Below are positions 1 to 64,000 of a stretch of 64,000 bases of DNA, one piece after another. The notes under the pieces are model-generated. The model was not told the origin of the DNA and did no database searches. It saw only the letters and a list, made by a program, of their open reading frames with translations. Both the position numbers and the translations under genes were made by a program. Where the stretch lies: positions 143,964,001-144,028,000 of the forward strand of contig OX597817.1 in NCBI GenBank assembly GCA_951406725.2, in the 5' to 3' direction. Each line of letters begins with the position of its first letter. The first letter of the stretch is position 1. This DNA is from Octopus vulgaris. Lineage: Eukaryota.

Positions 1-310
1 TGTGAGGCACCTTGGGCAAGTGTCTTCTACTATAGCCTAGGGCCGACCAAAGCTTTGTGAATGGATTTGGTAGATGGAAACTGAAAGAATCGGTTGTATA
101 AATATGTGTGTGGGGGGGGAGTTGTCCCCCCCCTCCCCACCATTGCTTGACAACTGATGTTGGCATGTTTATGTCTCTGCAACTTCAAGGTTCAGCAAAA
201 GAGACCAATAGAATAAGTACTAGGCTTACAAAGAATAAGTCTCGAGGTCAATTTGTTTGACTGAAGGCAGTGCTCCAGCTGTGGTCAAATGAATGAAACA
301 AATAAAAGAA
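1..310 (+). mobile_element. SINE family A copy (5'-truncated by window edge)
   Basis: Matches the full copies at 24103 and 47665 (caccttgggcaagtgtcttctactatagcc...gaataagtactaggcttacaaagaataagt...tgaaacaaataaaaga), with many CpG>TpG/CpA changes. Confidence 0.85.
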
Positions 311-329
311 ATAAGATATATATATAGGA

Positions 330-545
330 AAGTTTCTTGTCGAAGATACGTCTTGCTTTTATCCTTCAAAACGTAGAGTAGATGAAACCATAGCGACTGA
401 AGAAGGGGTTTTTTCTTTGTGTTAATTGTCCTGTACTCTATTTTTTTGTTGTTTAAAAAAATGTCCAGTTCCTTTGGTTTGTGTCTATGTTTTCGTTTCT
501 CATTGTGTTCGACGTCCTTTTGGTGTCCTGTACTCATATATGCGT
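330..545 (+). repeat. TA-flanked repeat family carrying a CTGANGA half-core; related copies on the - strand at ~9870-10025, 54355-54545 and 56970-57145
   Basis: Shared motifs actga(a/t)gaa(a/g)gg and, in three copies, gtcctgtac(c/t)ca; three copies abut TA tracts. Confidence 0.55.
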
Positions 546-735
546 GTATATGTACATGTAGAGGTAGGTACGTACATATATGTTTATATATATGCATATG
601 TTTTATTTTATTTATTAATATATATATATAATTTAAAATGAGGGTGAGAAATTGGATATTAATTTAATTAACATCAATTTAACACCTATGGTCTAGCATA
701 TAAAATCTGAAGGTTCAGTAAATTGTATTATATAC

Positions 736-996
736 ATATGAGAGGGATGACCACTATATGGACAACCCTTGTGCTAGAAGTAGATCCGCTATGGTCTTAC
801 CACTAAGAAATGTTCTCAAGAAAAATTTAGCAAACATGTATGTGAATAATCTATATTTTGTTACTTTTCATCTGTCTTGCTTGCTTAGGTCCTGGTGTTT
901 GCTATATTTTTCTTGAGAACATTTCTTAGTGGTAAGACCATAGCAGATCTACTTCTAACGTAAGGGTTGTCCACATAGTGGTCATCCCTCTCATAT
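736..996. repeat. Fold-back element: ~100-bp inverted arms (736-836 / 896-996), ~60-nt loop, TA-flanked
   Basis: atatgagagggatgaccactatatggacaaccctt... pairs with ...aagggttgtccacatagtggtcatccctctcatat. Confidence 0.9.
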
Positions 997-2484
997 ATAT
1001 ATATATGTAGTGTATGTGTATTTATAGTGATGTTGCTGAAGGGTTGCACAAAGTAACTATATTTGTTAAAGGAGTGAATCTTCAGCTTTAAACATGTATT
1101 GAGTGCTTTCTCTCATTTATTTACACTCTTCCAAAGGGTATTAAGGTTATAAATAAGATAAAACAGTTCTGATCAAGGACTGAAACAGCGACACAAATTT
1201 AACCATCCAGGGAATTTGTTTTAGAGCAGCACTTGGTATACAAATATAACATAAATATGGAACAGTATTTAGTCCATTGTCCTACCATTTCTGCTTCCAT
1301 TCCACTGTATCCCACCCAACGGATTAAATATTAATGTCTACCATTATTGACACACACATTTGTAGTACAGGTGGATGGAGGGTAGAACTATTTCAATCAG
1401 GTATAGTAGGAGCCAGGTACATATTTTATTGATTGCTAGAGGGATGGAAATAGGTGGAGCGCTGTAAAAGATAGTCATCCTTGATGCGATACGAATTGAG
1501 GACACAAAAAGAGGACGAAACAAAGAAAAAAAAGGAAAAAGTTTTAGAACAAAAAAGACTAACGCATTTGTACTATTCCAGCCCGCCTCGTTTCACCTCT
1601 TTTCATTCCATTAAATATGAATGTATTATCAATTGTGTAGATTTTCTTTATGTTTATTCAGAAGAATTTGACACTGACCAAACGAGAATGTCTCATAATG
1701 AAAGCCTATAATACTGATGAAGCAATAAAAAAGAGTATAAACAATGTATCAGAGCCAAAAACAACAAAATAAATAATAAAAGAACTTGTCGGTCATTTAT
1801 TCTTCCACCAAAGAGAAACATAAAGGAAAAGAAAAGAAAAATAAAAGAGGAGAAAGAAATGCTATAAAAATTAATGGAAAGACAAGTCTTCTAGAAACGA
1901 GCAGTTTTGGTTCTGATTTTATTTGTTATTTTCAATTTTTTTCTTCCTTCCATGATATTTAATGGTTTGGCAAAACATTGATCCAAACATTTCTGGAATG
2001 AAATCCATCTTCATTGGAAATATCTCCAGTGTATTTGTTGGTCAGTATTTCACATGAATTCTAAGAAATAGGATACCAAATTTTATTAGCGTACTATTGT
2101 ATTTACAGAACGCTTGATAATGAAGTTAATTTGGTTGCAGGAATATCTGTGAACAATGGACAGAATTCTATAGAGAATACTTAACATGTAAACATGAATT
2201 TGTTAGTTAAGTTTTGTATCAAACATTAATTATGCGTACATGCAAGTTTTGCCGTCCATAATAATTATGGTTTGACATGAATGTAATAAGTGAGATTCCA
2301 GCAGAAAATGTCAGACAGACACAGAGAGAGAGGAAGAAAGAACTGGTTCATTCATTAATTTCAGTGTCTGTTTTTGATACATTGTTTCTTGTAAATAAAA
2401 TCAAAAGGTTCATATGTTGCCACTATTTCTATAAATTGGCACAAAGTTTGGAGTCAGATGAAAATGCCTCATGGCATTTCATCA

Positions 2485-2873
2485 ACATCATCATTTAACA
2501 TCTGCTTTCCATGCTGGCATGGGTTGGACGATTTTGACTGAGGGCTGACGAACCAGATGGCTGCACCAGGCTCCAATCTTGATTTGGCAGAGTTTCTACA
2601 GCTGGATGCCCTTCCTAATGCCAACCACTCCGAGAGTGTAGTGGGTGCCACCGGCACGGGGGCCAGTCAGGTGGTACTGGCAACAACCTCGCTCGAATCT
2701 TTTTACGCATACCACTGGTACAGGTGCTATTAAGGCGATGCTGGTAACGATCATGCTCGAATGGTGCCTTTTACGTGCCACCGACATGGAAGCCAGTTAG
2801 CCGCTCTGGCAACAATCACGTTCGGATGGTGCTCTTAGCTCCCTACTAGCACAGGCACAAGTGCCAGTAAGGC
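2485..2873 (-). mobile_element. Repeat family C (RTE-type 3' end with (GAT)n tail; non-autonomous retroposon)
   Basis: catcatcatttaacatctgctttccatgctggcatgggttggacg...ctggatgcccttcctaatgccaaccac recurs in more than 10 places in the window. Confidence 0.75.
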
Positions 2874-3129
2874 ATTTATTCTGGCTATTTACGTTCTGAG
2901 TAAGAGTTAGTTGGAATTTGTTGAGGTGGATTTTTTTAATGGACTGACGCCCTTTCTGTTGTTAACTCTCACCTGTTTCCAGGTAAGCTAATATTTCCCA
3001 GTGGCCAAACATGCTTTTCGTGGAAGACTGGAAATGAACAACATTGCTTGTACAACAGAGATGCTTGTTTACAATCATTACATGATGCCAAGACAAGGAT
3101 ACACACAAAACACAGATATACAAACAGGC

Positions 3130-3204
3130 TATAGCCTCGGGCCGACTAAAGCCTTGCGAATGGATTTGGTAGACGGAGACTGAAAGAAGCCCGTCGTATA
3201 TATG

Positions 3205-3235
<31 letters not shown>

Positions 3236-3472
3236 CTGTGTGTCTGTGTGTATGTTTGTGTGTCTGTGTTTGTGTCCCCCCCCCCCCCAACATCGCTTGA
3301 CAACAGATGCTGGTGTGTTTACATACCCGTAACTTAGCGGTTCGGCAAAAGAGACCGATAGAATAAGTACTAGGCTTTCAAAGAATAAGTTCTGGGGTCG
3401 ATTTGCTCGACTAAAGGCAGTGCTCCAGCATGGCCGCAGTAAAATGACTGAAACCAGTAAAAGAGTAAAAGA
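3130..3472 (+). mobile_element. SINE family A (5'-truncated)
   Basis: Body, internal TA/TG microsatellite and gtaaaaga-repeat tail match other A copies. Confidence 0.85.
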
Positions 3473-3977
3473 ACTATTGTTCTAATTTAGGCACAAAGCC
3501 AGCAGTGCTTATTCTATCGGTCTCTTTTGCTGAACTACATAGTCCTCAACCATGAGGTTTGAAAGCAAACTTCTTACAACATAGCCATGCCTGTGGCCCA
3601 TTGAATTTGTCAATAGAATTCCCTAATATTTCTAAGTCTATAGGCATCTACTTGTATAGTATCTTCTAGTGATACGTTAAATATTTCAGAAATAGCAGCT
3701 GGTGTACCCTGCTCCAAAGTATTATACCCAGTAACAAACACTACCAAAAAGGTAATTTGGTGACTTGTATGTCAATGGATGATAGCCACCACAGCTACAT
3801 GTTAGCAATGCAATGATCCTGCAGCATGACTATTTTACTGTACAGAAAGAACTAACAAGAAGCAATGATGTTGTTCTTGTTGATGCATGTTGTATGCCAG
3901 TGATGGGAAATCTGCAATCCACAGGACTTTATGAATGGCATGCCCCATGAAAAATCATCTCAAGTTTTTTAGTAGCA

Positions 3978-4518
3978 TGAAATCAAAATCAAATTTGATG
4001 ACTGGCGTCCATGCTAGCAGGGTGCAAAGAGCACCATATGAGTGTGATCATTGACAGAGCAGCTAACCGGCTTCCATGCCAGTGGCACCTAAAAGGCACC
4101 ATTCGAGCGTGATCATTACCAGCGTTGCCTTATTGGCATTCGAGCCCCGTGCTAGTAGGGTATTAAGAGCACCATCCGAGTGTGATCATTGCCAGAGCGG
4201 CTATCTGGCCTCCATGCTGGTGGCACGTAAAATACACCATTTGAGCGTGATCGTTACCAGCATCACCTTAATGGCACCTGTGCCGGTGGCATGTGTAAAA
4301 GATTCGAGCAAGGTCGTTGCCAGTCCTGCCTGACTGACATGTAAAAGCACTCGCTACACTCCCGGAGTGGTTGGCGTTAGGAAGGTCATCCAGCTGTAGG
4401 AAGTCTGCCAGATCAAGATTGGAGCCAGGTGCAGCCATCTGGTTCCCCAGTCCTCAGTCAAATCATCCAACCCATGCTAGCATGGAAAGCGGATATTAAA
4501 CGATGATGATGATGATGA
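3978..4518 (+). mobile_element. Repeat family C, long copy
   Basis: Begins aaatcaaaatcaaatttgatgactggcgtcc, has internal tandem units and ends cgatgatgatgat. Confidence 0.75.
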
Positions 4519-4794
4519 TCTGCCAGATGATAAACAGTGTCTCATGTGGCCCGCTTCTTATGTAAGGATGCCTATGCATGTTCTATACATTGGTTAAGTT
4601 GCATAAATAGTTTGTAACTTGTGCCGGTGACACATAAAAATCACCCATTACACTCTTGTGGTTGGCATTGAGAAGGGCATCTAACCATCCAAATCAGACA
4701 GGAACCTGATGCAGCTTTCCAGTTTACCAGTTCCAGCCAAACCGTCTAACACATGCTAGCATGGAAAGCAGATGTAACATGATGATGATGATGA

Positions 4795-5150
4795 TCATCA
4801 TCATCATCATCGTTTAACATCTGCTTTCCATGCTAGCATGGGTTGGATGATTTTGACTCAGGGCTGGTGAACCAGATGGCTGCACCAGGCTCCAATCTTG
4901 ATCTGGCAGTGTTTCTACAGCTGGATGCCCTTCCTAACGCCAACCACTCTGAGAGTGTAGTGGGTACTTTTTACTTGCCACCAGCATGGGGGCCAGTAAG
5001 GCGACATTGGTAACAATCACACTCAAATGGTGCCCTTTTACGTGCCACAGCATGGGGGCCAGTTGGCTGCTCTGGTAACGATCACGCTCGGATGGTGCTC
5101 TTGGCACCCCGCTAGCACGGATGCCAGTCATCGAATTTGATTTTGATTTG
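4795..5150 (-). mobile_element. Repeat family C, inverted relative to 3978-4518
   Basis: Ends gatgccagtcatcgaatttgattttgattt, the reverse complement of the start of the 3978 copy. Confidence 0.75.
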
Positions 5151-5445
5151 GTTGGTATTCAGCTCATGATTGTGAGTTCAATTCCCAGTGATGCATTGTG
5201 TCCTTGAGCAAGACACTTTATTTCACGTTGCTCCAGTCCACTCAACTGGCAAAAATGAGTAGTACCTGTATTTCAAAGGGGCCAGCCTTGTCACATTATG
5301 TGTCATGTTGAATCTCCCTGAGAACTACATTAAGGGTACACATGTCTGTGGAGAACTCAGCCACTTGCACATCAATTTTCCAAGCAGGCTGTCCCATTGA
5401 TTGGATCAACTGGAACCTTTGTTGTTATAACTAACAGAGTGCCAA
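5150..5445 (+). mobile_element. CORE-like tRNA-derived SINE (related copies ~6774-6880 and 53698-53940)
   Basis: B-box-like gagttcaattccc followed by CORE-like tgtgtccttgagcaagacactt. Confidence 0.55.
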
Positions 5446-5714
5446 TCATTGTTATTTCTAATTAGTTTACTTCCATTTATTTTTGTTTAAACCCTGAAAT
5501 TGCATGTCTATCTTATCCAGCAATGAGAGCAGCAGCAGATTGGCAGAACTGTTTTGGCCCTTTATGTTCTGAGATCAAATCACACCAAGGTTCGCTAGCT
5601 TCACTTTTATCCTTGCAGCCAAAACTCGGCTTGATATAACCAACTTTTCTCCTACCTAAAAACATGATCTCATGCCTAATTACAAACAATTGACTATTAT
5701 TAATATACATTTCT

Positions 5715-6040
5715 ACTCTAGGCACAAGGCCCAAAATTAGATCAACCAGTCAATTAGATCAACCTCAGTATGCAACAGGTACTTAATTTATCGACCCCAA
5801 AAGGATGAAAGGCAAAGTCGACCTCGATTGTTTTCTACTCTAGGCACGAAGCACGAAATTTTGAGGGAGGGGGCCAGTCAATTAGATCAACCCCTGTATG
5901 CAACTGGTACTTAATTTATCGACCCCGAAAGGATGAAAGGCTAAGTCGACCTCGACAGAATTTGAACTCAGAATGTAACGATAAATGAAATACTGCTAAG
6001 CATTTCACTCGGCGTGCTAACGTTTCTGCCAGCTCGCCGA
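5715..6040 (-). mobile_element. SINE family B, partial plus near-full tandem copies
   Basis: Reverse complement of ggcgagctggcagaaacgttagc...gtcgactt(t/a)gcctttcatcctttcggggtcgataaattaagtaccag. Confidence 0.8.
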
Positions 6041-6928
6041 CTTCACTATTATTAATATAGTCAAACTCAGGTACGTTCAGCCCTGATCGAAAAAAGAGCA
6101 TTTTTGTCATGATCATTTCATCACTTGTTTTTACAGGGAATGGACAACATTAACTTATATATAAAAAACACACGACAAAGTAAGAGTTTATAGATATTTG
6201 GTTGCTATTTCTAGCAACCACATACAAGCTCCTTTGCACTCTATGAAGTTGAAACCTTTTGGTCATAATCCAGACTCCTTTCAAACTCAGATACAAGTTC
6301 TGTAACTAAAGATATTGAACATCATCACCAGTAACTATTACTAACTGTTGTCACCATCGCAAACAAAAACAGAATAATTAAACACTGGAATCTAAGGATA
6401 AGAAACTATTCTCAAAGGAAGGAGTACGATTTGAGAATTTCATTTTGTACATCAATGACTATTTCTGCTGGGAAATAGTCCCAGGAGAAAATTATCTTCA
6501 AAAACAATGTGTGGAAATATACCATTGGGCCATGAAGAACAGCAACAGATCATAAGATGCATGCATTTCTGTATCATTATGCTTTGTCAGCTATGAATAC
6601 AGAATTAATGTTTCACAGCTCTTATATATGAGAATAGCTGTTCTTATAAGGACAAATAGTAAATTTGCTAATGTGTGCAAAGCTTGGACAAGCTAGAAAC
6701 ACATGCATCCTTTGATCTGACGATGTCATTCATAATCCAATGTTATTTTCAAACATTGTCTATGAGAATGAATGCACATGGCTCAATGGTTTGAACAACT
6801 GGCTCACAATCATGAGGTAGTGGGTTCAGTTCTTGGGCTGGACTCTGTGTTGTGTTCTTGAGCAAGATAATTTATTTATTTACCCTATCTACATTTGATG
6901 GATATTTGTCCTCATCTTGTTTGTTGTT

Positions 6929-6970
6929 AACATGTTTCAGCTGATATACCTTCCAGCCTTCATCAGGTGT
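6929..6970 (-). ncRNA. Degenerate minimal hammerhead ribozyme motif
   Basis: Minus strand reads acac-CTGATGA-a-ggctg(gaaggtatat)cagct-GAAA-catg-TT; the 3' strand of stem I is damaged. Confidence 0.5.
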
Positions 6971-7063
6971 CTTGGGGAAATTTCAAACCTGGGTTCTCCT
7001 TCCTAAGGTATTCTTCACTGTTGTTGTTATTATTATTATTATTAGACAGACACAAACACACAC

Positions 7064-7094
<31 letters not shown>

Positions 7095-8514
7095 CAACGG
7101 GCTTCTTTCAGTTTCCGTCTACCAAATCACAAGGCTTTGGTTGGCCCGAGGCTATAGTAGAAGACACTTGCCCAAGGTTCCACACAGTGGGACTGAACCC
7201 GGAACCATGTGGTTTGTAAGCAAGCTACTTACCACACAGCCACTCCAGCACCTATGTCCAAGAATACACAAACATGTTAAATACAATTGTACAAGCATGT
7301 ATTTTATTTACCACATCTCCTCTTTGTGTGCATGAGGAGAGAGATAGAAAGTAAAGGAGAGAGTAAGAGAGAGAGAGAGGGGGGGAGGAATATGCTAAAC
7401 ACAAAATGTATCATATGTCTTTTGTTCCAATAATTGCACATTTCATCATTGCAACTATTTGCATTTTGTACAATGGGTTTTGCAAAATACTTTATTACAT
7501 TATGTTAACACAGAGAAATGCTTGTAGATGGATAAATGGCAAAGCTTTATATGAATATGTTGTGGGGGGGGGGTGTTAAAGAGGAAGAGAGAAAAAACAA
7601 AATAATGAGAATGAGATGAGAGAGAGAGAGAGAGTGCAATTGGGAAGAGAAAAAAATAAAAGCAAACAGAGGGAGATAAATAAAATCTTCACTATTTTCC
7701 ATGTTGGCATAGGTTGGACAGTTTGACAGGAATTGGCAAGACTAAGGACCACACCAAGTTCAATAGTCCGTTTTGGTTTGGTTGTTTTTACAACTGGATG
7801 CCCTTCTTAATGCAAACCACTTTACAGAGTGTATTGAGTACTTTTTGCAGGACACCAGCACATTATATATATATATCATCATCATCCTCATCATTTAACA
7901 TCCGTTTTCCATGCTAGCATGGGTTGGATGGTTCGACTGGGATCTGGGAAGCCAGAAGGCTGCACCAGGCTCCAATTTGATCTGCCAGTGTTTCTACAGC
8001 TGGATGCCCTTCCTAACGCCAATCACTCCATGAGTGTAGTGGGCACTTTTTATGTGCCACCGGTACAGGAGCCAGAGGAGGCTGGCAAATGGCCACAATC
8101 GGTTGGTGCTTTTTACATGTCACCAACACGGACGCCAGTCAGGCGGCACTGGCGTCAGCCATGTTCGGATGGTGCTTTTTACGTGCCATATATGCAAAAC
8201 ATTCAAACACTGAGATTTGAAATCAGATGTCACTACTGTTCACATCATCTGTGGCTAAATTTTAAAATTGATTATATCACCAGCAGTGATATAGATAGAT
8301 CGCAGGCGCAATAGCATTAAATAGCTATGAATTATAAATTTGTATGAAGCGTAAAGATGCTTAAGAAGTATCCACCTGCTAGAAATAAGAGCTAAAGCCT
8401 TAAATTTATCCACTGCACTGCACCAAGATAACAAAGAAGAACAGTATGTAAGGAAAACAGAAAGGATTAAAACTTTTAACAGCACAAATAAAAATATTAT
8501 GCAATTAGGAATAT

Positions 8515-8569
8515 CCACAAACCAGGTTTCAGCTTTTGGGTATTTAAACCCTGAGCCTCGTCAGTGTGG
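8515..8569 (-). ncRNA. Type I hammerhead ribozyme, intact core
   Basis: ccaca-CTGACGA-ggct-ca-gggt(ttaaat)accc-aaa-agct-GAAA-cc(t)gg-TT-tgtgg. Stem I is 5 bp perfect, stem II is extended, stem III is minimal, and the cleavage triplet is GUU. Confidence 0.75.
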
Positions 8570-10232
8570 CCTACCGGGTAATAATCCATAACTGTCACAT
8601 TAAACTCTGACTGTGTAACTGGTTTTCTTTTGCTCCAAAAACAGAGCACATGGTGTACATATATATATATATACACACACACATATAAAAGATATATATT
8701 ATGCATATATGTCATCATCATCATTTAACGTCTGTTGTCCATGCTGGCTTGGGTTGGATGGTTTGACTAGGGCTAGTAAGCTGAGCAGGGCGGCACTAGA
8801 CTCCAGTCTGATTTGGCATAGTTTCTATGGCTGGGTGCCCTTCCTAATGCCAAGAGTGTAATGGGTGTTTTTATGTGCCACCAGCACAAGCGCCAGTTTG
8901 TAGGACACCAATATCTGCCACAACTATGCTTTCATTTGGCTTGATGGGTCTTCTTTTCAAGCATATCATTTGTCATTGCGTCCGTGAGGCTCAGCATATG
9001 GAAGGTGCTTTTTATGTCACTGGCACAGGTGCTAGTTATGCATCAACCATATTGCCTCCATAATTATATCTCATTTATGTCATCTTCATCATCATCCAGT
9101 GTTTTACATCCAGGTTTTGTACCCTTCAACAGGTGTGGCCAAATCTACCTCAATGCCATAGCAACTGAGTTAGGCAGGTACAGCCCACCCCAACCTTTGG
9201 GCTGGGTGGTGCCCATTCTCCTTTGTTATCATGAAACTTTTTTGAAGCTGGATTTTCTACAGGGAGCATGCCCTTGCTTACCCTCAACCTCAGTTTCTAG
9301 ACATGAGTAATGCCGAGACCAAGGCCTCTACCATGATTTTTAAAAAATGTGGTGAAAAGCTAGTTCACAAAGGCAGGAATGCTACTCCCAGAGACCGCTT
9401 TTAGAGCCTCCCTTACCTATGTATGTTTATATATTTAATCATATATTATTGGGCAAAGTGGGTCAGTTCCTTTCGAGTGACGGGGTTCACGGAGGCAATG
9501 ACTAAGATTTTTGATATTATGTCGTGCTTGAGAAGACCTAGCACAGTCATGAGATACCAGTGTCACACAAATGGCACCCATGCCAGTGGCACATAAAAGC
9601 ACCTACTACACTCTCAGACTGGTTGGCATTAGGAAGGGCATCCAGCTGTAGAAAACCATACCAAATCAGACTGGAGTCTGGTGCAGCCTTCCAGTGGGCC
9701 AGTCCGGTCAAACCCTCCAACCGGTGCCAACATGGACAATGGACATTAAACGATGATGATGATCATCATCATATATATATAATTATATACATTGTATATA
9801 TATTATTATATTAATAATATCATCATCATCATCGTTTAACGTCCGCTTTCCATGCTAGCATGGATGTCACAGAACGTAAACAACATGAAATACAAAATAC
9901 AAATACATGGAATATGAACGTTTTTTTGAACAACGAAAGAAACAAATGGAAAACAAGACAAGCAACATGAACAACGACCTTTCATCAGTTGTTGGTTGTT
10001 TTTCTATTCCATATTTTGAGTACATTGTATAATCACTCTTGGAATGGTGTACAATAACAGGAATTATAATTCTTGTAACACATACACACACACACAATTC
10101 CAAAGCTGAGTACAGAATATAGGCCATTCTCAGAACACTACTTTGTCACTGCCTCTGCAACAGAGTTTAGTATAGAATTTAATAAAAATCAATGACAGGC
10201 ATTATTTTTGATTCCTCAAACCAGAAGCTCTC

Positions 10233-10264
<32 letters not shown>

Positions 10265-12545
10265 AAAGTTGGTCTGATATTTAATTCAAAGCATGATATT
10301 CTTGTGGCCCAGACACCATAGATTTTTGAAGATTTTACATCAGTAAATTTTACTCAAATATTTAGTTGTGGTGAAAATCATGGAATGTTTTTACTCTTTG
10401 TCAATCTTTAGAATTAAATTACCAAACAAAGATACAAAATTCTTGTAAAATTATTCTAAAAACATGGGTGCTTTTATGTGCCACCAGCACGGGTGCTAGT
10501 ATCTGCCACAGATACTGTGTAATGAAATTTGAGATTTGTTTTCTGTTCATTAAGTTGATTAGTGAAATAATTATATTTATGGAATTATATTGTGCTTGAG
10601 AAGAAGACCTATTGAGCCAAGTAAAATTGCAGCTGTGGAAGATACTGGTGTCACGCAAATGGCACCTGTGCCATTGGCACATAAAAAGCACCCATTACAC
10701 TCTTGGAGTGGTTGCTGTTAGGAAGGGCATCCAGCCATAGAAACCATGCCAAATCAGACTGGAGTCTGGTGCAGCCTTCCAGCTTGCCAACTCTGGTCAA
10801 ACCGTCCAACCCATGCCAGCATGGACAACGGACGTTAAATGATGATGAGGATGATGAAATATAACAACTGACCTCAACAAGATCTGATAAGAAATATTTA
10901 AAAATACATGAACATTCTATGCAGAATTACAGATCTTAGGAAGGACTGGGGGGGGGGGTTCAGTTAAAGTGGGTCATACTGGTAAATATATCTTATCGTT
11001 TAATCGTTTCAGTCGTTAGACTGCGGCCATGCTGGGGCACCACCTTGAAGAATTTCTTTTGATCGAATGAATCGACACCAGTACTTTTTTGTCAACGCTA
11101 AAGTTACAGGGACGTAAACAAACCAGCATCAGTGGTCAAACGGCGGTAGGGCGCAAACGCTGACACAAAGACACACACACGTGTATATATTCGACAGGCT
11201 TCTTTCAGTTTCCGTCTACGAAATTCACTCACCAGGGTTTGGTCGGCCTGAGGTTATAATAGAAGACACTTGCCCAAGGTGCCAGGCAGTTGAACTGAAC
11301 CCCCAACAATGTGGTTGGGAAGCAAGCTTCTTACCACACAGCCATGCCTCGGAGTAAAAAGACAAACAAAATGACCCCCACCAAAAAATGACGATTTTAT
11401 GCTCACAGTCTAACAGAGTGAAATGTGGATGAAACCAGTGGCATAGCAAGTATTTGGTGACCCCTTAAATTAAACGTAACATACTTTTTGACTACAAACA
11501 TACGTCCACAAAATGGCCACCATGAGTGGTCTGCGTGTCTCAAGCTACGCCATTGAGTAAAACAATGAATTAGCTACAATACAGCATCTATTTATTCCAG
11601 CTTGTTTAGTTGTCTATCACAATTCTGGGATAGAACCTGAAACGGGTTCTATTCCAGAATTGGTGGAACGATGGATAAAATAGATTGTGGTGTACAGTTT
11701 AGTTTACGTTATGATTTCAACTCCTACCATAGTAGACTTCGTCTATAATCCTTCTGGAGGTCAATAAACTAAATAAGTCAACTCCTACAAGTTGTGGTCT
11801 TATGCTATTGTTAGAAATCAATATTTACGCATACAACCGATAATATAATTTTTAATTTATTTATTTCGACTAGAAACTTACAGTATATTGCAATGTATAA
11901 ACACATAAAACAAGAGAATAAACCTTCATGATGGAGGGTCACTGAAATTAAAATTGACATCAGAGTATCAAAGACCCGTTATAATTCGTATAACTGAAAC
12001 AGCCATTAAAAAATAAAGTTTGTCGTTAAAAATTTATCTTTTAGGGAATCTGCAAAAGAGGGAACGGGTAAAAAAGAGACCATCTCCTCCTTTTCTTCTG
12101 GCAGATTCATAATCTACGATGCATAAAACATGCAACCCGACAACTTTACAGTTATGGGCACACTAGTTAATTTCCGACTCTATTGTATAGGAATGCCAGC
12201 ATAATATAACACCCTCCCTCCCTGCTTCACACGAACCACACGCCACCATTTTAGTTGTGCTGTACTTCTAAATGATAAATCTAATAATCTTCGACAATGC
12301 TTCACCGAATGGAGAAAACTTAACAAAAACTCTCGTTGTCAAGGAGGATGTCACTGCGTAAGCACTCCACCTGCTAGAAATAGCAGCCTAATAGCTCTCG
12401 GATCACACCACCACACCCTACCATCTTCAAAAAAAAAAAAAAAGAAAAAGAAAAAAGAACACTGCATGGGCAAAAACCAATATTTTTACCGATGGATTTC
12501 TCCACCATTCGATACCTAATTTTTGTGTATGTACGTATATGTGTA

Positions 12546-13405
12546 CTGTGGTGGAGTGGGTCTAAAAGTATTGGTTGCTAGGAGACTAAGGGGACCCACC
12601 CGCAACTACAATGATATTTAATTTTTTTTCTTTTTGGTTAAAAGTATTCTTTTCAACTGTCTACAAACACAGCCAGGCAGAAATAATGGTAAATTTCTGT
12701 ATTAACACCCGCACGGTTTTCACGAAGAAAAAAACAAAAAAACTCGGATTTTCTTTTTGCGTGGAGTCAAGTACCCTAACCTCCTAATATGCTGCAAATC
12801 CCTTATTTTGGTTTGGGAAAAGGGGGGCGAGGGAAGGGGACACCCCCATCCCGGAATAATTGGAATTTTTCTTTTTTTTCGTTGAATGAATTCCTGTGAC
12901 CTCCTATGCTTCAAAACCCTTTGTGGGGAGATGCGAAAAACGGAGTCGTGTGAGGTGGAAGCCTCGGAAACTTCACACCCCCCCCCCCATCCCCATTGAT
13001 CTTTTCACTCGCACGATTTTCACTAAGGAAAATATATATTGGATTCTTTTGCGTAGAATCAAATACCCTGACCTCCTCCTATGCTGCATCCAGTATATTC
13101 CAATGATTCCGAGATGCAACCCCCCACCCCACCTTTTTTTTCCAAACCAAAACAAGGGATTTACAGCATATTAAAGAGGTCAGGGTACTTGATTCCACGC
13201 AAAAAACTCCGAGTTTTTTTTTTTTTCTTAGTGAAAATCGTGCGGGTGCTAATACAGAAATTTACCGAAATAATTAATGCATTCTTCCAGGAGTGAATAA
13301 AAAATTCTCAAACTTGAGGGGATGGGCCCCCATATATGGGGATTCTAATGGCGCAGGGGCTCACTTGCCATCGGACAAGCTGGCAACCTGGCCATTCCGC
13401 CACTA
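12546..13405. mobile_element. hAT-like non-autonomous element splitting the left arm of the fold-back
   Basis: Degenerate TIRs ctgtggtggagtgg / ccattccgccacta; 8-bp TSD tatgtgta (12538-12545) / tatatgta (13406-13413). Confidence 0.6.
12688..13266. mobile_element. Merlin-like MITE
   Basis: TIRs ggtaaatttctgtattaacacccgcacg / cgtgcgggtgctaatacagaaatttacc; perfect 8-bp TSD gaaataat. GG-starting TIRs with an 8-bp TSD fit the Merlin/IS1016 superfamily. Confidence 0.75.
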
Positions 13406-14313
13406 TATATGTATACCTTTAGGTATCTTCCTATCGAAGTCATCACCAACAACAATATATACATACACACACACACAAACGTAGTCCTATGGAGAGGGAA
13501 TTACTGAACTTGCCGTAAATACACTTCATAGAATAGTCCATGATACACGTAGTCTGAAATACGAAATAGGTCATAACTTGGATGTCTTTGGTCGTTGGCT
13601 TTCTACATCGGGACCTGACCTGCGGCAATATCATAATCATCATCATCTCTAACAATAACAAAATGCGAGAATTCTTACGTCTCAAGGAACGTGCATCTCT
13701 CTCTCTCTGACACGCGTGGTTCACCTATCGCGGTTTATTATTTAAGCTTACGTCGATTACTCTGTAGTGTTGTTTTGCATTTATAATAAAATAAATATAT
13801 ACAATTTATAAAAATGATAAAATATATGCATAATGTACAACGATCAAAGAGATTCAAGTTAAGACCTATCTCGTATTTCCGGTTTCGTGTATCATGGACT
13901 ACTCTGGTCAATGTATTTACGACAGGCTCAACAATTCCCTCTCCATAGGACTACGTATGTGTGTTATATATAATATATATATATATATATAACTTGGACA
14001 GGATGCTACCTAAGGGTATACACATATACGTACATACGCAAAAATTAGGTAACGGATGGTGGAGAAATCCATCGGTAAAAATATTGTTTTTGCTCATGCC
14101 ATGTGTTTTCTACTTCGCGGATTTTCACCTATCGGGGGGGGGGGGGCGTAACACTCGCGGTAGTCGAGGGATTACTGTACACATACTCTAGACCAGGGGT
14201 TCTCAACAATTTTTTTGCCTATGGACCCCTTTGATCACTGTTTTATTCTGGTGAACCCCGGTAACCATTCAATGTTTAAAAATTACTTTTATAGAAACTT
14301 CTTTCAAAATTCC

Positions 14314-14344
<31 letters not shown>

Positions 14345-14479
14345 TTCACTTGTGTAGGTCGAACTATGTAAAATGGCGGAGAAAGAAACCCAGCTGTTTC
14401 TTGCAATAAATACATCTAAAGCAAAATGTTATTTAGGGGCTTTTAAGATACTATTGTGGATCCTTAATTTACTATTTTT

Positions 14480-15097
14480 GGTAAATTTTGATATTAACAC
14501 CCGCACGATTTTCACTAAGGAAAAAAAAAAAAAAAAAACTGCAATTACGAAGATTACCAAGAGTGACGTGGAGATGAAATAGTTGTACTTCGACCGGGAG
14601 CTCCAAGACTGGGATAAAGTACCGGAGTCCACTTCAAATTTTCCTAAAGGAAAAGGGCTATACTATCCCAGTCTTGTAGACGCATATGGCCTAGTGGTTA
14701 GAGCAGCGGACTCGCGGTCGAGGGATCGCGGGTTCGAATCTCAGACCGGGCGATGTGTGTGTTTATGAGCGAAATACCTAAGCTCCACGCAGCTCCGGCA
14801 GGAGGTAATGGCGAACTTCTGCTGACTCTTTCGCCACAACTTTCTCTCACTCTTTCCTCCTGCATCTTGCAGCTCACCTGCGACAGACCGGCGTCCCGTC
14901 CAGGTGGGGAACCTATACGCCAAGGAAACCGGGAAACCGGCCCTTATGAGTCAGGCGTGGGTCGAGAAGGAACAAACAATCCCAGTCTTGGAGCTCCTGG
15001 TCGAAGTACAACCATTCGATCTCCACGTTCCTCTTGGTAGTCTTCAGTAATTTTTTTTCTTAGTGAAAATCGCATTGTGTTAATATCAAAATTTACC
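14480..15097. mobile_element. Merlin-like fold-back MITE nested in the hAT MITE
   Basis: Same terminal ~40 bp as 12688-13266, long internal inverted arms, TSD ctattttt / ctattttc. Confidence 0.75.
14677..14978 (+). mobile_element. Young tRNA-derived SINE family D
   Basis: A box tggcctagtgg, B box ggttcgaatct, aacaaacaa tail; perfect 12-bp TSD atcccagtcttg (14665-14676 / 14979-14990). Confidence 0.9.
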
Positions 15098-15364
15098 CTA
15101 TTTTCTTGTGTGGACCCCCAAAATTTTATATGGATCCCCAGGGGCCAGATGAACCCTGGTTGAGAACCCCTGTTCTAGACAGACGGAATTGAAGCAGTGT
15201 GCCCACCTGGCAGGGAAGCCCAGCTCTAGAGAGACACTGATCCATTATCGAACTGCTCTCAATCTTTCTCTTTCATTTTCTAACTAAAATGGAATCTGAT
15301 CTTGATCAAGCTAACTTCATCACAATAACACCACCAAAATACATACAATATACCAACTTCTGGA

Positions 15365-15600
15365 AGGTGGCGAGCTGGCAGAAACATTAGCACGCCGGGC
15401 GAATTGCTCATCGGTATTTCGTCTGCCGCTACATTCTGAGTTCAAATTCCGCCGAGGTCGACTTTGCCTTTCATCCTTTCGAGGTCGATTAAATAAGTAC
15501 CAGTTACGCACTGGGGTCGATATAATCGACTTAATCCGTTTGTCTGTCCTTGTTTGTCCCTTCTGTGTTTAGCCCCTTGTGGGTAGTAAATAAATAGGTA
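15365..15600 (+). mobile_element. SINE family B (tRNA-like head, Nin/Deu-like central domain); other copies ~30668-30862(-), 35208-35438, 36805-37041, 48820-49047, 51398-51791(-, two in tandem), 53145-53375, 60208-60420
   Basis: ggcgagctggcagaaac...gagttcaaattcc...gcctttcatcctttcgaggtcga...aagtaccag; the Nin/Deu assignment is from recalled motif similarity only. Confidence 0.8.
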
Positions 15601-16990
15601 GTTCATCTGTCTTTATGTTCTGAGTTCAAATTCTGCCGAGGTTGATTCTGCCCTTCATCTTTTCGGGGTCGATAAATTAAGTACCAGTTGTGTACTGAAT
15701 TGACCTAACCGACTGGCACCCTCCCCAGAAATTTCAGGCTTTGTGCCTAGAGTAGAAAAGAAATACCAACTTCTGGATTCCCTGTAAACTCCTTGTTTCA
15801 CCACTCAAACCACAAATTAAATCCAAAACATCTCACCTGTTCTTTTGTTTCAGTCATCAGACCGCGGCCATGCTGGAGCATTGCCTTGCAAAATTTTTAG
15901 CCGAATCATCAACCCCCAGTACTTATATTTAAAAAAAATCCTGGTACTTATTCTCTCAATCACTTATTGCCGAACCGTTAAGTTATGGAGGACGTAAACA
16001 CACCAATATCAGCTGTCGGTATGCGGTAACTGCATCAGAAAAAGAAATATTCCCAATAGACAATGTTTATAGGACACATGTTTCTGCCTCGCATCAGACA
16101 CCGTATCCATCGTTCATAGCCCATTAAGAATTGGCATTTGAATATGTAAACAACAAATAATAAATTTGCTGACGTGTGCAAAGCTTTGTCAAGCTGGAAT
16201 TATCAATTAAAATGATGCTGAGCATCTTCATTCTGACTATAACACATGCTACTTTTAGTCAACAACAGACAAAAAAATAGAATAAAATAAATAAATAAAA
16301 CGTCAAATCTGAGTTTTTGAGTATTTAGGTTTAAATAAGAAAAAAAAAAATTATTTAAAATATCCCTACTTCGTAACAAGCAAGTGAGCATCATAGGGAC
16401 GAAGATAATACGAGAGTATCCCTAGTAAGGAGAATATTAGAACAATCTACTCTCGGGGATCTCAAATCAGAAGTTCAGTTTGAAATTCTGAGAACGTTAC
16501 CGAATATGAAAGACATCTGAAAAAAGCCAGATGGTATAACAGTTAAAACATTATGACCATAATAACTAAGATTGAAGGCACCGAATACATAGGCATTGAA
16601 ACGGTTTACTTTGCTGTGGTGATTTAAAAGAAAAACTTCCTTTTATCAACAAAAGTAAAATGCCTTTGAAAAGTTGGCTTTCTTAATGAAATGGAAGCCA
16701 AATTTGTTGAGACAGTACTTATATAGACTAGGGGTTAGCAAAGTGATCAATATTGCCCTCCCGCCCCTGTCACCACCACCACTACCACAAGGGCCAATGG
16801 GATTATCCAAAGGGGTCGGTTAACACCCGAAACAATTCTGAGCAGTAAGGGAGCTGAGTTGTTAGCGAACTGTGTGTGTGTGTGTGTGTGTATTTAAACA
16901 TAAGATTCGATTTAAAAGGGTCTGTAACGGGGGTTTCGAAACCGAAACCCTGGAAACGTCAGTCAGATATCACGACCGAACCACCCAGAT

Positions 16991-17075
16991 TCACGTGATC
17001 GGTCTATTAAGCAACCAATCAACGTGAAGCTATCACGCGATTCAATCTTCTAGAATCTTCTTGTGCCCTATAAAA
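16991..17075 (+). promoter_or_regulatory. Candidate Pol II promoter cassette: E-box, CCAAT, heat-shock element, TATA
   Basis: tcacgtga 16991-16998; aaccaatca with CCAAT at 17015-17019; cTTCtaGAAtcTTCt 17047-17061; TATAAAA 17069-17075. Confidence 0.5.
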
Positions 17076-17961
17076 GACCGCTTTTGGCGGTAATTTATTT
17101 CGGAATACTGAGGCATCTGAGCAATATCTCTCCATTCCTGCCACACCAGACGACACTGCTAGACAACCCAGGGAGACCGTTAAGACAGATGGCGCAGATA
17201 GATGACAGGAACCTCCATCGCTACGCATATTGCCCTATCAATAGTTGTTGCAAACGCATACTTTCCCAGTATGCAATTATAGCTGTTGTTATCTGCAAAA
17301 GGTCAACGCAGATTTGTCTTCATGTGCGATAAGATTTATTAGATATTTGCGTCTGTTGTTCAATTATTTCTACACGCAATCCAAGAAACAAAATTTTCTT
17401 CGCCATCCCAACCAGTCACCACCATAGCGCAACCAAAATAAAACTCAAGCGACAAGTCTATCTTAAATACAATATAAAAATTATAAAAAATACCTCAGCA
17501 GACATCACATCATTGGTATACGTCTAGCAAAACATGCAATGCCAATTAGCCGATTGGCAAAGCTAACAAACGATAAGCTGATATTTTTCTTGAAGACATC
17601 ATAATAGAGATGTACAATACTTGAACGCATTTATTGTCCATTTGCAATAGAGTGGTTTCATTTGTCTGATAATTTCGAATTTTTTCTTCGTTTTTAAATT
17701 TAACATAATAAAGACAACCCACGATAGCAAGAAATATCGGCAGTATTTACTAGAGTATGTGAAAAAACATTCTGTATTTTCATTAAATTTGTTTAAATAG
17801 GCGCTGGAGTGGCTGTGTGGTAAGTAGCTTGCTTACCAACCACATGGTTCCGGGTTCAGTCCCACTGCGTGGCACCTTGGGCAAGTGTCTTCTGCTATGG
17901 CCTCGGGCCGATCAAAGCCTTATGAGTGGATTTGGTAGACAGAAACTGAAAGAAGCCCGTC

Positions 17962-18003
<42 letters not shown>

Positions 18004-18131
18004 CGGGAAGCTTTATGAAAATAGACAAAAGACGAAGGCAGGTTTACGGAAATAAACAAAAGACGAAGGCAGGTGGAATACAAACAAACAATTGTATTAG
18101 TATGGCGCTCAGGAAATATAAATAAAACAAG

Positions 18132-18169
18132 TCTTTAACGTTTCGAGCCTACGCTCTTCAACAGAAAGA
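18132..18169 (-). ncRNA. Minimal PLE-type hammerhead motif (A6>U core variant) within a TA-abutting repeat (~18002-18310)
   Basis: tcttt-CTGTTGA-a-gagc(gtag)gctc-GAAA-cg-TT-aaaga. Confidence 0.55.
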
Positions 18170-18554
18170 TACACAGAGAAAAAAACACAGAAAGAAGGAG
18201 AGAAAAAAAATATGCATGCAGAAGCTAGCGAATCAACATGGCGATCTGATTTCGGCCAGAAGTCAAAGATCAAACATGAGACGCAAGAGCGAAATTAGGG
18301 GAGATAATAGGGTTGAATGACCTCGTATAAACATCTTTGCCGTAGGAAAATTCGCCGAGAGAAATTTCATTTCAAATGACCTGAACACGTTTTTCAGTGT
18401 TTGACGTTGAATAAAGAATTGCCTTTTTTTTTATGCTTTTATAAAATTTTTCATCATTCTTCTTTTATTATTATTTGTAAAAAGTGCTGATATCATAAGC
18501 TTTATCATTGTCGATATGACGAATTTGTCTATCGGCGAATTTTCCGAGCACAAA

Positions 18555-18931
18555 TCTCTATATATAAAGCTGAAGTTGTTTGTGTATGGCAGGTTTGGTA
18601 GCCTTCAACTAACACTATCTTCTCCGGGACCCCGCGGTGCAAGTTGACCAAAATTGAGAGTATGATAGAAGAAGGCTTGCTCTTCATTCCGTAGAATCGG
18701 ACCATGTTAAGACCAAAAATTATTTACATCAAAATGGTGCTTTTTTTCTATGAAAATCCCTATCTTTTACGATTTTTTTACTGCTGTGTCGCCTTTTTTC
18801 GGTGTATTTCAACCAGAAAAATGTTCACTTTAAGAGAATAACAAGCTACATAATGCAAAATTTTTACTTTTCAAAAATTCCAATTTTAAAGGGTCGAAAC
18901 AAACCCGGGCAACGCCGGGCGATACTGCTAG
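18555..18931 (+). mobile_element. Non-autonomous Helitron-like element
   Basis: A|TCtctatatataaag 5' end, 3' GC-rich hairpin cccgggcaacgccggg, then CTAG|T. Confidence 0.7.
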
Positions 18932-19396
18932 TTATTTCTAAAGTGCTGATATCATAAGCTTTATCATTGTCGATATGGCGAATTTCCCAAGCACAAATCT
19001 ATTTATAGGAACCACTTACCATTAAGTGAGTCCATTAATTTAGGTAAAAATTAATTATTGCACACAAAATCAAAAATAAGCAGTGTGGATCTCTACCAAA
19101 TGTCTACAGAATCTCTAAAGCAATGTTAGTACTTTTCTTTCCCTCACCCTTTTAACACCAACGAACAGCTTGAAAAAAAAAAAAAAAAAAAAAACGAAAA
19201 TCTGATAAAATTGCAAATATAAAATAAGATTTTTTTTCCTTCAATTACTTATACACAACAGACAAGATTTCTTTTTTGCATACATAAACCTAAACATGTG
19301 CAAATGTGCTTTCATACATATGTGGTCGTACGTATGCATATGTGCTTGCATTGGTATGTACATACTCATGCACTGTCACACACAATCTTACATATA

Positions 19397-19527
19397 CAGG
19401 GTGTCCCAAAAAAATGTATACACACCTTAAATAATTGTAAATTTGTTATTCTTTGTAAGCCTAGTACTTATTCTATCGTTCTCTTTTGCCGAACCACTAT
19501 GTGTATACATTTTTTTGGGACACCGTG
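19397..19527. mobile_element. Tc1/mariner-type MITE containing a SINE A fragment
   Basis: TA|cagggtgtcccaaaaaaatgtatacaca ... tgtgtatacatttttttgggacaccgtg|TA; internal 19446-19498 matches the SINE A body. Confidence 0.75.
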
Positions 19528-20112
19528 TATGTGTGCATATGTGATTCTAGATATGCATGTGGGATTACTCTTGCGCACATGTGGACCTGGATACCACCCG
19601 GACAGAAATGTATATGCAATTGTACTATATACACACACATAAGCGATTTTTTTTTCATTGATTAGAAAATTTAAGAGACAATCTGGGCCTTTCTAGACCG
19701 AGGTACAGTGTTAACTGGAGGAAATTAATACGATCGTTCAGTTTGAACGTTAGGTTAATTACTAGAGTGACGGAAAATTCAGAGAAATGATGTTCCAGAG
19801 GTTGTTTTTTTTTTTTTTTTTTTTTTCTCTTAAATAGGAAATTTTTGAAGACAGTGCATCATGTGAGACGGAGAAAAAAAAAGTGGTATCGACAAGGTTT
19901 AGCTGGAATAGTGACAGAAATGATAGAGTGAATAATCTCATCTCACTGTCTCATATTTCTGTGTGTGTGTGTGTGTGTGTACAGGGAAATCTGAATAACA
20001 ATGCCCAACGCATCAGACAAGCACGTTAAATGTATTTGTATTGAATACCTTTTCTCGTGTTTGTCACAAAAATAAACGTTTATGTACACACACACACACA
20101 CACACGCACTCA

Positions 20113-21359
20113 CATCGGGCTGGCCGAAAAGTTTGTTCGGTTTTTGTCGACACTGAACTTCAAGCACCCTAATAAGAAGCTAACGTCTGTCCCTTGCGCA
20201 TGGGCACTCGTTAGATACTTGACACTTTAACGCAGTTCGACAAAAAACTTGCGACGAAACAGGTTGTATTTTGTGTGCCTGGGATCATACTGAACATGAA
20301 GAACCAAAACGATGATCATTATCGATACCTCGTGCTTTTCTATGTAAAAAGAGAAAAAGAAAAGAAAAAGGGCAAGAAAACGACCGAAACCTGTAGGAAG
20401 ATATGAGCTGTGTACAGAGAAGATGCTATGACGGAACGTGTGTGCCAGAAGTGGTTTTCAAGACATCGATAAAGAAATTTTTCGGTTCAAGGTGCACCGC
20501 GCTCAGGCCTGCCAAATGAGATTAACAGCAACACAAAACCTCATTATACGACCAGGATGATTGCAAATATTCCCAAAATATCCAAATTGAATGTTATAAA
20601 CTATCTGCATCAACTTGGTTGTGTCAGCAGGCTCAATGTTCCACAGTAGATGAATGAATCTAACTTGGCCCAACGCATTTCCATCTGCGATTCGTTGCAG
20701 AAACATGAAGAAAATGGTCCTATTTTGAAGAGAATGATGACAGGGGGCGAAAATGGATCGTCTATATCAATGTGAAGCGCTAGCGATCATAGAGTAAGTG
20801 CGGCGAAGTACCACAAACAACCTCCAATGCAGGGTTTCGCCCAAAGGTCATACTTTCAATTTGATGGGATCTGAAGGTTGTTGTCTATTACAAGCTTTTT
20901 CCAATGGATAGGATCATAAATTCGGGTATGTACTGTGACCAGTTGGACAAATTAAACACAGCCATTCACCAGAAGTGCCCAACACTTGCTAATATTAAGG
21001 GCATTGTCTTTCATCACGACAATGCCAGACCGTATACTTCTTTGCAGACGCGCCAGAAGTTACTGGAGCTTGACTGGGACGTTTCACTGCACCCTCCATA
21101 TTCGCCCGACCTTGCACTTTCAGGTTTCTGTCTGTTTCTCAAATTTAATTGAATGGACAGACCTATACCTCTGTGGAGGATCTAACAATTCACCTGGAAG
21201 AGTTTTTCGTCACTAAAGACAGGAAATTCCCTGAGCAGGGGATAATGGATCTGTCCACAAAATGGCAGATGATACTGGAACGAAATGGTTATTATTTCAT
21301 TGATTGAATATATCGCTTAGTGTTTAAAAAACCGAACGGACTTTTTGGTCAACCCAATA
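20113..21359 (+). pseudogene. Full-length decayed mariner transposon (transposase pseudogene)
   Basis: TIRs tcgggctggccgaaaagtttgttcggtttt / aaaaccgaacggactttttggtcaacccaa; motifs VCQKWFSR, HHDNARPYTS, HPPYSPDLALS; multiple stops and frameshifts. Confidence 0.9.
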
Positions 21360-21510
21360 TTTACACGATATGTAAAATATGTTCCTCGTGCTTAGCTATT
21401 CTAGAAACAGCTATAAAAGACTAAGTATTTACTAAAACTACTCTGCACTAAGTTTAAATTATATATTAATCGCTCTAAACCATATATTTTGGTTGTTCAT
21501 TCTGTTTCTA

Positions 21511-21561
<51 letters not shown>

Positions 21562-21563
<2 letters not shown>

Positions 21564-21905
21564 TGAAAAAACTACAGAAGACTTGTTTTATAAGGTTAAA
21601 GAATAAATTTAAGTCGTTATGTTAGAAAAATGTTTTGTGTATAATAACAGTTTTTGGAGAAATAACCGGTTTCGTATATTCTTTACCTACATCGTGTCAT
21701 GTCTGTGTTATGTAGTGCAAAGCTTTGCACTACTTAACAAAGACATGACACGATGTAGATAAAGAAATTTGAAAAGAATATACGAAACCGGTTATTTCTC
21801 CAAAAACTATGTTATTATACACAAAATTTTATAACATTTTTCTAACATAACGACTTAAATTTATTCTTTAACCTTATAAAACAAGCCTTCTGTAGTTTTT
21901 TCACT
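21562..21905. repeat. Fold-back element with a spacer-less central palindrome (gtagtgcaaagctttgcactac, 21712-21733), TA-flanked
   Basis: Arms agtgaaaaaactacagaagacttgtttt... / ...aaaacaagccttctgtagttttttcact. Confidence 0.9.
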
Positions 21906-21960
21906 CTTTTCTATTTTTTATACATCCAACCACGTACTTTCACACACCAACTTTTTCACC

Positions 21961-22007
<47 letters not shown>

Positions 22008-22066
22008 GTAAATATAAAACAACGAGGAATGCTCAACGCCGCACTGGTGGATAAAGTTTATTTATT

Positions 22067-22422
22067 AATGGACAGTCTTGGACACGTGTTTCTGACTCAA
22101 TAGCATTCATCTGTGGCTTAATAGCCTTCATCAGTATATATGTATGTGCATATATATATATATGTGTGTGTTTATATATATATGTGTTTGTATGTATAGT
22201 TTATAAACGTGTCCATCCTACCCATATACGTGCAATGAGTTTTTATTGGATTTCTGATCTTCCCGGCTCCATATGAGGTACACACACTCACACTTTGTGT
22301 ATTAAGGCTACCATTGGTTTCATGTGAAGGAAATTCTCAACGTTTTTTCTATGTGATTGGCTTGAAAAATCGTTTAGTATTTCCTTCACATGAAACCAAT
22401 GGTAGCTTTAATACACAAACAA

Positions 22423-22454
<32 letters not shown>

Positions 22455-22676
22455 ATATGCCAAGTATGGAGCTGGGAAGATCAGAAATCCAATAAGAACT
22501 CTTTGCACGTATTGGGTAGGATTGACACGTTTATAAGCTACAAATACAAACACACATATATACATAATCACACACAAACACACATATATATGCACATACA
22601 TATATATACTGATGAAGTCTATTAAGCCACAAATGAAAGCTATTGAGCCAGAAACAATTGTCCAAGATTGTCCATT
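22067..22676. repeat. Fold-back element (~270-300-bp arms) with HHR-like cores in both arms and across the loop
   Basis: Arms 22067-22334 / 22379-22676; CTGATGA...GAAA-caattg-TC at 22609-22662 (+) and CTGATGA...GAAA-cacgtg-TC at 22134-22081 (-). Confidence 0.85.
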
Positions 22677-24102
22677 TACCTCCAGACAATAAGCCGGTCC
22701 AGTTCTTTCAAGGCATGTCAACTTTGAACAGTTCCTGATTCTTGAGATAATCTCTCATTCTCAAGTAGAACTGACCTTAATTACAATGTGGTAATTGCAA
22801 TGCATCCGTCAGAGACGGAGTTAATTCTAATAAATCAAGAAATCATGTCGCATAGTATTTCACATATGCATAATATATATATATATATATATACACGCGC
22901 GCGTATAGATATACACATATATACCTATACATACAAACATACATATATGTATATAAATATATGTGTGTGTGTATATATATACACACACATACATATATAT
23001 GCATGTATGTACATATATGTGTATAAATGTGTATATATATATATATATATATATATGCAAACATACTTCCACTAGTAGTAGTAGTAGTGGTGGTGGTGGT
23101 AGTAGTAGTAAAAACAAGCGGTTATTGTTACACTGAACTCAGTTGAATCTTCAACCTTTTCCATTTCAGCCAATCACATGAAATATTCGATCGCCAGAAA
23201 TCGATCGAGGAATAAACAAACTTTGACCCACCAAAGCGATTGTCGTTTTGTTTTGCCAGAATAGAAAAAAAATCAATGTGGTTATTGTAGTTTAGCCACA
23301 GATAAACCTGGATCGAGTAGAACTTATAATCAGAGGTGTTCCAACCGAGACCATCTCGTCTTTTAAGAGTATTTAGAACTGCATTTACTAATGCATCCTT
23401 CCCTCTGTAGTAATATGATGAAACGGGTGAATTTACTGAGATTTAGTTACTATTTCTAGCAGATTTAGCGACCATGTAGAGGTTTCCTCTTTGGCTGGCT
23501 CGAAGACTTGGTGTTGTTAAATAGCCCCAGGTCAGCCTCGATCAAGTAAACTTTGGATCAGATGTGATCATCCAGTTTTTTTTTTTTTTTAATATATATC
23601 AGGTACTACTTTGTCAAACGAATCCCCCTTTTAGTTAAGACTAGAGTGTGATTTGAAGGAGATTTGGTTGCTATATCCAGCACGTTGAACAGCCGCCAGG
23701 TGAGATGACAAATGACAGGTATGATACTATGTAGGCGATACCATGGACAGTCTGTCATACGCAATATATTAGAAGACTGGCTGTGCAAGCTCCTCCAGTG
23801 GTCGCTTGGTCAGTAAGAAATAGCAGCCAAATTTCCTCATCACACAACCTATTATTGGAAGCTTTGGACAACGTAGTCCCGACATGCGAATTAGCAGGAT
23901 AGTCACAACAGGAATCTCTTTGATCAGGGGTCTGTTCAGTGAGGACTGATTAAGGGCGAAACAAGAGCGGTAACAATATTTTGGAGGGAGTCCATGAAGA
24001 CAGAGCCTCTATGTGGTCGCTCAGCCTGCTAAAAATGGTAGCCAAATCTCCCTCGCCGCATGAAAACAAGAGAAAGGACATTTTGGACAATGTAGTCCTG
24101 AT

Positions 24103-24266
24103 AGGCGTAAGAGTAGCTGTGTGGTAATTAGCTTGCTTACGAACCACATGGAACCGGGTTCAGTCCCACTGCGTGGCACCTTGGGCAAGTGTCTTCTACT
24201 ATAGCCTAGGGCCGACCAAAGCCTAGTGAGTAGATTTGGTAGACGGAAACTGAAAGAAGCCCGTCG

Positions 24267-24309
<43 letters not shown>

Positions 24310-24522
24310 GCGTGTGTATATGTTTGCCCCACACACACACACACACAACATCGCTTGACAACCGATGCTGGTGTGTTTACGTCCCCGTAACTTAGCGGTT
24401 CGGCAAAACTGACCGATAGAATAAGTACTAGATTTACAAAGAATAAGTCCTGGGGTCTATTTGCTCAACTAAAGGCGGTGCTCCAGCATGGCCACAGTCA
24501 AATGACTGAAACAAGTAAAAAG
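24103..24522 (+). mobile_element. SINE family A, full length; further copies ~7045-7255(-), 11005-11350(-), 17799-17965, 29147-29524(-), 30901-31265(-), 31668-31897, 33905-34293(-), 39133-39300, 44670-45143(-), 55905-56307(-), 61567-61720
   Basis: tRNA-like head (A box tagctgtgtgg, B box ggttcagtcc), internal TA/TG microsatellite, conserved 3' body. It is inserted in an older tagaaatagcagccaaat repeat cluster (23280-24720). Confidence 0.9.
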
Positions 24523-25373
24523 CGTATATACAAATTAGCGGGTTGGTCACTGCCAGAACGTCGTTAATCATAAGGCTTTGATCATAAGGCTGTTCAATCA
24601 GGACTGATCCAGGGCTAAACAACAGCACTTAGGAATGAGTCAATGGAGAAGGAGCCACTATATGGTCGCTCAGCCTGCTAAAAATAACAGCCAAATCACT
24701 TATCAGACCCTGTCGCTTTAAAAATTGAGAAAAAGTACGAATTTGGGAAAAGAGATAAGATGGAATTGGTGACGTCCGAAAGTCTTGAACCAAAAAAACT
24801 AACTGCTGCAGCAGTGATGATCTGGAGGGGTGTGGAATAAAGATTGAAGGCCGCCGAGTGAAGAATACTGATTGTGAAACTGTTTCAATATGTTTGTGAA
24901 GTTGAAGAATTACGCATCGATCACTGCTAAAGATTCAGAAGAATGGGGACTAAGAAATCATGTTGGAAATAGAACAAAATTGGGAATTACATTTAATAGG
25001 GGTGGGAGGTGTACCGTAAATGGCACACCGAGTGTATATAACACGTATATATATATATATATATATATAGTGAAAAATGGTTAGATGTTTATGAACAGGT
25101 TGTTTTATATAAACAAAAGGCAGTTGAAAATAAACGAAAACATTGACAATTATTTTGCAATCTTTTGAGACATACAAAAATGGGGTAGCATTTCATTTAA
25201 ATGTATACTTATGCACATCTATATGTGCATATACAAATATACATATATATATATATAAGTGTGTGTATATATATATATATATATATGCACATATGCAAAG
25301 AAATACCTACAAGTAGATACATATATATATGCATACACAAATATACATACATATATAGGCACACACACGCACA

Positions 25374-25407
<34 letters not shown>

Positions 25408-26579
25408 GCGTGTATATACGTGCACGCATTAGAACTAAGACTTTGGTACTTTGTACAAAGATGTATTTTCATTGCATAATTTATGCATTTCTTTCATATA
25501 TGCATGCTCTCTCTCTCACACACACACATACGCGCGCGCACACATTCTCTTCACTTTTCCTTTGCGAAACAACAACAATAATAATATTAACAATAAACAT
25601 ATACAAAATAATTTTGTCGTAAAAATACCCCCCCCCCCCCCGCCGCCAAGGACGGTCGGTGGAGAATAAATGGGAAAATAGAACAGACAAGTAAACAAAA
25701 GATATACAAGAAAAACGCAGGTATTTGCTACGAAAAGCACAAAATGAGTAGCGAGGAAAAAAAATGCTTATGGTGATGTTGGAGTTTAGAGTACCCTTTC
25801 TCTTTCGCAAAAATAATTTTCATTATGGTTGGAGTGGGGGCATCAACTATTTAGCAGTTCTCTTTTGCTACAGTTATTAAAAATGTGTTCGATAATTATT
25901 TATTTCACTAATTTGGTATACCATAATGTAAAAAGACTTTGATTTGCTGCAAATTATAGATATGAGCTTGGCAGTGATTGAGCATTGGCTTATACGCGGA
26001 CAACGTTTCTACTCTTTGTTTAAATTTATTATTGTTATGACAATATAATATTTGTTCGTTTAAAATAATAATTATTATTGGTCTCATTCATTTCTTTGCG
26101 GGTCTGAAAGGAAAGCTACTTGTTGAAAGTGAAAACGGTACGTTATGCTTCGATATTACCAAAGCTTCGTGTGGAACGTTTCAAAAATAAACACCTATAA
26201 GTAATGAGGAGGGGAGAGAGGGAGAAAGAAAAGAAGGGTGGTTACGTAATTGTTGGGGGGGAAGAATGTAAAGGTGTTACAGGTAGTATAAACATTTTGC
26301 AGGGTGAAAAGTGGCAACGTAAGAGAAAGTAAAAGAAAAAAATATGGTGGTGGGGGAAAAAAATATTATTAAAACTAAAGAATTATGTACTTCTTTTCCG
26401 TGATTTTGTAAATAGATTTGAAATTCTTACCTGGCAAGATCTGTCCCATACACAGTGCCAAACTGAATGAATTACGAAATAGCTATTTTAAACACGTCAA
26501 CAGCACGAGGGCAAAAGGAGGGAAAACAAAAGAAGTCAAGCGCTTCTTTCACGGCTGCTTAATTATTGTATCAACAAGT

Positions 26580-27050
26580 AGTTTCTCTCTCCTTCTCACT
26601 TCTTCAACTCCACTCTCTCTCTCTCTTCTTCTCTTTCTTCCCCCTCGACTATAATCTCTCTGCCTCTCTCGCGATTCTTCTTCAACTATACTCCACTGTC
26701 TCTTCCTTTTTCTCTCTCAGCTCTCTCTCTCTCTTGCACTTCATCCTCATCTAAATTATGTTTTTGTACTTCCTCTTTCTATCTCTATCTCTCTCTCTTG
26801 CTCCTTCCTCAACTATCGTTTGTCTTTCTCTCCCTCTCACCCACTCTTCGTAAACCATAGGTTTCTTTCTTTTCTTCTACTATAGTCCTCTTTCTTTCTC
26901 TCTTCTCCCTCAACTATACTTCTCTGCCTTGCTCTTCCTCTCTCGCTTCTTTCCCTTTCACTCTCCCTTACTTATCCATCTGTAGTGCTCACTTTTCTCC
27001 CTCTCTTCTTTCTTATCTCTACTCCTCTCTTTCTCTCCATCTCACTCGCA
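26580..27050. repeat. CT/GA-rich low-complexity tract
   Basis: About 470 bp of degenerate (CT)n. Confidence 0.85.
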
Positions 27051-27177
27051 TCTGTTTTCTTTCAGACACAGCGATGTTGGAACCAAACGAAGCAACAAGT
27101 ATTATACTCTTAGATACTACTTCGTTATCTACATAACACTCAACTTTTACGCAAAACGTAGTCACAGTAGCATTGCT

Positions 27178-27229
<52 letters not shown>

Positions 27230-28868
27230 CTGACAGCTGATTTTATTGATATTTCTCTAGAAACTGGCTCCTCTTTCACAGTATCTGCTGTTATATTTAT
27301 GTATCTCTTGTTTATTATCATTATTTTTTATATCGATATTATTTTTCCCCCCTGTATTACGTTGTTCTCTCTTTATTTCCCCCCTTTTTTTTCCTGTTAA
27401 TTACATATGTACATTCTCTGCACATCTACATGATTATCTTATATAAAATGTTTTGTGCCGTATATGAAGGGCTTCTGTGACCAAGAAAAGAAACAATTAT
27501 TTTTATCCTCGTTATTACGGTTATTTACTATTAAGAATATCGAACTGCTTTGCACAGAAATGTGGTGGAGAATGAAGTTCACTGTTGTGGAGATTAATAG
27601 GAGTTGTTTCCCGCGTAATATTCCCTCCTAAGAGAGTTCATGCGTAATTAACTAAATTAATTAATTGATTGATAAAGCAAAAGAAGAGTCGTTTGAAATT
27701 AAATAAATTTCTGTACGATAAGATATGGATGAATAATTTAACGGTTCAGTCAATAAAACTACCTACTTAATTATAGTGAAAGCGACTGACTTTTCCCTTA
27801 ACTGAATCCTCATTTAGAATCAGCTTGGCACAGAATGACTAAGCAGTTCCATCGAATTAAAGATTCAGGCTATTAGACGAGCTGTCATATAGTTTCTAAC
27901 AGTGCTTTTTCACTCACAAAACTTAGAATACCTTTGCGTCTGAATTTTTTAAACCCGAAACCCAAAATTCGTCTGAATTTTGGGAGTAGAGATGAAACAA
28001 GGAAACCCCTCGGAGTGAAGGTCCTACTTTCCTTGCTCGGAATTAGCAAAGTTACAGAATAGCTTGTAATTCCTTGGCAATGCTACCCTAGGTGCAATAC
28101 TGTCTTAAGGGGTGGGCACACCAGAAAGCTGCCAGGGGCTTCGTGGATCCCAATCCAGGTAAAAAAAAAATGCTAGGAAAAAAAGTCACGGGGGTTTTGT
28201 CTGGATCCCATAAATTGTGTCTTTTTTTCCTAACCAAAAATATTGTCTTTTTTATTGATGACTTTTTCCCTGTGATTTTATGACCGGTCACCGCGATCCA
28301 GGGGTTCGATTCTGATCTCCGTGTGCTGTGGTTTGCAATCAGTAAATAAGTAAGACTTCCCTTACTTCCGTGACCTTATCACCTTTAATCTACAACAAAA
28401 TATTTTCTTTGTCACACCTGACAGCTGAACTGCCCCAGGTTTCCTTCCTGTTTTGAAATAACGTCCCTCACACTCTAACCTTTAATACCAATCAGTTGTC
28501 TGTCTTGAATTCCTTGGCACTGGATTGCTTTTTTTGTTTTCTTTCCTCCTCCATTACCAACATGGTTCGTTTGATCTAGTCTGGACCCAGAGTATCTTAC
28601 CTGTAAGATATGAGAGTCTTAACTGTAAGCAAACTTACCTGTAAGATATGGAAGTCTGAAATTTCATTTGGCCCACGATTTCTCTTCACCTTACTTTCTG
28701 TCTTCCCCACTGACTTTATCACTAGTTAACCTTATCGGTCTTCCATAACAGTTGAATCATCAATTAGAAGGGGGTTGGTTGGTTGGTACATGAGTCCCTT
28801 CTTGTGCTGAATGTGAATCAGAGATCATGGTTGACATTGCTTGTGAGAGGGCTGATGGTTTGTTTATT

Positions 28869-29121
28869 GAAGTGGTTCCCAACCTTTTTTTTTTTTCATA
28901 TGGATCCCTTTGTTTTCTTTTATACTTGCATGGACCTGCAGAGCTGTTCAATGTTTGAAAATTCCTATTTTTATAATTAAATATTATTAGAAATTGTATT
29001 AAAAATTGTTTAAAATATTTTGTGCAGTGTAGAAGTATATAACCAGTTTATTGGACATAAATTTTAACAAAATCTTATGTGGACCCCATTAGGGTCCTAT
29101 GGCCCCTAGTTCAGAACCACA
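28869..29121. mobile_element. Decayed hAT-like MITE related to 14194-15172
   Basis: agtggttcccaacc...tatggatcccttt ... tggaccccattagggtcctatggcccctagttcagaaccac. Confidence 0.5.
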
Positions 29122-30858
29122 GATACCTACGAATATGATACACCATCTTTTACTTGTTTATGTCATTTGATTGTGGCCATGCTGGAGCACCACCTTTAGT
29201 CGGGCAAATCGACACCAGGACTTATTCTTTGTAAGCCTAGTACTTATTCTATCAGTGTCTTTTGCTGAACCGCTAAGTTACGGGGACGTAAACACACCAG
29301 CATCAGTTGTCAAGCAATGTTGTGGGGACAAACACAGATACACACACACACATATATACACGATGGGCTTCTTCCAGTTTCCGTCTACCAAATCCACTCA
29401 CAAGACGTTGGTCAGCCCTAGGCTATAGTAGAAAACACATGCCCAAGGTGGCATGCAGTGGGGCTGAAACCAGGACCATGTGGTTGGTAAGCAAGCCACT
29501 TACCACACAGCCACTCCTGCACCTATATCTTATTTTTTTATATATTAGGAAGGCATAATTCAGTCCTGCCTTTTAATTTCAGTATTAAAACTCTATACAG
29601 TACTCCTGTAGTACACATGCTGCATACATTCCTACAACAACGTTTTCTTTACATGCTATAAAGGCAGAAGTAAATCTGCCTTCAACTCAGTCGCGCACTT
29701 GTGTTTCAATTATTTTTTTTTTTTGTGTGTGTTTTACTGCATAAATGTCACCAACTGCCTACCCTGAGTAATTACTGATAGTATGTGCCTGGATGAAAGA
29801 TAAGGTCATCCTCATCGGAATTCAAACTCAGAAAGTAAAGACAGAAGAAATGCCACTAAGCAATAGTTCTGCCAGCTTGCTGCCTTATGTCTTGCAAACA
29901 TAATGGTAATAGATTAACAAGACACAGAAGTCAGTAATATAATTATATCCTGTCCAAACCCAGAGTTGCAAGTATTCTGGAGCAAATGAATCTCAAATAA
30001 AAGACATCTTTTCCTTGGAAACTGAGTTTATTTGGAACAACAGTTGTTAATGCATTCGCTTGGTCTCCCATGACTGAGTGTGCAGTGGACCAAAGTATTG
30101 AGGCTGTACACATGAAAGTCATCAAAGTACATCAAACCAATTAAGTTCATTCAATAAATACATATTTCAATTTGTGGCCATTGAAGCTAAAAACAACTGT
30201 GGTCCTTCCACTTGGAAGGTCATCTCTGATTTGGGGCTGAAATGGCACTGGACAATGCACCAAAAGATTTCAGTTGCTAACCTGAGGAGGACCGATTCAG
30301 CAATATATTATAGAATATCAAAGAAAGAAAAGAGAAAAAGGAAAATGTCCAATCAATTTTTCTAATTATTTGTTTCGTTTGTGTCTTTTTTTTCTCTGTT
30401 TTGCATTTTCTTTAGGCACCGCTGTGCAGTTAGAAAGCTTGTTGTGCAACCACATAATTTTAGGTTCAGTCCCACTGCACAGCACCCTGGACAAGTGTTT
30501 TGTACTATAGCCCAGGGCTGACCAATACCTTATGAGAGAATTTGGTTGAGGGAGACTGTATGTATGTATATACTTTGATACTTTGATACTTTTCGGCCAT
30601 TATTGGCCCAGGCCATGTCTAACTTAATAGCACCACCTGGTATATATATATATATTTATTTATATTCTTTTCTATTCTAGGCAAAAGGCCCGAAATATTT
30701 GGGGAGGGGGTGGCAGTTGATTAAATTGACCCCAGTATGCAACTGGTACTTAATTTATCGACCCCGAAAGGATGAAAAGCAAAGTCAACCTTGGTGGAAT
30801 TTGAACTCAGAACAATTAAAACAGACGAAATACCGCTAAGTATTTTACCTGGTGTGCT

Positions 30859-30903
<45 letters not shown>

Positions 30904-33900
30904 TTTACTTGTTTCAGTCATTTGACTGTGGCCATGCTGGAGTACCACATTTAGTTGAGCAAATTGACCCCAAGACTTATTCTTTGTAAGACTATTACTT
31001 ATTCTATTGATCTCTTTTGCCGAACTGCTAAGTTATGGGGACGTAAACACACCAGCATCGATTGTCAAGCGATGTTAGGGGGACAAACACACACACACAT
31101 ACATATATACACATACATATATATATGATAGGCTTCTTTCAATTTTGGTCTACCACTCAAGGCTATAGTAGAAGACACTTACCCAAGGTGCCATGCAGTG
31201 GGACTGAACCCAGAACTATATGCGGCTGGTAAGCAAGCTACTTACCACACAGCCACTCCTGCGCCTATATATATATATATATATATACAGTGCCATCTGA
31301 CTGACACCTGTGCTGGTGGCATGTGAAAAGCACTGTTCGATTGTTGGGCTTCTTGGAGGCAGTGACAGGTGACCAAGACCTTTGGCAATATACCATGCTT
31401 GAGTAGACCTGTCAAGGCAAGTGAGACCGTAGTTGTGACTGAAGACTGTGTCAGGTCAATGGCACTCATGCCGGTGACATGTAAAAAGCACCCACTACAC
31501 TCTGAGTGGTTGTCATTAGGAAGGGCACCCAACCATACAAACCTTACCAAATCAGATTGGAACCTGGTGCTGACCCTTGGCTTACCAGTTTTTAGTCAAA
31601 CCGTCCAATCCATGCCAGCATGGAAAGCGGATGTTAAATGATGATGATGATATATATATTTGTATATAGGTGTAGGAGTGGCTGTGTGGTAAGTAGCTTG
31701 CTTACCAACCACATGGTTCTGGGTTCAGTCCCACTGCATGGCACTTTGGGCAAGTGCCTTCTACTATAGCCTTGGGCCAACCAAAGTCTTGTGAGTGAAT
31801 TTGGTAGACCGAAACTGAAAGAAGCCTGTCGTATATATGTATGTATGTGTATATGTTTGTCATCCCAGCATCACTTGACAACCGATGCTGGTGTGTTTTC
31901 AAAGTTAATTGAAACAAAGACAATATATTCCAGTGAAAATATGGTAACAAAATAATTACCCAGAATAAAGAAAGAGGTTCTATGTTTCAGGCAACATGCC
32001 CTTTATCAAGAATAAAAAAAGAGAGACTTCCAAATATAAATGCTAATAGAATCCATCATTATTTTCTTGCTCGTTGTACTTGGCTTGCTTTAGCAATTCT
32101 TTTAGTTTGTCACAATCAATTTTCTAAAGATCTTCTCATCCCGAAAGTGATGCATAAATGCCATTGTGAAGAAACCACTAATATTCAATCTGATAATTCA
32201 GTTTTGTTACACTTAAATCGTGAAACTTAATCATCTGGAAGAAATATTTCATTTTTAATTATTTTAAAAAAAAAACTCTTTTATCAGTCTTTCATTCCAG
32301 TTAAAAAAACCATAAAATTATTATCTTAATGAATTCTGTTCATAATGTCAGTGAGTTGGGTGGTGGTAATGGTGATGGTGCTGTTGGTTGTAATGGTGGC
32401 GGAGGTAGTGTTGTTGTTGTTGCCACTGCTGCTGTTTTTGTTTAGCTCTTGAGTATCCCTGAGAAGGCCTATAATCAGAGGCTTCTCAGCCATGCCCACC
32501 CCTCCTTTACTCAAGCATTGTAAATCTAGAACTACATCTTCCAATATCTCCCTCATGTCCCAGATTATTATAATTGTTTTTAATGATAGAATGTAATTTC
32601 ATTGAAATTTTGTTGCTATGTTTAGCAGGTTGAGCGAGCCCCATGGAAACTAAAAATAATAGATTTCTAAATCTCTCAGAGAGAATTATGCAATAGCAGC
32701 ACAATAAAGTGATAGCATGTTGTCAACTTAATGTGACAGTCCCATAAAAGGGAAGAATGCTACTGTTATTCAGCCCTAGGAAACACCATTTCTTGTTGGA
32801 CTTGACACATTTCCTGTGTCCTTATGTTTTCAAAGTGGAGACAAGCACCTCCACCCAGCATTATAATAATAATATTATTATTATTACTATTCCACCAAGG
32901 TCAACTTGCTCTTCATACTTTTAGGGTCAATAAAATAAGTACCAGTTGAACACCAGGGTTAATGTAATTTACTCATCCCATCCCCCAAAATTGCTGTCCT
33001 TATGGCAAAATCTGAAACCATTATTATTATTATTGAATGTGGTCGATGCCAGGTCCACCTGACTGGCTCCCTCACTGGTGGCATGTAAAAAGCACCAATG
33101 AATCATGGCCGATGCCAGTACCCCCTGATTGGCTCTTGTGCCAGTGGCATGTAAAAAGTACCATCTGAACGTGATCAGGGCCAGGCCCGCCTGACTGGCT
33201 CTTGAGTGGTTGGCGTTAGGAAGGACATCCAGCTGTAGAGACCTTGCCAGTTCAGATTGGAGCCTGGTGCAGCCTTTTGGCTCTCCAGACCTCAGTCAAA
33301 CCGTCCAACCCATGCCAGCATGGAAAACGGATGTTAAATGATGATGATGATGATTAAGCACTGGTTATGGTAGCACGTAAAAAGTGCCCTGTATATTCTG
33401 TGGAGTGGTTGGCATTTAGAAAGGCATCCAGCTGTAGAAATCATGTCGAAACAGACTACGGAACCTGGTGTGAACCCTGGCCTTTCCAGATCCTGTCAAG
33501 CTTTCCAAGCATGGAAAACATGCCATGTTAAATGATGAATAGATGATTATGATATGGGATATTCAAATTTATACAGAAAATAAAAAAAAATTTTAACAAA
33601 ATACAACACCCTAGAACCACATGATTTGATTTTTCTGCTAAACTAGGTGATGCTGGTGATATTATTATTCATGTGAGATAATTGCAAAGTCAGTGGAATT
33701 CAATAATAATTGGTAACAGTTGAACAGTCAAGTGTTTTGAAAGCCATTAATACTGTTTTATGATGTTACAACATAATGGAAACACATCAGAGGAGATTGG
33801 ATATTGTAATAGATAGGACTGGTGCCTTTGCATTCAACTTAATGAGCTTTTGGCTTTATTTATAGTATAGGGTGTACAAATGTGTGTGTGTGCATGTGTG

Positions 33901-34319
33901 TATATTCTTTTTATTCTTTTATTTGTTTCAGTCATTTGATTGAGGCTACGCTGGAGCACTGCCTTTAGTCGAGCAAATCGTCCCCAGGACTTATTCTTTG
34001 TAAGCCTAGTACTTATTCTATAGGTCTCTCTTACCGAACCGCTAAGTGATGGGGACGTAAACACACCAGCATCGGTTGTCAAGTGATGTTGGGGGGACAA
34101 ACACAGACACACAAACATATACATATATATATATATATATACATATATACCCGACAGGCTTCTTTCAGTTTCTGTCTACCAAATCCACTCACAAGGCTTT
34201 GGTCGACCCAAGGCTATAGTAGAAGGTACTTGCCCAAGGCAGAACCGTGTGGTTGGTAAGCAAGCTACTTACCACACAGCCACTTCTACACCTATATATA
34301 TATATATATACATACATAT

Positions 34320-34782
34320 ATGCGGAGACGACTGCGCTGGCTCGGACACGTCTGCTGCATGCAGGACGGTCGCATGCCTAAAGACATCCTGTACAGCGAA
34401 CTCACCACGGGATCCCGACCCAAGGGACGTCCACAGCTACGATACAGGGATGTGTGCAAGCGCGACCTGAGGACTGCCAACATCTGTGTGGACACGTGGG
34501 AGGTAACAGCTGCTGACCGCTCTGCCTGGCGTCGGACAGTGAGGAAAGGCATTTCCATGGCTGAGGAAAGGAGAGCACAGCTGTGGTCGGACAGGTGGGA
34601 CAGGAGGAGGACAACTGCAGCAACACCCCACACGTACCCATCGATGTTCGTGTGCAGCAACTGTACCAGGGACTGCCACTCTAGAATTGGACTGTTCAGT
34701 CACAGCAGACGCTGCTCATCATCAAAGTAGGCCCCACCCTTGGCGCGACCCATTGTCTATCAAGACAGACGGGGGAAGAGAG
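34320..34782 (+). mobile_element. 5'-truncated RTE-clade LINE (ORF C-terminus plus short 3' UTR)
   Basis: RRLRWLGHVCCMQDGRMPKDILYSEL..G.RP.GRP.LRY.D..K.DL and terminal zinc-finger-like CSNCTRDCHSRIGLFSHSRRC; inserted in a TA/TACA tract. Confidence 0.9.
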
Positions 34783-36014
34783 AATACATACATACATACA
34801 CATATATAGACATATGCATTTATATATATGTACACACACACACATATACATATATATATATATATATTATCAGCATGAACATAATTTTTACAACTGTTCT
34901 TTTCATGCCTCCATGGGTTGGAGACATGTTTTTACTGCCATGTAGGAAGTGGCCAAGCTCAATATATAGAAAGCAGTGGGTAGGAGTTCCATGCAGTGTA
35001 CTCAATGCATTCAAACTATGAGTGTAAAAGTAATGCTGTGTGGGATCACATGCGGGATTAAACTGATAGGGGGTTTCTATGTAGTAGATGCACAGAAACA
35101 GCTAGGATTAAGTGTACTCATCATTATCATTATCATCATCACCATCATCATCATCATTATCATTTAGCATCTGTTTTCCATGCCAACATCGGTAGGATGG
35201 TTTGATTGGTGAGCTGGCAGAAATGTTAGTACGCCGGAGGAAATGCGTAGCCGTATTTCGTCTGCTGTTATTTTCTGAGTTCAAATTCCACCGAGGTCCA
35301 CTTTGTCTTTCATCCTTTCGGGGTTGATAAATTAAGTACCAGTTATGCACTGGGATCGATATAATCGACTTAATCCATTTGTCTGTCCTTGTTTGTCTTC
35401 TCTGTGTTTAGCCCCTTGTGGGTAGTAAAGAAATAGGTTTGATAAGGAACCAGCAAGGAACAGGGCTGCACTGAGTTCCAGTGTCATCTTTGGTATGGTT
35501 TCTATAGACGAATGGTCTTATAATGGAAGGCAAGGTTTACGATATCGGGAGAATTTCGCCTTCTCCCATTATATCTTGTTCTTCGTGCAGTTCAGGCTCT
35601 GGCAGGTGAAGAAAGAAGTCTTTAAGTACAAATGCAATTTACAACCGGTTTATTTACAAGTTTCACAGAACAGGTGAAGTGTGTTGGTCTCAGCAACTAT
35701 CTTGAGCTGTGTGTGTGGTGTTGTATCTCCATTAGAGCTGGCACATTGCCTTTGGAGGTACAACATGCAGACAGGCCCAGGAAGTGAAGTGTGCTCAGCA
35801 AGCGCTACTGCATAGAAGCGGAGAGAGAGAATGAATCTGTTTCTGTTTTGCCCTTATATACAGTTTGCCATTGTGAGCTTCGTTGTGATCTCGCACATGG
35901 CAAATGGATGCAGGTAAGGTCTTGCTCCAGTCTCGGATATGGCAATGGCTGTTGCAAGATCTCATCCAATATGGCGCTGACTGCTTGTGCCGCTACAGTC
36001 TTTCTAATGCTAAT

Positions 36015-36583
36015 TATTGGGTTGCCCGGAAAGTTCATGCCGATTTATAGTAGCTTACCTTCAAGCTTATTTTAGAACATGGTTGAGTCCATTAAATAGG
36101 ATTTGACTACACCTCCATTTAGAGCACAGTTTACGCTATCTTTTTGTGGAATAAGGTTTATGTTTCTATAACCTGTGTTAATTCTGTAACCCTTTAAAAT
36201 GGAAGATAAGAAAGTTTATTTTCGCCACTTGATGTTTGGGAACCAGACAAAAATTGCTGCAGCTCGGCTGGGATGTGTTACCCTACCCTCCATATTCACC
36301 AGATATTGCTCCTTCGGATTTCCACTTATTCAGGTCTCTGCAGAATAGTCTTAATGGTAAAAATTTCAATTCCTTGGATGGCATAAATAGATACTTTGAT
36401 GAATTCTTTGCTATGAAACCACCTTAATTCTGGGAAGAAGGTATTTTCAAGTTAAAGGAAAGATGGAGATGCATTGTGCAACAAAATGTTTCATATTTGG
36501 TTGATTAAAAATGTAATGGCAAGTATTTATTGACCTTTTCCTTTCCTTTAAAAATCAGCACGAACTTTCTGGACAACCCAATA
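36015..36583 (+). mobile_element. Internally deleted mariner
   Basis: TA|ttgggttgcccggaaagttcatgccgattt ... aaatcagcacgaactttctggacaacccaa|TA; N-terminal MEDKKVYFRHLM joined to the C-terminal PYPPYSPDIAPSDFHLFRSL. Confidence 0.9.
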
Positions 36584-37819
36584 CCTTACAGAATGTACTG
36601 TAAGGCACTAGCAAGGTTGTCATATAACTTTCAAGTCAGAAAAGAACAGAGAAAACAGAAAGTGGGGAAAGCCCCACCCCTGCTACTAAGAAGAAATATC
36701 TGGGAAGTGGAGATGATGGTTTTTATGCCAGGTATTGAAAGGCTGAAGTATGGTAAAGTGATAAGCACAGATGTTCCTGCTAGAGAGGAGGTATATGGCT
36801 TTTGAGGGCGGCGAGCTAGCAGAAACGTTAGCAAGCCGGGCAAAATGTGTAGCCGTATTTCATCTGCCGTTATGTTCTGACTTCAAATTCCGCCAAGGTC
36901 GACTTTGCCTTTCATCCTTTCGGCGTTGATAAATTAAGTACCAGTTACGCACTGGGGTCGATGTGATCGACTTAATCCATTTGTCTGTCATTTTTTGTCC
37001 CCTCTGTGTTTAGCCTCTTGTGGGTAGTAAAGAAATAGGTATATGGCTTTTAAGCTATTGACACTAAATAGGAAGATCTGCAAACAGATCTCTGACTTGT
37101 TTTGGAGACTTTCATGTTGTTGCTTCCTCCAGAGTCATATCCCAGTCACAAAAAAATCATGTGAAAATAATCGCTGGATTTTGCAATTAATTTTGATCAT
37201 TCTCAAAATTTATTTCCAAGTTTTAAAAAATGTTATACAAAAAAAATTTATTGCAGAAAATCATGTAAAAAAATCACTGAAAGCAATCACAGTAATGAAA
37301 ACTTGGGACTCCAAAATTTCAGGATTGCAGGTCTGGATTCGGTGCAGAATGTTTTTAATTTACTCACGGAGTTGACCTGATTCCAAAATGGTATGATCTG
37401 TTGGGCTATGGCGTCTAGGAGTAAAGTTGAAAAAGGGTGACACACTGACACACTGCCATTCGCATTTATTATACTAAGAAGGAGATAAAAGGAAGGTAGT
37501 GACGAGGTGCTAGAGCAAAGTCTCAAAGAGTAAGAAGATGAGCATAAAATAGGATACAGATAGGGGGTCGTGGGGAGGAGGAGGAGAGAGTGTGTGGATG
37601 CTTTCAGAGGAGTGTGAGAGGGGAAATAAATAGCTGGAAGTGGAGGTTAATATAGTGAATGATGAACAAGGATGGGGTTGCAGATGATGAGAAATACCTG
37701 TATGGAGAGGGATGAGGGGATGAGACATGGGAGTGGCTCAGGAAGGAAAATGGACAGAAAGTAGGTGAAAGGTGTAAGAGTAGTGGGGAGAGAGAGAGAT
37801 ACAGGGGTACATAAGAGAC

Positions 37820-39060
37820 TATACTGAATTACTCTGAATATCCAGGGGGTTCCCTAAAAGTAACTGATAGCTTCTGGTGGTACCTAGGTCATATAATCAG
37901 CAGTGATGGGGGGTATGGTGAAAAGAGGATAGCTAGAGTAAGCATGGAGTAGGAAAAAGTTTGGGGAGGTATTATTATATTACTTCTGGTCGTGACACAG
38001 AGAGAGAAATTCTCTGTGTAAATGAAGGGTAGATTGTATGATGCTTGGGAATATATAATATCTCTTATATAAAATCTGTTCTGTGTGTGTGTGTGTGTGT
38101 CTTCTAGGATCTCGGGCATCCTCCATCCGATTGTGCTCAAATTTGATATGTAGATACTGACGGTATGAGGGCGTGTATAAGTCTTGAAAAAATTACAAAA
38201 ATCAATTCCAGGTGAAAATGTGATCGATAAAGCCATGGGAAATCGTTTTTCTTTGGAATAGGAAAAAGTCTATCTTTATTTCTTCTTTTGTTGGTGTCTC
38301 AAATGTTTTAAATCAGTTTTTCTCAAAGGTGAGGCCTATGGGATGGTTGGAAAAGTTGTTTTGAGAAAATTTGGTTTAAATGTTTGACAACTCAGCACCG
38401 TCCATTGGACGGTGGGGGGCGTTTTGCTCATATATATACTGTGCTTATTTTGTACAGTGCTCTGGTACACTACAGCTCATCAGAAAGGGGCAAAATAGGG
38501 AACAGAAAGTAGTTATAAATTAAGTAAAGAAAGAAGTAATGAAAGCCACAAGTGCACAGTACACAAAATAAAACACAAAAAGGCTGAAAAGTTAACAGTG
38601 AGAGTAATTAAAGGAAAGGGTGCCCCAGGGGCAGTGTTGGCAAATGTGATTTGGAATAGTTGCTGGTAGTGAATCATGGGCATTTATTGTGAAGGAGGAG
38701 TAAACTATTCTAAAGGAACAAAATATGTTGCATTGGGCACATAATGATAGGGTTCATGAATAGAGAAATGGAAATGAGTCAAGAGGGAAACTAGATATAA
38801 GGGGTTTGGGATGCAAAGTGCAAAGGGGGAGAAAGTGTTGGGGCTAACATGATGCATATGGAGAATGACTGTTGGGTCAAGAAGAAGTGCTGAAATACCC
38901 AAGTGGAAAGAAGCTGGCGAAGAGGAAAGACTAAGGAAGATATGGTAAGAGATGATGGCAGCTGATCACAGGATCCTGAAACCATATAAAGATGATAAGA
39001 AACTGTCAGAAGTGTCACAGTGCTGGAGAAAGGACTTAACCAGTCTATGCAAGAATGGAG
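37820..39060 (+). mobile_element. Highly decayed RTE LINE 3' region interrupted by a Helitron-like insert (~38056-38660)
   Basis: Residual YLGHIISSDGG and KGRLYDA-like motifs; the insert starts tctcttatataaaa followed by (TG)n. Confidence 0.45.
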
Positions 39061-39299
39061 ATATAATTTTATATATATATATATATGCATGTATATATAT
39101 ATACGCATGTGTATATATATATATATATATAAAGGTGCAGATGTGGCTGTGTGGTAAGAAGCTTGCTTCCCAAACCACATGGTTCTGGGTTCAATCCCAC
39201 TGCGTGGCACCTTGGGCAAGTGTCTTCAGCTATATCCTCAGGCCGTCCAAAGCATTGTGAGTGGATTTGGTAGACTGAGGCTAAAAAGAAGTCCATCGT

Positions 39300-40068
39300 A
39301 CATATATCGGGACCGTGAGCTTTCGTTCATTGATGATGATTGCGAGCATGGGAGCGTGTGTGGCGGAGCTCTCTGCGACTGGCGGAGGCCTTCCGCAGGT
39401 GGCCACGGCACATAGACAAGCAGGGAACAGACGGTAGCATGAAGGCTGAAGCACGTAGAGTGAAGCCACTTGGAACAGAGTGATTGTGATCTCTTCTGCA
39501 CATGCACAATAAGTTTTAATATTCCAGCTCACTTCCACTGTTTACAGCAGTGCTTGGAAGGAAGGTGTGTAGCATGTGATCATCACATTGACCATGACAG
39601 AGAAAGTTGTCATGGCGATACCTGCTCAGAGGCTGACACAAAGTTGCAGAAAGTGTATGGAGAGGAGTGTATGAACCGCACACAAGTGTAAAAATGGTTC
39701 AGACGTTTCCAAGATGGCCGAACAAATGTCAATAGTGATGAACATTCTGGATGACATGCAGCCAGCAAAACTGAGGAAAGCATCACAGATATGTGTGCAG
39801 CTGTGAGGGGAAATCTTCAAATTACCATCTGTGAGTTATTGGAGGATGTGCAGATTAGTTATGGTTCAGTCCATTGTTACTGACGATATGGGTATGAGAC
39901 GTGTGTCTGCCAAAACTGCTGTAAACGGTAGAAATGAGCTTGAATGTGAAACTTTGTGTATATGCACAGCAGGGTTCAAGGTCAATCTGTACTAAGAGGC
40001 TTCATTCTGTGTGCTTTAGTTTCGTTTCTATAGCAACAGTCCGGATACTTATTGATTAAATTACACAC
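39300..40068 (+). pseudogene. Mariner remnant (N-terminal HTH region)
   Basis: LQKVYGEECMNRTQV*KWFRRFQDGRTNVNSDEHSG and GMRRVSAK; right TIR-like cagtccggatacttattgat. Confidence 0.75.
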
Positions 40069-41029
40069 ATATGTCAGCAGTTCAACTCATGCCAGCATGG
40101 ACAACGGATGTTAATGGATAGTGATGAGATAGATAGATAGATAGATAGATAGGTAGATAGGTAGATAGATAGATAGATAGATAGACAGACAGATAGATAG
40201 ATTGACTGAGAGAGAGAGACAGACAGACAGATTGACTGAGAGAGAGAGAGAGAGAGAGACAGATAGATCGCTAAAAAAATTCATCTACATATAGTATTTT
40301 CCTTTTCATGAAAAGATGTAGAACTCAAGCTTTAAAAAAAGAAACAGGAATCTTTTATAAACCATAATAATAGAATATGGCGCAGAGGGACAACAAAGGA
40401 ACAAAAAAAAGAAAAATCATAAACAACACAAGTGGACATATAGGAAACTCTTCACTTAAGGACCAAAAAGTTTACAGAATGTCCAGGGAAATATTCAGCG
40501 AAGGGAGGTTACTCTCAAATAGTTTACAAGAGTTATTTTGATTGTCTCCCCTTAGTTCGCGGTCAGCAGACAATTATTTGTTTTCCTACGTAGCATTAGT
40601 TCTTAGAATCCGGGAAAGGCAGCGTCTTTAACTGTTACAATTCCTTCCATGATGTATTTGATGTTCAGCTTGAATTTCTGTGACTGAAGACAGAGCCATG
40701 GCAAGGTAGGGGTGGGCTGTAGTTTCGAGAGGGAGTCAGCTTGAAGAGGTTGATGAAGGCTGCAGTTCACTGGACTGGAAAATTAAAAGCTATACATGGG
40801 AGGCAAGAACTGCACAACAGTGGGAACCTGGCTACAGAATCTTGTAGAAGGCGAAAAAAACCGAAAGATTAGGTGCAGGTGTGGAACCACATGGTTCCAA
40901 TTTCAGTCCTACTGCATAGCACCTTGGGCAAGTGTCTTCTACTATAGAATTGCACTAACCAAAGCCTTGTGAGTGGATTTGGTAGACGGAAACTGAAAGA
41001 AGCCTGCCGTATATAATAATAATTATAAT

Positions 41030-41520
41030 AATGAAATTATTGTATATAGTGCTCAGGTGCACCACAACTTGTCAAAAAGTGCATATAAAGCATATGTGCA
41101 TTGTACAAATGTCTGGGAAGTGAACAGTGTATGAGTCAGATACATGCTTGTGTGTTTATGGAGGAGAGAAAATCAGGTGTAGTGTTGGCGGATCTCAGGA
41201 AGTATGCAAGTTTTGAAGGATGCAGTGCTCCGACAACTAACAACTGATGTCGGCAGTTTGTTCCATGCTTCAGCAACTCTTAGCAGGAAAAAATGTTTCC
41301 GAAAGTCATGGGAGCTGTGCTGGTTTCTGACTTTGTAAACATGTCCACGGGTGTTAGACAGGTGGAATTTGAAAAGGTGCTCAGAGTTATTGTTTGTAAG
41401 ATGGTTAATAATTTTATGGGTGTCTGCCAAGTCAGCTGCCAGACGTCGGAGTTTCAATGTACCCATGCCCAGAGAAGTAAGGCGTTCAGAATATGGCAGA
41501 TGCCTGATGGAGGGTATTCT
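41030..41520 (-). mobile_element. CR1-clade LINE 3' end
   Basis: YSERLTSLGMGTLKLRRL..DL...HKI...TRGH..K......RKHFF..RV..AWNKLP..VV; (TTA)n tail. A second copy lies at 45365-45693. Confidence 0.85.
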
Positions 41521-41855
41521 CTTGTATATATATGTATGTGTGTGTCTTCGTGTCTGTGTTTGTCCTCCCATCATCACATGACAACTGGCATTGGGGTTTA
41601 TGTCACTATAACTTAGCAATGCAGCAAGTACCAGGCTTTTAAAAAAGTAAGTTCTGGGAGCCAATACATTCAACTAAAAAAATTCATCCAGGTGGTGCCA
41701 CAGCATGGCCACAGTTAAATGACTGCAACAAGTAAAAGAAAAAAAATACATACATACACAGACATGCACATAAACATACATACACAGACATATAGATACA
41801 TATATATACTTATAATATATATGCATGTGTGTGTGTGTATACATATATATACATA

Positions 41856-43398
41856 CACAGACATGCAGGAAGTAAATAGACACCTTTAATTTTCAAAATT
41901 TCTTATCTAAGCATCTTAATATGATTTCAGTGGTGTAGAATTTATTCTTTTTCATTTCAGGTGCCATTATATTAAACATTTGTGAAGAGTAACCATGCCA
42001 CGCACAAAAAATTCAGCAGAACGGTCAGATTTTCAAAGAGGTCGTATTGTAGGATAATCTGAAGCTGGTCTTAGCCAGCGAAAAATTGCTAAAAATCTTC
42101 AAATTCCTCTTGCTACTGTTAATAGATTTACAGAGATGCACTTGCATAGCAAGTGATTTCAACTGAGATCATGTGCTGAAACGAAAACAATTGCAGCATG
42201 GAAGGTGTTTGTAAGCCATTTAAGAAACACACAAAAGCCGTTCGATTCACTTCAACATTTAAGTTTAATTTGTCAAAATATTTTCGTCGCTTTAAGACTG
42301 CGACCTGTTTACTGACAAAAATCTGTGCTGCATCTGAATCGAACGGCTTTTGTGTGTTTCTTAAATGACTTACAAACACCTTCCATGCTGCAGCTGTTAA
42401 TAGAATTATAGTGCAATTCAAAGGCCAAGGAAAAGACTCAACAGATTCTCATCCTGGCCGACCTGGGTTCTCAGAAAGGAAGCTTCACTGTTTGAAAAGA
42501 ATTGTGGAAAATGAACCCTGTTCGAAGGCTTCTGACATTAGAAAACAGCTAGAAGATAGTCCAAGAATGTGTGTTATATATCTGCATAAGCTTGGGTATT
42601 ATGGACGAGCAGCTAGAAGAAAACCTCTCCTTCAGCCAATTAATATCATGAAAAGAAAGAAATGAGCTAAGGAGATGTCAGAAAAAACGGTTCATTTTGG
42701 TATAGAATGATTTTCTCAGATGAATCCAGATTTGCTTTATTTTCAGACAGTGGACGTGTTTGGGTCTGGAGGCTTCCCTATCAAGAATTTTATTTGAATT
42801 GACTCCAACCAATTGTGAAACATGGCAGTATCTCTGTAATGGTATGGGGAGCTGTCACCAACAATGGTCGTTCTGAGTTGATCAAATGTGTTGAAACCAT
42901 AAACTCTGAAAAATACATTGAAAAACTTAAGCAAGGACTACTTCCGATGTATTCACACGATAACATAATGAAAAATGAGTTTTAATTCATGGAAGATGGG
43001 GCTCCCTGCCACACAGCAAAAAGGCATTAACAATGGCTGACAGAAAATGGGATCAAAAAGCTTCCTTGGCCGAGCCAATCTCCTGACATGAAACCAATTG
43101 AAAATCTTTGGAGTATACTAGACAGAGCTATACGAAGAACTTGACAGAAACCTAAATCTAAAGATGAATTGTTTTGATTGTTGCGTGAAAATTGGGCAGA
43201 AATTCCACAAGAGACAATCACAAAGTTCATCAGTTCAAAGCCAAAAAGAGTTTCTGAATTAAAAACTGCAAAGGGAATGTCAACTAAATACTAAAATATG
43301 TGGTCCTAGCTGTCGATTACATTTCATTTGTTCGCTTTGCATATTAAGTAAAAGATTTTGAAAATTAAAGATGTCTATTTACTTCCTACATGTCTGTG
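41856..43398 (+). pseudogene. Tc1-like transposon, decayed transposase
   Basis: TA|cacagacatgcaggaagtaaatagaca... / ...tgtctatttacttcctacatgtctgtg|TA; motifs [43 protein letters not shown]. Confidence 0.9.
42127..42393 (-). mobile_element. 267-bp hairpin-forming insertion with an HHR-like scaffold inside the Tc1 ORF
   Basis: 11-bp TSD ctgttaataga (42116-42126 / 42394-42404); 58-bp inverted arms 42192-42249 / 42335-42392. Confidence 0.85.
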
Positions 43399-44939
43399 TA
43401 TATGTATAGCTCTGTGTGTATGCATAAAACCTGTTCATTCTATCATCATTATCATCCTCATTTAGCATCTGCTTTCCATGCTAGCATGGGTTGAATGGTT
43501 TAACTGGGGTTTAACTTGAGTGTAGTGGGTGCTTTTAACGTGCCAGACGGGGCTGGCAAACGGCCACGGTCAGATGGTGCTTTTTACGTGCCACCGGCAC
43601 GGAGGCCAGTTCTTCCAGTCCTTCCAAGCCTGTTTCTTTTGTCTAATAGCCCTGTCAACAATATTGTTCCACCACCACGTTATTTTGGGTCTTGAGGGGA
43701 CTTTGCACCAACCACAGATCTGGTCAGTGGCTCTCAGCAGGTTGTCTCTTAGAGACCTCCAGTTGTCTTCTACCCCATGTGAAGCTATAACCCTTTCTAT
43801 TTCGTCAAAGTATTATAATTTTTTGTATGGATTCTGTAGATATTAATGGATTTTCACATGCATTTCCAGTAAAAGAATTTCTGCTGTATGACAGCATATG
43901 ATAGCTGATACCAGTGGAAGAGTTTTGTAAAGCACGTTATAAGGTTATTATCCAAATGATATTACATAATTTAAATGCATATTGAAAGAAAGGCTGTCTG
44001 ACCAATATAATCTGTCACATAATAGCACAGAATTCTCAATAAATAATAAACAGTAAGTTAGGCTATTTAGAGCAGTGACATTAAACTACATGGTGTAAAA
44101 ATGGAAGAGATTTAGACAACTCAGACAAATCACAACACGCATGCACGCGAACACACACACACACACACACGTGTGTGTGTATGTATATATAACTGCAGTG
44201 TGTTTTATCACTATGGTTAAAGTGATACATCATGGATTATATAATAAACTAATTTTGATGTCATTCATCACTCTTTTTATCTCTGTTTTATATTTTTTCT
44301 CTTTTCTTTTTTTTTCTTTTTTTTCTTCATAGAATCAGCTTGAAACATAAAAATCAAAAAAACTTTTCATAAAACAGAATCCAAGAACAGACTGTTGGTA
44401 AGACTAATCACCATCATCATCATCATCATAATCACCATCATCACTGCTGCTGCCACCACCATTGCCACTGTCATTTGTAATTATTCTCCTGAAGAGAGCA
44501 AGTAACCACACACACACACACACACAAACACATATACACATGCACACACACATACACAAACACACACACATACACATGCACACACACACATGCATACACA
44601 CACTTGCACACAAACATGCATACACTTGCACACACACACACACAGATACATATATTTCTTTTATCCTTTACTTTTTTACTTGTTTCAGTCATTTGACTGT
44701 GGCTATGCTGGAGCACCACCTTTTGTCGAACAAATCGACCACAGGACTTATTCTTTGTAAGCCTAATACTTATTCTATCGATCTCTATTGCTGAACCACT
44801 AAGTTACGGGGACGCAAACACACCAACATTGGTTGTCAAGCGATGGTGGGGGGACAAACACAGACACACAAACATACATATACATACATATATATATATA
44901 CATCATCATCATTTAGCGTCCGTTGTCCATGCTAGCATG

Positions 44940-44983
<44 letters not shown>

Positions 44984-45364
44984 GCTTCTTTCAGTTTCCA
45001 TCTACCAAACCCACTCATAATGCTTTGGTCAGCCTAAGGCTTGTAGTAGAAGACATTCGCTCAAGGTGCTATGCAGTGGGGCTGAACCTGGAACCATGTG
45101 GTTGGTAAGCAAGCTACTTACTACACAGCCTCTCCCACACCTGTATGTATATATATTTACTGTAATTATATCAGCAGACAATGCATATTGCTCTCTTAGA
45201 GTGGAAATGGAATACGGGTTAAGGTATGCCTCTGTGGTTATGAAAACTTTTGTCTAGGTATTTGGTTTGGGGTTCAATCCTACTGCCTGGCATTTAGAAT
45301 GAACTTCTTCCATTACAGCTTTAAATCAACCAGAGTTATGTGAGTGAAATGTACTGGATGGAAA

Positions 45365-45693
45365 CCCGTGAACATGTTTACAAAGTCAGAAAATAGCACA
45401 GCTCCCATGACTTTCAGAAACATTTTTTCACGCTAAGAGTTGCTGAAGTATGGAACAAACTGCCGGCATCAGTTGTTAGTTGTCGGAGCACTGCATCCTT
45501 CAAAACTTCCGTGCTTCCTGAGATTCGCTAACACTACACCTGATTTTCTCCCCTCCATAAACACGCAAGCATGTAACTGACTCATACACTGTTCGCTTTC
45601 CAGACATTTGTACATTACTGCATATACTTTATATGCACTTTTTGACATGTTGTTGTGCACCTGAGCACTGTATACAATTTCATTATTATTATT
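45365..45693 (+). mobile_element. CR1-clade LINE 3' end (same family as 41030-41520)
   Basis: catgactttcagaaacattttttcacgctaagagttgctgaagtatggaacaaactgcc ... cattattattatta. Confidence 0.85.
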
Positions 45694-45872
45694 ACAAGGA
45701 AGCCTATGAGAGGGCTCTTTCTGTTTTGGTGTTGTTGATTTAATCCTTTGACTAATTTTGCATAAGCACCTGGCATCTCAACTGTTGTTGATTTAATCCT
45801 TTGACTAATTTTGCATAAGCACCTGGCATCTCAACAGAAATATGGTAACAAAAGGGTCAACAAATGATTAAT

Positions 45873-46100
45873 TTAACCCTTTCGATACCAACCTGACTGA
45901 AACTACTTCTGGCTCTGTAATACAAATGTCTTGTTTTCATAAGTTTTGAATTTTGAATTAAAATCTCCCACCAAACCTTAGTCACAATTTATATTGCTAA
46001 CACTAGCTTAATGATAACTAAGTTATTTTACTAAATTCTTTGTTATATTTAAAATTAATTGAAAGAAACACAGAGCATCTCAACAGAAATATGGTAAGGG
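45873..46100. mobile_element. piggyBac-like MITE fragment, preceded by a ~52-bp tandem duplication (~45730-45835)
   Basis: TTAA|ccctttcgatacc start; end motif gcatctcaacagaaatatggtaa occurs twice. Confidence 0.45.
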
Positions 46101-47304
46101 AAGACTTAAACATCAGCTCTATGGAGCTTAATGACCTGGAAACAACAAGCTGTATTTCTTTATTAAATCTCATTACAAGATCCTTTATACATCAACATCA
46201 GCATGGTGATATGTTGCCATTTTGTCTGTTAATTATTTCTTAATTAACGATAACACATCATGTGACAAATGAAACAAAAGCATTCTCACTTGCAAAGGAT
46301 AACACCAAGGTAATGACTACCTGCGGATTTTCTTCTTTTATCTTTCTACAAAATAAATTAATGTGAATGCTGGAGATATTGTTGCTAGGATACAGAGATT
46401 GCTGTTGCTTCTGCTGCTGCTCTTAAGGTTTTTATGGTTGTTCCCAGTCAATTAGGCAGATCTATCTTTGTTCTATGATCAAAAGCATTCCATCTATGCC
46501 CATCCCAACTTTTATTTTTTAAGCCCTGTGTGGTACAAGGCTGTGTCATTAAGAAGACTGCTTCCCAACCATGTGGTCTTAGGTTCAATTCCAGTATGTG
46601 GTACAACAGCCTCAGGTTGACCAAAGCCTTTTGAATGGAAGATTGGTGTATGCAAATATGCATGTATGTATGCATGTTATGTATGTGTGTGCCCGTGTGT
46701 GTGTGTATCTGCATGCGTGTATTTTTGTCTAGACATCACGTGATGGTTGAAAATAAGCACCATTGTCACACAAGTGAGGTTGTTGGTTTCCATTCTTCTG
46801 TGGAAAACACGTCCGACCGTGGGAAAAAAAAAATTACCTTGCTTGGAACAGGTGAGAATTGGTGACAGGAAGAGCATCTCACCATAGAAATCTGCTGCAA
46901 CAAATTCTGTCTGGCCCATGCTAGCAGGGAGATGTGAACAGATGATGATGATGATGATGGTGGTGATGGTGGTGTTGATGATGATGATGAGGAGGAGGAG
47001 GAGGATAATAAGTGCCTAAGACTACCTCATCCGATGTAGTTTTAGATAATTATTTATAAGATAATAGCATGTGATTTAAAGGTAATTTAGTTGCTATTTC
47101 TAGAAGGCCCAACTGCACAGAGATTACTGACACAAGCAGCAAGGAGCCCGTTGTTTTATGTTCTAAATAAAGCATATTGTTCTTTATTATCTCCGCCTTA
47201 GCAAAGGTGGAGCTGCGTTTGTTTGTTTGTTTGCTTGTCCGTGGACAAGATATCCCAAGAACTGCTGGATGGATTTCGATGAAATTTTAAGGGATGTTTG
47301 GCCT

Positions 47305-47550
47305 TGATGATGACGACGACGATGATGATGATGATGTTGATGACGACAATGATGATGATGATGATGACGATGATGACGACGACGACGACAATGATGATGA
47401 CGATGACGACGACGACGATGATGATGATAATGATGATGACGATGATGACAATGACGATAATGATTATGATGATGACAATGATGATGATGATGATAATGAT
47501 GATGATGATAACAGTGATGATGCTGATGATGAAGATGATGATTATGATGA
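47305..47550. repeat. (GAT/GAC)n microsatellite
   Basis: Direct reading. Confidence 0.95.
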
Positions 47551-47664
47551 AAGGTTTAAAGCCTAAAGAATAAGACCAAACTCTTTGATGCTGAAAACAC
47601 ATATTCAGAGTGTCTAAAAATTGAAAATGTAAGGAAGTAGGAATAAAAAAAAAAAGATCACACA

Positions 47665-48088
47665 GACGCAGGAGTGGCTGTGTGGTAAGTAGCTTGCTAA
47701 CCAACTACATGGTTCCGGGTTCAGTCCCACTGCGTGGCATCTTGGGCAAGTGTCTTCTACTATAGCCCCGGGCCGACCAATGCCTTGTGAGTGGATTTGG
47801 TGCTATTAAGTTAGACATGGCCTGGGCCAATAATGGCCGAAACCTATCAAAGTATCAAAGTATATATGTATATATATGTGTGTGTGTGTGTTTGTGTTTG
47901 TCCCCCTAGCATTGCTTGACAACCGATGCTGGTGTGTTTACGTCCCCGTCACTTAGCGGTTCGGCAAAAGAGACCGATAGAATAAGTACTGGGCTTACAA
48001 AGAATAAGTCCCGGGGTTGATTTGCTCGACTAAAGGCGGTGCTCCAGCATGGCCGCAGTCAAATGACTGAAACAAATAAGTAAAGTAA
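47665..48088 (+). mobile_element. SINE family A, young copy with a foreign ~64-bp insert
   Basis: CpGs retained; 47799-47862 replaces the end of the left half. Confidence 0.85.
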
Positions 48089-49859
48089 GACATTCCTATG
48101 TCAGTTTCTTTTCATAAAAAAAGGAAATACCGTGAAGCTACTATTTGTCCAATTGAAACCTGTAATTAATTATATTCTGGTTCATCAGTCAATAAAATAC
48201 AAAATAAAAATAAAATAGATAATTACTTTCAAACGACTATTTTAAAATCTGTGTTATGACTAATGAGTCCTTGATATTGATGCGTTATAAGCATCTGTTA
48301 TCTTATAAGCATCTGTTATCAATGAAAAGCCTGTTGCTTTGTTATTGATGATGTCTATTGATAAAAATCTATATGGTCAATGTCGGCTTTTACTGCTGAC
48401 AATTAATCATTCATGTTGTATGTCAACGGCTTTCTGATCTTTTGTAAAGCCACTTGTTGTGTTCTGCCTTCTTTCTAGAATAGTTCTGAAAATATTTCTA
48501 GTCTGCTGGGAGCATGTTGTTGTAATCTGTTGTTACCGTCTGTTGCAGTCTTATGGGTAAGTCAGGTTAACAGACAAATAGAAGATGTCCTGTGAGATGT
48601 GACTGGAAATAATAGGGTGTCCGATACAGGCGCCCTGCCTGTAACCATCATCAATTAACTGATGATTAAGCTGGCAATGAGGATGATGATGGTAGTGGTG
48701 GTGGTGGTGATGGTGGAAGTAGAGGTGGCAGCTGTGGTAGTGGCGGTGCTGTTGGCAGTGGTGGTAGTTGTGGTGGTGGTGGTGGCTGTGGTGGTGGCGG
48801 CTGCGGTGGTGGTGATGGTATTGGCAGAAACGTTAGCGTGCCAGGCAAAATGCTTAGCGGTATTTCGTCTGTCGTTACGTTCTGGGTTCAAATTCTGCCT
48901 AGGTCAACTTTGCCTTTCATCCTTTCGGGGTCGATAAATTTAAGTACCAGTTACGCACTGGGATTGATGTAATCGACTTAATCCATTTGTCTGTCCTTGT
49001 TTGTCCCCTCTGTGTTTAGCCCCTTGTAGGTAGTAAAGAAATAGGTATTAGCAGCAATGGTGGTGGTTGTGGTGGTGGTGGTGATTGAAGTGGCGGTGGC
49101 GGTGGTGGCAGTGGCAGCGGCGTTGGTGGTGGCAACAACAGCAGTGGTGGTGACGTTGGTGTTGGTGGTGGTGGCAGCGGCGATGGCAGTGGTTATGATG
49201 GTTGTGATGATGATGGTGGTGGTGGTGGATGAAAATGATCCATCATCACATTCTGTGGCATAGCCAGAATGATTGACCAATCTTCCTCTCAAACAAACCC
49301 TCTGATTTCTCCTGACTTCTATTTCTATACCTCTTCTCCCCCAGCAACTCCTGTTCGACTTGAAAATGACCCAATCCTTACACTTTTTTTTTTACAGTAT
49401 AATCATCATCATTATCATCATCATTTAACATCTGTTTTCCATACTGGTACAGTTGAACAATTTCACAGGATCTAGCAAGGCCAGGAACCATACCAGGCTC
49501 CAGTTATGTTTTGGCATTATTTCTACAAGATGCCCTCCTTTCCTAACACCAGCCACTGTACAGAGTGTACTGCATGCTTTTTACGTAGTACCATCACCAG
49601 TGCTTTTCATGTGGTATCATCACCTGTACTTTTTATGTGGCACCATCACCATGCTTTTTATATCGCACCATCAACAGTGCTTTTAGTGTGGCACCATTTC
49701 CAGTGCTTTTTACATGGCACCATCACTAGTGCCTTTTATGTGGCACCATCACCAGCACATACACTTTTATTATTGCTGCTTCTACTGTGACTGTATTTGG
49801 AAGCAACAGAGCCAGCACCCACACAATCACTTCCACCCTCATACACACACTCAGATATA

Positions 49860-50076
49860 TAAGTGGGGCTGCTGAAAAGTTCCTGGCTTTAATGGTATCG
49901 CGAAACGCCTGGTTGGAAGCCCAAACTTTTGAGCTTTTTTTTACCGGGCATGCAGGACCACTGCAATAAGTGTGTGAATCTGAGAGGGGAATATGTTGAA
50001 TAAAATCATAATTAACTGATCCTTCTGTATTTTCTTTTACTGGGTAAAGCCAGGAACTTTTCAGCACCCACTTGTA
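49860..50076. mobile_element. Mariner-derived MITE
   Basis: TIRs aagtggggctgctgaaaagttcctggcttta / taaagccaggaacttttcagcacccactt; internal KCVNLRGEYVE* transposase terminus. Confidence 0.8.
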
Positions 50077-50077
50077 T

Positions 50078-51290
50078 AGAGAAATGGGTGGCTTGCAGAG
50101 AAATGGGTGGCCCCTTGCAGAGAAATGGGTGGATAAGGTGATAGAGGTAACCAGAGTGTTTGATAGTGTACTTAAGCTCAGGCAAATTTTGCAGAATAGT
50201 ACTGCGACAATTATCTCTGCCTATGTCTTCCAAGCGGATCTACCAATTGAACAAAAGGACTGCTTTTATGATATTCTTCTGCAAGCTACCTCAAGGATGA
50301 GTGACAATAATCTCCTCTTTGTGGCTAGGGATTTCAATGGGCATGTCAGGTAGCAGTATGGTATCTTCCATAGTATACATCCAGACGTATGGTGATGTGG
50401 TTGTGGACTGGTGCTGTAGACAAGACCATTTGAACAAAGAAACCGGTCTGGAAGGCCTGGAAGTGTGAGCATAGCAGGGAAATGTATTAGATAACCAGAA
50501 GGGAAGCTAGGGGACAGGTATATCTAGCCAGGGTTGACGTCTGCCTATGCTCAGTAACATGAGGTTCAAAGATTTGAACTGTTTCAGATTGTATGTCTAC
50601 ATGGATGATAGTGCACTTAATGTAATGATTCTGCAAAGAAAGAGGCTTGGAGATGCCATTATGAAAGACTGTTGAATGTGGAGAATGAATGGGAGGAGGA
50701 GAGTCTGCCAAATGTGGACCCAACTGAGGGACCAGCTATCTGAATTGACAGTAGCTTAGTAGATAAAGCAATTAATCCCCTGGCCCATCAGGTATTTCTG
50801 CTGAGATGCTTAAAATTTCAGGCAAAGTAGGATATAGCCTAGTCACCTGTGCAGTTAATCAGGTTGTAGATGAGGGAGTCATACCCAATGATTGGTGTAG
50901 CAGCATCATCGTCAACTGTTACAAAGGTAAAGGTGGTGCCTTTGACAGAAATAACTACAGAGGTACCAAACTGTTGGACCAGGTGATGAAAGTCACAGAA
51001 AGGGTCTTAGCTCAATTAATTAGGAAGAAAATTAGCATAGATGAGATGCAGTACAGATTTGAGCCAGGCAGGAGCATGACTGATGCTATATTCCTAGTTA
51101 GGCAACTGCAGGAGAAATATCTAGCCAAAAATAAACCCCCATACCTAGCTTTTGTCGACTTAGAGAATGACTTTGACAGAGTCCCCTGCTCCCTTATCTG
51201 GTGGTCAATGCAGAAGCTAGGGATAGATGAGTGGTTGGTGAGAACAGTACAAGCCATGTACAGGGATGCTGTCAGTAAGGTTAAGGTTAG
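50078..51290 (+). pseudogene. RTE-clade LINE fragment (APE endonuclease plus N-terminal RT), deleted and decayed
   Basis: IISAY..Q...KDCFYD...DFNGHV; IPNDW..S.IV..YKGKG..DRNNYRG.KLL; QY.F.PGRS.TDAIF.VRQLQEK; AFVDLE..FDRVP. Confidence 0.9.
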
Positions 51291-51959
51291 ATTTCAGACA
51301 AGAGAGTCAACTTCAAATGCAGATGGAATCTTGCCGCTTTATTCTGTGGTGGTTGCTTTTTGTTGGTCTCAGTTTCCATATTTTTTTCATATTTATTGTT
51401 TTCTACTCTAAGCACAAGGCCCAAACCTTTGGTGGATTGGGGCCAGTCGATTGGATCAACCCCAGTATGCAACTGGTACTTAATTTATTGATCCCGAAAG
51501 GATGAAAGGCAAAGTCGACCTTGGCGGAATTTGAACTCAGAACACAAAGACAGATGAAATACCTCTAAGCATTTCGCCCAGCATGCTAACGTTTCTGCCA
51601 GCTCACTGCCTTTTTTGGAGAGGAGGACAAGTCGATTAGATTAACCCCAGTATGCAACTGGTACCTAATTTATTGACCCTGAAAGGATGAAAGGCAAAGT
51701 CGACCTTGGCGGAATTTGAACTCAGAATGTAAAGACAGACGAAATACCTCTAAGCATTTCGCCCAACATGCTAACGTTTCTGCCAGCTCGCTATCTTCAT
51801 ATTTATTGCCTTATTTTTCATATTCATTGCCTTATTGCTAGTGACAGCAGCAGCAGTGGTGACGGTAGTAGTGGTGGTGGTGGTATACCAGTAACTGTAA
51901 CAGTTGGTCAACTCATTGTTTATCTGGCAAAGGCAGTGTTGTTATTCTTGCTGTTGTTG

Positions 51960-52340
51960 CTGCAGTTGCTGTTGCTATTGCTGTTGAGTGAAGCAGTCTT
52001 CATCCCAGTGGGAGAAATCCGAAACGTGGTCCTTTGCTATTTGTAAGACCCGCAGAAGAGAAAGCAGGTCAACTCCCGACACCGAGAGCATGGACGGATG
52101 GATGAATGCGCATCCAGGCTCAGCGGTTGCGTAGGAAGTTGGGGACAAGCAACAGGAAGAAAGAATGAGAGAAAGTTGTGGCGAAAGAGCACAACAGGGG
52201 TCACCACCACCCCCTGCTGGAGCCTCGTGGAGCTTTAGGTGTTTTCGCTCAATAAACACACACAACACCCGGTCTGGGAATTCAAACTGCGATCCTCCGA
52301 CTGCGAGTCCGCAGACCTAACCATTGGGCCATTGCGCCTC
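51960..52340 (-). mobile_element. SINE sharing head and body with family D but with a different 3' tail
   Basis: gcgcaatggcccaatggttagg...gcggactcgc...ctctttcgccacaactttctctca shared with 14677; the tail differs and ends in a CAA/CAG repeat. Confidence 0.75.
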
Positions 52341-52759
52341 CTGCTGTTGTTGCTGGATCGAGGGACTTCCTGTAAATATAGGCCTATAACTCGCTTGCTA
52401 GCAACTCCACACCTACACCCTACAACAGGCTGAGGCTGGGATAAGCAAGGCTGTTGAATATCAATAGTTGCATGTATTTACGCATGCACTCACACTTTCT
52501 CAACCCATTCACATGTATGCACGCAAGCATGCATGCACACGCAGATACACACGTATGTGTTATTGTCTCCTTGGCATGGCATTGCATGATTGTAAATGAG
52601 TGTCACTGTCATGCAAGCAGTAGGTTTCTGTAAAAGCATGTCTGGTCTTGAGGAAATGTTGCCTTCACTTGGAAACAGGTCGGCAGAAAGGGCATCCAGC
52701 CATTGAAAGTTCAGCTCAACAAATTCTGACTCATGTAAACATGGGAAAGGTGGACATTA

Positions 52760-52903
52760 CAATGATGATGATAATGATGATGGTAGAGGTGGTGGTTGTT
52801 GTGGTGATGATGAGGATGATGATGATGATGGTGGTAGTGGTTGTGGTGGTGATGATGATGATGGTGTTGGTCGTTTTGATGATGATGGTGGTGGTGGTGG
52901 TGG

Positions 52904-52934
<31 letters not shown>

Positions 52935-53575
52935 AGTGTTGGTGGTGGTGGTGCTCATGATGATGATTGTGGTGGTGGCAGCGGCAGTGGCGGTGGTGGC
53001 AGTGGTGGTGTTGGTGGTGGTGGTGATGATGATGATGATGATGCTGGTGGTGGTAGTGGTGGTGTTGTTGGTGGTGGTGGTGGCAGCGGCAGTGGTGATG
53101 ATGATGATGATGATGATGATGATGGTGGTGGTAGTGGTGGTCGTGGCGAGCTGGCAGAAACGTTAGCGCGCCGGGCGAAATGCTTTGTGGCATTTCGTCA
53201 GCCGTTACATTCTGAGTTCAAATTCCCCCGAGGTCGACATTGCCTTTCATCCTTTCGGGGTCGATTAAATAAGTACCAGTTACGCACTGGGGTCGATATA
53301 ATCGACTTAATCCGTTTGTCTTTCCTTGTTTGTCCTCTCTGTATTTAGCCCCTTGTGGGTAGTAAAGAAATAGGTGGTGGTGGTGTTGGTGGTGGTGATG
53401 ATGATGAGGATGATGATGATGATGATGATGATGATAATTGCGGTGGTGGCGGCAGCGGCAGTGGCAGTGGTGGTGGTGTTGTTGGTGGTGGTGTTGGTGG
53501 TGGTGGTGTTGGTGATGGTGGTGGTGGTGATGATGATGCTGTGGTGGTAGTGGTGGTGGTGGTGGTGATGATGAT
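52760..53575. repeat. GGT/GAT low-complexity arrays flanking a SINE B (same layout at 48680-49230)
   Basis: Direct reading. Confidence 0.9.
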
Positions 53576-54044
53576 ATTGATCCTAACACTTGACAGAGAA
53601 AGCAAACAACTGACTGATTGTTTAATCAACACACAAAACAAACTATTGGATTGTTAGTTGTTAAAATAAAGAAGTGGTTGTGTGTGAGTGTGTGTGAAGG
53701 CACATGGCCTAGAAGTTAGGATGTTGCACTCACAATTGCTAGATCACGTGTTCAATTCCTGGACTTAGTTGTACATTGTGTTTCTGAGCAAAACACTTTC
53801 TTTCACACTGTTCCAGTCTATCCAGCTATAAACAGGTAACCCTCTGACTGACTACCCTTCTGATCAGGGTGGGGAATGTTGACCTGCTTGCTTAGCCAAT
53901 GGGGAGACATCATTCAAAAGCTAAAATGATTACATTGATATATATATATATATACATGTATATATATAATATAAATAATATATATATAATATACATGTAA
54001 ATATATAATATAAATAATATATATATATATATATATGCATATAT

Positions 54045-54353
54045 ACATACCTCATCTACCTTATTCTCCTGACCTTGCTCCTTCAGACTACCATTTGTTT
54101 CGTAGTTTACAGAAACATTTGGAGGACATAACTTTCGCAAGCCAGGAGAAGGTTGAAACTACATTTCAGAGTTCTTCGCTTTGAAACCAAAAGAGTTTTA
54201 CATTGATGGGATTAAAAAGATTGTAATTAGATGGAAGGAAGTCATAGATAATCAGGGTAAGTACATTGATGATTAAATTTCAATTAAATATAACATTTGA
54301 TCACTTGTTTTCTTTATTTAAATTTCAGATAGAACTTATGGGATGACCTGATA
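54045..54353 (+). pseudogene. Mariner 3' fragment
   Basis: PHLPYSPDLAPSDYHLFRSLQ...RWKEVIDNQGKYIDD*; TIR-like aacttatgggatgacctga|TA. Confidence 0.85.
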
Positions 54354-54571
54354 TATATGCATGTGTGGGTACAGGACGTCATGAAACATGTACAACAAAA
54401 AAGTACGAAGCACGAGTGCATGGAACATGAATTGTTCTTTCGAACAATGAGAGACACAAATGGAAGAAAAAACCCAAACAACATAAAGAACAACCCTTCA
54501 TTAGTTGCTGGGTGTTTTTCTAGTCTTATATTTTGATCATTTAACAACAATATATGCTTATATATATATAT

Positions 54572-55005
54572 ATAACTTATAAAATAAGGGCAAAAGAAAA
54601 ATTCTAATGTCAAATATGCCGAAAAAAAAACAAAATTGTCAATAATCATTATAATTAATACGTCTCAAAACAAGCCGATAGAAATTTCTAAAAAATCCGT
54701 TATTACCATATTGGTCCCAATTTTAGAGTTAATTCATAAAAAATTTTCTCCTCATCAGCGATAAATACATAAGACATGGGTATGAGTAAGTATTTCATTT
54801 ATGTCTTATGTATTTATCGCTGATGAGGAGAAAATTCTTATGAATTAACTCTGAAATTGGGACCAATACGGTAATAACGGATTTTTTAGAAATTTCTATC
54901 GGCTTGTTTCGAGACGCATTAATTATAATGGTTATTGACAATTTTGTCTTTTTTTCGGCATATTTGGCATTAGAATTTTTCTTTTGTCCTTATTTTATAA
55001 GTTAT
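54572..55005. repeat. Fold-back element (~205-bp arms, 23-nt loop) with an HHR in each arm
   Basis: Arms 54572-54777 / 54801-55005; TA-flanked; non-inverted relative at ~57366-57735. Confidence 0.9.
54813..54876 (+). ncRNA. Type I hammerhead ribozyme, intact core
   Basis: ttatcg-CTGATGA-ggag(...)ctct-GAAA-ttgg(ga)ccaa-TA-cggtaa. Confidence 0.75.
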
Positions 55006-55109
55006 TTATAAATTTAACCTTTAAAGGTATTTTTTGATATGCTGGCCATTGATAAAATTTGTTTTAGAAAAAAAATTTTATCCTACATTAGTTGTATATA
55101 TATATATAT

Positions 55110-55203
<94 letters not shown>

Positions 55204-55305
55204 GGATAGATTGATAGATAGATAGATAGATATATAGATAGATAGATATGGTGATGCAAACAGGAAAAATAGAACTATTTTTATTAATCACTCTGTTACT
55301 TCTAC

Positions 55306-55372
<67 letters not shown>

Positions 55373-55578
55373 ATGTATATATGTATATATACATACATAC
55401 ATACATACATAATTAATAATATCAGGGTAATAAAGATTTTAGAAATTTTTACTACCAGTGGCCTATGACTACATTCATACATATATAGGGGGAGAATTCA
55501 CAAGAAAAACAAAAGACGAAGACAGGTGATGTAGAAAACAAACAGGTGTATTAGTATAATGCTCAGGAATTGAAAAGG

Positions 55579-55616
55579 TCTTTTATGTTTCGAGCCTACG
55601 CTCTTCCACAGAAAGG
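55579..55616 (-). ncRNA. Minimal hammerhead motif, same family as 18132
   Basis: cttt-CTGTGGA-a-gagc(gtag)gctc-GAAA-ca-TA-aaag. Confidence 0.45.
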
Positions 55617-55868
55617 AACACAGAAAGAAACAAGATATATACATATATATATATATATATAATTTCAGTAAAACAATTAAGATTCAAGTGAATTCCAATG
55701 AATGCGGTACTTAACTTAGATGCACCAGAAATTTTTATGGTATTAACCATAAAATAATGTGGGGTGATTATAAACAAGAAAAAAGCAACAAGAATGGATT
55801 TAAATAAATCTGTTCTTCGTATGAAACAATTGTACTGAACAACTAATCCATTCTTGTTGCTTTTTTCT

Positions 55869-55905
<37 letters not shown>

Positions 55906-56304
55906 TCTTTTACTTGTTTCAGTCATTTGACTGTGGCCATGCTGGAGCACCACCTTTTTAGTCAAGCAAATCGACCCCAGGACTTATTCTTTGTAAGCCT
56001 AGTACTTATCCTATCGGTCTCTTTTTGCCGAACCACTAGGTTACGGGGACGTAAACACACCAGCATCGGTTGTCAAGCGATGTTGGGGGAACAAACACAG
56101 ACACACAAACATATACACATACACATACATATATATATATATGTATATACGACGGGCTTCTTTCAGTTTCCGTCTACCAAATCCACTCACAAGGCTTTGG
56201 TCGGCCCAAGACTATAGTAGAAGACACTTGCCCCAGGTGCCACACAGTGGGACTGAACCCGGAACCATGTGGTTCATAAGCAAGCTACTTACCACACAGC
56301 CACT

Positions 56305-56354
<50 letters not shown>

Positions 56355-56382
56355 GATTGAATGCCACGCATCCATTCCCAAG

Positions 56383-56414
<32 letters not shown>

Positions 56415-56765
56415 TATAGATAAATGAAAGAATGGAGTCGAACGATGATTTAACAAAATTCCTTTATTCTCGACATATGTTTCGAAGACTGCATATTCTT
56501 AATTCCAAAGGAATAAAGGGTGCATTATGCCGCTTTCTCATCAGACTGCTCACACAGAGTCACTATGGACTCTGTGTGAGCAGTCATCTAAAAGTTTTTG
56601 TTCGTCATGATGCTGACATAAGTTCCTTGTCTTTCCTGATGAGAAGGCGGCATAATGCACCCTTTATTCCTTTGGAATTAAGAATATGCAGTCTTCGAAA
56701 CATATGTCAAGAATAAAGGAATTTTGTTAAATCGTCGTTTGACTCCATTCTTTCATTTATCTATA
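56415..56765. repeat. Fold-back element (~130-bp arms) with HHRs in both arms and a nested perfect 18-bp hairpin
   Basis: Arms 56415-56544 / 56636-56765; gactgctcacacagagtc-actatg-gactctgtgtgagcagtc at 56544-56585. Confidence 0.9.
56632..56712 (+). ncRNA. Type I hammerhead ribozyme, intact core
   Basis: tttc-CTGATGA-gaaggcggcata(...)tatgcagtcttc-GAAA-catatg-TC-aaga; the other arm has gaga, which pairs with tttc. Confidence 0.7.
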
Positions 56766-56901
56766 GTAAAAAAACACACAAATTTCCACATGAAAGCACG
56801 TGATTTCTGCCCTTGGCATGGAGCTTCAACCGTGCTTTCTGACGTAATTTTGCTACCGGGTATCGGTTAACCGAATTATCCATACTAGGATTATTCATTC
56901 A

Positions 56902-56971
<70 letters not shown>

Positions 56972-57513
56972 GCATGTATGGGTACAGGACGTTACCAACT
57001 GTGTTAACAATAGGAAATACGTAGACAAACAAGTTAAATACATAAACAACGAGAAAAAAAATGGAAGACAGGACAAGTAAACTCAGAGAAACGACCCTTC
57101 ATCAGTTGTCACCTGACTATCTACTTCGCATATAGAGCATTCAACGTACGTACATACAATAACACACGCGTTTATATCTGTGTGTGTGCGTGTGAGAAAG
57201 TGTCAGCTCATGCATGAATGCATCCCACTATTGACATTCACGAGCCTTGCTTATCCCTATTTCAGCCTGCAGCAGGGTGTGGATGTGGAGTTGCTAGCAA
57301 GCAAATATACATACATACATACATACATACATACATACACACATACATACATACATAAATACATAAACAATTCATAAATAAGGGCAAACGAAAAAATTTC
57401 TAATGCCAAATATGCCGAAAAATTGGACATATTGTCCATTAACCATATAATTTTTTCGCAATACGCATGCTACTCGGAAAAAGGGCGACAGAAATTTCTA
57501 AAAAATTGCATTA

Positions 57514-57573
57514 TTACCATATTGGACCGATTTCAGGGTTAGCTCATAACAGCCCTCCCTTCGTCAGTGATAC
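57514..57573 (-). ncRNA. Type I hammerhead ribozyme, relative of 54813
   Basis: tatca-CTGACGA-aggg(...)ccct-GAAA-tcgg(t)ccaa-TA-tggta. Confidence 0.7.
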
Positions 57574-58237
57574 ATGTGGCAAAAGAAATAAATGAGATAC
57601 TCATACCCACGGAAGAAGCAAACACTAAGTCATGAGCACAATTAAGTACCCCATAAATTTAACCTTTAAAGGTATTTTTTAATATGCTGGCCATTGATAA
57701 AATTTTTTTCGAAAAAAATTTTATCCTACATTTGATACGTAAATACATACATACATACATACGTGTACACATACATATACAAAACACACATATATATATG
57801 ACAGGCTTCCATACAGTTTCCGTCTACTGAACTGATAGGCTGGTAGGGCACCAATGGATCCAGTTAATTTGTTTAAGTTGGACGTAATTTTCGTTTAACG
57901 GTTTGGTTCATTGAAAGTGGCTCTGCCTGGGATCTCCACAGAATCTCTGAGACCGACATGCTTGATGTCGTTGTTGAACAACCATATGTTGATGACAGCC
58001 GGGAAGAAATGGACAAGGAGAGAGACTCCAGTGGGGTAAAGTTTTAGAGAATAAGGATTAGGCTATTGTGGATTAGTATGAAGCTGATGGGGCAGATACA
58101 GTATGGGTGGTGGGAGGAGAAATTTCTGAGTTAGGTGGGTTCGGATGGAGACGGGATGATACAAGCCAACATCAAGGAATAGAGGCCAACACAAGAGAAA
58201 GAAATGAAATAAAACAACGATTTTATCAATGGAAATG

Positions 58238-58649
58238 GGATATTTTCGGTTTGAATGGCAGTTTTTAACATAATTTCTAGGTAACTAAACACTTTTAAAC
58301 TTCGTATACTGGTAGAATGTGCTTATGAAACATCTTTTTCTCTTGGCTTTATTGAGAAAATTCTATAATTTGTAAGATATTTGTTGTTTTTGCCCTTCAA
58401 TTTCTGCAAATTCAACCAATCAATGACGTCTATTGAGGTGAAAACATTCTGTGCCGTGTGAATGTGTCCCTCGTTTAAGAAACAGATTGGGTTTATTTAC
58501 ATTTCTGAAGAAAAAAAGATACCCTTCCCCCCCCCCCCCCAACCCTAAAACAGATTGAAATGCAATAGATCGATACTAGGGTCATAATTATGGGTGACAA
58601 TTTCATATGATACCACTAGAAAAAACTGCCGTTCAAACCGAAAAGATCC
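58238..58649. mobile_element. MITE with GG-starting TIRs and 8-bp TSD (Merlin-like)
   Basis: ggatattttcggtttgaatggcagttttt / aaaaactgccgttcaaaccgaaaagatcc; TSD tggaaatg / tggaaacg. Confidence 0.8.
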
Positions 58650-60416
58650 TGGAAACGATCTTCGTTTTAATCTCGCTGCTTATTGATGTCGGGTAAAGGG
58701 GGATAACTCTGTATTTGAGCTATTTCTTTTTCGATTCAAAACGTTTTAACATTTCTGTTTGCCTGTCTGACTGTCTATTTGTGTGTGTGTGTGTGTGTGT
58801 GCGTGCGTGTGTCTCACACAGACACACTCTCCCTCACTGTATGCGTTTGCTTCTATGTGAGTGAGTGTCTGTGTGTGCATGAGCGTGCGTGTGTGTGAGT
58901 GTGTGCTGGCGTCACGTAAAGACTCCCGCCCGTCCCCCCTCAAAATTTGTTTATTTTTGTATTTTATTTGCCAAAAATTGGCATTGCAAAATTTCCCCCT
59001 CTTTCCCTCCAACTTCTTCAATTTTGACTTAACCGTAAATACAGAAATGTTTTGAAGTCCGTATTTTTCCGCATATTTAGAAGAAAAAAAAATTCTTAAA
59101 AAACAATTTTACAAAGATCTTTGGAAATCCCCGTATTTTTCCGCATATTTTGAAAAAGAAAATGTGTAAAATGTTTAAAATAATGGAAATCGGGGTGGGT
59201 GGTAATTTAGAAATGTCGATTTTTGCAAATTTTTTTGCAGAGTCGTATTCCCTGTAGCTGAAAAGCGGAGGGGTTGAAAAAAATTCTTTCAAAAAGGATG
59301 GTTTGGTTTGGTGGGGGGACATGCAGAAGTCTTGCCTATTCTGTAAAGTGGTTGTAATCAAGAAGGGTATGAAGTTGTAGAAATCCTGTCAAAACCGTCA
59401 ACTGGATTCTGGTGTTGTACTCCGGCTTGCCACCTCCTGTCAAAAGTCCAACCCATGCCAGCATGGAAAACGGAAGTTATGATGATGATGATGATGTCTG
59501 TGTGCATATGTGTGTATATGCATGTGCGTGCGTGTGTATGTGTGCATGCGCGTGCATTCTGTTGCGTACAGTCTCTGTGAACCAAACCCATTCTCAGAGC
59601 TTTGGATAGTCTGGGATTATAGCAGAAGACCCTTGTCCACAGTGCCACACAGTGGGACAGAACCCAAAACCACATGGAGGAAAACTTCTTAGTCTCACAG
59701 CTATACTAGTGGCGATAAAATTATTGTCATCATAATCATATCATTATCATCGTCATGACCATCATCATTTTTAATGTTAACTTTTCCTTCCCTGTATGGG
59801 TCATCAATGGTGCCATGTACATTGCAGCCCGGGAATTGCGATGCCATCTAAATGGCACCCGTGAGTCATAGTCATTGCCGGTGCCAAGCAAATGGCACTC
59901 ATGAATCATTGTGGTTGCTGCTGGTGCTATGTAAATGATACCCACCCATTGTAGTCATGGTGATTGCCAGTGCCATGCAAATGGCACATTAAAGCACCCA
60001 TTACACTTCTGGAGTGGTTGGCATTAGGAAGGGCATCCAGCTGTAGAAACCATGCCAAATCAGACTGGAACTGAGTGCAGCAGCTCCCCAGCTCCAGTCA
60101 AGCCATCTTACCCATGTCAGCATGGAGAGCAGACGTTAAATGATGATGATGATGATGGTGGTGGTGGTGATGATGATGGTGATGATGATGATGGTGGTGA
60201 TGGTTGCAGTGAGCTAGCAGAATCATTAGCACTCTGGGCAAAATGCTCAGTGGCGTTTTATTCGTATCAATGTTCTGAGTTCAAATTATGTTGAGGCCAA
60301 CTTTATCTTTCCTCCTTTCTGGGTCAATAAAATGAGTACCAGTTGAACACTGGGGTGAAGATAATCAACTTTCCTCTGCCCCGAAACTGCTGGCCTTGTG
60401 CCAAAATTTGAAACCA

Positions 60417-60990
60417 TTATTATTATTATTATCACTATGATATAACTGTTCAACATTTGGTTGTTTGAAGCAAATTTCTACTGCACCACCTGCTACACCT
60501 CCCTGTTGCTGGGGTGTGTGTGTGTGTGCAGCATTGTGTTCTTTAGTGCTGTTGGGAGTGCGCAAACTCTTCCCAGGATTGTATTGTATTAATTTTTTCT
60601 CTTGAGGTGTTGTGTAGTCTTTTGTGTTGTTACTGCTTGTATTTTATGTTGAGTGTGTAATGCATTGGTTATGGAGATTGCTGGTGGAAGTTTATTTCAT
60701 TGGATAACTGCTGTATAGTTTGTGTCTTGTGTTTGTAGGTTATTTTGTTTATGTTATATTATTGAACTGATAGTGTTTTACATAGGATGAGGGCTGTTCC
60801 TAGCAGGGCTATTTTTTGGATAATGTGTAGTGTGAGGATCCAGGTGTAGCCTCTACGTTTTTGCTCATGTTTTTCATCATACCCAATTCTTCAATTATTA
60901 TTGGTATTGTTTTTACCTTCATGCCCCACATCTTGAAAACTTCAATTTTGAGGTATTTGTATCCTTTGACAATTTATCCACTTCCTTTTG
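60417..60990 (-). mobile_element. R4/Dong-like LINE 3' end (restriction-like endonuclease remnant)
   Basis: YKYLKIEVFKMWGMKVKTIPIIIEELG...IQKIALLGTALILCKTL; (TAA)n tail. Confidence 0.7.
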
Positions 60991-61009
60991 GGCAATATTA
61001 ATAATAATA

Positions 61010-61450
61010 GGAAGCCAGACATAGTCTTAAGAGAAAAAAAACAAACTGTACTGGATCATAGATATAGCATGCCCAGCTGACAACAAGGTATGCGATAAAG
61101 AAGAAAGAAAAGTCGTGAGATACAACATGTTAGCTTGGGAAGTTAAGCAGTTGTGGTCGATGAAAAAGGTAGCAGTAGTACCAATAATTGTTAGAGCCCT
61201 GGGAACAGTGAGCAAAAATCTCGAGAAGTATGTGGAACAAATAGGGGTTGCAATAAGGGTGGTGCGCTTGCAGAAAACAGCATTGCTTGGAATCACTCGA
61301 ATACTCCAGAAGGTGCTTGAAAAATAAGAGGTGTTACCTTAGCTCACTGGTAGTGAACAGCTGACACTGTAGTACATCTCCAGCATTAGAAGCTGTGCAA
61401 AGGCAATAAAATAGTAATGATAATAATAATAATTATTATTATTATTATGG
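61010..61450 (+). mobile_element. Second R4/Dong-like LINE 3' end
   Basis: KPDIV...IACP.D....KE..K..RY..LA.E...LW......VPIIV.ALG....LQK.ALLG...IL.KVL; (TAA)n tail. Confidence 0.8.
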
Positions 61451-61823
61451 CAGTGAGCAAGCAAAATTGTTAGAACAGCTGACACTGTAGTACATCTCCA
61501 GCATTAGAAGCTGTGCAAAGGCAATAAAATAGTAATGATAATAATAATAATTATTATTATTATTATGGAGTGGCTGTGTGGTAAATAGCTTGCTTACCAA
61601 CCACATGGTCCCGAGTTCAGTCCCACTGCATGGCACCTTGGGTAAGTGTCTTCTATATCCTTGTGCTGACCAAAACCTTGTGAGTAGATTTGGTAAACAG
61701 AAACTGAAAGAAGTCCGTTGTCATCATCATCATCCGTTCTCCATGCTAGCATGGGTTGGACGGTTGCACCAGGCTCAGTCTTATCTGGCAATACCTGTGT
61801 AGCACGAAAACAGACGTTAAACA

Positions 61824-62340
<517 letters not shown>

Positions 62341-62589
62341 TCATCATCATCATCATTTAGCGTCTGCTTTCCATGCTAGCATGGGTTGGACGGTTCAACT
62401 GGGGTCTGTGAAGCCAGAAGGCTGCATCAGGCCCAGTCTGATCTGGCAGTGTTTCTACGGATGGTTCACTTACTTGTCACCGGCACTGGTATCACAGCTG
62501 CAATTTCCATTGATGTTGATTGACTTCGATTTTGGTTCTGCTTTCTGATATCTGATTTGATTTTGATCTTGATTATATATATAAATATA

Positions 62590-64000
62590 TATATAAATAG
62601 ATGAGTGTATTTTTACCTTGTTAACAATTAACACGGAAAAATAAATAAATAGTTACCAGGGCAGCAAAAATCTCACAAGTAAAGGTGTTTAACTCCTTGT
62701 CATAAAGGTTGAAACTTCGTGTTTACGTTGAATATTTTGAATAATATGAATAAAAAATGGAGTTAACGCAGGTGTAAACAAGTATTTTTACTTTCGACAC
62801 ATGTTTCGAAAATTCCACTGATACTATTCAAAAGAATATATGGTATAAACAATGCAATCTTCTCTTCGGGAAAGTGAAAAAAACGAAACTCGTCAATACG
62901 ACATTTTAGCAAAAAATGATGGATTTGTATAGCAATAGACAGAACGCTATTAATATTGTTTAAAAAAACGTTATATGATATAACGTCATAAGTAGCTAAC
63001 AGAAAGAGTAGGGATATTAATAGTGAATGTTAAATATAAAGGAAATTAAAGTTTAAATTATTTATAATGATAGAGACTACTTATATGCACTAAATGTATG
63101 TTTTTGCCAATGCTTACATCTGTATGCTCGCTCTATAACCGTGTTTACTAGAGTATTTTTAGAAAAAATAATGAAAAATAGCTCAGAATTGCAGAGAAGA
63201 CAGAATTTCTTGCCTTTGTCATATGGTATCGAAATTGAGAGGATCAACCATTCTAAATGAAATTGTTCATTGTCGTCTTTTAAATCCCAAATCAGTTAGC
63301 TGAGACCGGTACTATTCCGTTTATTTCTATTCCTAAATGTTGAGTAATGGATAGAAATTCTTTTAGATAACTCTAACGATGTGCTTCCAACGTAAAATCG
63401 TACTTTATTACGAGTACTGTTTATACACTGGTATATAGAATTTTTAATCTTAGAGTTACTTGACATAAATTTAATTCTATTGGAATTGACTTCAGATACA
63501 ATAACGTTGTTATTAATATTTCTAGAGGGTTGGATGGTATTAGCTAAATTAATGTTAGTATGTTAGTATTAGTAAATGTATTAATATTTAACAGTTTGTT
63601 ATTATGAGAAGATATAATTTGCAAGAGATTTTTTGTGTTTGAAAAACCTATCCTAACCTTATGTGAATTAATTATAGAATAATATCTAGAATTGTTTGGA
63701 AAATTCCTAGCAATAGCTTGACGAAACAGCAGTGGGAGATTAGATTTAATTTGTCTCCCGTAAGGAATTATTAACCAAATATTTTTACTAGTATTCATAG
63801 CATAATTACTTTTGAAGGTGTTATATTTACTTTTAGATCGATAATAGGGGATTAAATAAGGGTTATCTGCCTTCATTCGCTTTGTATCGGTGCGTAAGTT
63901 ATGTTTGTTATCAATAATTCTTTTACGACTAGAAATCTTATCTATATTATTGAATTTACAATTAGACTGAACAGAATCAATGTAGAAAATTTTTTCTGTA
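62590..64000 (-). mobile_element. Penelope-like retroelement 3' part (post-RT linker plus GIY-YIG endonuclease pseudogene plus 3' pseudo-LTR)
   Basis: 63544-63876 IWLIIPYGRQIKSNLPLLF...NFP...IINSHKVRIGFSNTKNLLQIISSHNNKLL. Then, after a stop and a frameshift, 63442-63077 reads SIYQC...FYVGST...KRISIH..TF...STGLS*LIWDLK...W.IL...PY....CLLC.SE...N...E...CKH. Confidence 0.85.
62790..62875 (-). ncRNA. Hammerhead ribozyme in the PLE 3' pseudo-LTR (U4>C variant)
   Basis: actttc-CCGAAGA-gaagatt(...)aattttc-GAAA-catgtg-TC-gaaagt; perfect 6-bp stem I, ~200 nt downstream of the GIY-YIG stop. Confidence 0.7.

What the first reader, a model, noticed from the sequence alone, without database searches (positions are those of the whole stretch)
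42116..42404. Hairpin insertion with 11-bp TSD inside a Tc1 ORF carries an HHR scaffold with a swapped G3-C8 pair
Seen: the Tc1 reading frame (LATVNR|IIVQF) is interrupted by 267 bp flanked by ctgttaataga duplicates, which shows a discrete insertion event. The insert has 58-bp inverted arms with one mismatch. Its loop on the - strand (42269-42319) reads tttgtca-GTAAACA-g-gtcgc(agtcttaaa)gcgac-GAAA-atat-TT-tgacaaa, with perfect 7-bp stem I and 5-bp stem II. Established: C3 and G8 form a Watson-Crick pair in the active hammerhead, so G3/C8 is the compensatory swap. Inference: a rare core variant that standard CUGANGA searches would miss; position 5 (A instead of G) may be a copy-specific inactivating change.
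Basis: partly seen in the sequence, partly recalled or inferred. Interest (0 to 1): 0.8.

Follow-up and report, generated by a model that had tools for sequence, protein, structure and literature searches.

The report
Penelope retrotransposon hammerhead with flipped core
This 267-base insert is a cut-short copy of a Penelope-type jumping gene whose thousands of genomic copies carry a hammerhead-ribozyme motif with the core C3-G8 base pair naturally flipped to G3-C8; the family motif likely still cuts its own RNA weakly, while this copy is likely inactivated by one extra change.

Summary
The 267-bp insert in a decayed Tc1 transposase (11-bp TSD, 58-nt arms) is the 5'-truncated end of a Penelope-like retrotransposon (PLE). 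Full-length relatives carry RT plus a C-terminal GIY-YIG domain between two pseudo-LTRs. The hairpin is the usual PLE inverted, tail-less second copy and is not part of the ribozyme. The family core is GUGAACA (6,323 exact 20-mer hits); this copy's A5 is a rare change. Related PLE families in the same genome carry C3-G8 at the homologous place, with covarying stems I, II and III, so G3-C8 is a derived, natural compensatory swap. I found it in print only as an engineered mutant, but two key papers were unavailable. Cleavage is not shown: 105 of 126 sampled segments run through the predicted cut site and only 4 start near it, and a G3·G8 mismatch lineage is over-represented. One unsettled earlier scan note reports a G3:C8-like motif in another genome. 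Verdict: a new variant of a known kind.

The parts
41846..43408 (+). Decayed Tc1-type DNA transposon, the passive target (inverted ends 41846-41910 / 43344-43408; ORF from 41995 with stops and frameshifts)
42116..42126 (.). Target-site duplication, left copy (11 bp)
42394..42404 (.). Target-site duplication, right copy (11 bp)
42127..42334 (-). Sense PLE pseudo-LTR segment: 5' end at the family's common boundary about 59 nt upstream of the cut site, hammerhead, ORF start, 3' end at ATG+93
42269..42319 (-). Type I minimal hammerhead motif with G3-C8, extra G after A9, palindromic AAUAUU stem III and U17; predicted cut between 42276 and 42275; G5 changed to A (42310) in this copy
42127..42219 (-). 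First 31 codons of the PLE ORF (ATG at 42219-42217, 56 nt after the predicted cut); full-length copies continue into RT and GIY-YIG
42127..42191 (-). PLE 'tail', present only on the sense copy
42335..42392 (+). Inverted, tail-less second copy of 42192-42249, joined head-to-head through a 3-nt TCA microhomology; forms the hairpin

Best explanation
The insert is a 5'-truncated copy of a Penelope-like retrotransposon whose pseudo-LTR carries a type I minimal hammerhead motif with the 3-8 core pair naturally flipped to G3-C8; the family motif likely self-cleaves weakly as a dimer or with help from the element's protein, and this copy is likely inactivated by G5A. Shown: family identity, the consensus core, C3-G8 in related families, covarying stems, two preferred 3' ends and variable TSDs. 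Inferred: the GIY-YIG domain nicks both strands about 11 bp apart; RT starts inside the RNA at about ATG+92 on one side and about ATG+33 on the other; the two cDNAs meet head-to-head, giving the hairpin. Inferred: most cDNAs stop at the RNA's 5' end about 59 nt upstream of the cut, so the template is uncleaved RNA. Inferred: a U at position 17 made the swap tolerable, since G3 cannot mispair with it as it could with C17.
For: High-copy repeat (2,974 candidates, 40 scored; 7,892 exact 32-mer hits). Full-length copies show pLTR-ORF-pLTR, with the G3-C8 motif in both pLTRs of L087, DKSG, GGAIG, YVDD, CQSNCAVC and YQIKC..YIGET motifs, and Pfam GIY-YIG above cut-off in 1 of the 2 endonuclease-bearing fragments scanned. 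Core: 6,323 exact G3-C8 hits, control 0; 218 with another base at 3, none C3-G8 among the 100 listed. Related families have C3-G8 just upstream of a homologous ORF start (1,483 hits; 3,186 hits for family B, nearly all C3-G8 among the 100 listed; contexts). In 12 hand-picked copies, 5 of 12 pairs change on both sides, including 3-8 (CG 10, GC 2); 0-1 of 500 shuffles reach four of the five measures. A quick RT tree makes the G3-C8 family sister to a C3-G8 family (SH-aLRT 100), and the outgroups with a motif are C3-G8 (3) or U3-A8 (1). No variant at >=8% depth in the stems or core in 4 of 4 runs under four organism labels. 3' ends: 68 of 180 at ATG+30-39, 83 of 180 at +90-94; TSDs of 8-14 nt in 8 of 9 non-microsatellite loci with an inverted arm. 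42 of 84 loci hold both orientations, all 42 as one tailed plus one tail-less copy. An engineered C3G/G8C mutant partly rescues a PLE hammerhead, and RT starts at two internal sites (PMC11167929). G3-C8 is more active with G17 than with C17 (PMC3884650, 'data not shown').
Against: No cleavage data exist here. Only 4 of 126 segments start within 4 nt of the predicted cut and 105 extend upstream past it. G3·G8 mismatch copies are over-represented: 52 G, 38 T, 10 A among the first 100 of 159 non-C8 hits (hand count) against a background of C>T 54: C>A 19: C>G 13, so mismatched masters appear to have transposed. The young sister family mostly has C instead of A at position 9. Common variants are not clearly rarer in the structure than in the flanks (1 of 35 vs 11 of 157 non-CpG columns). 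The covariation set is small, related and chosen by me; one of the five measures (further pair types) was no better than shuffles (305 of 500), and the outermost stem I pair tested was unpaired in 7 of 12. The extra base after A9 is G, whereas the published consensus is H. The tree is the quick one; the careful search did not finish.
Confidence: 0.68

Rival explanations
1. Same element, but the motif no longer cuts: the hammerhead fold is kept for RNA folding, protein binding or overlap with promoter signals, and the 3-8 swap restored pairing under weak selection.
For: 5' ends do not pile up at the cut site (4 of 126); G3·G8 excess; C9 in the young sister family; PLE hammerhead mutants transpose normally in vitro and no RNA reads ended at the cut site (PMC11167929).
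Against: Across families U4, A6, G10.1-C11.1, GAAA and U16.1 are invariant in 12 of 12 aligned copies while 3 and 8 changed together. C8 holds in 2,572 of 2,731 copies of one 29-mer context.
Confidence: 0.26
2. A non-autonomous retrozyme-like or hairpin (MITE-like) element that spreads on its own, with the arms as functional termini.
For: Very stable hairpin (z about -15); one locus (L090) holds 8 tandem motif-bearing units.
Against: Arm length varies from copy to copy, only one end of the insert is in the hairpin, TSDs are 8-14 nt rather than TA, and the sequence is the ORF-proximal pLTR of full-length PLEs.
Confidence: 0.04
3. The hammerhead resemblance is chance.
For: Rfam finds no hammerhead; the window copy departs from the consensus at 3, 5 and 8.
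Against: 0 hits in 6.4 Mb of shuffles; canonical CUGANGA cores at the homologous place in related families; covariation.
Confidence: 0.02

Closest known systems
Minimal type I hammerheads in metazoan PLE pLTRs (Cervera & de la Pena 2014, PMC4209133)
   Same: Position in the pLTR, unpaired base between 9 and 10.1, G10.1-C11.1, short palindromic helix III, thousands of solo copies; a natural U3-A8 swap was reported in Schistosoma.
   Different: The core is G3-C8. None of the 9 'GUGA' passages in that paper's supplement is a GUGANCA core. The extra base is G.
Poseidon PLE of Anolis (PAc; Frangieh et al. 2024, PMC11167929)
   Same: Hammerhead near the ORF start, two internal RT start sites matching the tail; engineered C3G/G8C partly rescues cleavage.
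   Different: Here the swap is natural and fixed, the cut lies 56 nt before the ATG rather than 26 nt after it, and the ORF has a CX2-5CxxC linker.
Neptune/Nematis-type EN+ PLEs (Craig et al. 2021, PMC8557442)
   Same: C-terminal GIY-YIG with a Zn-finger-like linker, inverted 5'-truncated copies, tail, bias for (TA)n targets.
   Different: Clade placement against reference elements was not tested; the tail here is about 60 nt rather than 30-40.
Natural core variants in Perreault et al. 2011 (PMC3088659)
   Same: 3-8 covariation seen in nature (U3-A8).
   Different: G3-C8 does not appear in the passages seen.

Membership tests
EN+ Penelope-like element | Single ORF with RT followed by a C-terminal GIY-YIG endonuclease | tested here: met
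   Full-length relatives L086, L087, L088, L139; motifs; PF01541 E 2.6e-5 above cut-off in L061, not hit in the L064 fragment; no Pfam RT hit
EN+ Penelope-like element | Pseudo-LTRs flanking the ORF and including its first codons | tested here: met
   L087 motif at 2242 and 6503; ATG 56 nt after the cut
EN+ Penelope-like element | Inverted 5'-truncated copy, with the tail at one end only | tested here: met
   42 of 84 loci have both orientations, all tailed + tail-less
EN+ Penelope-like element | Short, variable TSD | tested here: met
   8-14 nt in 8 of 9 non-microsatellite loci
Neptune/Nematis clades | CX2-5CxxC linker between RT and EN | tested here: met
   CQSNCAVC
Neptune/Nematis clades | RT phylogeny groups with reference members | not tested
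   No named reference PLE sequences were in hand; the tree holds unnamed relatives only
Type I minimal hammerhead | Watson-Crick pair between positions 3 and 8 | tested here: met
   G-C in this family, C-G in relatives
Type I minimal hammerhead | Canonical identity C3 and G8 | tested here: not met
   G3 in 99% and C8 in 93 of 102 copies
Type I minimal hammerhead | U4 G5 A6 A9 G12 A13 A14 A15.1 U16.1 H17 in the family | tested here: met
Type I minimal hammerhead | G5 in the window copy itself | tested here: not met
   A at 42310
Type I minimal hammerhead | Stems I and II, G10.1-C11.1, palindromic stem III | tested here: met
   AAUAUU read directly
Type I minimal hammerhead | Site-specific self-cleavage | not testable with these tools
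   Only contigs were available; genomic 5' ends show no pile-up at the cut
MITE / Tc1-derived hairpin | Inverted repeats at both ends and a TA duplication | tested here: not met
   Arms cover one end only; 11-nt TSD
Non-LTR retrozyme | Tandem monomers, each with a hammerhead | tested here: not met
   The window copy is single; a tandem array was seen at L090

The most novel reading that the evidence does not exclude
The first natural, catalytically active G3-C8 hammerhead, fixed in a retrotransposon family of thousands of copies. The same genome holds the ancestral C3-G8 relatives, a U17 background that may have permitted the swap, and G3·G8 copies that may record the mismatched intermediate: a complete compensatory path through a ribozyme active site.
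Probability: 0.35. Interest if true: 0.72.

Novelty: new variant of a known kind. Interest (0 to 1): 0.55.

Why it matters
Position 8 supplies the 2'-OH implicated in hammerhead catalysis, and the C3G/G8C swap is the classic engineered test of the 3-8 pair. A natural, family-wide example shows the swap is evolutionarily reachable and means CUGANGA/UUGANAA descriptors undercount PLE hammerheads. The set of natural variants here (C3-G8, G3-C8, G3·G8, C9, C17 vs U17) in closely related elements makes an open question directly testable: whether PLE hammerheads need to cleave at all. The element class, the hairpin and the TSD are ordinary PLE biology.

Tried and rejected
Rfam: no hammerhead; the miRNA hits are generic hairpin matches below gathering score. 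PDB sequence search with the ORF: 0 hits. RNA evidence: no RNA holder listed on record and all runs were contigs, so nothing can be said on expression or cut ends. A genomic footprint of cleavage was sought and not found. Family D (L147, C3-G8 with U17, the closest look-alike) gave only 2 exact pattern hits and could not be placed on the tree. G3·G8 as a single ancestral intermediate is unresolved, because it occurs on two subfamily backgrounds. Depletion of variants in the structure relative to flanks was not shown. 22 of 26 metagenome relatives gave no descriptor hit; many are short contigs. MFE cofolding of two motif copies did not give the dimeric stem III, which is uninformative for so short a helix. 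Literature searches for a natural G3-C8 found engineered mutants only. Lunse et al. 2017 and Przybilski & Hammann 2007 are not held, so prior description cannot be excluded; supplements were searched only for PMC4209133.

Full report
Observation. The TSD (42116-42126, 42394-42404) is a perfect 11-mer, the insert is 267 bp, and the arms are 58 nt with one mismatch. The Tc1 frame reads LATVNR then IIVQF; the transposase is decayed independently of the insert. The motif on the minus strand folds with stems I and II. A relaxed descriptor finds it once in the window and never in 100 shuffles, 6.4 Mb in all. Rfam lists no hammerhead.

What the insert is. It is a high-copy repeat (7,892 exact hits for a 32-mer around its ATG). 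Long copies carry RT and GIY-YIG coding sequence upstream. The 18 copies that run past the usual 3' end include three that continue into a full ORF beginning MAYKHLP. L087 and L086 show pLTR-ORF-3'UTR-pLTR, and L087 has the motif intact in both pLTRs. [quoted passage not shown] The window insert is therefore the pLTR end of an EN+ Penelope-like element, holding the hammerhead and the first 31 codons. The sister family's protein is 98.9% identical to a public protein labelled Octopus vulgaris, so the host is likely an octopus.

The hairpin. Element ends cluster at two sites, ATG+30-39 (68 of 180) and +90-94 (83 of 180). From the first 100 of the 7,892 hits I fetched 88 loci; 84 remained after removing duplicates, and 42 of these hold two orientations, always one tailed and one tail-less copy. 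TSDs are 8-14 nt in 8 of 9 non-microsatellite loci; 12 of the 21 loci with an inverted arm have (TA)n flanks. This matches the inverted pLTR and tail described in PMC3846280 and PMC8557442 (passages), and the two internal RT starts and double-strand nicking shown for PAc (PMC11167929, parts 1-2 of 4 read). I infer two primed cDNAs joined by microhomology. PMC3846280 instead proposes self-priming on an antisense template; I did not test between the two.

The core. GTGAACA is the family state: 6,323 exact 20-mer hits, control 0; 58 of 67 motif copies in the core-independent sample; G3 in 99% and C8 in 93 of 102 pooled copies. Other bases at position 3 total 218, with no C3-G8 among the 100 listed. 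The window's A5 is rare (0 of 67). That G5 is required for catalysis is established knowledge, recalled rather than read here, so this copy is probably dead. Four runs under four organism labels show no variant at 8% depth or more in the stems or core (contigs only).

The swap is real and derived. A sister family with 66% amino-acid identity in the queried 179-aa stretch has C3-G8 at the homologous place. Further families do too (1,483 canonical hits; contexts). In 12 copies chosen to span the families, the 3-8 pair is CG 10 / GC 2 and pairs in stems I, II and III change on both sides (related sequences, so not a probability). Of 26 metagenome relatives, 4 gave a motif: three C3-G8, one U3-A8, none G3-C8. 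The quick tree groups the G3-C8 family with the C3-G8 sister family (the careful search did not finish). U17 is already present in some C3-G8 relatives (L147, L163, young family B), and PMC3884650 reports that G3-C8 works less well with C17 than with G17 (passage, data not shown). I infer that U17 eased the swap.

Against function. 61 of 126 segments begin 52-66 nt upstream of the cut, 105 extend past it, and 4 begin within 4 nt of it, so the template is uncleaved RNA with a fixed 5' boundary. That boundary reads CAG|ATG and could be a start site or a splice acceptor; copies that keep a few upstream bases favour a start site (inference). G3·G8 copies are about five times more common than the mutation spectrum predicts, on two subfamily backgrounds. 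The young sister family mostly has C9. PAc likewise did not need its ribozyme in vitro. From memory and not checked, an extra G after A9 was harmful in a viroid hammerhead (de la Pena & Flores 2001). I put the chance that the family motif cleaves at about 0.6-0.7.

Prior art. Natural 3-8 covariation is reported as U3-A8 (PMC3088659 passages; PMC4209133 parts 1-2 of 4 and supplement passages). G3-C8 appears as an engineered rescue. Six searches found no natural case. Lunse 2017, the paper most likely to contain one, could not be read. I also saw passages of PMC6765202 and PMC6155905 and part 1 of 5 of bioRxiv 10.64898/2026.07.22.740005; none mentions it. One earlier scan note (e1-7353390) records an unsettled G3:C8-plus-insertion motif beside a PLE in another genome; look-ups by sequence and in this genome were empty.

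Verdict. An ordinary PLE insertion carrying a well-supported, apparently unreported natural core variant whose activity is untested. New variant of a known kind; interest 0.55.

Noticed in passing
L090:2616-3954: Eight tandem 166-192 bp tail-less pLTR units, each with the G3-C8 motif; a retrozyme-like array that would allow dimer folding.
   Followed up: partly
L132-L134, L164-L183: Young sister PLE family with intact 1,312-aa ORFs and an Asn-rich insert; its hammerhead mostly has C instead of A at position 9. C9 also occurs with U3-A8 in metagenome locus L238.
   Followed up: partly
L135, L191-L235: G3·G8 mismatch copies are over-represented and lie on two subfamily backgrounds; a possible intermediate or reversion.
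   Followed up: partly
window 42334-42337 (-); L087:2200-2225: About half of sampled segments start at a sharp boundary at CAG|ATG, preceded by a branch-point-like and pyrimidine-rich stretch; start site or splice acceptor.
   Followed up: partly
L196-L198: Three motif copies with A8 spaced about 3.4 kb apart, suggesting a long tandem array.
   Followed up: no
L083, L084: Shared internally deleted derivative: pLTR, about 177 nt more of the ORF, then another pLTR.
   Followed up: no
window 41102-41352 and 45364-45614: 251-nt inverted arms, 93% complementary, 4 kb apart, enclosing the Tc1 copy.
   Followed up: no
L137:84-2943: ORFs resembling an LTR-retrotransposon pol (protease, RT, integrase; judged by eye) next to a PLE copy.
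   Followed up: no

Follow-up and report, generated by a model that had tools for sequence, protein, structure and literature searches.

The window, as we call the whole 64,000-nucleotide stretch of Octopus vulgaris DNA analysed here, is microsatellite- and repeat-rich animal DNA with a G+C content of 28–47% in 2-kb bins and many interspersed repeats, the commonest short one of which (for example, 55900–56310) we take to resemble octopus SINEs. A Pfam search with 275 of its ORFs (minimum length 62 aa, those of low complexity having been discarded beforehand) returned three matches (RVT_1 at 50776, Transposase_1 at 20865 and HTH_Tnp_Tc3_2 at 42369) and none to GIY-YIG. Within this setting lie two related insertions, copy 1 (54572–55089) and copy 2 (57367–57732), each carrying a type I hammerhead motif (Table 1). 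The sole RVT_1 match lies 3 kb from the copies; this reverse transcriptase (RT) fragment (50776–51408) drew 71 matches, most of them without a name. Just two eukaryotes are named among them, Argonauta hians (66%) and Octopus bimaculoides (53%); the remaining named matches bear bacterial labels or the word 'hypothetical'.

Table 1. Features of the two hammerhead-bearing insertions and of the fold-back between them (window coordinates)
Feature	Position	Strand	Description
Copy 1 left arm	54572..54777	-	Inverted 5'-truncated duplicate of the hammerhead-bearing repeat; stops at (TA)n, without tail
Left-arm hammerhead copy	54703..54764	-	G12A in the core, at 54724; inactivity predicted
Spacer, copy 1	54778..54800	+	23 nt; part of the direct copy missing from the inverted copy; homologue is 57585-57609 (-) of copy 2
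Copy 1 right arm	54801..55007	+	Direct copy of the repeat, pseudo-LTR-like
Type I hammerhead, copy 1	54814..54874	+	6-bp helix I; core; 4-bp helix II with an extension of 5 bp; helix III a palindrome
Terminal block (tail), copy 1	55008..55089	+	Same-strand continuation of the right arm in family contigs
Second fold-back	56415..56765	.	Unrelated, head-to-head, between copies 1 and 2; 130-bp arms, 4 mismatches
Copy 2 single arm	57367..57609	-	Diverged subfamily; read as inverted copy; spacer homologue included
Type I hammerhead, copy 2	57515..57572	-	Intact core, 5-bp helix I and imperfectly palindromic helix III; misfolding predicted
Copy 2-only stretch	57610..57652	-	43 nt lying beyond the spacer on its upstream side; possibly parent-element sequence
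Copy 2 tail	57653..57732	+	Opposite orientation to the copy 2 hammerhead arm; read as sole remnant of the direct copy

Copy 1 runs from an inverted truncated copy through a direct copy to a tail, and its arms (54572–54777 and 54801–55005; 206 and 205 bp) differ by nine mismatches and one gap in 206 columns, bearing out the full fold-back described in the first-pass annotation. An assembly fold-back artefact is ruled out for this copy, because its arms differ at 10 of 206 columns and because copy 2 and the public contigs are independent of it. In copy 2 the inverted copy is longer, and only the tail comes after it. The two insertions are 72.8% identical over 261 columns, and their terminal blocks (55008–55089 and 57653–57732) are 95% identical over 82, so that the second copy is indeed, as first described, one arm followed by the same block. 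The inverted arms of both copies end within about 5 nt of the start of the terminal block, placing the boundary between repeat and tail at that point. The copies are flanked by (TA)n and (CATA)n, and no clear target-site duplication is discernible around them; a 10-nt repeat flanking copy 2 was discounted because it overlaps element-like and microsatellite sequence. Sequence signals also mark out a candidate 65-nt GT–AG intron within or at the tail of copy 1 (55027–55091). Open frames running from arm to tail, inspected by eye, hinge on homopolymer lengths.

In copy 1 the motif comprises helix I (atcg 54816–19 with cggt 54869–72; in full 6 bp, 54814–19 with 54869–74), the core CTGATGA (54820–26), helix II (ggag 54827–30 with ctct 54849–52), GAAA (54853–56), a palindromic helix III (54857–66) and U 54867 followed by A17 at 54868, after which cleavage is predicted. 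Copy 2 carries, on the minus strand, stems atca/tggt and aggg/ccct, the core CTGACGA (57567–61), GAAA and a UA site (57521–20); the sequence thus confirms the stems, intact core, GAAA and UA site that the first-pass annotation had assigned to elements at 54813(+) and 57514(−). The features that define the hammerhead class—core CUGANGA, GAAA, UH and three helices with helix I open-ended—are all present, and the left-arm copy departs from them by G12A. Compared with the min-HHR consensus, the motif lacks the extra base after A9 and has a longer helix III; helix II bears an internal loop and a 4–5-bp extension, and the G10.1–C11.1 pair is absent in both copies, being G–U in copy 1 and A–U in copy 2. 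A strict hammerhead descriptor found three motifs in the 64-kb window (copy 1, copy 2 and one at 8564 on the minus strand) and none in any of 30 Markov-shuffled windows. Rfam gave no match at gathering score over the whole window, and 53 matches at E up to 5 over 54400–57900, none of them a hammerhead and most of them miRNA models placed on microsatellites or hairpins.

The first-pass annotation proposed that pairing had been maintained while subfamilies diverged. Within the 4-bp stems that it quoted, only two pairs have changed on both sides (G–C to A–U in helix I, A–U to G–C in helix II), a further pair having changed on one side (G–U to A–U); two more double changes lie in the helix II extension. 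The full set is therefore four, at 54819–69, 54829–50, 54834–45 and 54835–44, and at the first of these the alignment gives G–C in the right arm, G–U in the left-arm motif and A–U in copy 2. Across the three motif copies, with the structure taken from copy 1, 4 of 19 pairs are double-changed, a figure matched by 20 of 500 shuffles. Between copies 1 and 2, the 15 pairs of helices I and II include four compensated, two changed one-sidedly and two broken; the probability of four or more compensated pairs is 0.004 with the observed substitution spectrum and 0.05 with a transitions-only null, under which two or fewer broken pairs have a probability of 0.27. Since all four compensatory changes are double transitions, two copies alone yield no better than P = 0.004–0.05, and we regard two-copy covariation as suggestive, not decisive. 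The first-pass annotation would have been refuted by a core mutating as fast as its flanks. Of 221 aligned positions 45 differ; the motif region accounts for 16 differences in 60 positions, whereas the core has 0 in 12, which gives P = 0.015 relative to the motif region and no better than P = 0.06 relative to arm divergence.

Changes in the helix II extension, the third motif with G12A in the left arm and the fold-back at 56415–56765 are additions to what the first-pass annotation had recorded. Each arm of that fold-back contains a hammerhead core with a palindromic helix III, whereas no 5' strand of helix I is recognisable. Including the family of this fold-back, two hammerhead families of the window other than that of copies 1 and 2 share the head-to-head arrangement, making three such fold-backs in 64 kb, and the motifs number five, against a mean of 0.3 and a maximum of 3 in 200 shuffles.

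Public sequencing runs contain the family in quantity: part of copy 1 occurs in 20 of 24 listed runs, which carry four organism labels and come from ten studies. Four runs were aligned to 54779–55092 at 80% likeness, two of them DNA runs (X1 and X3) and two guessed to be RNA (X17 and X9), whose contigs show neither strand, ends nor level. Matching contigs number 5,794 in X1, 3,828 in X3, 287 in X17 and 163 in X9, from which we infer an abundant family of thousands of copies, contig depth sums being no measure of copy number. Pattern scans built from both copies retrieved no relatives in JGI metagenome contigs or in viral contigs; the match of that pattern to the window is circular and was excluded as evidence.

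Variants in these contigs speak to the motif more strongly than the two assembled copies can. Within the hammerhead core only N7 is free to vary, and in X1 and X3, respectively, it is A in 41 and 45%, C in 31 and 38%, G in 26 and 14% and T in 1 and 3%, the only site with three common alternative bases among the 40 variants listed (the best 40 of 53). At the other core positions no variant reaches 4% in X1 or X3 among those listed; the remaining variants of X1 are one A>G, two T>A and two T>C, which could include a core A or U, while changes at C and G are all accounted for. The partner changes 54829 A>G and 54850 T>C are similarly frequent in every run (38 and 35% in X1, 51 and 49% in X3, 50 and 60% in X17, 13 and 17% in X9), these being shares summed over contigs and unlinked, not haplotypes, which subfamily descent alone can match. 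Every variant listed in helix I or helix II can be read as compatible with pairing, and 54852 T>C, at 35% in X1 and 50% in X3, restores G10.1–C11.1. Judging by a shared depth value, a single X9 contig carries both G54819A and C54869T together with a core change at 54823. In X9 as a whole, A>G and T>C places are slightly over-represented, largely owing to one contig, whose core A>G also occurs in the DNA run X3. With four of 15 helix I and II pairs double-changed, N7 free and the shares at 54829 and 54850 matched, the proposal that pairing was kept as subfamilies diverged stands.

The same contigs orient the element. They cross from arm to terminal block on one strand (for example, X3 records 21, 54881–55034, and 22, 54881–55031), the family ends near 55091, and the loose contig ends behind 55090–91 are (TA)n in X1 and X9; from this we take the block to be the 3' end of the hammerhead-sense strand. 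Strand switches at other positions occur in three single contigs, a weak hint of variable inversion points. The first-pass suggestion that hairpin length varies with the insertion event fits the difference between copies 1 and 2 and the literature on Penelope-like elements (PLEs), its basis being two complete copies and those three single-contig switches.

Folding predictions bear on whether the inserted copies could act. As a monomer, the copy 1 motif is predicted to form helix II and its extension with pair probabilities of 0.91–1.00 and helix I with 0.02, its core being sequestered by pairing with helix III. Its lowest-energy homodimer is predicted to be the exact double-hammerhead fold, in which helix III forms between the two molecules (−31.5 kcal/mol, compared with −24.0 kcal/mol for a pair of monomers); the gain of −7.5 kcal/mol is equalled by 78 of 200 random stretches and was for that reason dropped as evidence, the topology alone being noted. 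For copy 2 the dimer is predicted to favour a core-sequestering, non-hammerhead fold (−34.9 against −25.3). Within the complete fold-back of copy 1 all five hammerhead pairs tested have a predicted probability of 0.00, the motifs being buried in a long duplex, and a read-through transcript on either strand encounters an antisense copy ahead of the ribozyme. The G12A change in the left arm, the masking of the fold-back and the misfolding of copy 2 together suggest that the inserted copies are silent or decaying, and mostly silent, and that the conservation signal belongs to the transposing lineage, on which, probably, rather than on these two copies, selection acted. The first-pass inference of a functional ribozyme is not supported for these copies, which moreover both lack G10.1–C11.1 and yield two-copy covariation that is marginal under the stricter null.

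What, then, are the two insertions? They are likely truncated 3' ends, each a pseudo-LTR with its tail, of a PLE or a non-autonomous derivative of one, belonging to an abundant type I hammerhead family. Features of PLEs found here are a hammerhead with palindromic helix III in a terminal repeat (the palindrome being imperfect in copy 2), an adjacent inverted and 5'-truncated copy in head-to-head orientation, and an AT-rich or microsatellite target, the target duplication of PLEs being variable or hidden. A single ORF with both RT and GIY-YIG domains is found in none of the 275 window ORFs, as expected of truncated ends. Membership is inferred rather than proven because no PLE ORF is linked to the copies and because the tail, one-sided in both and continuous with the arm in contigs, measures 82–87 nt, twice the usual length of 30–40 bp.

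Under the PLE reading, a parent locus would be transcribed through tandem pseudo-LTRs, two hammerheads would pair through their palindromic helix III, and the precursor would be cut as a double hammerhead. The PLE RT/GIY-YIG protein would nick AT-rich microsatellite DNA and copy the RNA from near its 3' end, and an early stop of synthesis would be followed by the addition of an inverted, truncated copy. At copy 1, a long direct copy (tail, arm and spacer) joined by a 206-bp inverted copy would give the full hairpin; at copy 2, a direct copy reduced to the tail and a longer inverted copy would leave none. The ribozyme would be under selection in the lineage that transposes, and copies once inserted would decay.

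The copies could instead be dispersed non-LTR retrozymes, that is, short non-coding units cut to monomers by the hammerhead, circularised and reinserted in trans by a PLE enzyme. A helix I of 6 bp and a helix II of 4 bp fit the canonical type I architecture (PMC4209133), no ORF is linked, the unit of ~310 nt is within the retrozyme range (PMC7229834), and both an origin from PLE pseudo-LTRs and solo monomers are reported (bioRxiv 10.64898/2026.07.22.740005). We nonetheless consider this improbable: the window contains no head-to-tail tandem copy of the repeat, no go-back joint near the cleavage site is labelled among 14 contig joints (contigs drop rare forms), and the copies share a fixed 3' end, carry their tail on one side and are inverted rather than repeated in tandem.

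That same one-sided tail weighs against a palindromic MITE or other non-autonomous DNA transposon moving as a fold-back, with the hammerhead an inherited relic. Such an element might be read into copy 1, a near-perfect 434-bp palindrome within TA repeats; Tc1/mariner remnants occur in the window, and a palindromic Harbinger repeat is known in Xenopus (PMC5625713). The tail lies outside the inverted arms and on one side only, copy 2 is single-armed, and family contigs run from arm into tail without a change of strand. The copies do not show what would mark a MITE, namely a fixed target duplication and an inverted repeat at either terminus; freedom at N7 and stem compensation, moreover, require selection at the RNA level, and we hold a transposon of this kind to be very unlikely. 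Least probable of all is a decayed relic motif whose compensation reflects chance double transitions in few pairs, inherited by subfamilies. The transitions-only null (P = 0.05), the Rfam searches without a hammerhead and the predicted misfolding of copy 2 would be in keeping with it, but the presence of all four bases at N7, alone among the listed sites, the zero descriptor matches in 30 shuffles and a predicted lowest-energy dimer of copy 1 with double-hammerhead topology speak against it.

The PLE reading places the octopus family close to EN+ PLEs with hammerhead pseudo-LTRs. In published accounts, the hammerheads of PLE pseudo-LTRs have a palindromic helix III and low, dimer-dependent activity; their families are full of compensatory changes, they occur as opposite-strand pairs 100–700 bp apart, and the molluscs Lottia and Crassostrea are included in their alignment (PMC4209133, Cervera and de la Pena 2014). 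PLEs are further described as having an inverted 5'-truncated copy, a 30–40-bp tail at one end and a (TA)n bias, and Penelope as having a 75-bp 5'-UTR intron (PMC8557442, Craig et al. 2021); head-to-head is the commonest inverted PLE arrangement (PMC3846280, Arkhipova et al. 2013); and the tail arises from internal reverse-transcription starts at an AT-rich target, hammerhead cleavage being dispensable for insertion in vitro (PMC11167929, Frangieh et al. 2024). The octopus repeat shares with these elements the type I motif, palindromic helix III, predicted action as a dimer, compensatory families, opposite-strand pairs separated by a few hundred bp at most, a truncated copy placed head-to-head, a one-sided tail and (TA)n flanks. 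It differs from them in having no linked ORF, a longer tail, a longer helix III (its 10-nt palindrome has GA at the centre) and a helix II with an internal loop and extension, and in lacking the additional base that follows A9.

Among individual systems, Poseidon PAc of Anolis (PMC11167929) is alike in its pseudo-LTR hammerhead, AT-rich target and tail from internal RT starts; its ORF begins inside the hammerhead, whereas ATGs inside the octopus motif reach stops within 7 codons. Non-LTR animal retrozymes (PMC7229834; bioRxiv 10.64898/2026.07.22.740005) are likewise non-coding, ~300 nt long and low in G+C, with a canonical-like type I hammerhead and a link to PLEs, but form head-to-tail arrays with circular RNAs, whereas in the octopus family the copies lie scattered and inverted, and their 3' tail is fixed. 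The Naiad and Hydra PLEs of cephalopods (PMC8557442 supplement S1) have in common with the present family a preference for (TA)n insertion in Octopus, and Naiads, unlike it, lack canonical hammerheads; two 20-nt stretches of the octopus family are absent from the text of that supplement. For Octopus vulgaris, 6.83% of the genome is assigned to PLEs in 190 families, with ribozymes unmentioned in the sections available (PMC13282606), octopus repeats being covered also in PMC8967140; the comparison further took in the review PMC6765202. The literature and supplements searched contain no description of PLE hammerheads in cephalopods, and this octopod hammerhead-bearing repeat family is apparently undescribed, with the proviso that Repbase or Dfam may already contain it. 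The class itself is known, since hammerhead PLEs occur in other molluscs and PLEs are abundant in Octopus, and the arrangement seen here is the published signature of PLE pseudo-LTRs, so that nothing in it would surprise a PLE specialist.

The fold-backs are candidate substrates for ADAR or Dicer. A bolder view, which we find unlikely and which draws on three fold-backs in 64 kb and on sequence signals only, would have the family be a non-autonomous octopod Penelope derivative whose tail is a retained 65-nt spliceosomal intron, and whose fold-backs, with those of sister families, bury each ribozyme behind an antisense copy of itself and may be a main genomic source of the long, near-perfect double-stranded RNA driving A-to-I hyper-editing, a process measured in octopus without repeat annotation in the available part of PMC5625713. 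For the family itself, thousands of copies in several subfamilies offer material for a covariation test and for a map of inversion breakpoints, and such a map bears on the unsettled question of how PLEs form inverted pseudo-LTRs.

Beyond copy 1 (a fold-back insertion) and copy 2 (a single-arm insertion of the diverged subfamily), the window holds other hammerhead motifs. In the head-to-head fold-back at 56415-56765, both arms carry CTGATGA, a long helix II, GAAA, a CATATG palindrome and TC; the element has an additional 17-bp inverted repeat in its middle, at about 56545-56586, and unique sequence of about 140 nt between one side and (TA)n. Separately, 62752-62810 weakly resembles the helix III end of this element (73% over 60 nt, E 0.002). 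The large decayed fold-back bears unlike helix III palindromes in its arms (CACGTG versus CAATTG), with self-complementarity kept in both. At the solo type I motif begins a 101-codon open frame (8560-8258, minus), which had no match in a Pfam search. The local fold-backs, 210-360 bp in size, contained no detected hammerhead core.

Remnants of other transposons are also present (see table), among them an RT fragment that is presumably RTE-like; a Pfam search of the two LINE C-terminal-like frames found no match.

Features in the window that bear on hammerhead pairing, fold-backs and transposon remnants
Feature	Position	Strand	Details
Core start/helix III 5' strand pairing, copy 1	54819-54824 with 54856-54860	+	
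Core start/helix III 5' strand pairing, copy 2	57568-57564 with 57530-57526	-	
Head-to-head fold-back, family other than copies 1/2	56415-56765		arms 130 bp, 4 mismatches
Large decayed fold-back	22067-22676		80% identity; cores at 22134 (minus) and 22609 (plus), one per arm
Solo type I hammerhead motif, fourth family	8564	-	helix I 5 bp, helix II 4 bp, short helix III
Local fold-back	729-1003		TA repeats as bounds
Local fold-back	21553-21914		TA repeats as bounds
Local fold-back	42186-42398		
RT fragment	50776-51408	+	Pfam RVT_1
LINE C-terminal-like frame	34260-34730	+	by eye
LINE C-terminal-like frame	41173-41673	-	by eye
Tc1/mariner transposase fragment	20865-21149	+	
Tc1/mariner transposase fragment	42369-42662	+	

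Judged from its sequence, the tail of copy 1 reads at 55027-55091 like a 65-nt GT-AG intron, AAG|GTATTT ... CATTAG, after which an ATG follows in loose ends of family contigs; in copy 2 the AG of this putative intron is lost. For Penelope, a 75-bp intron in the 5'-UTR is described (PMC8557442).

The contig matching 54779-54913 (record 25) from X9, a public run guessed to be RNA, has a high depth of 293.6 and represents a copy-2-like subfamily variant with helices I and II paired throughout. Its catalytic core is altered by 54823 A>G, a change present in the DNA run X3 too; the contig could represent an inactive copy, tolerated within a stable transcript.

In either subfamily, the first part of the core is able to pair with helix III on its 5' side, and those changes in copy 2 by which the palindrome is weakened make this inhibitory helix stronger; the helix is possibly a conserved off-state.
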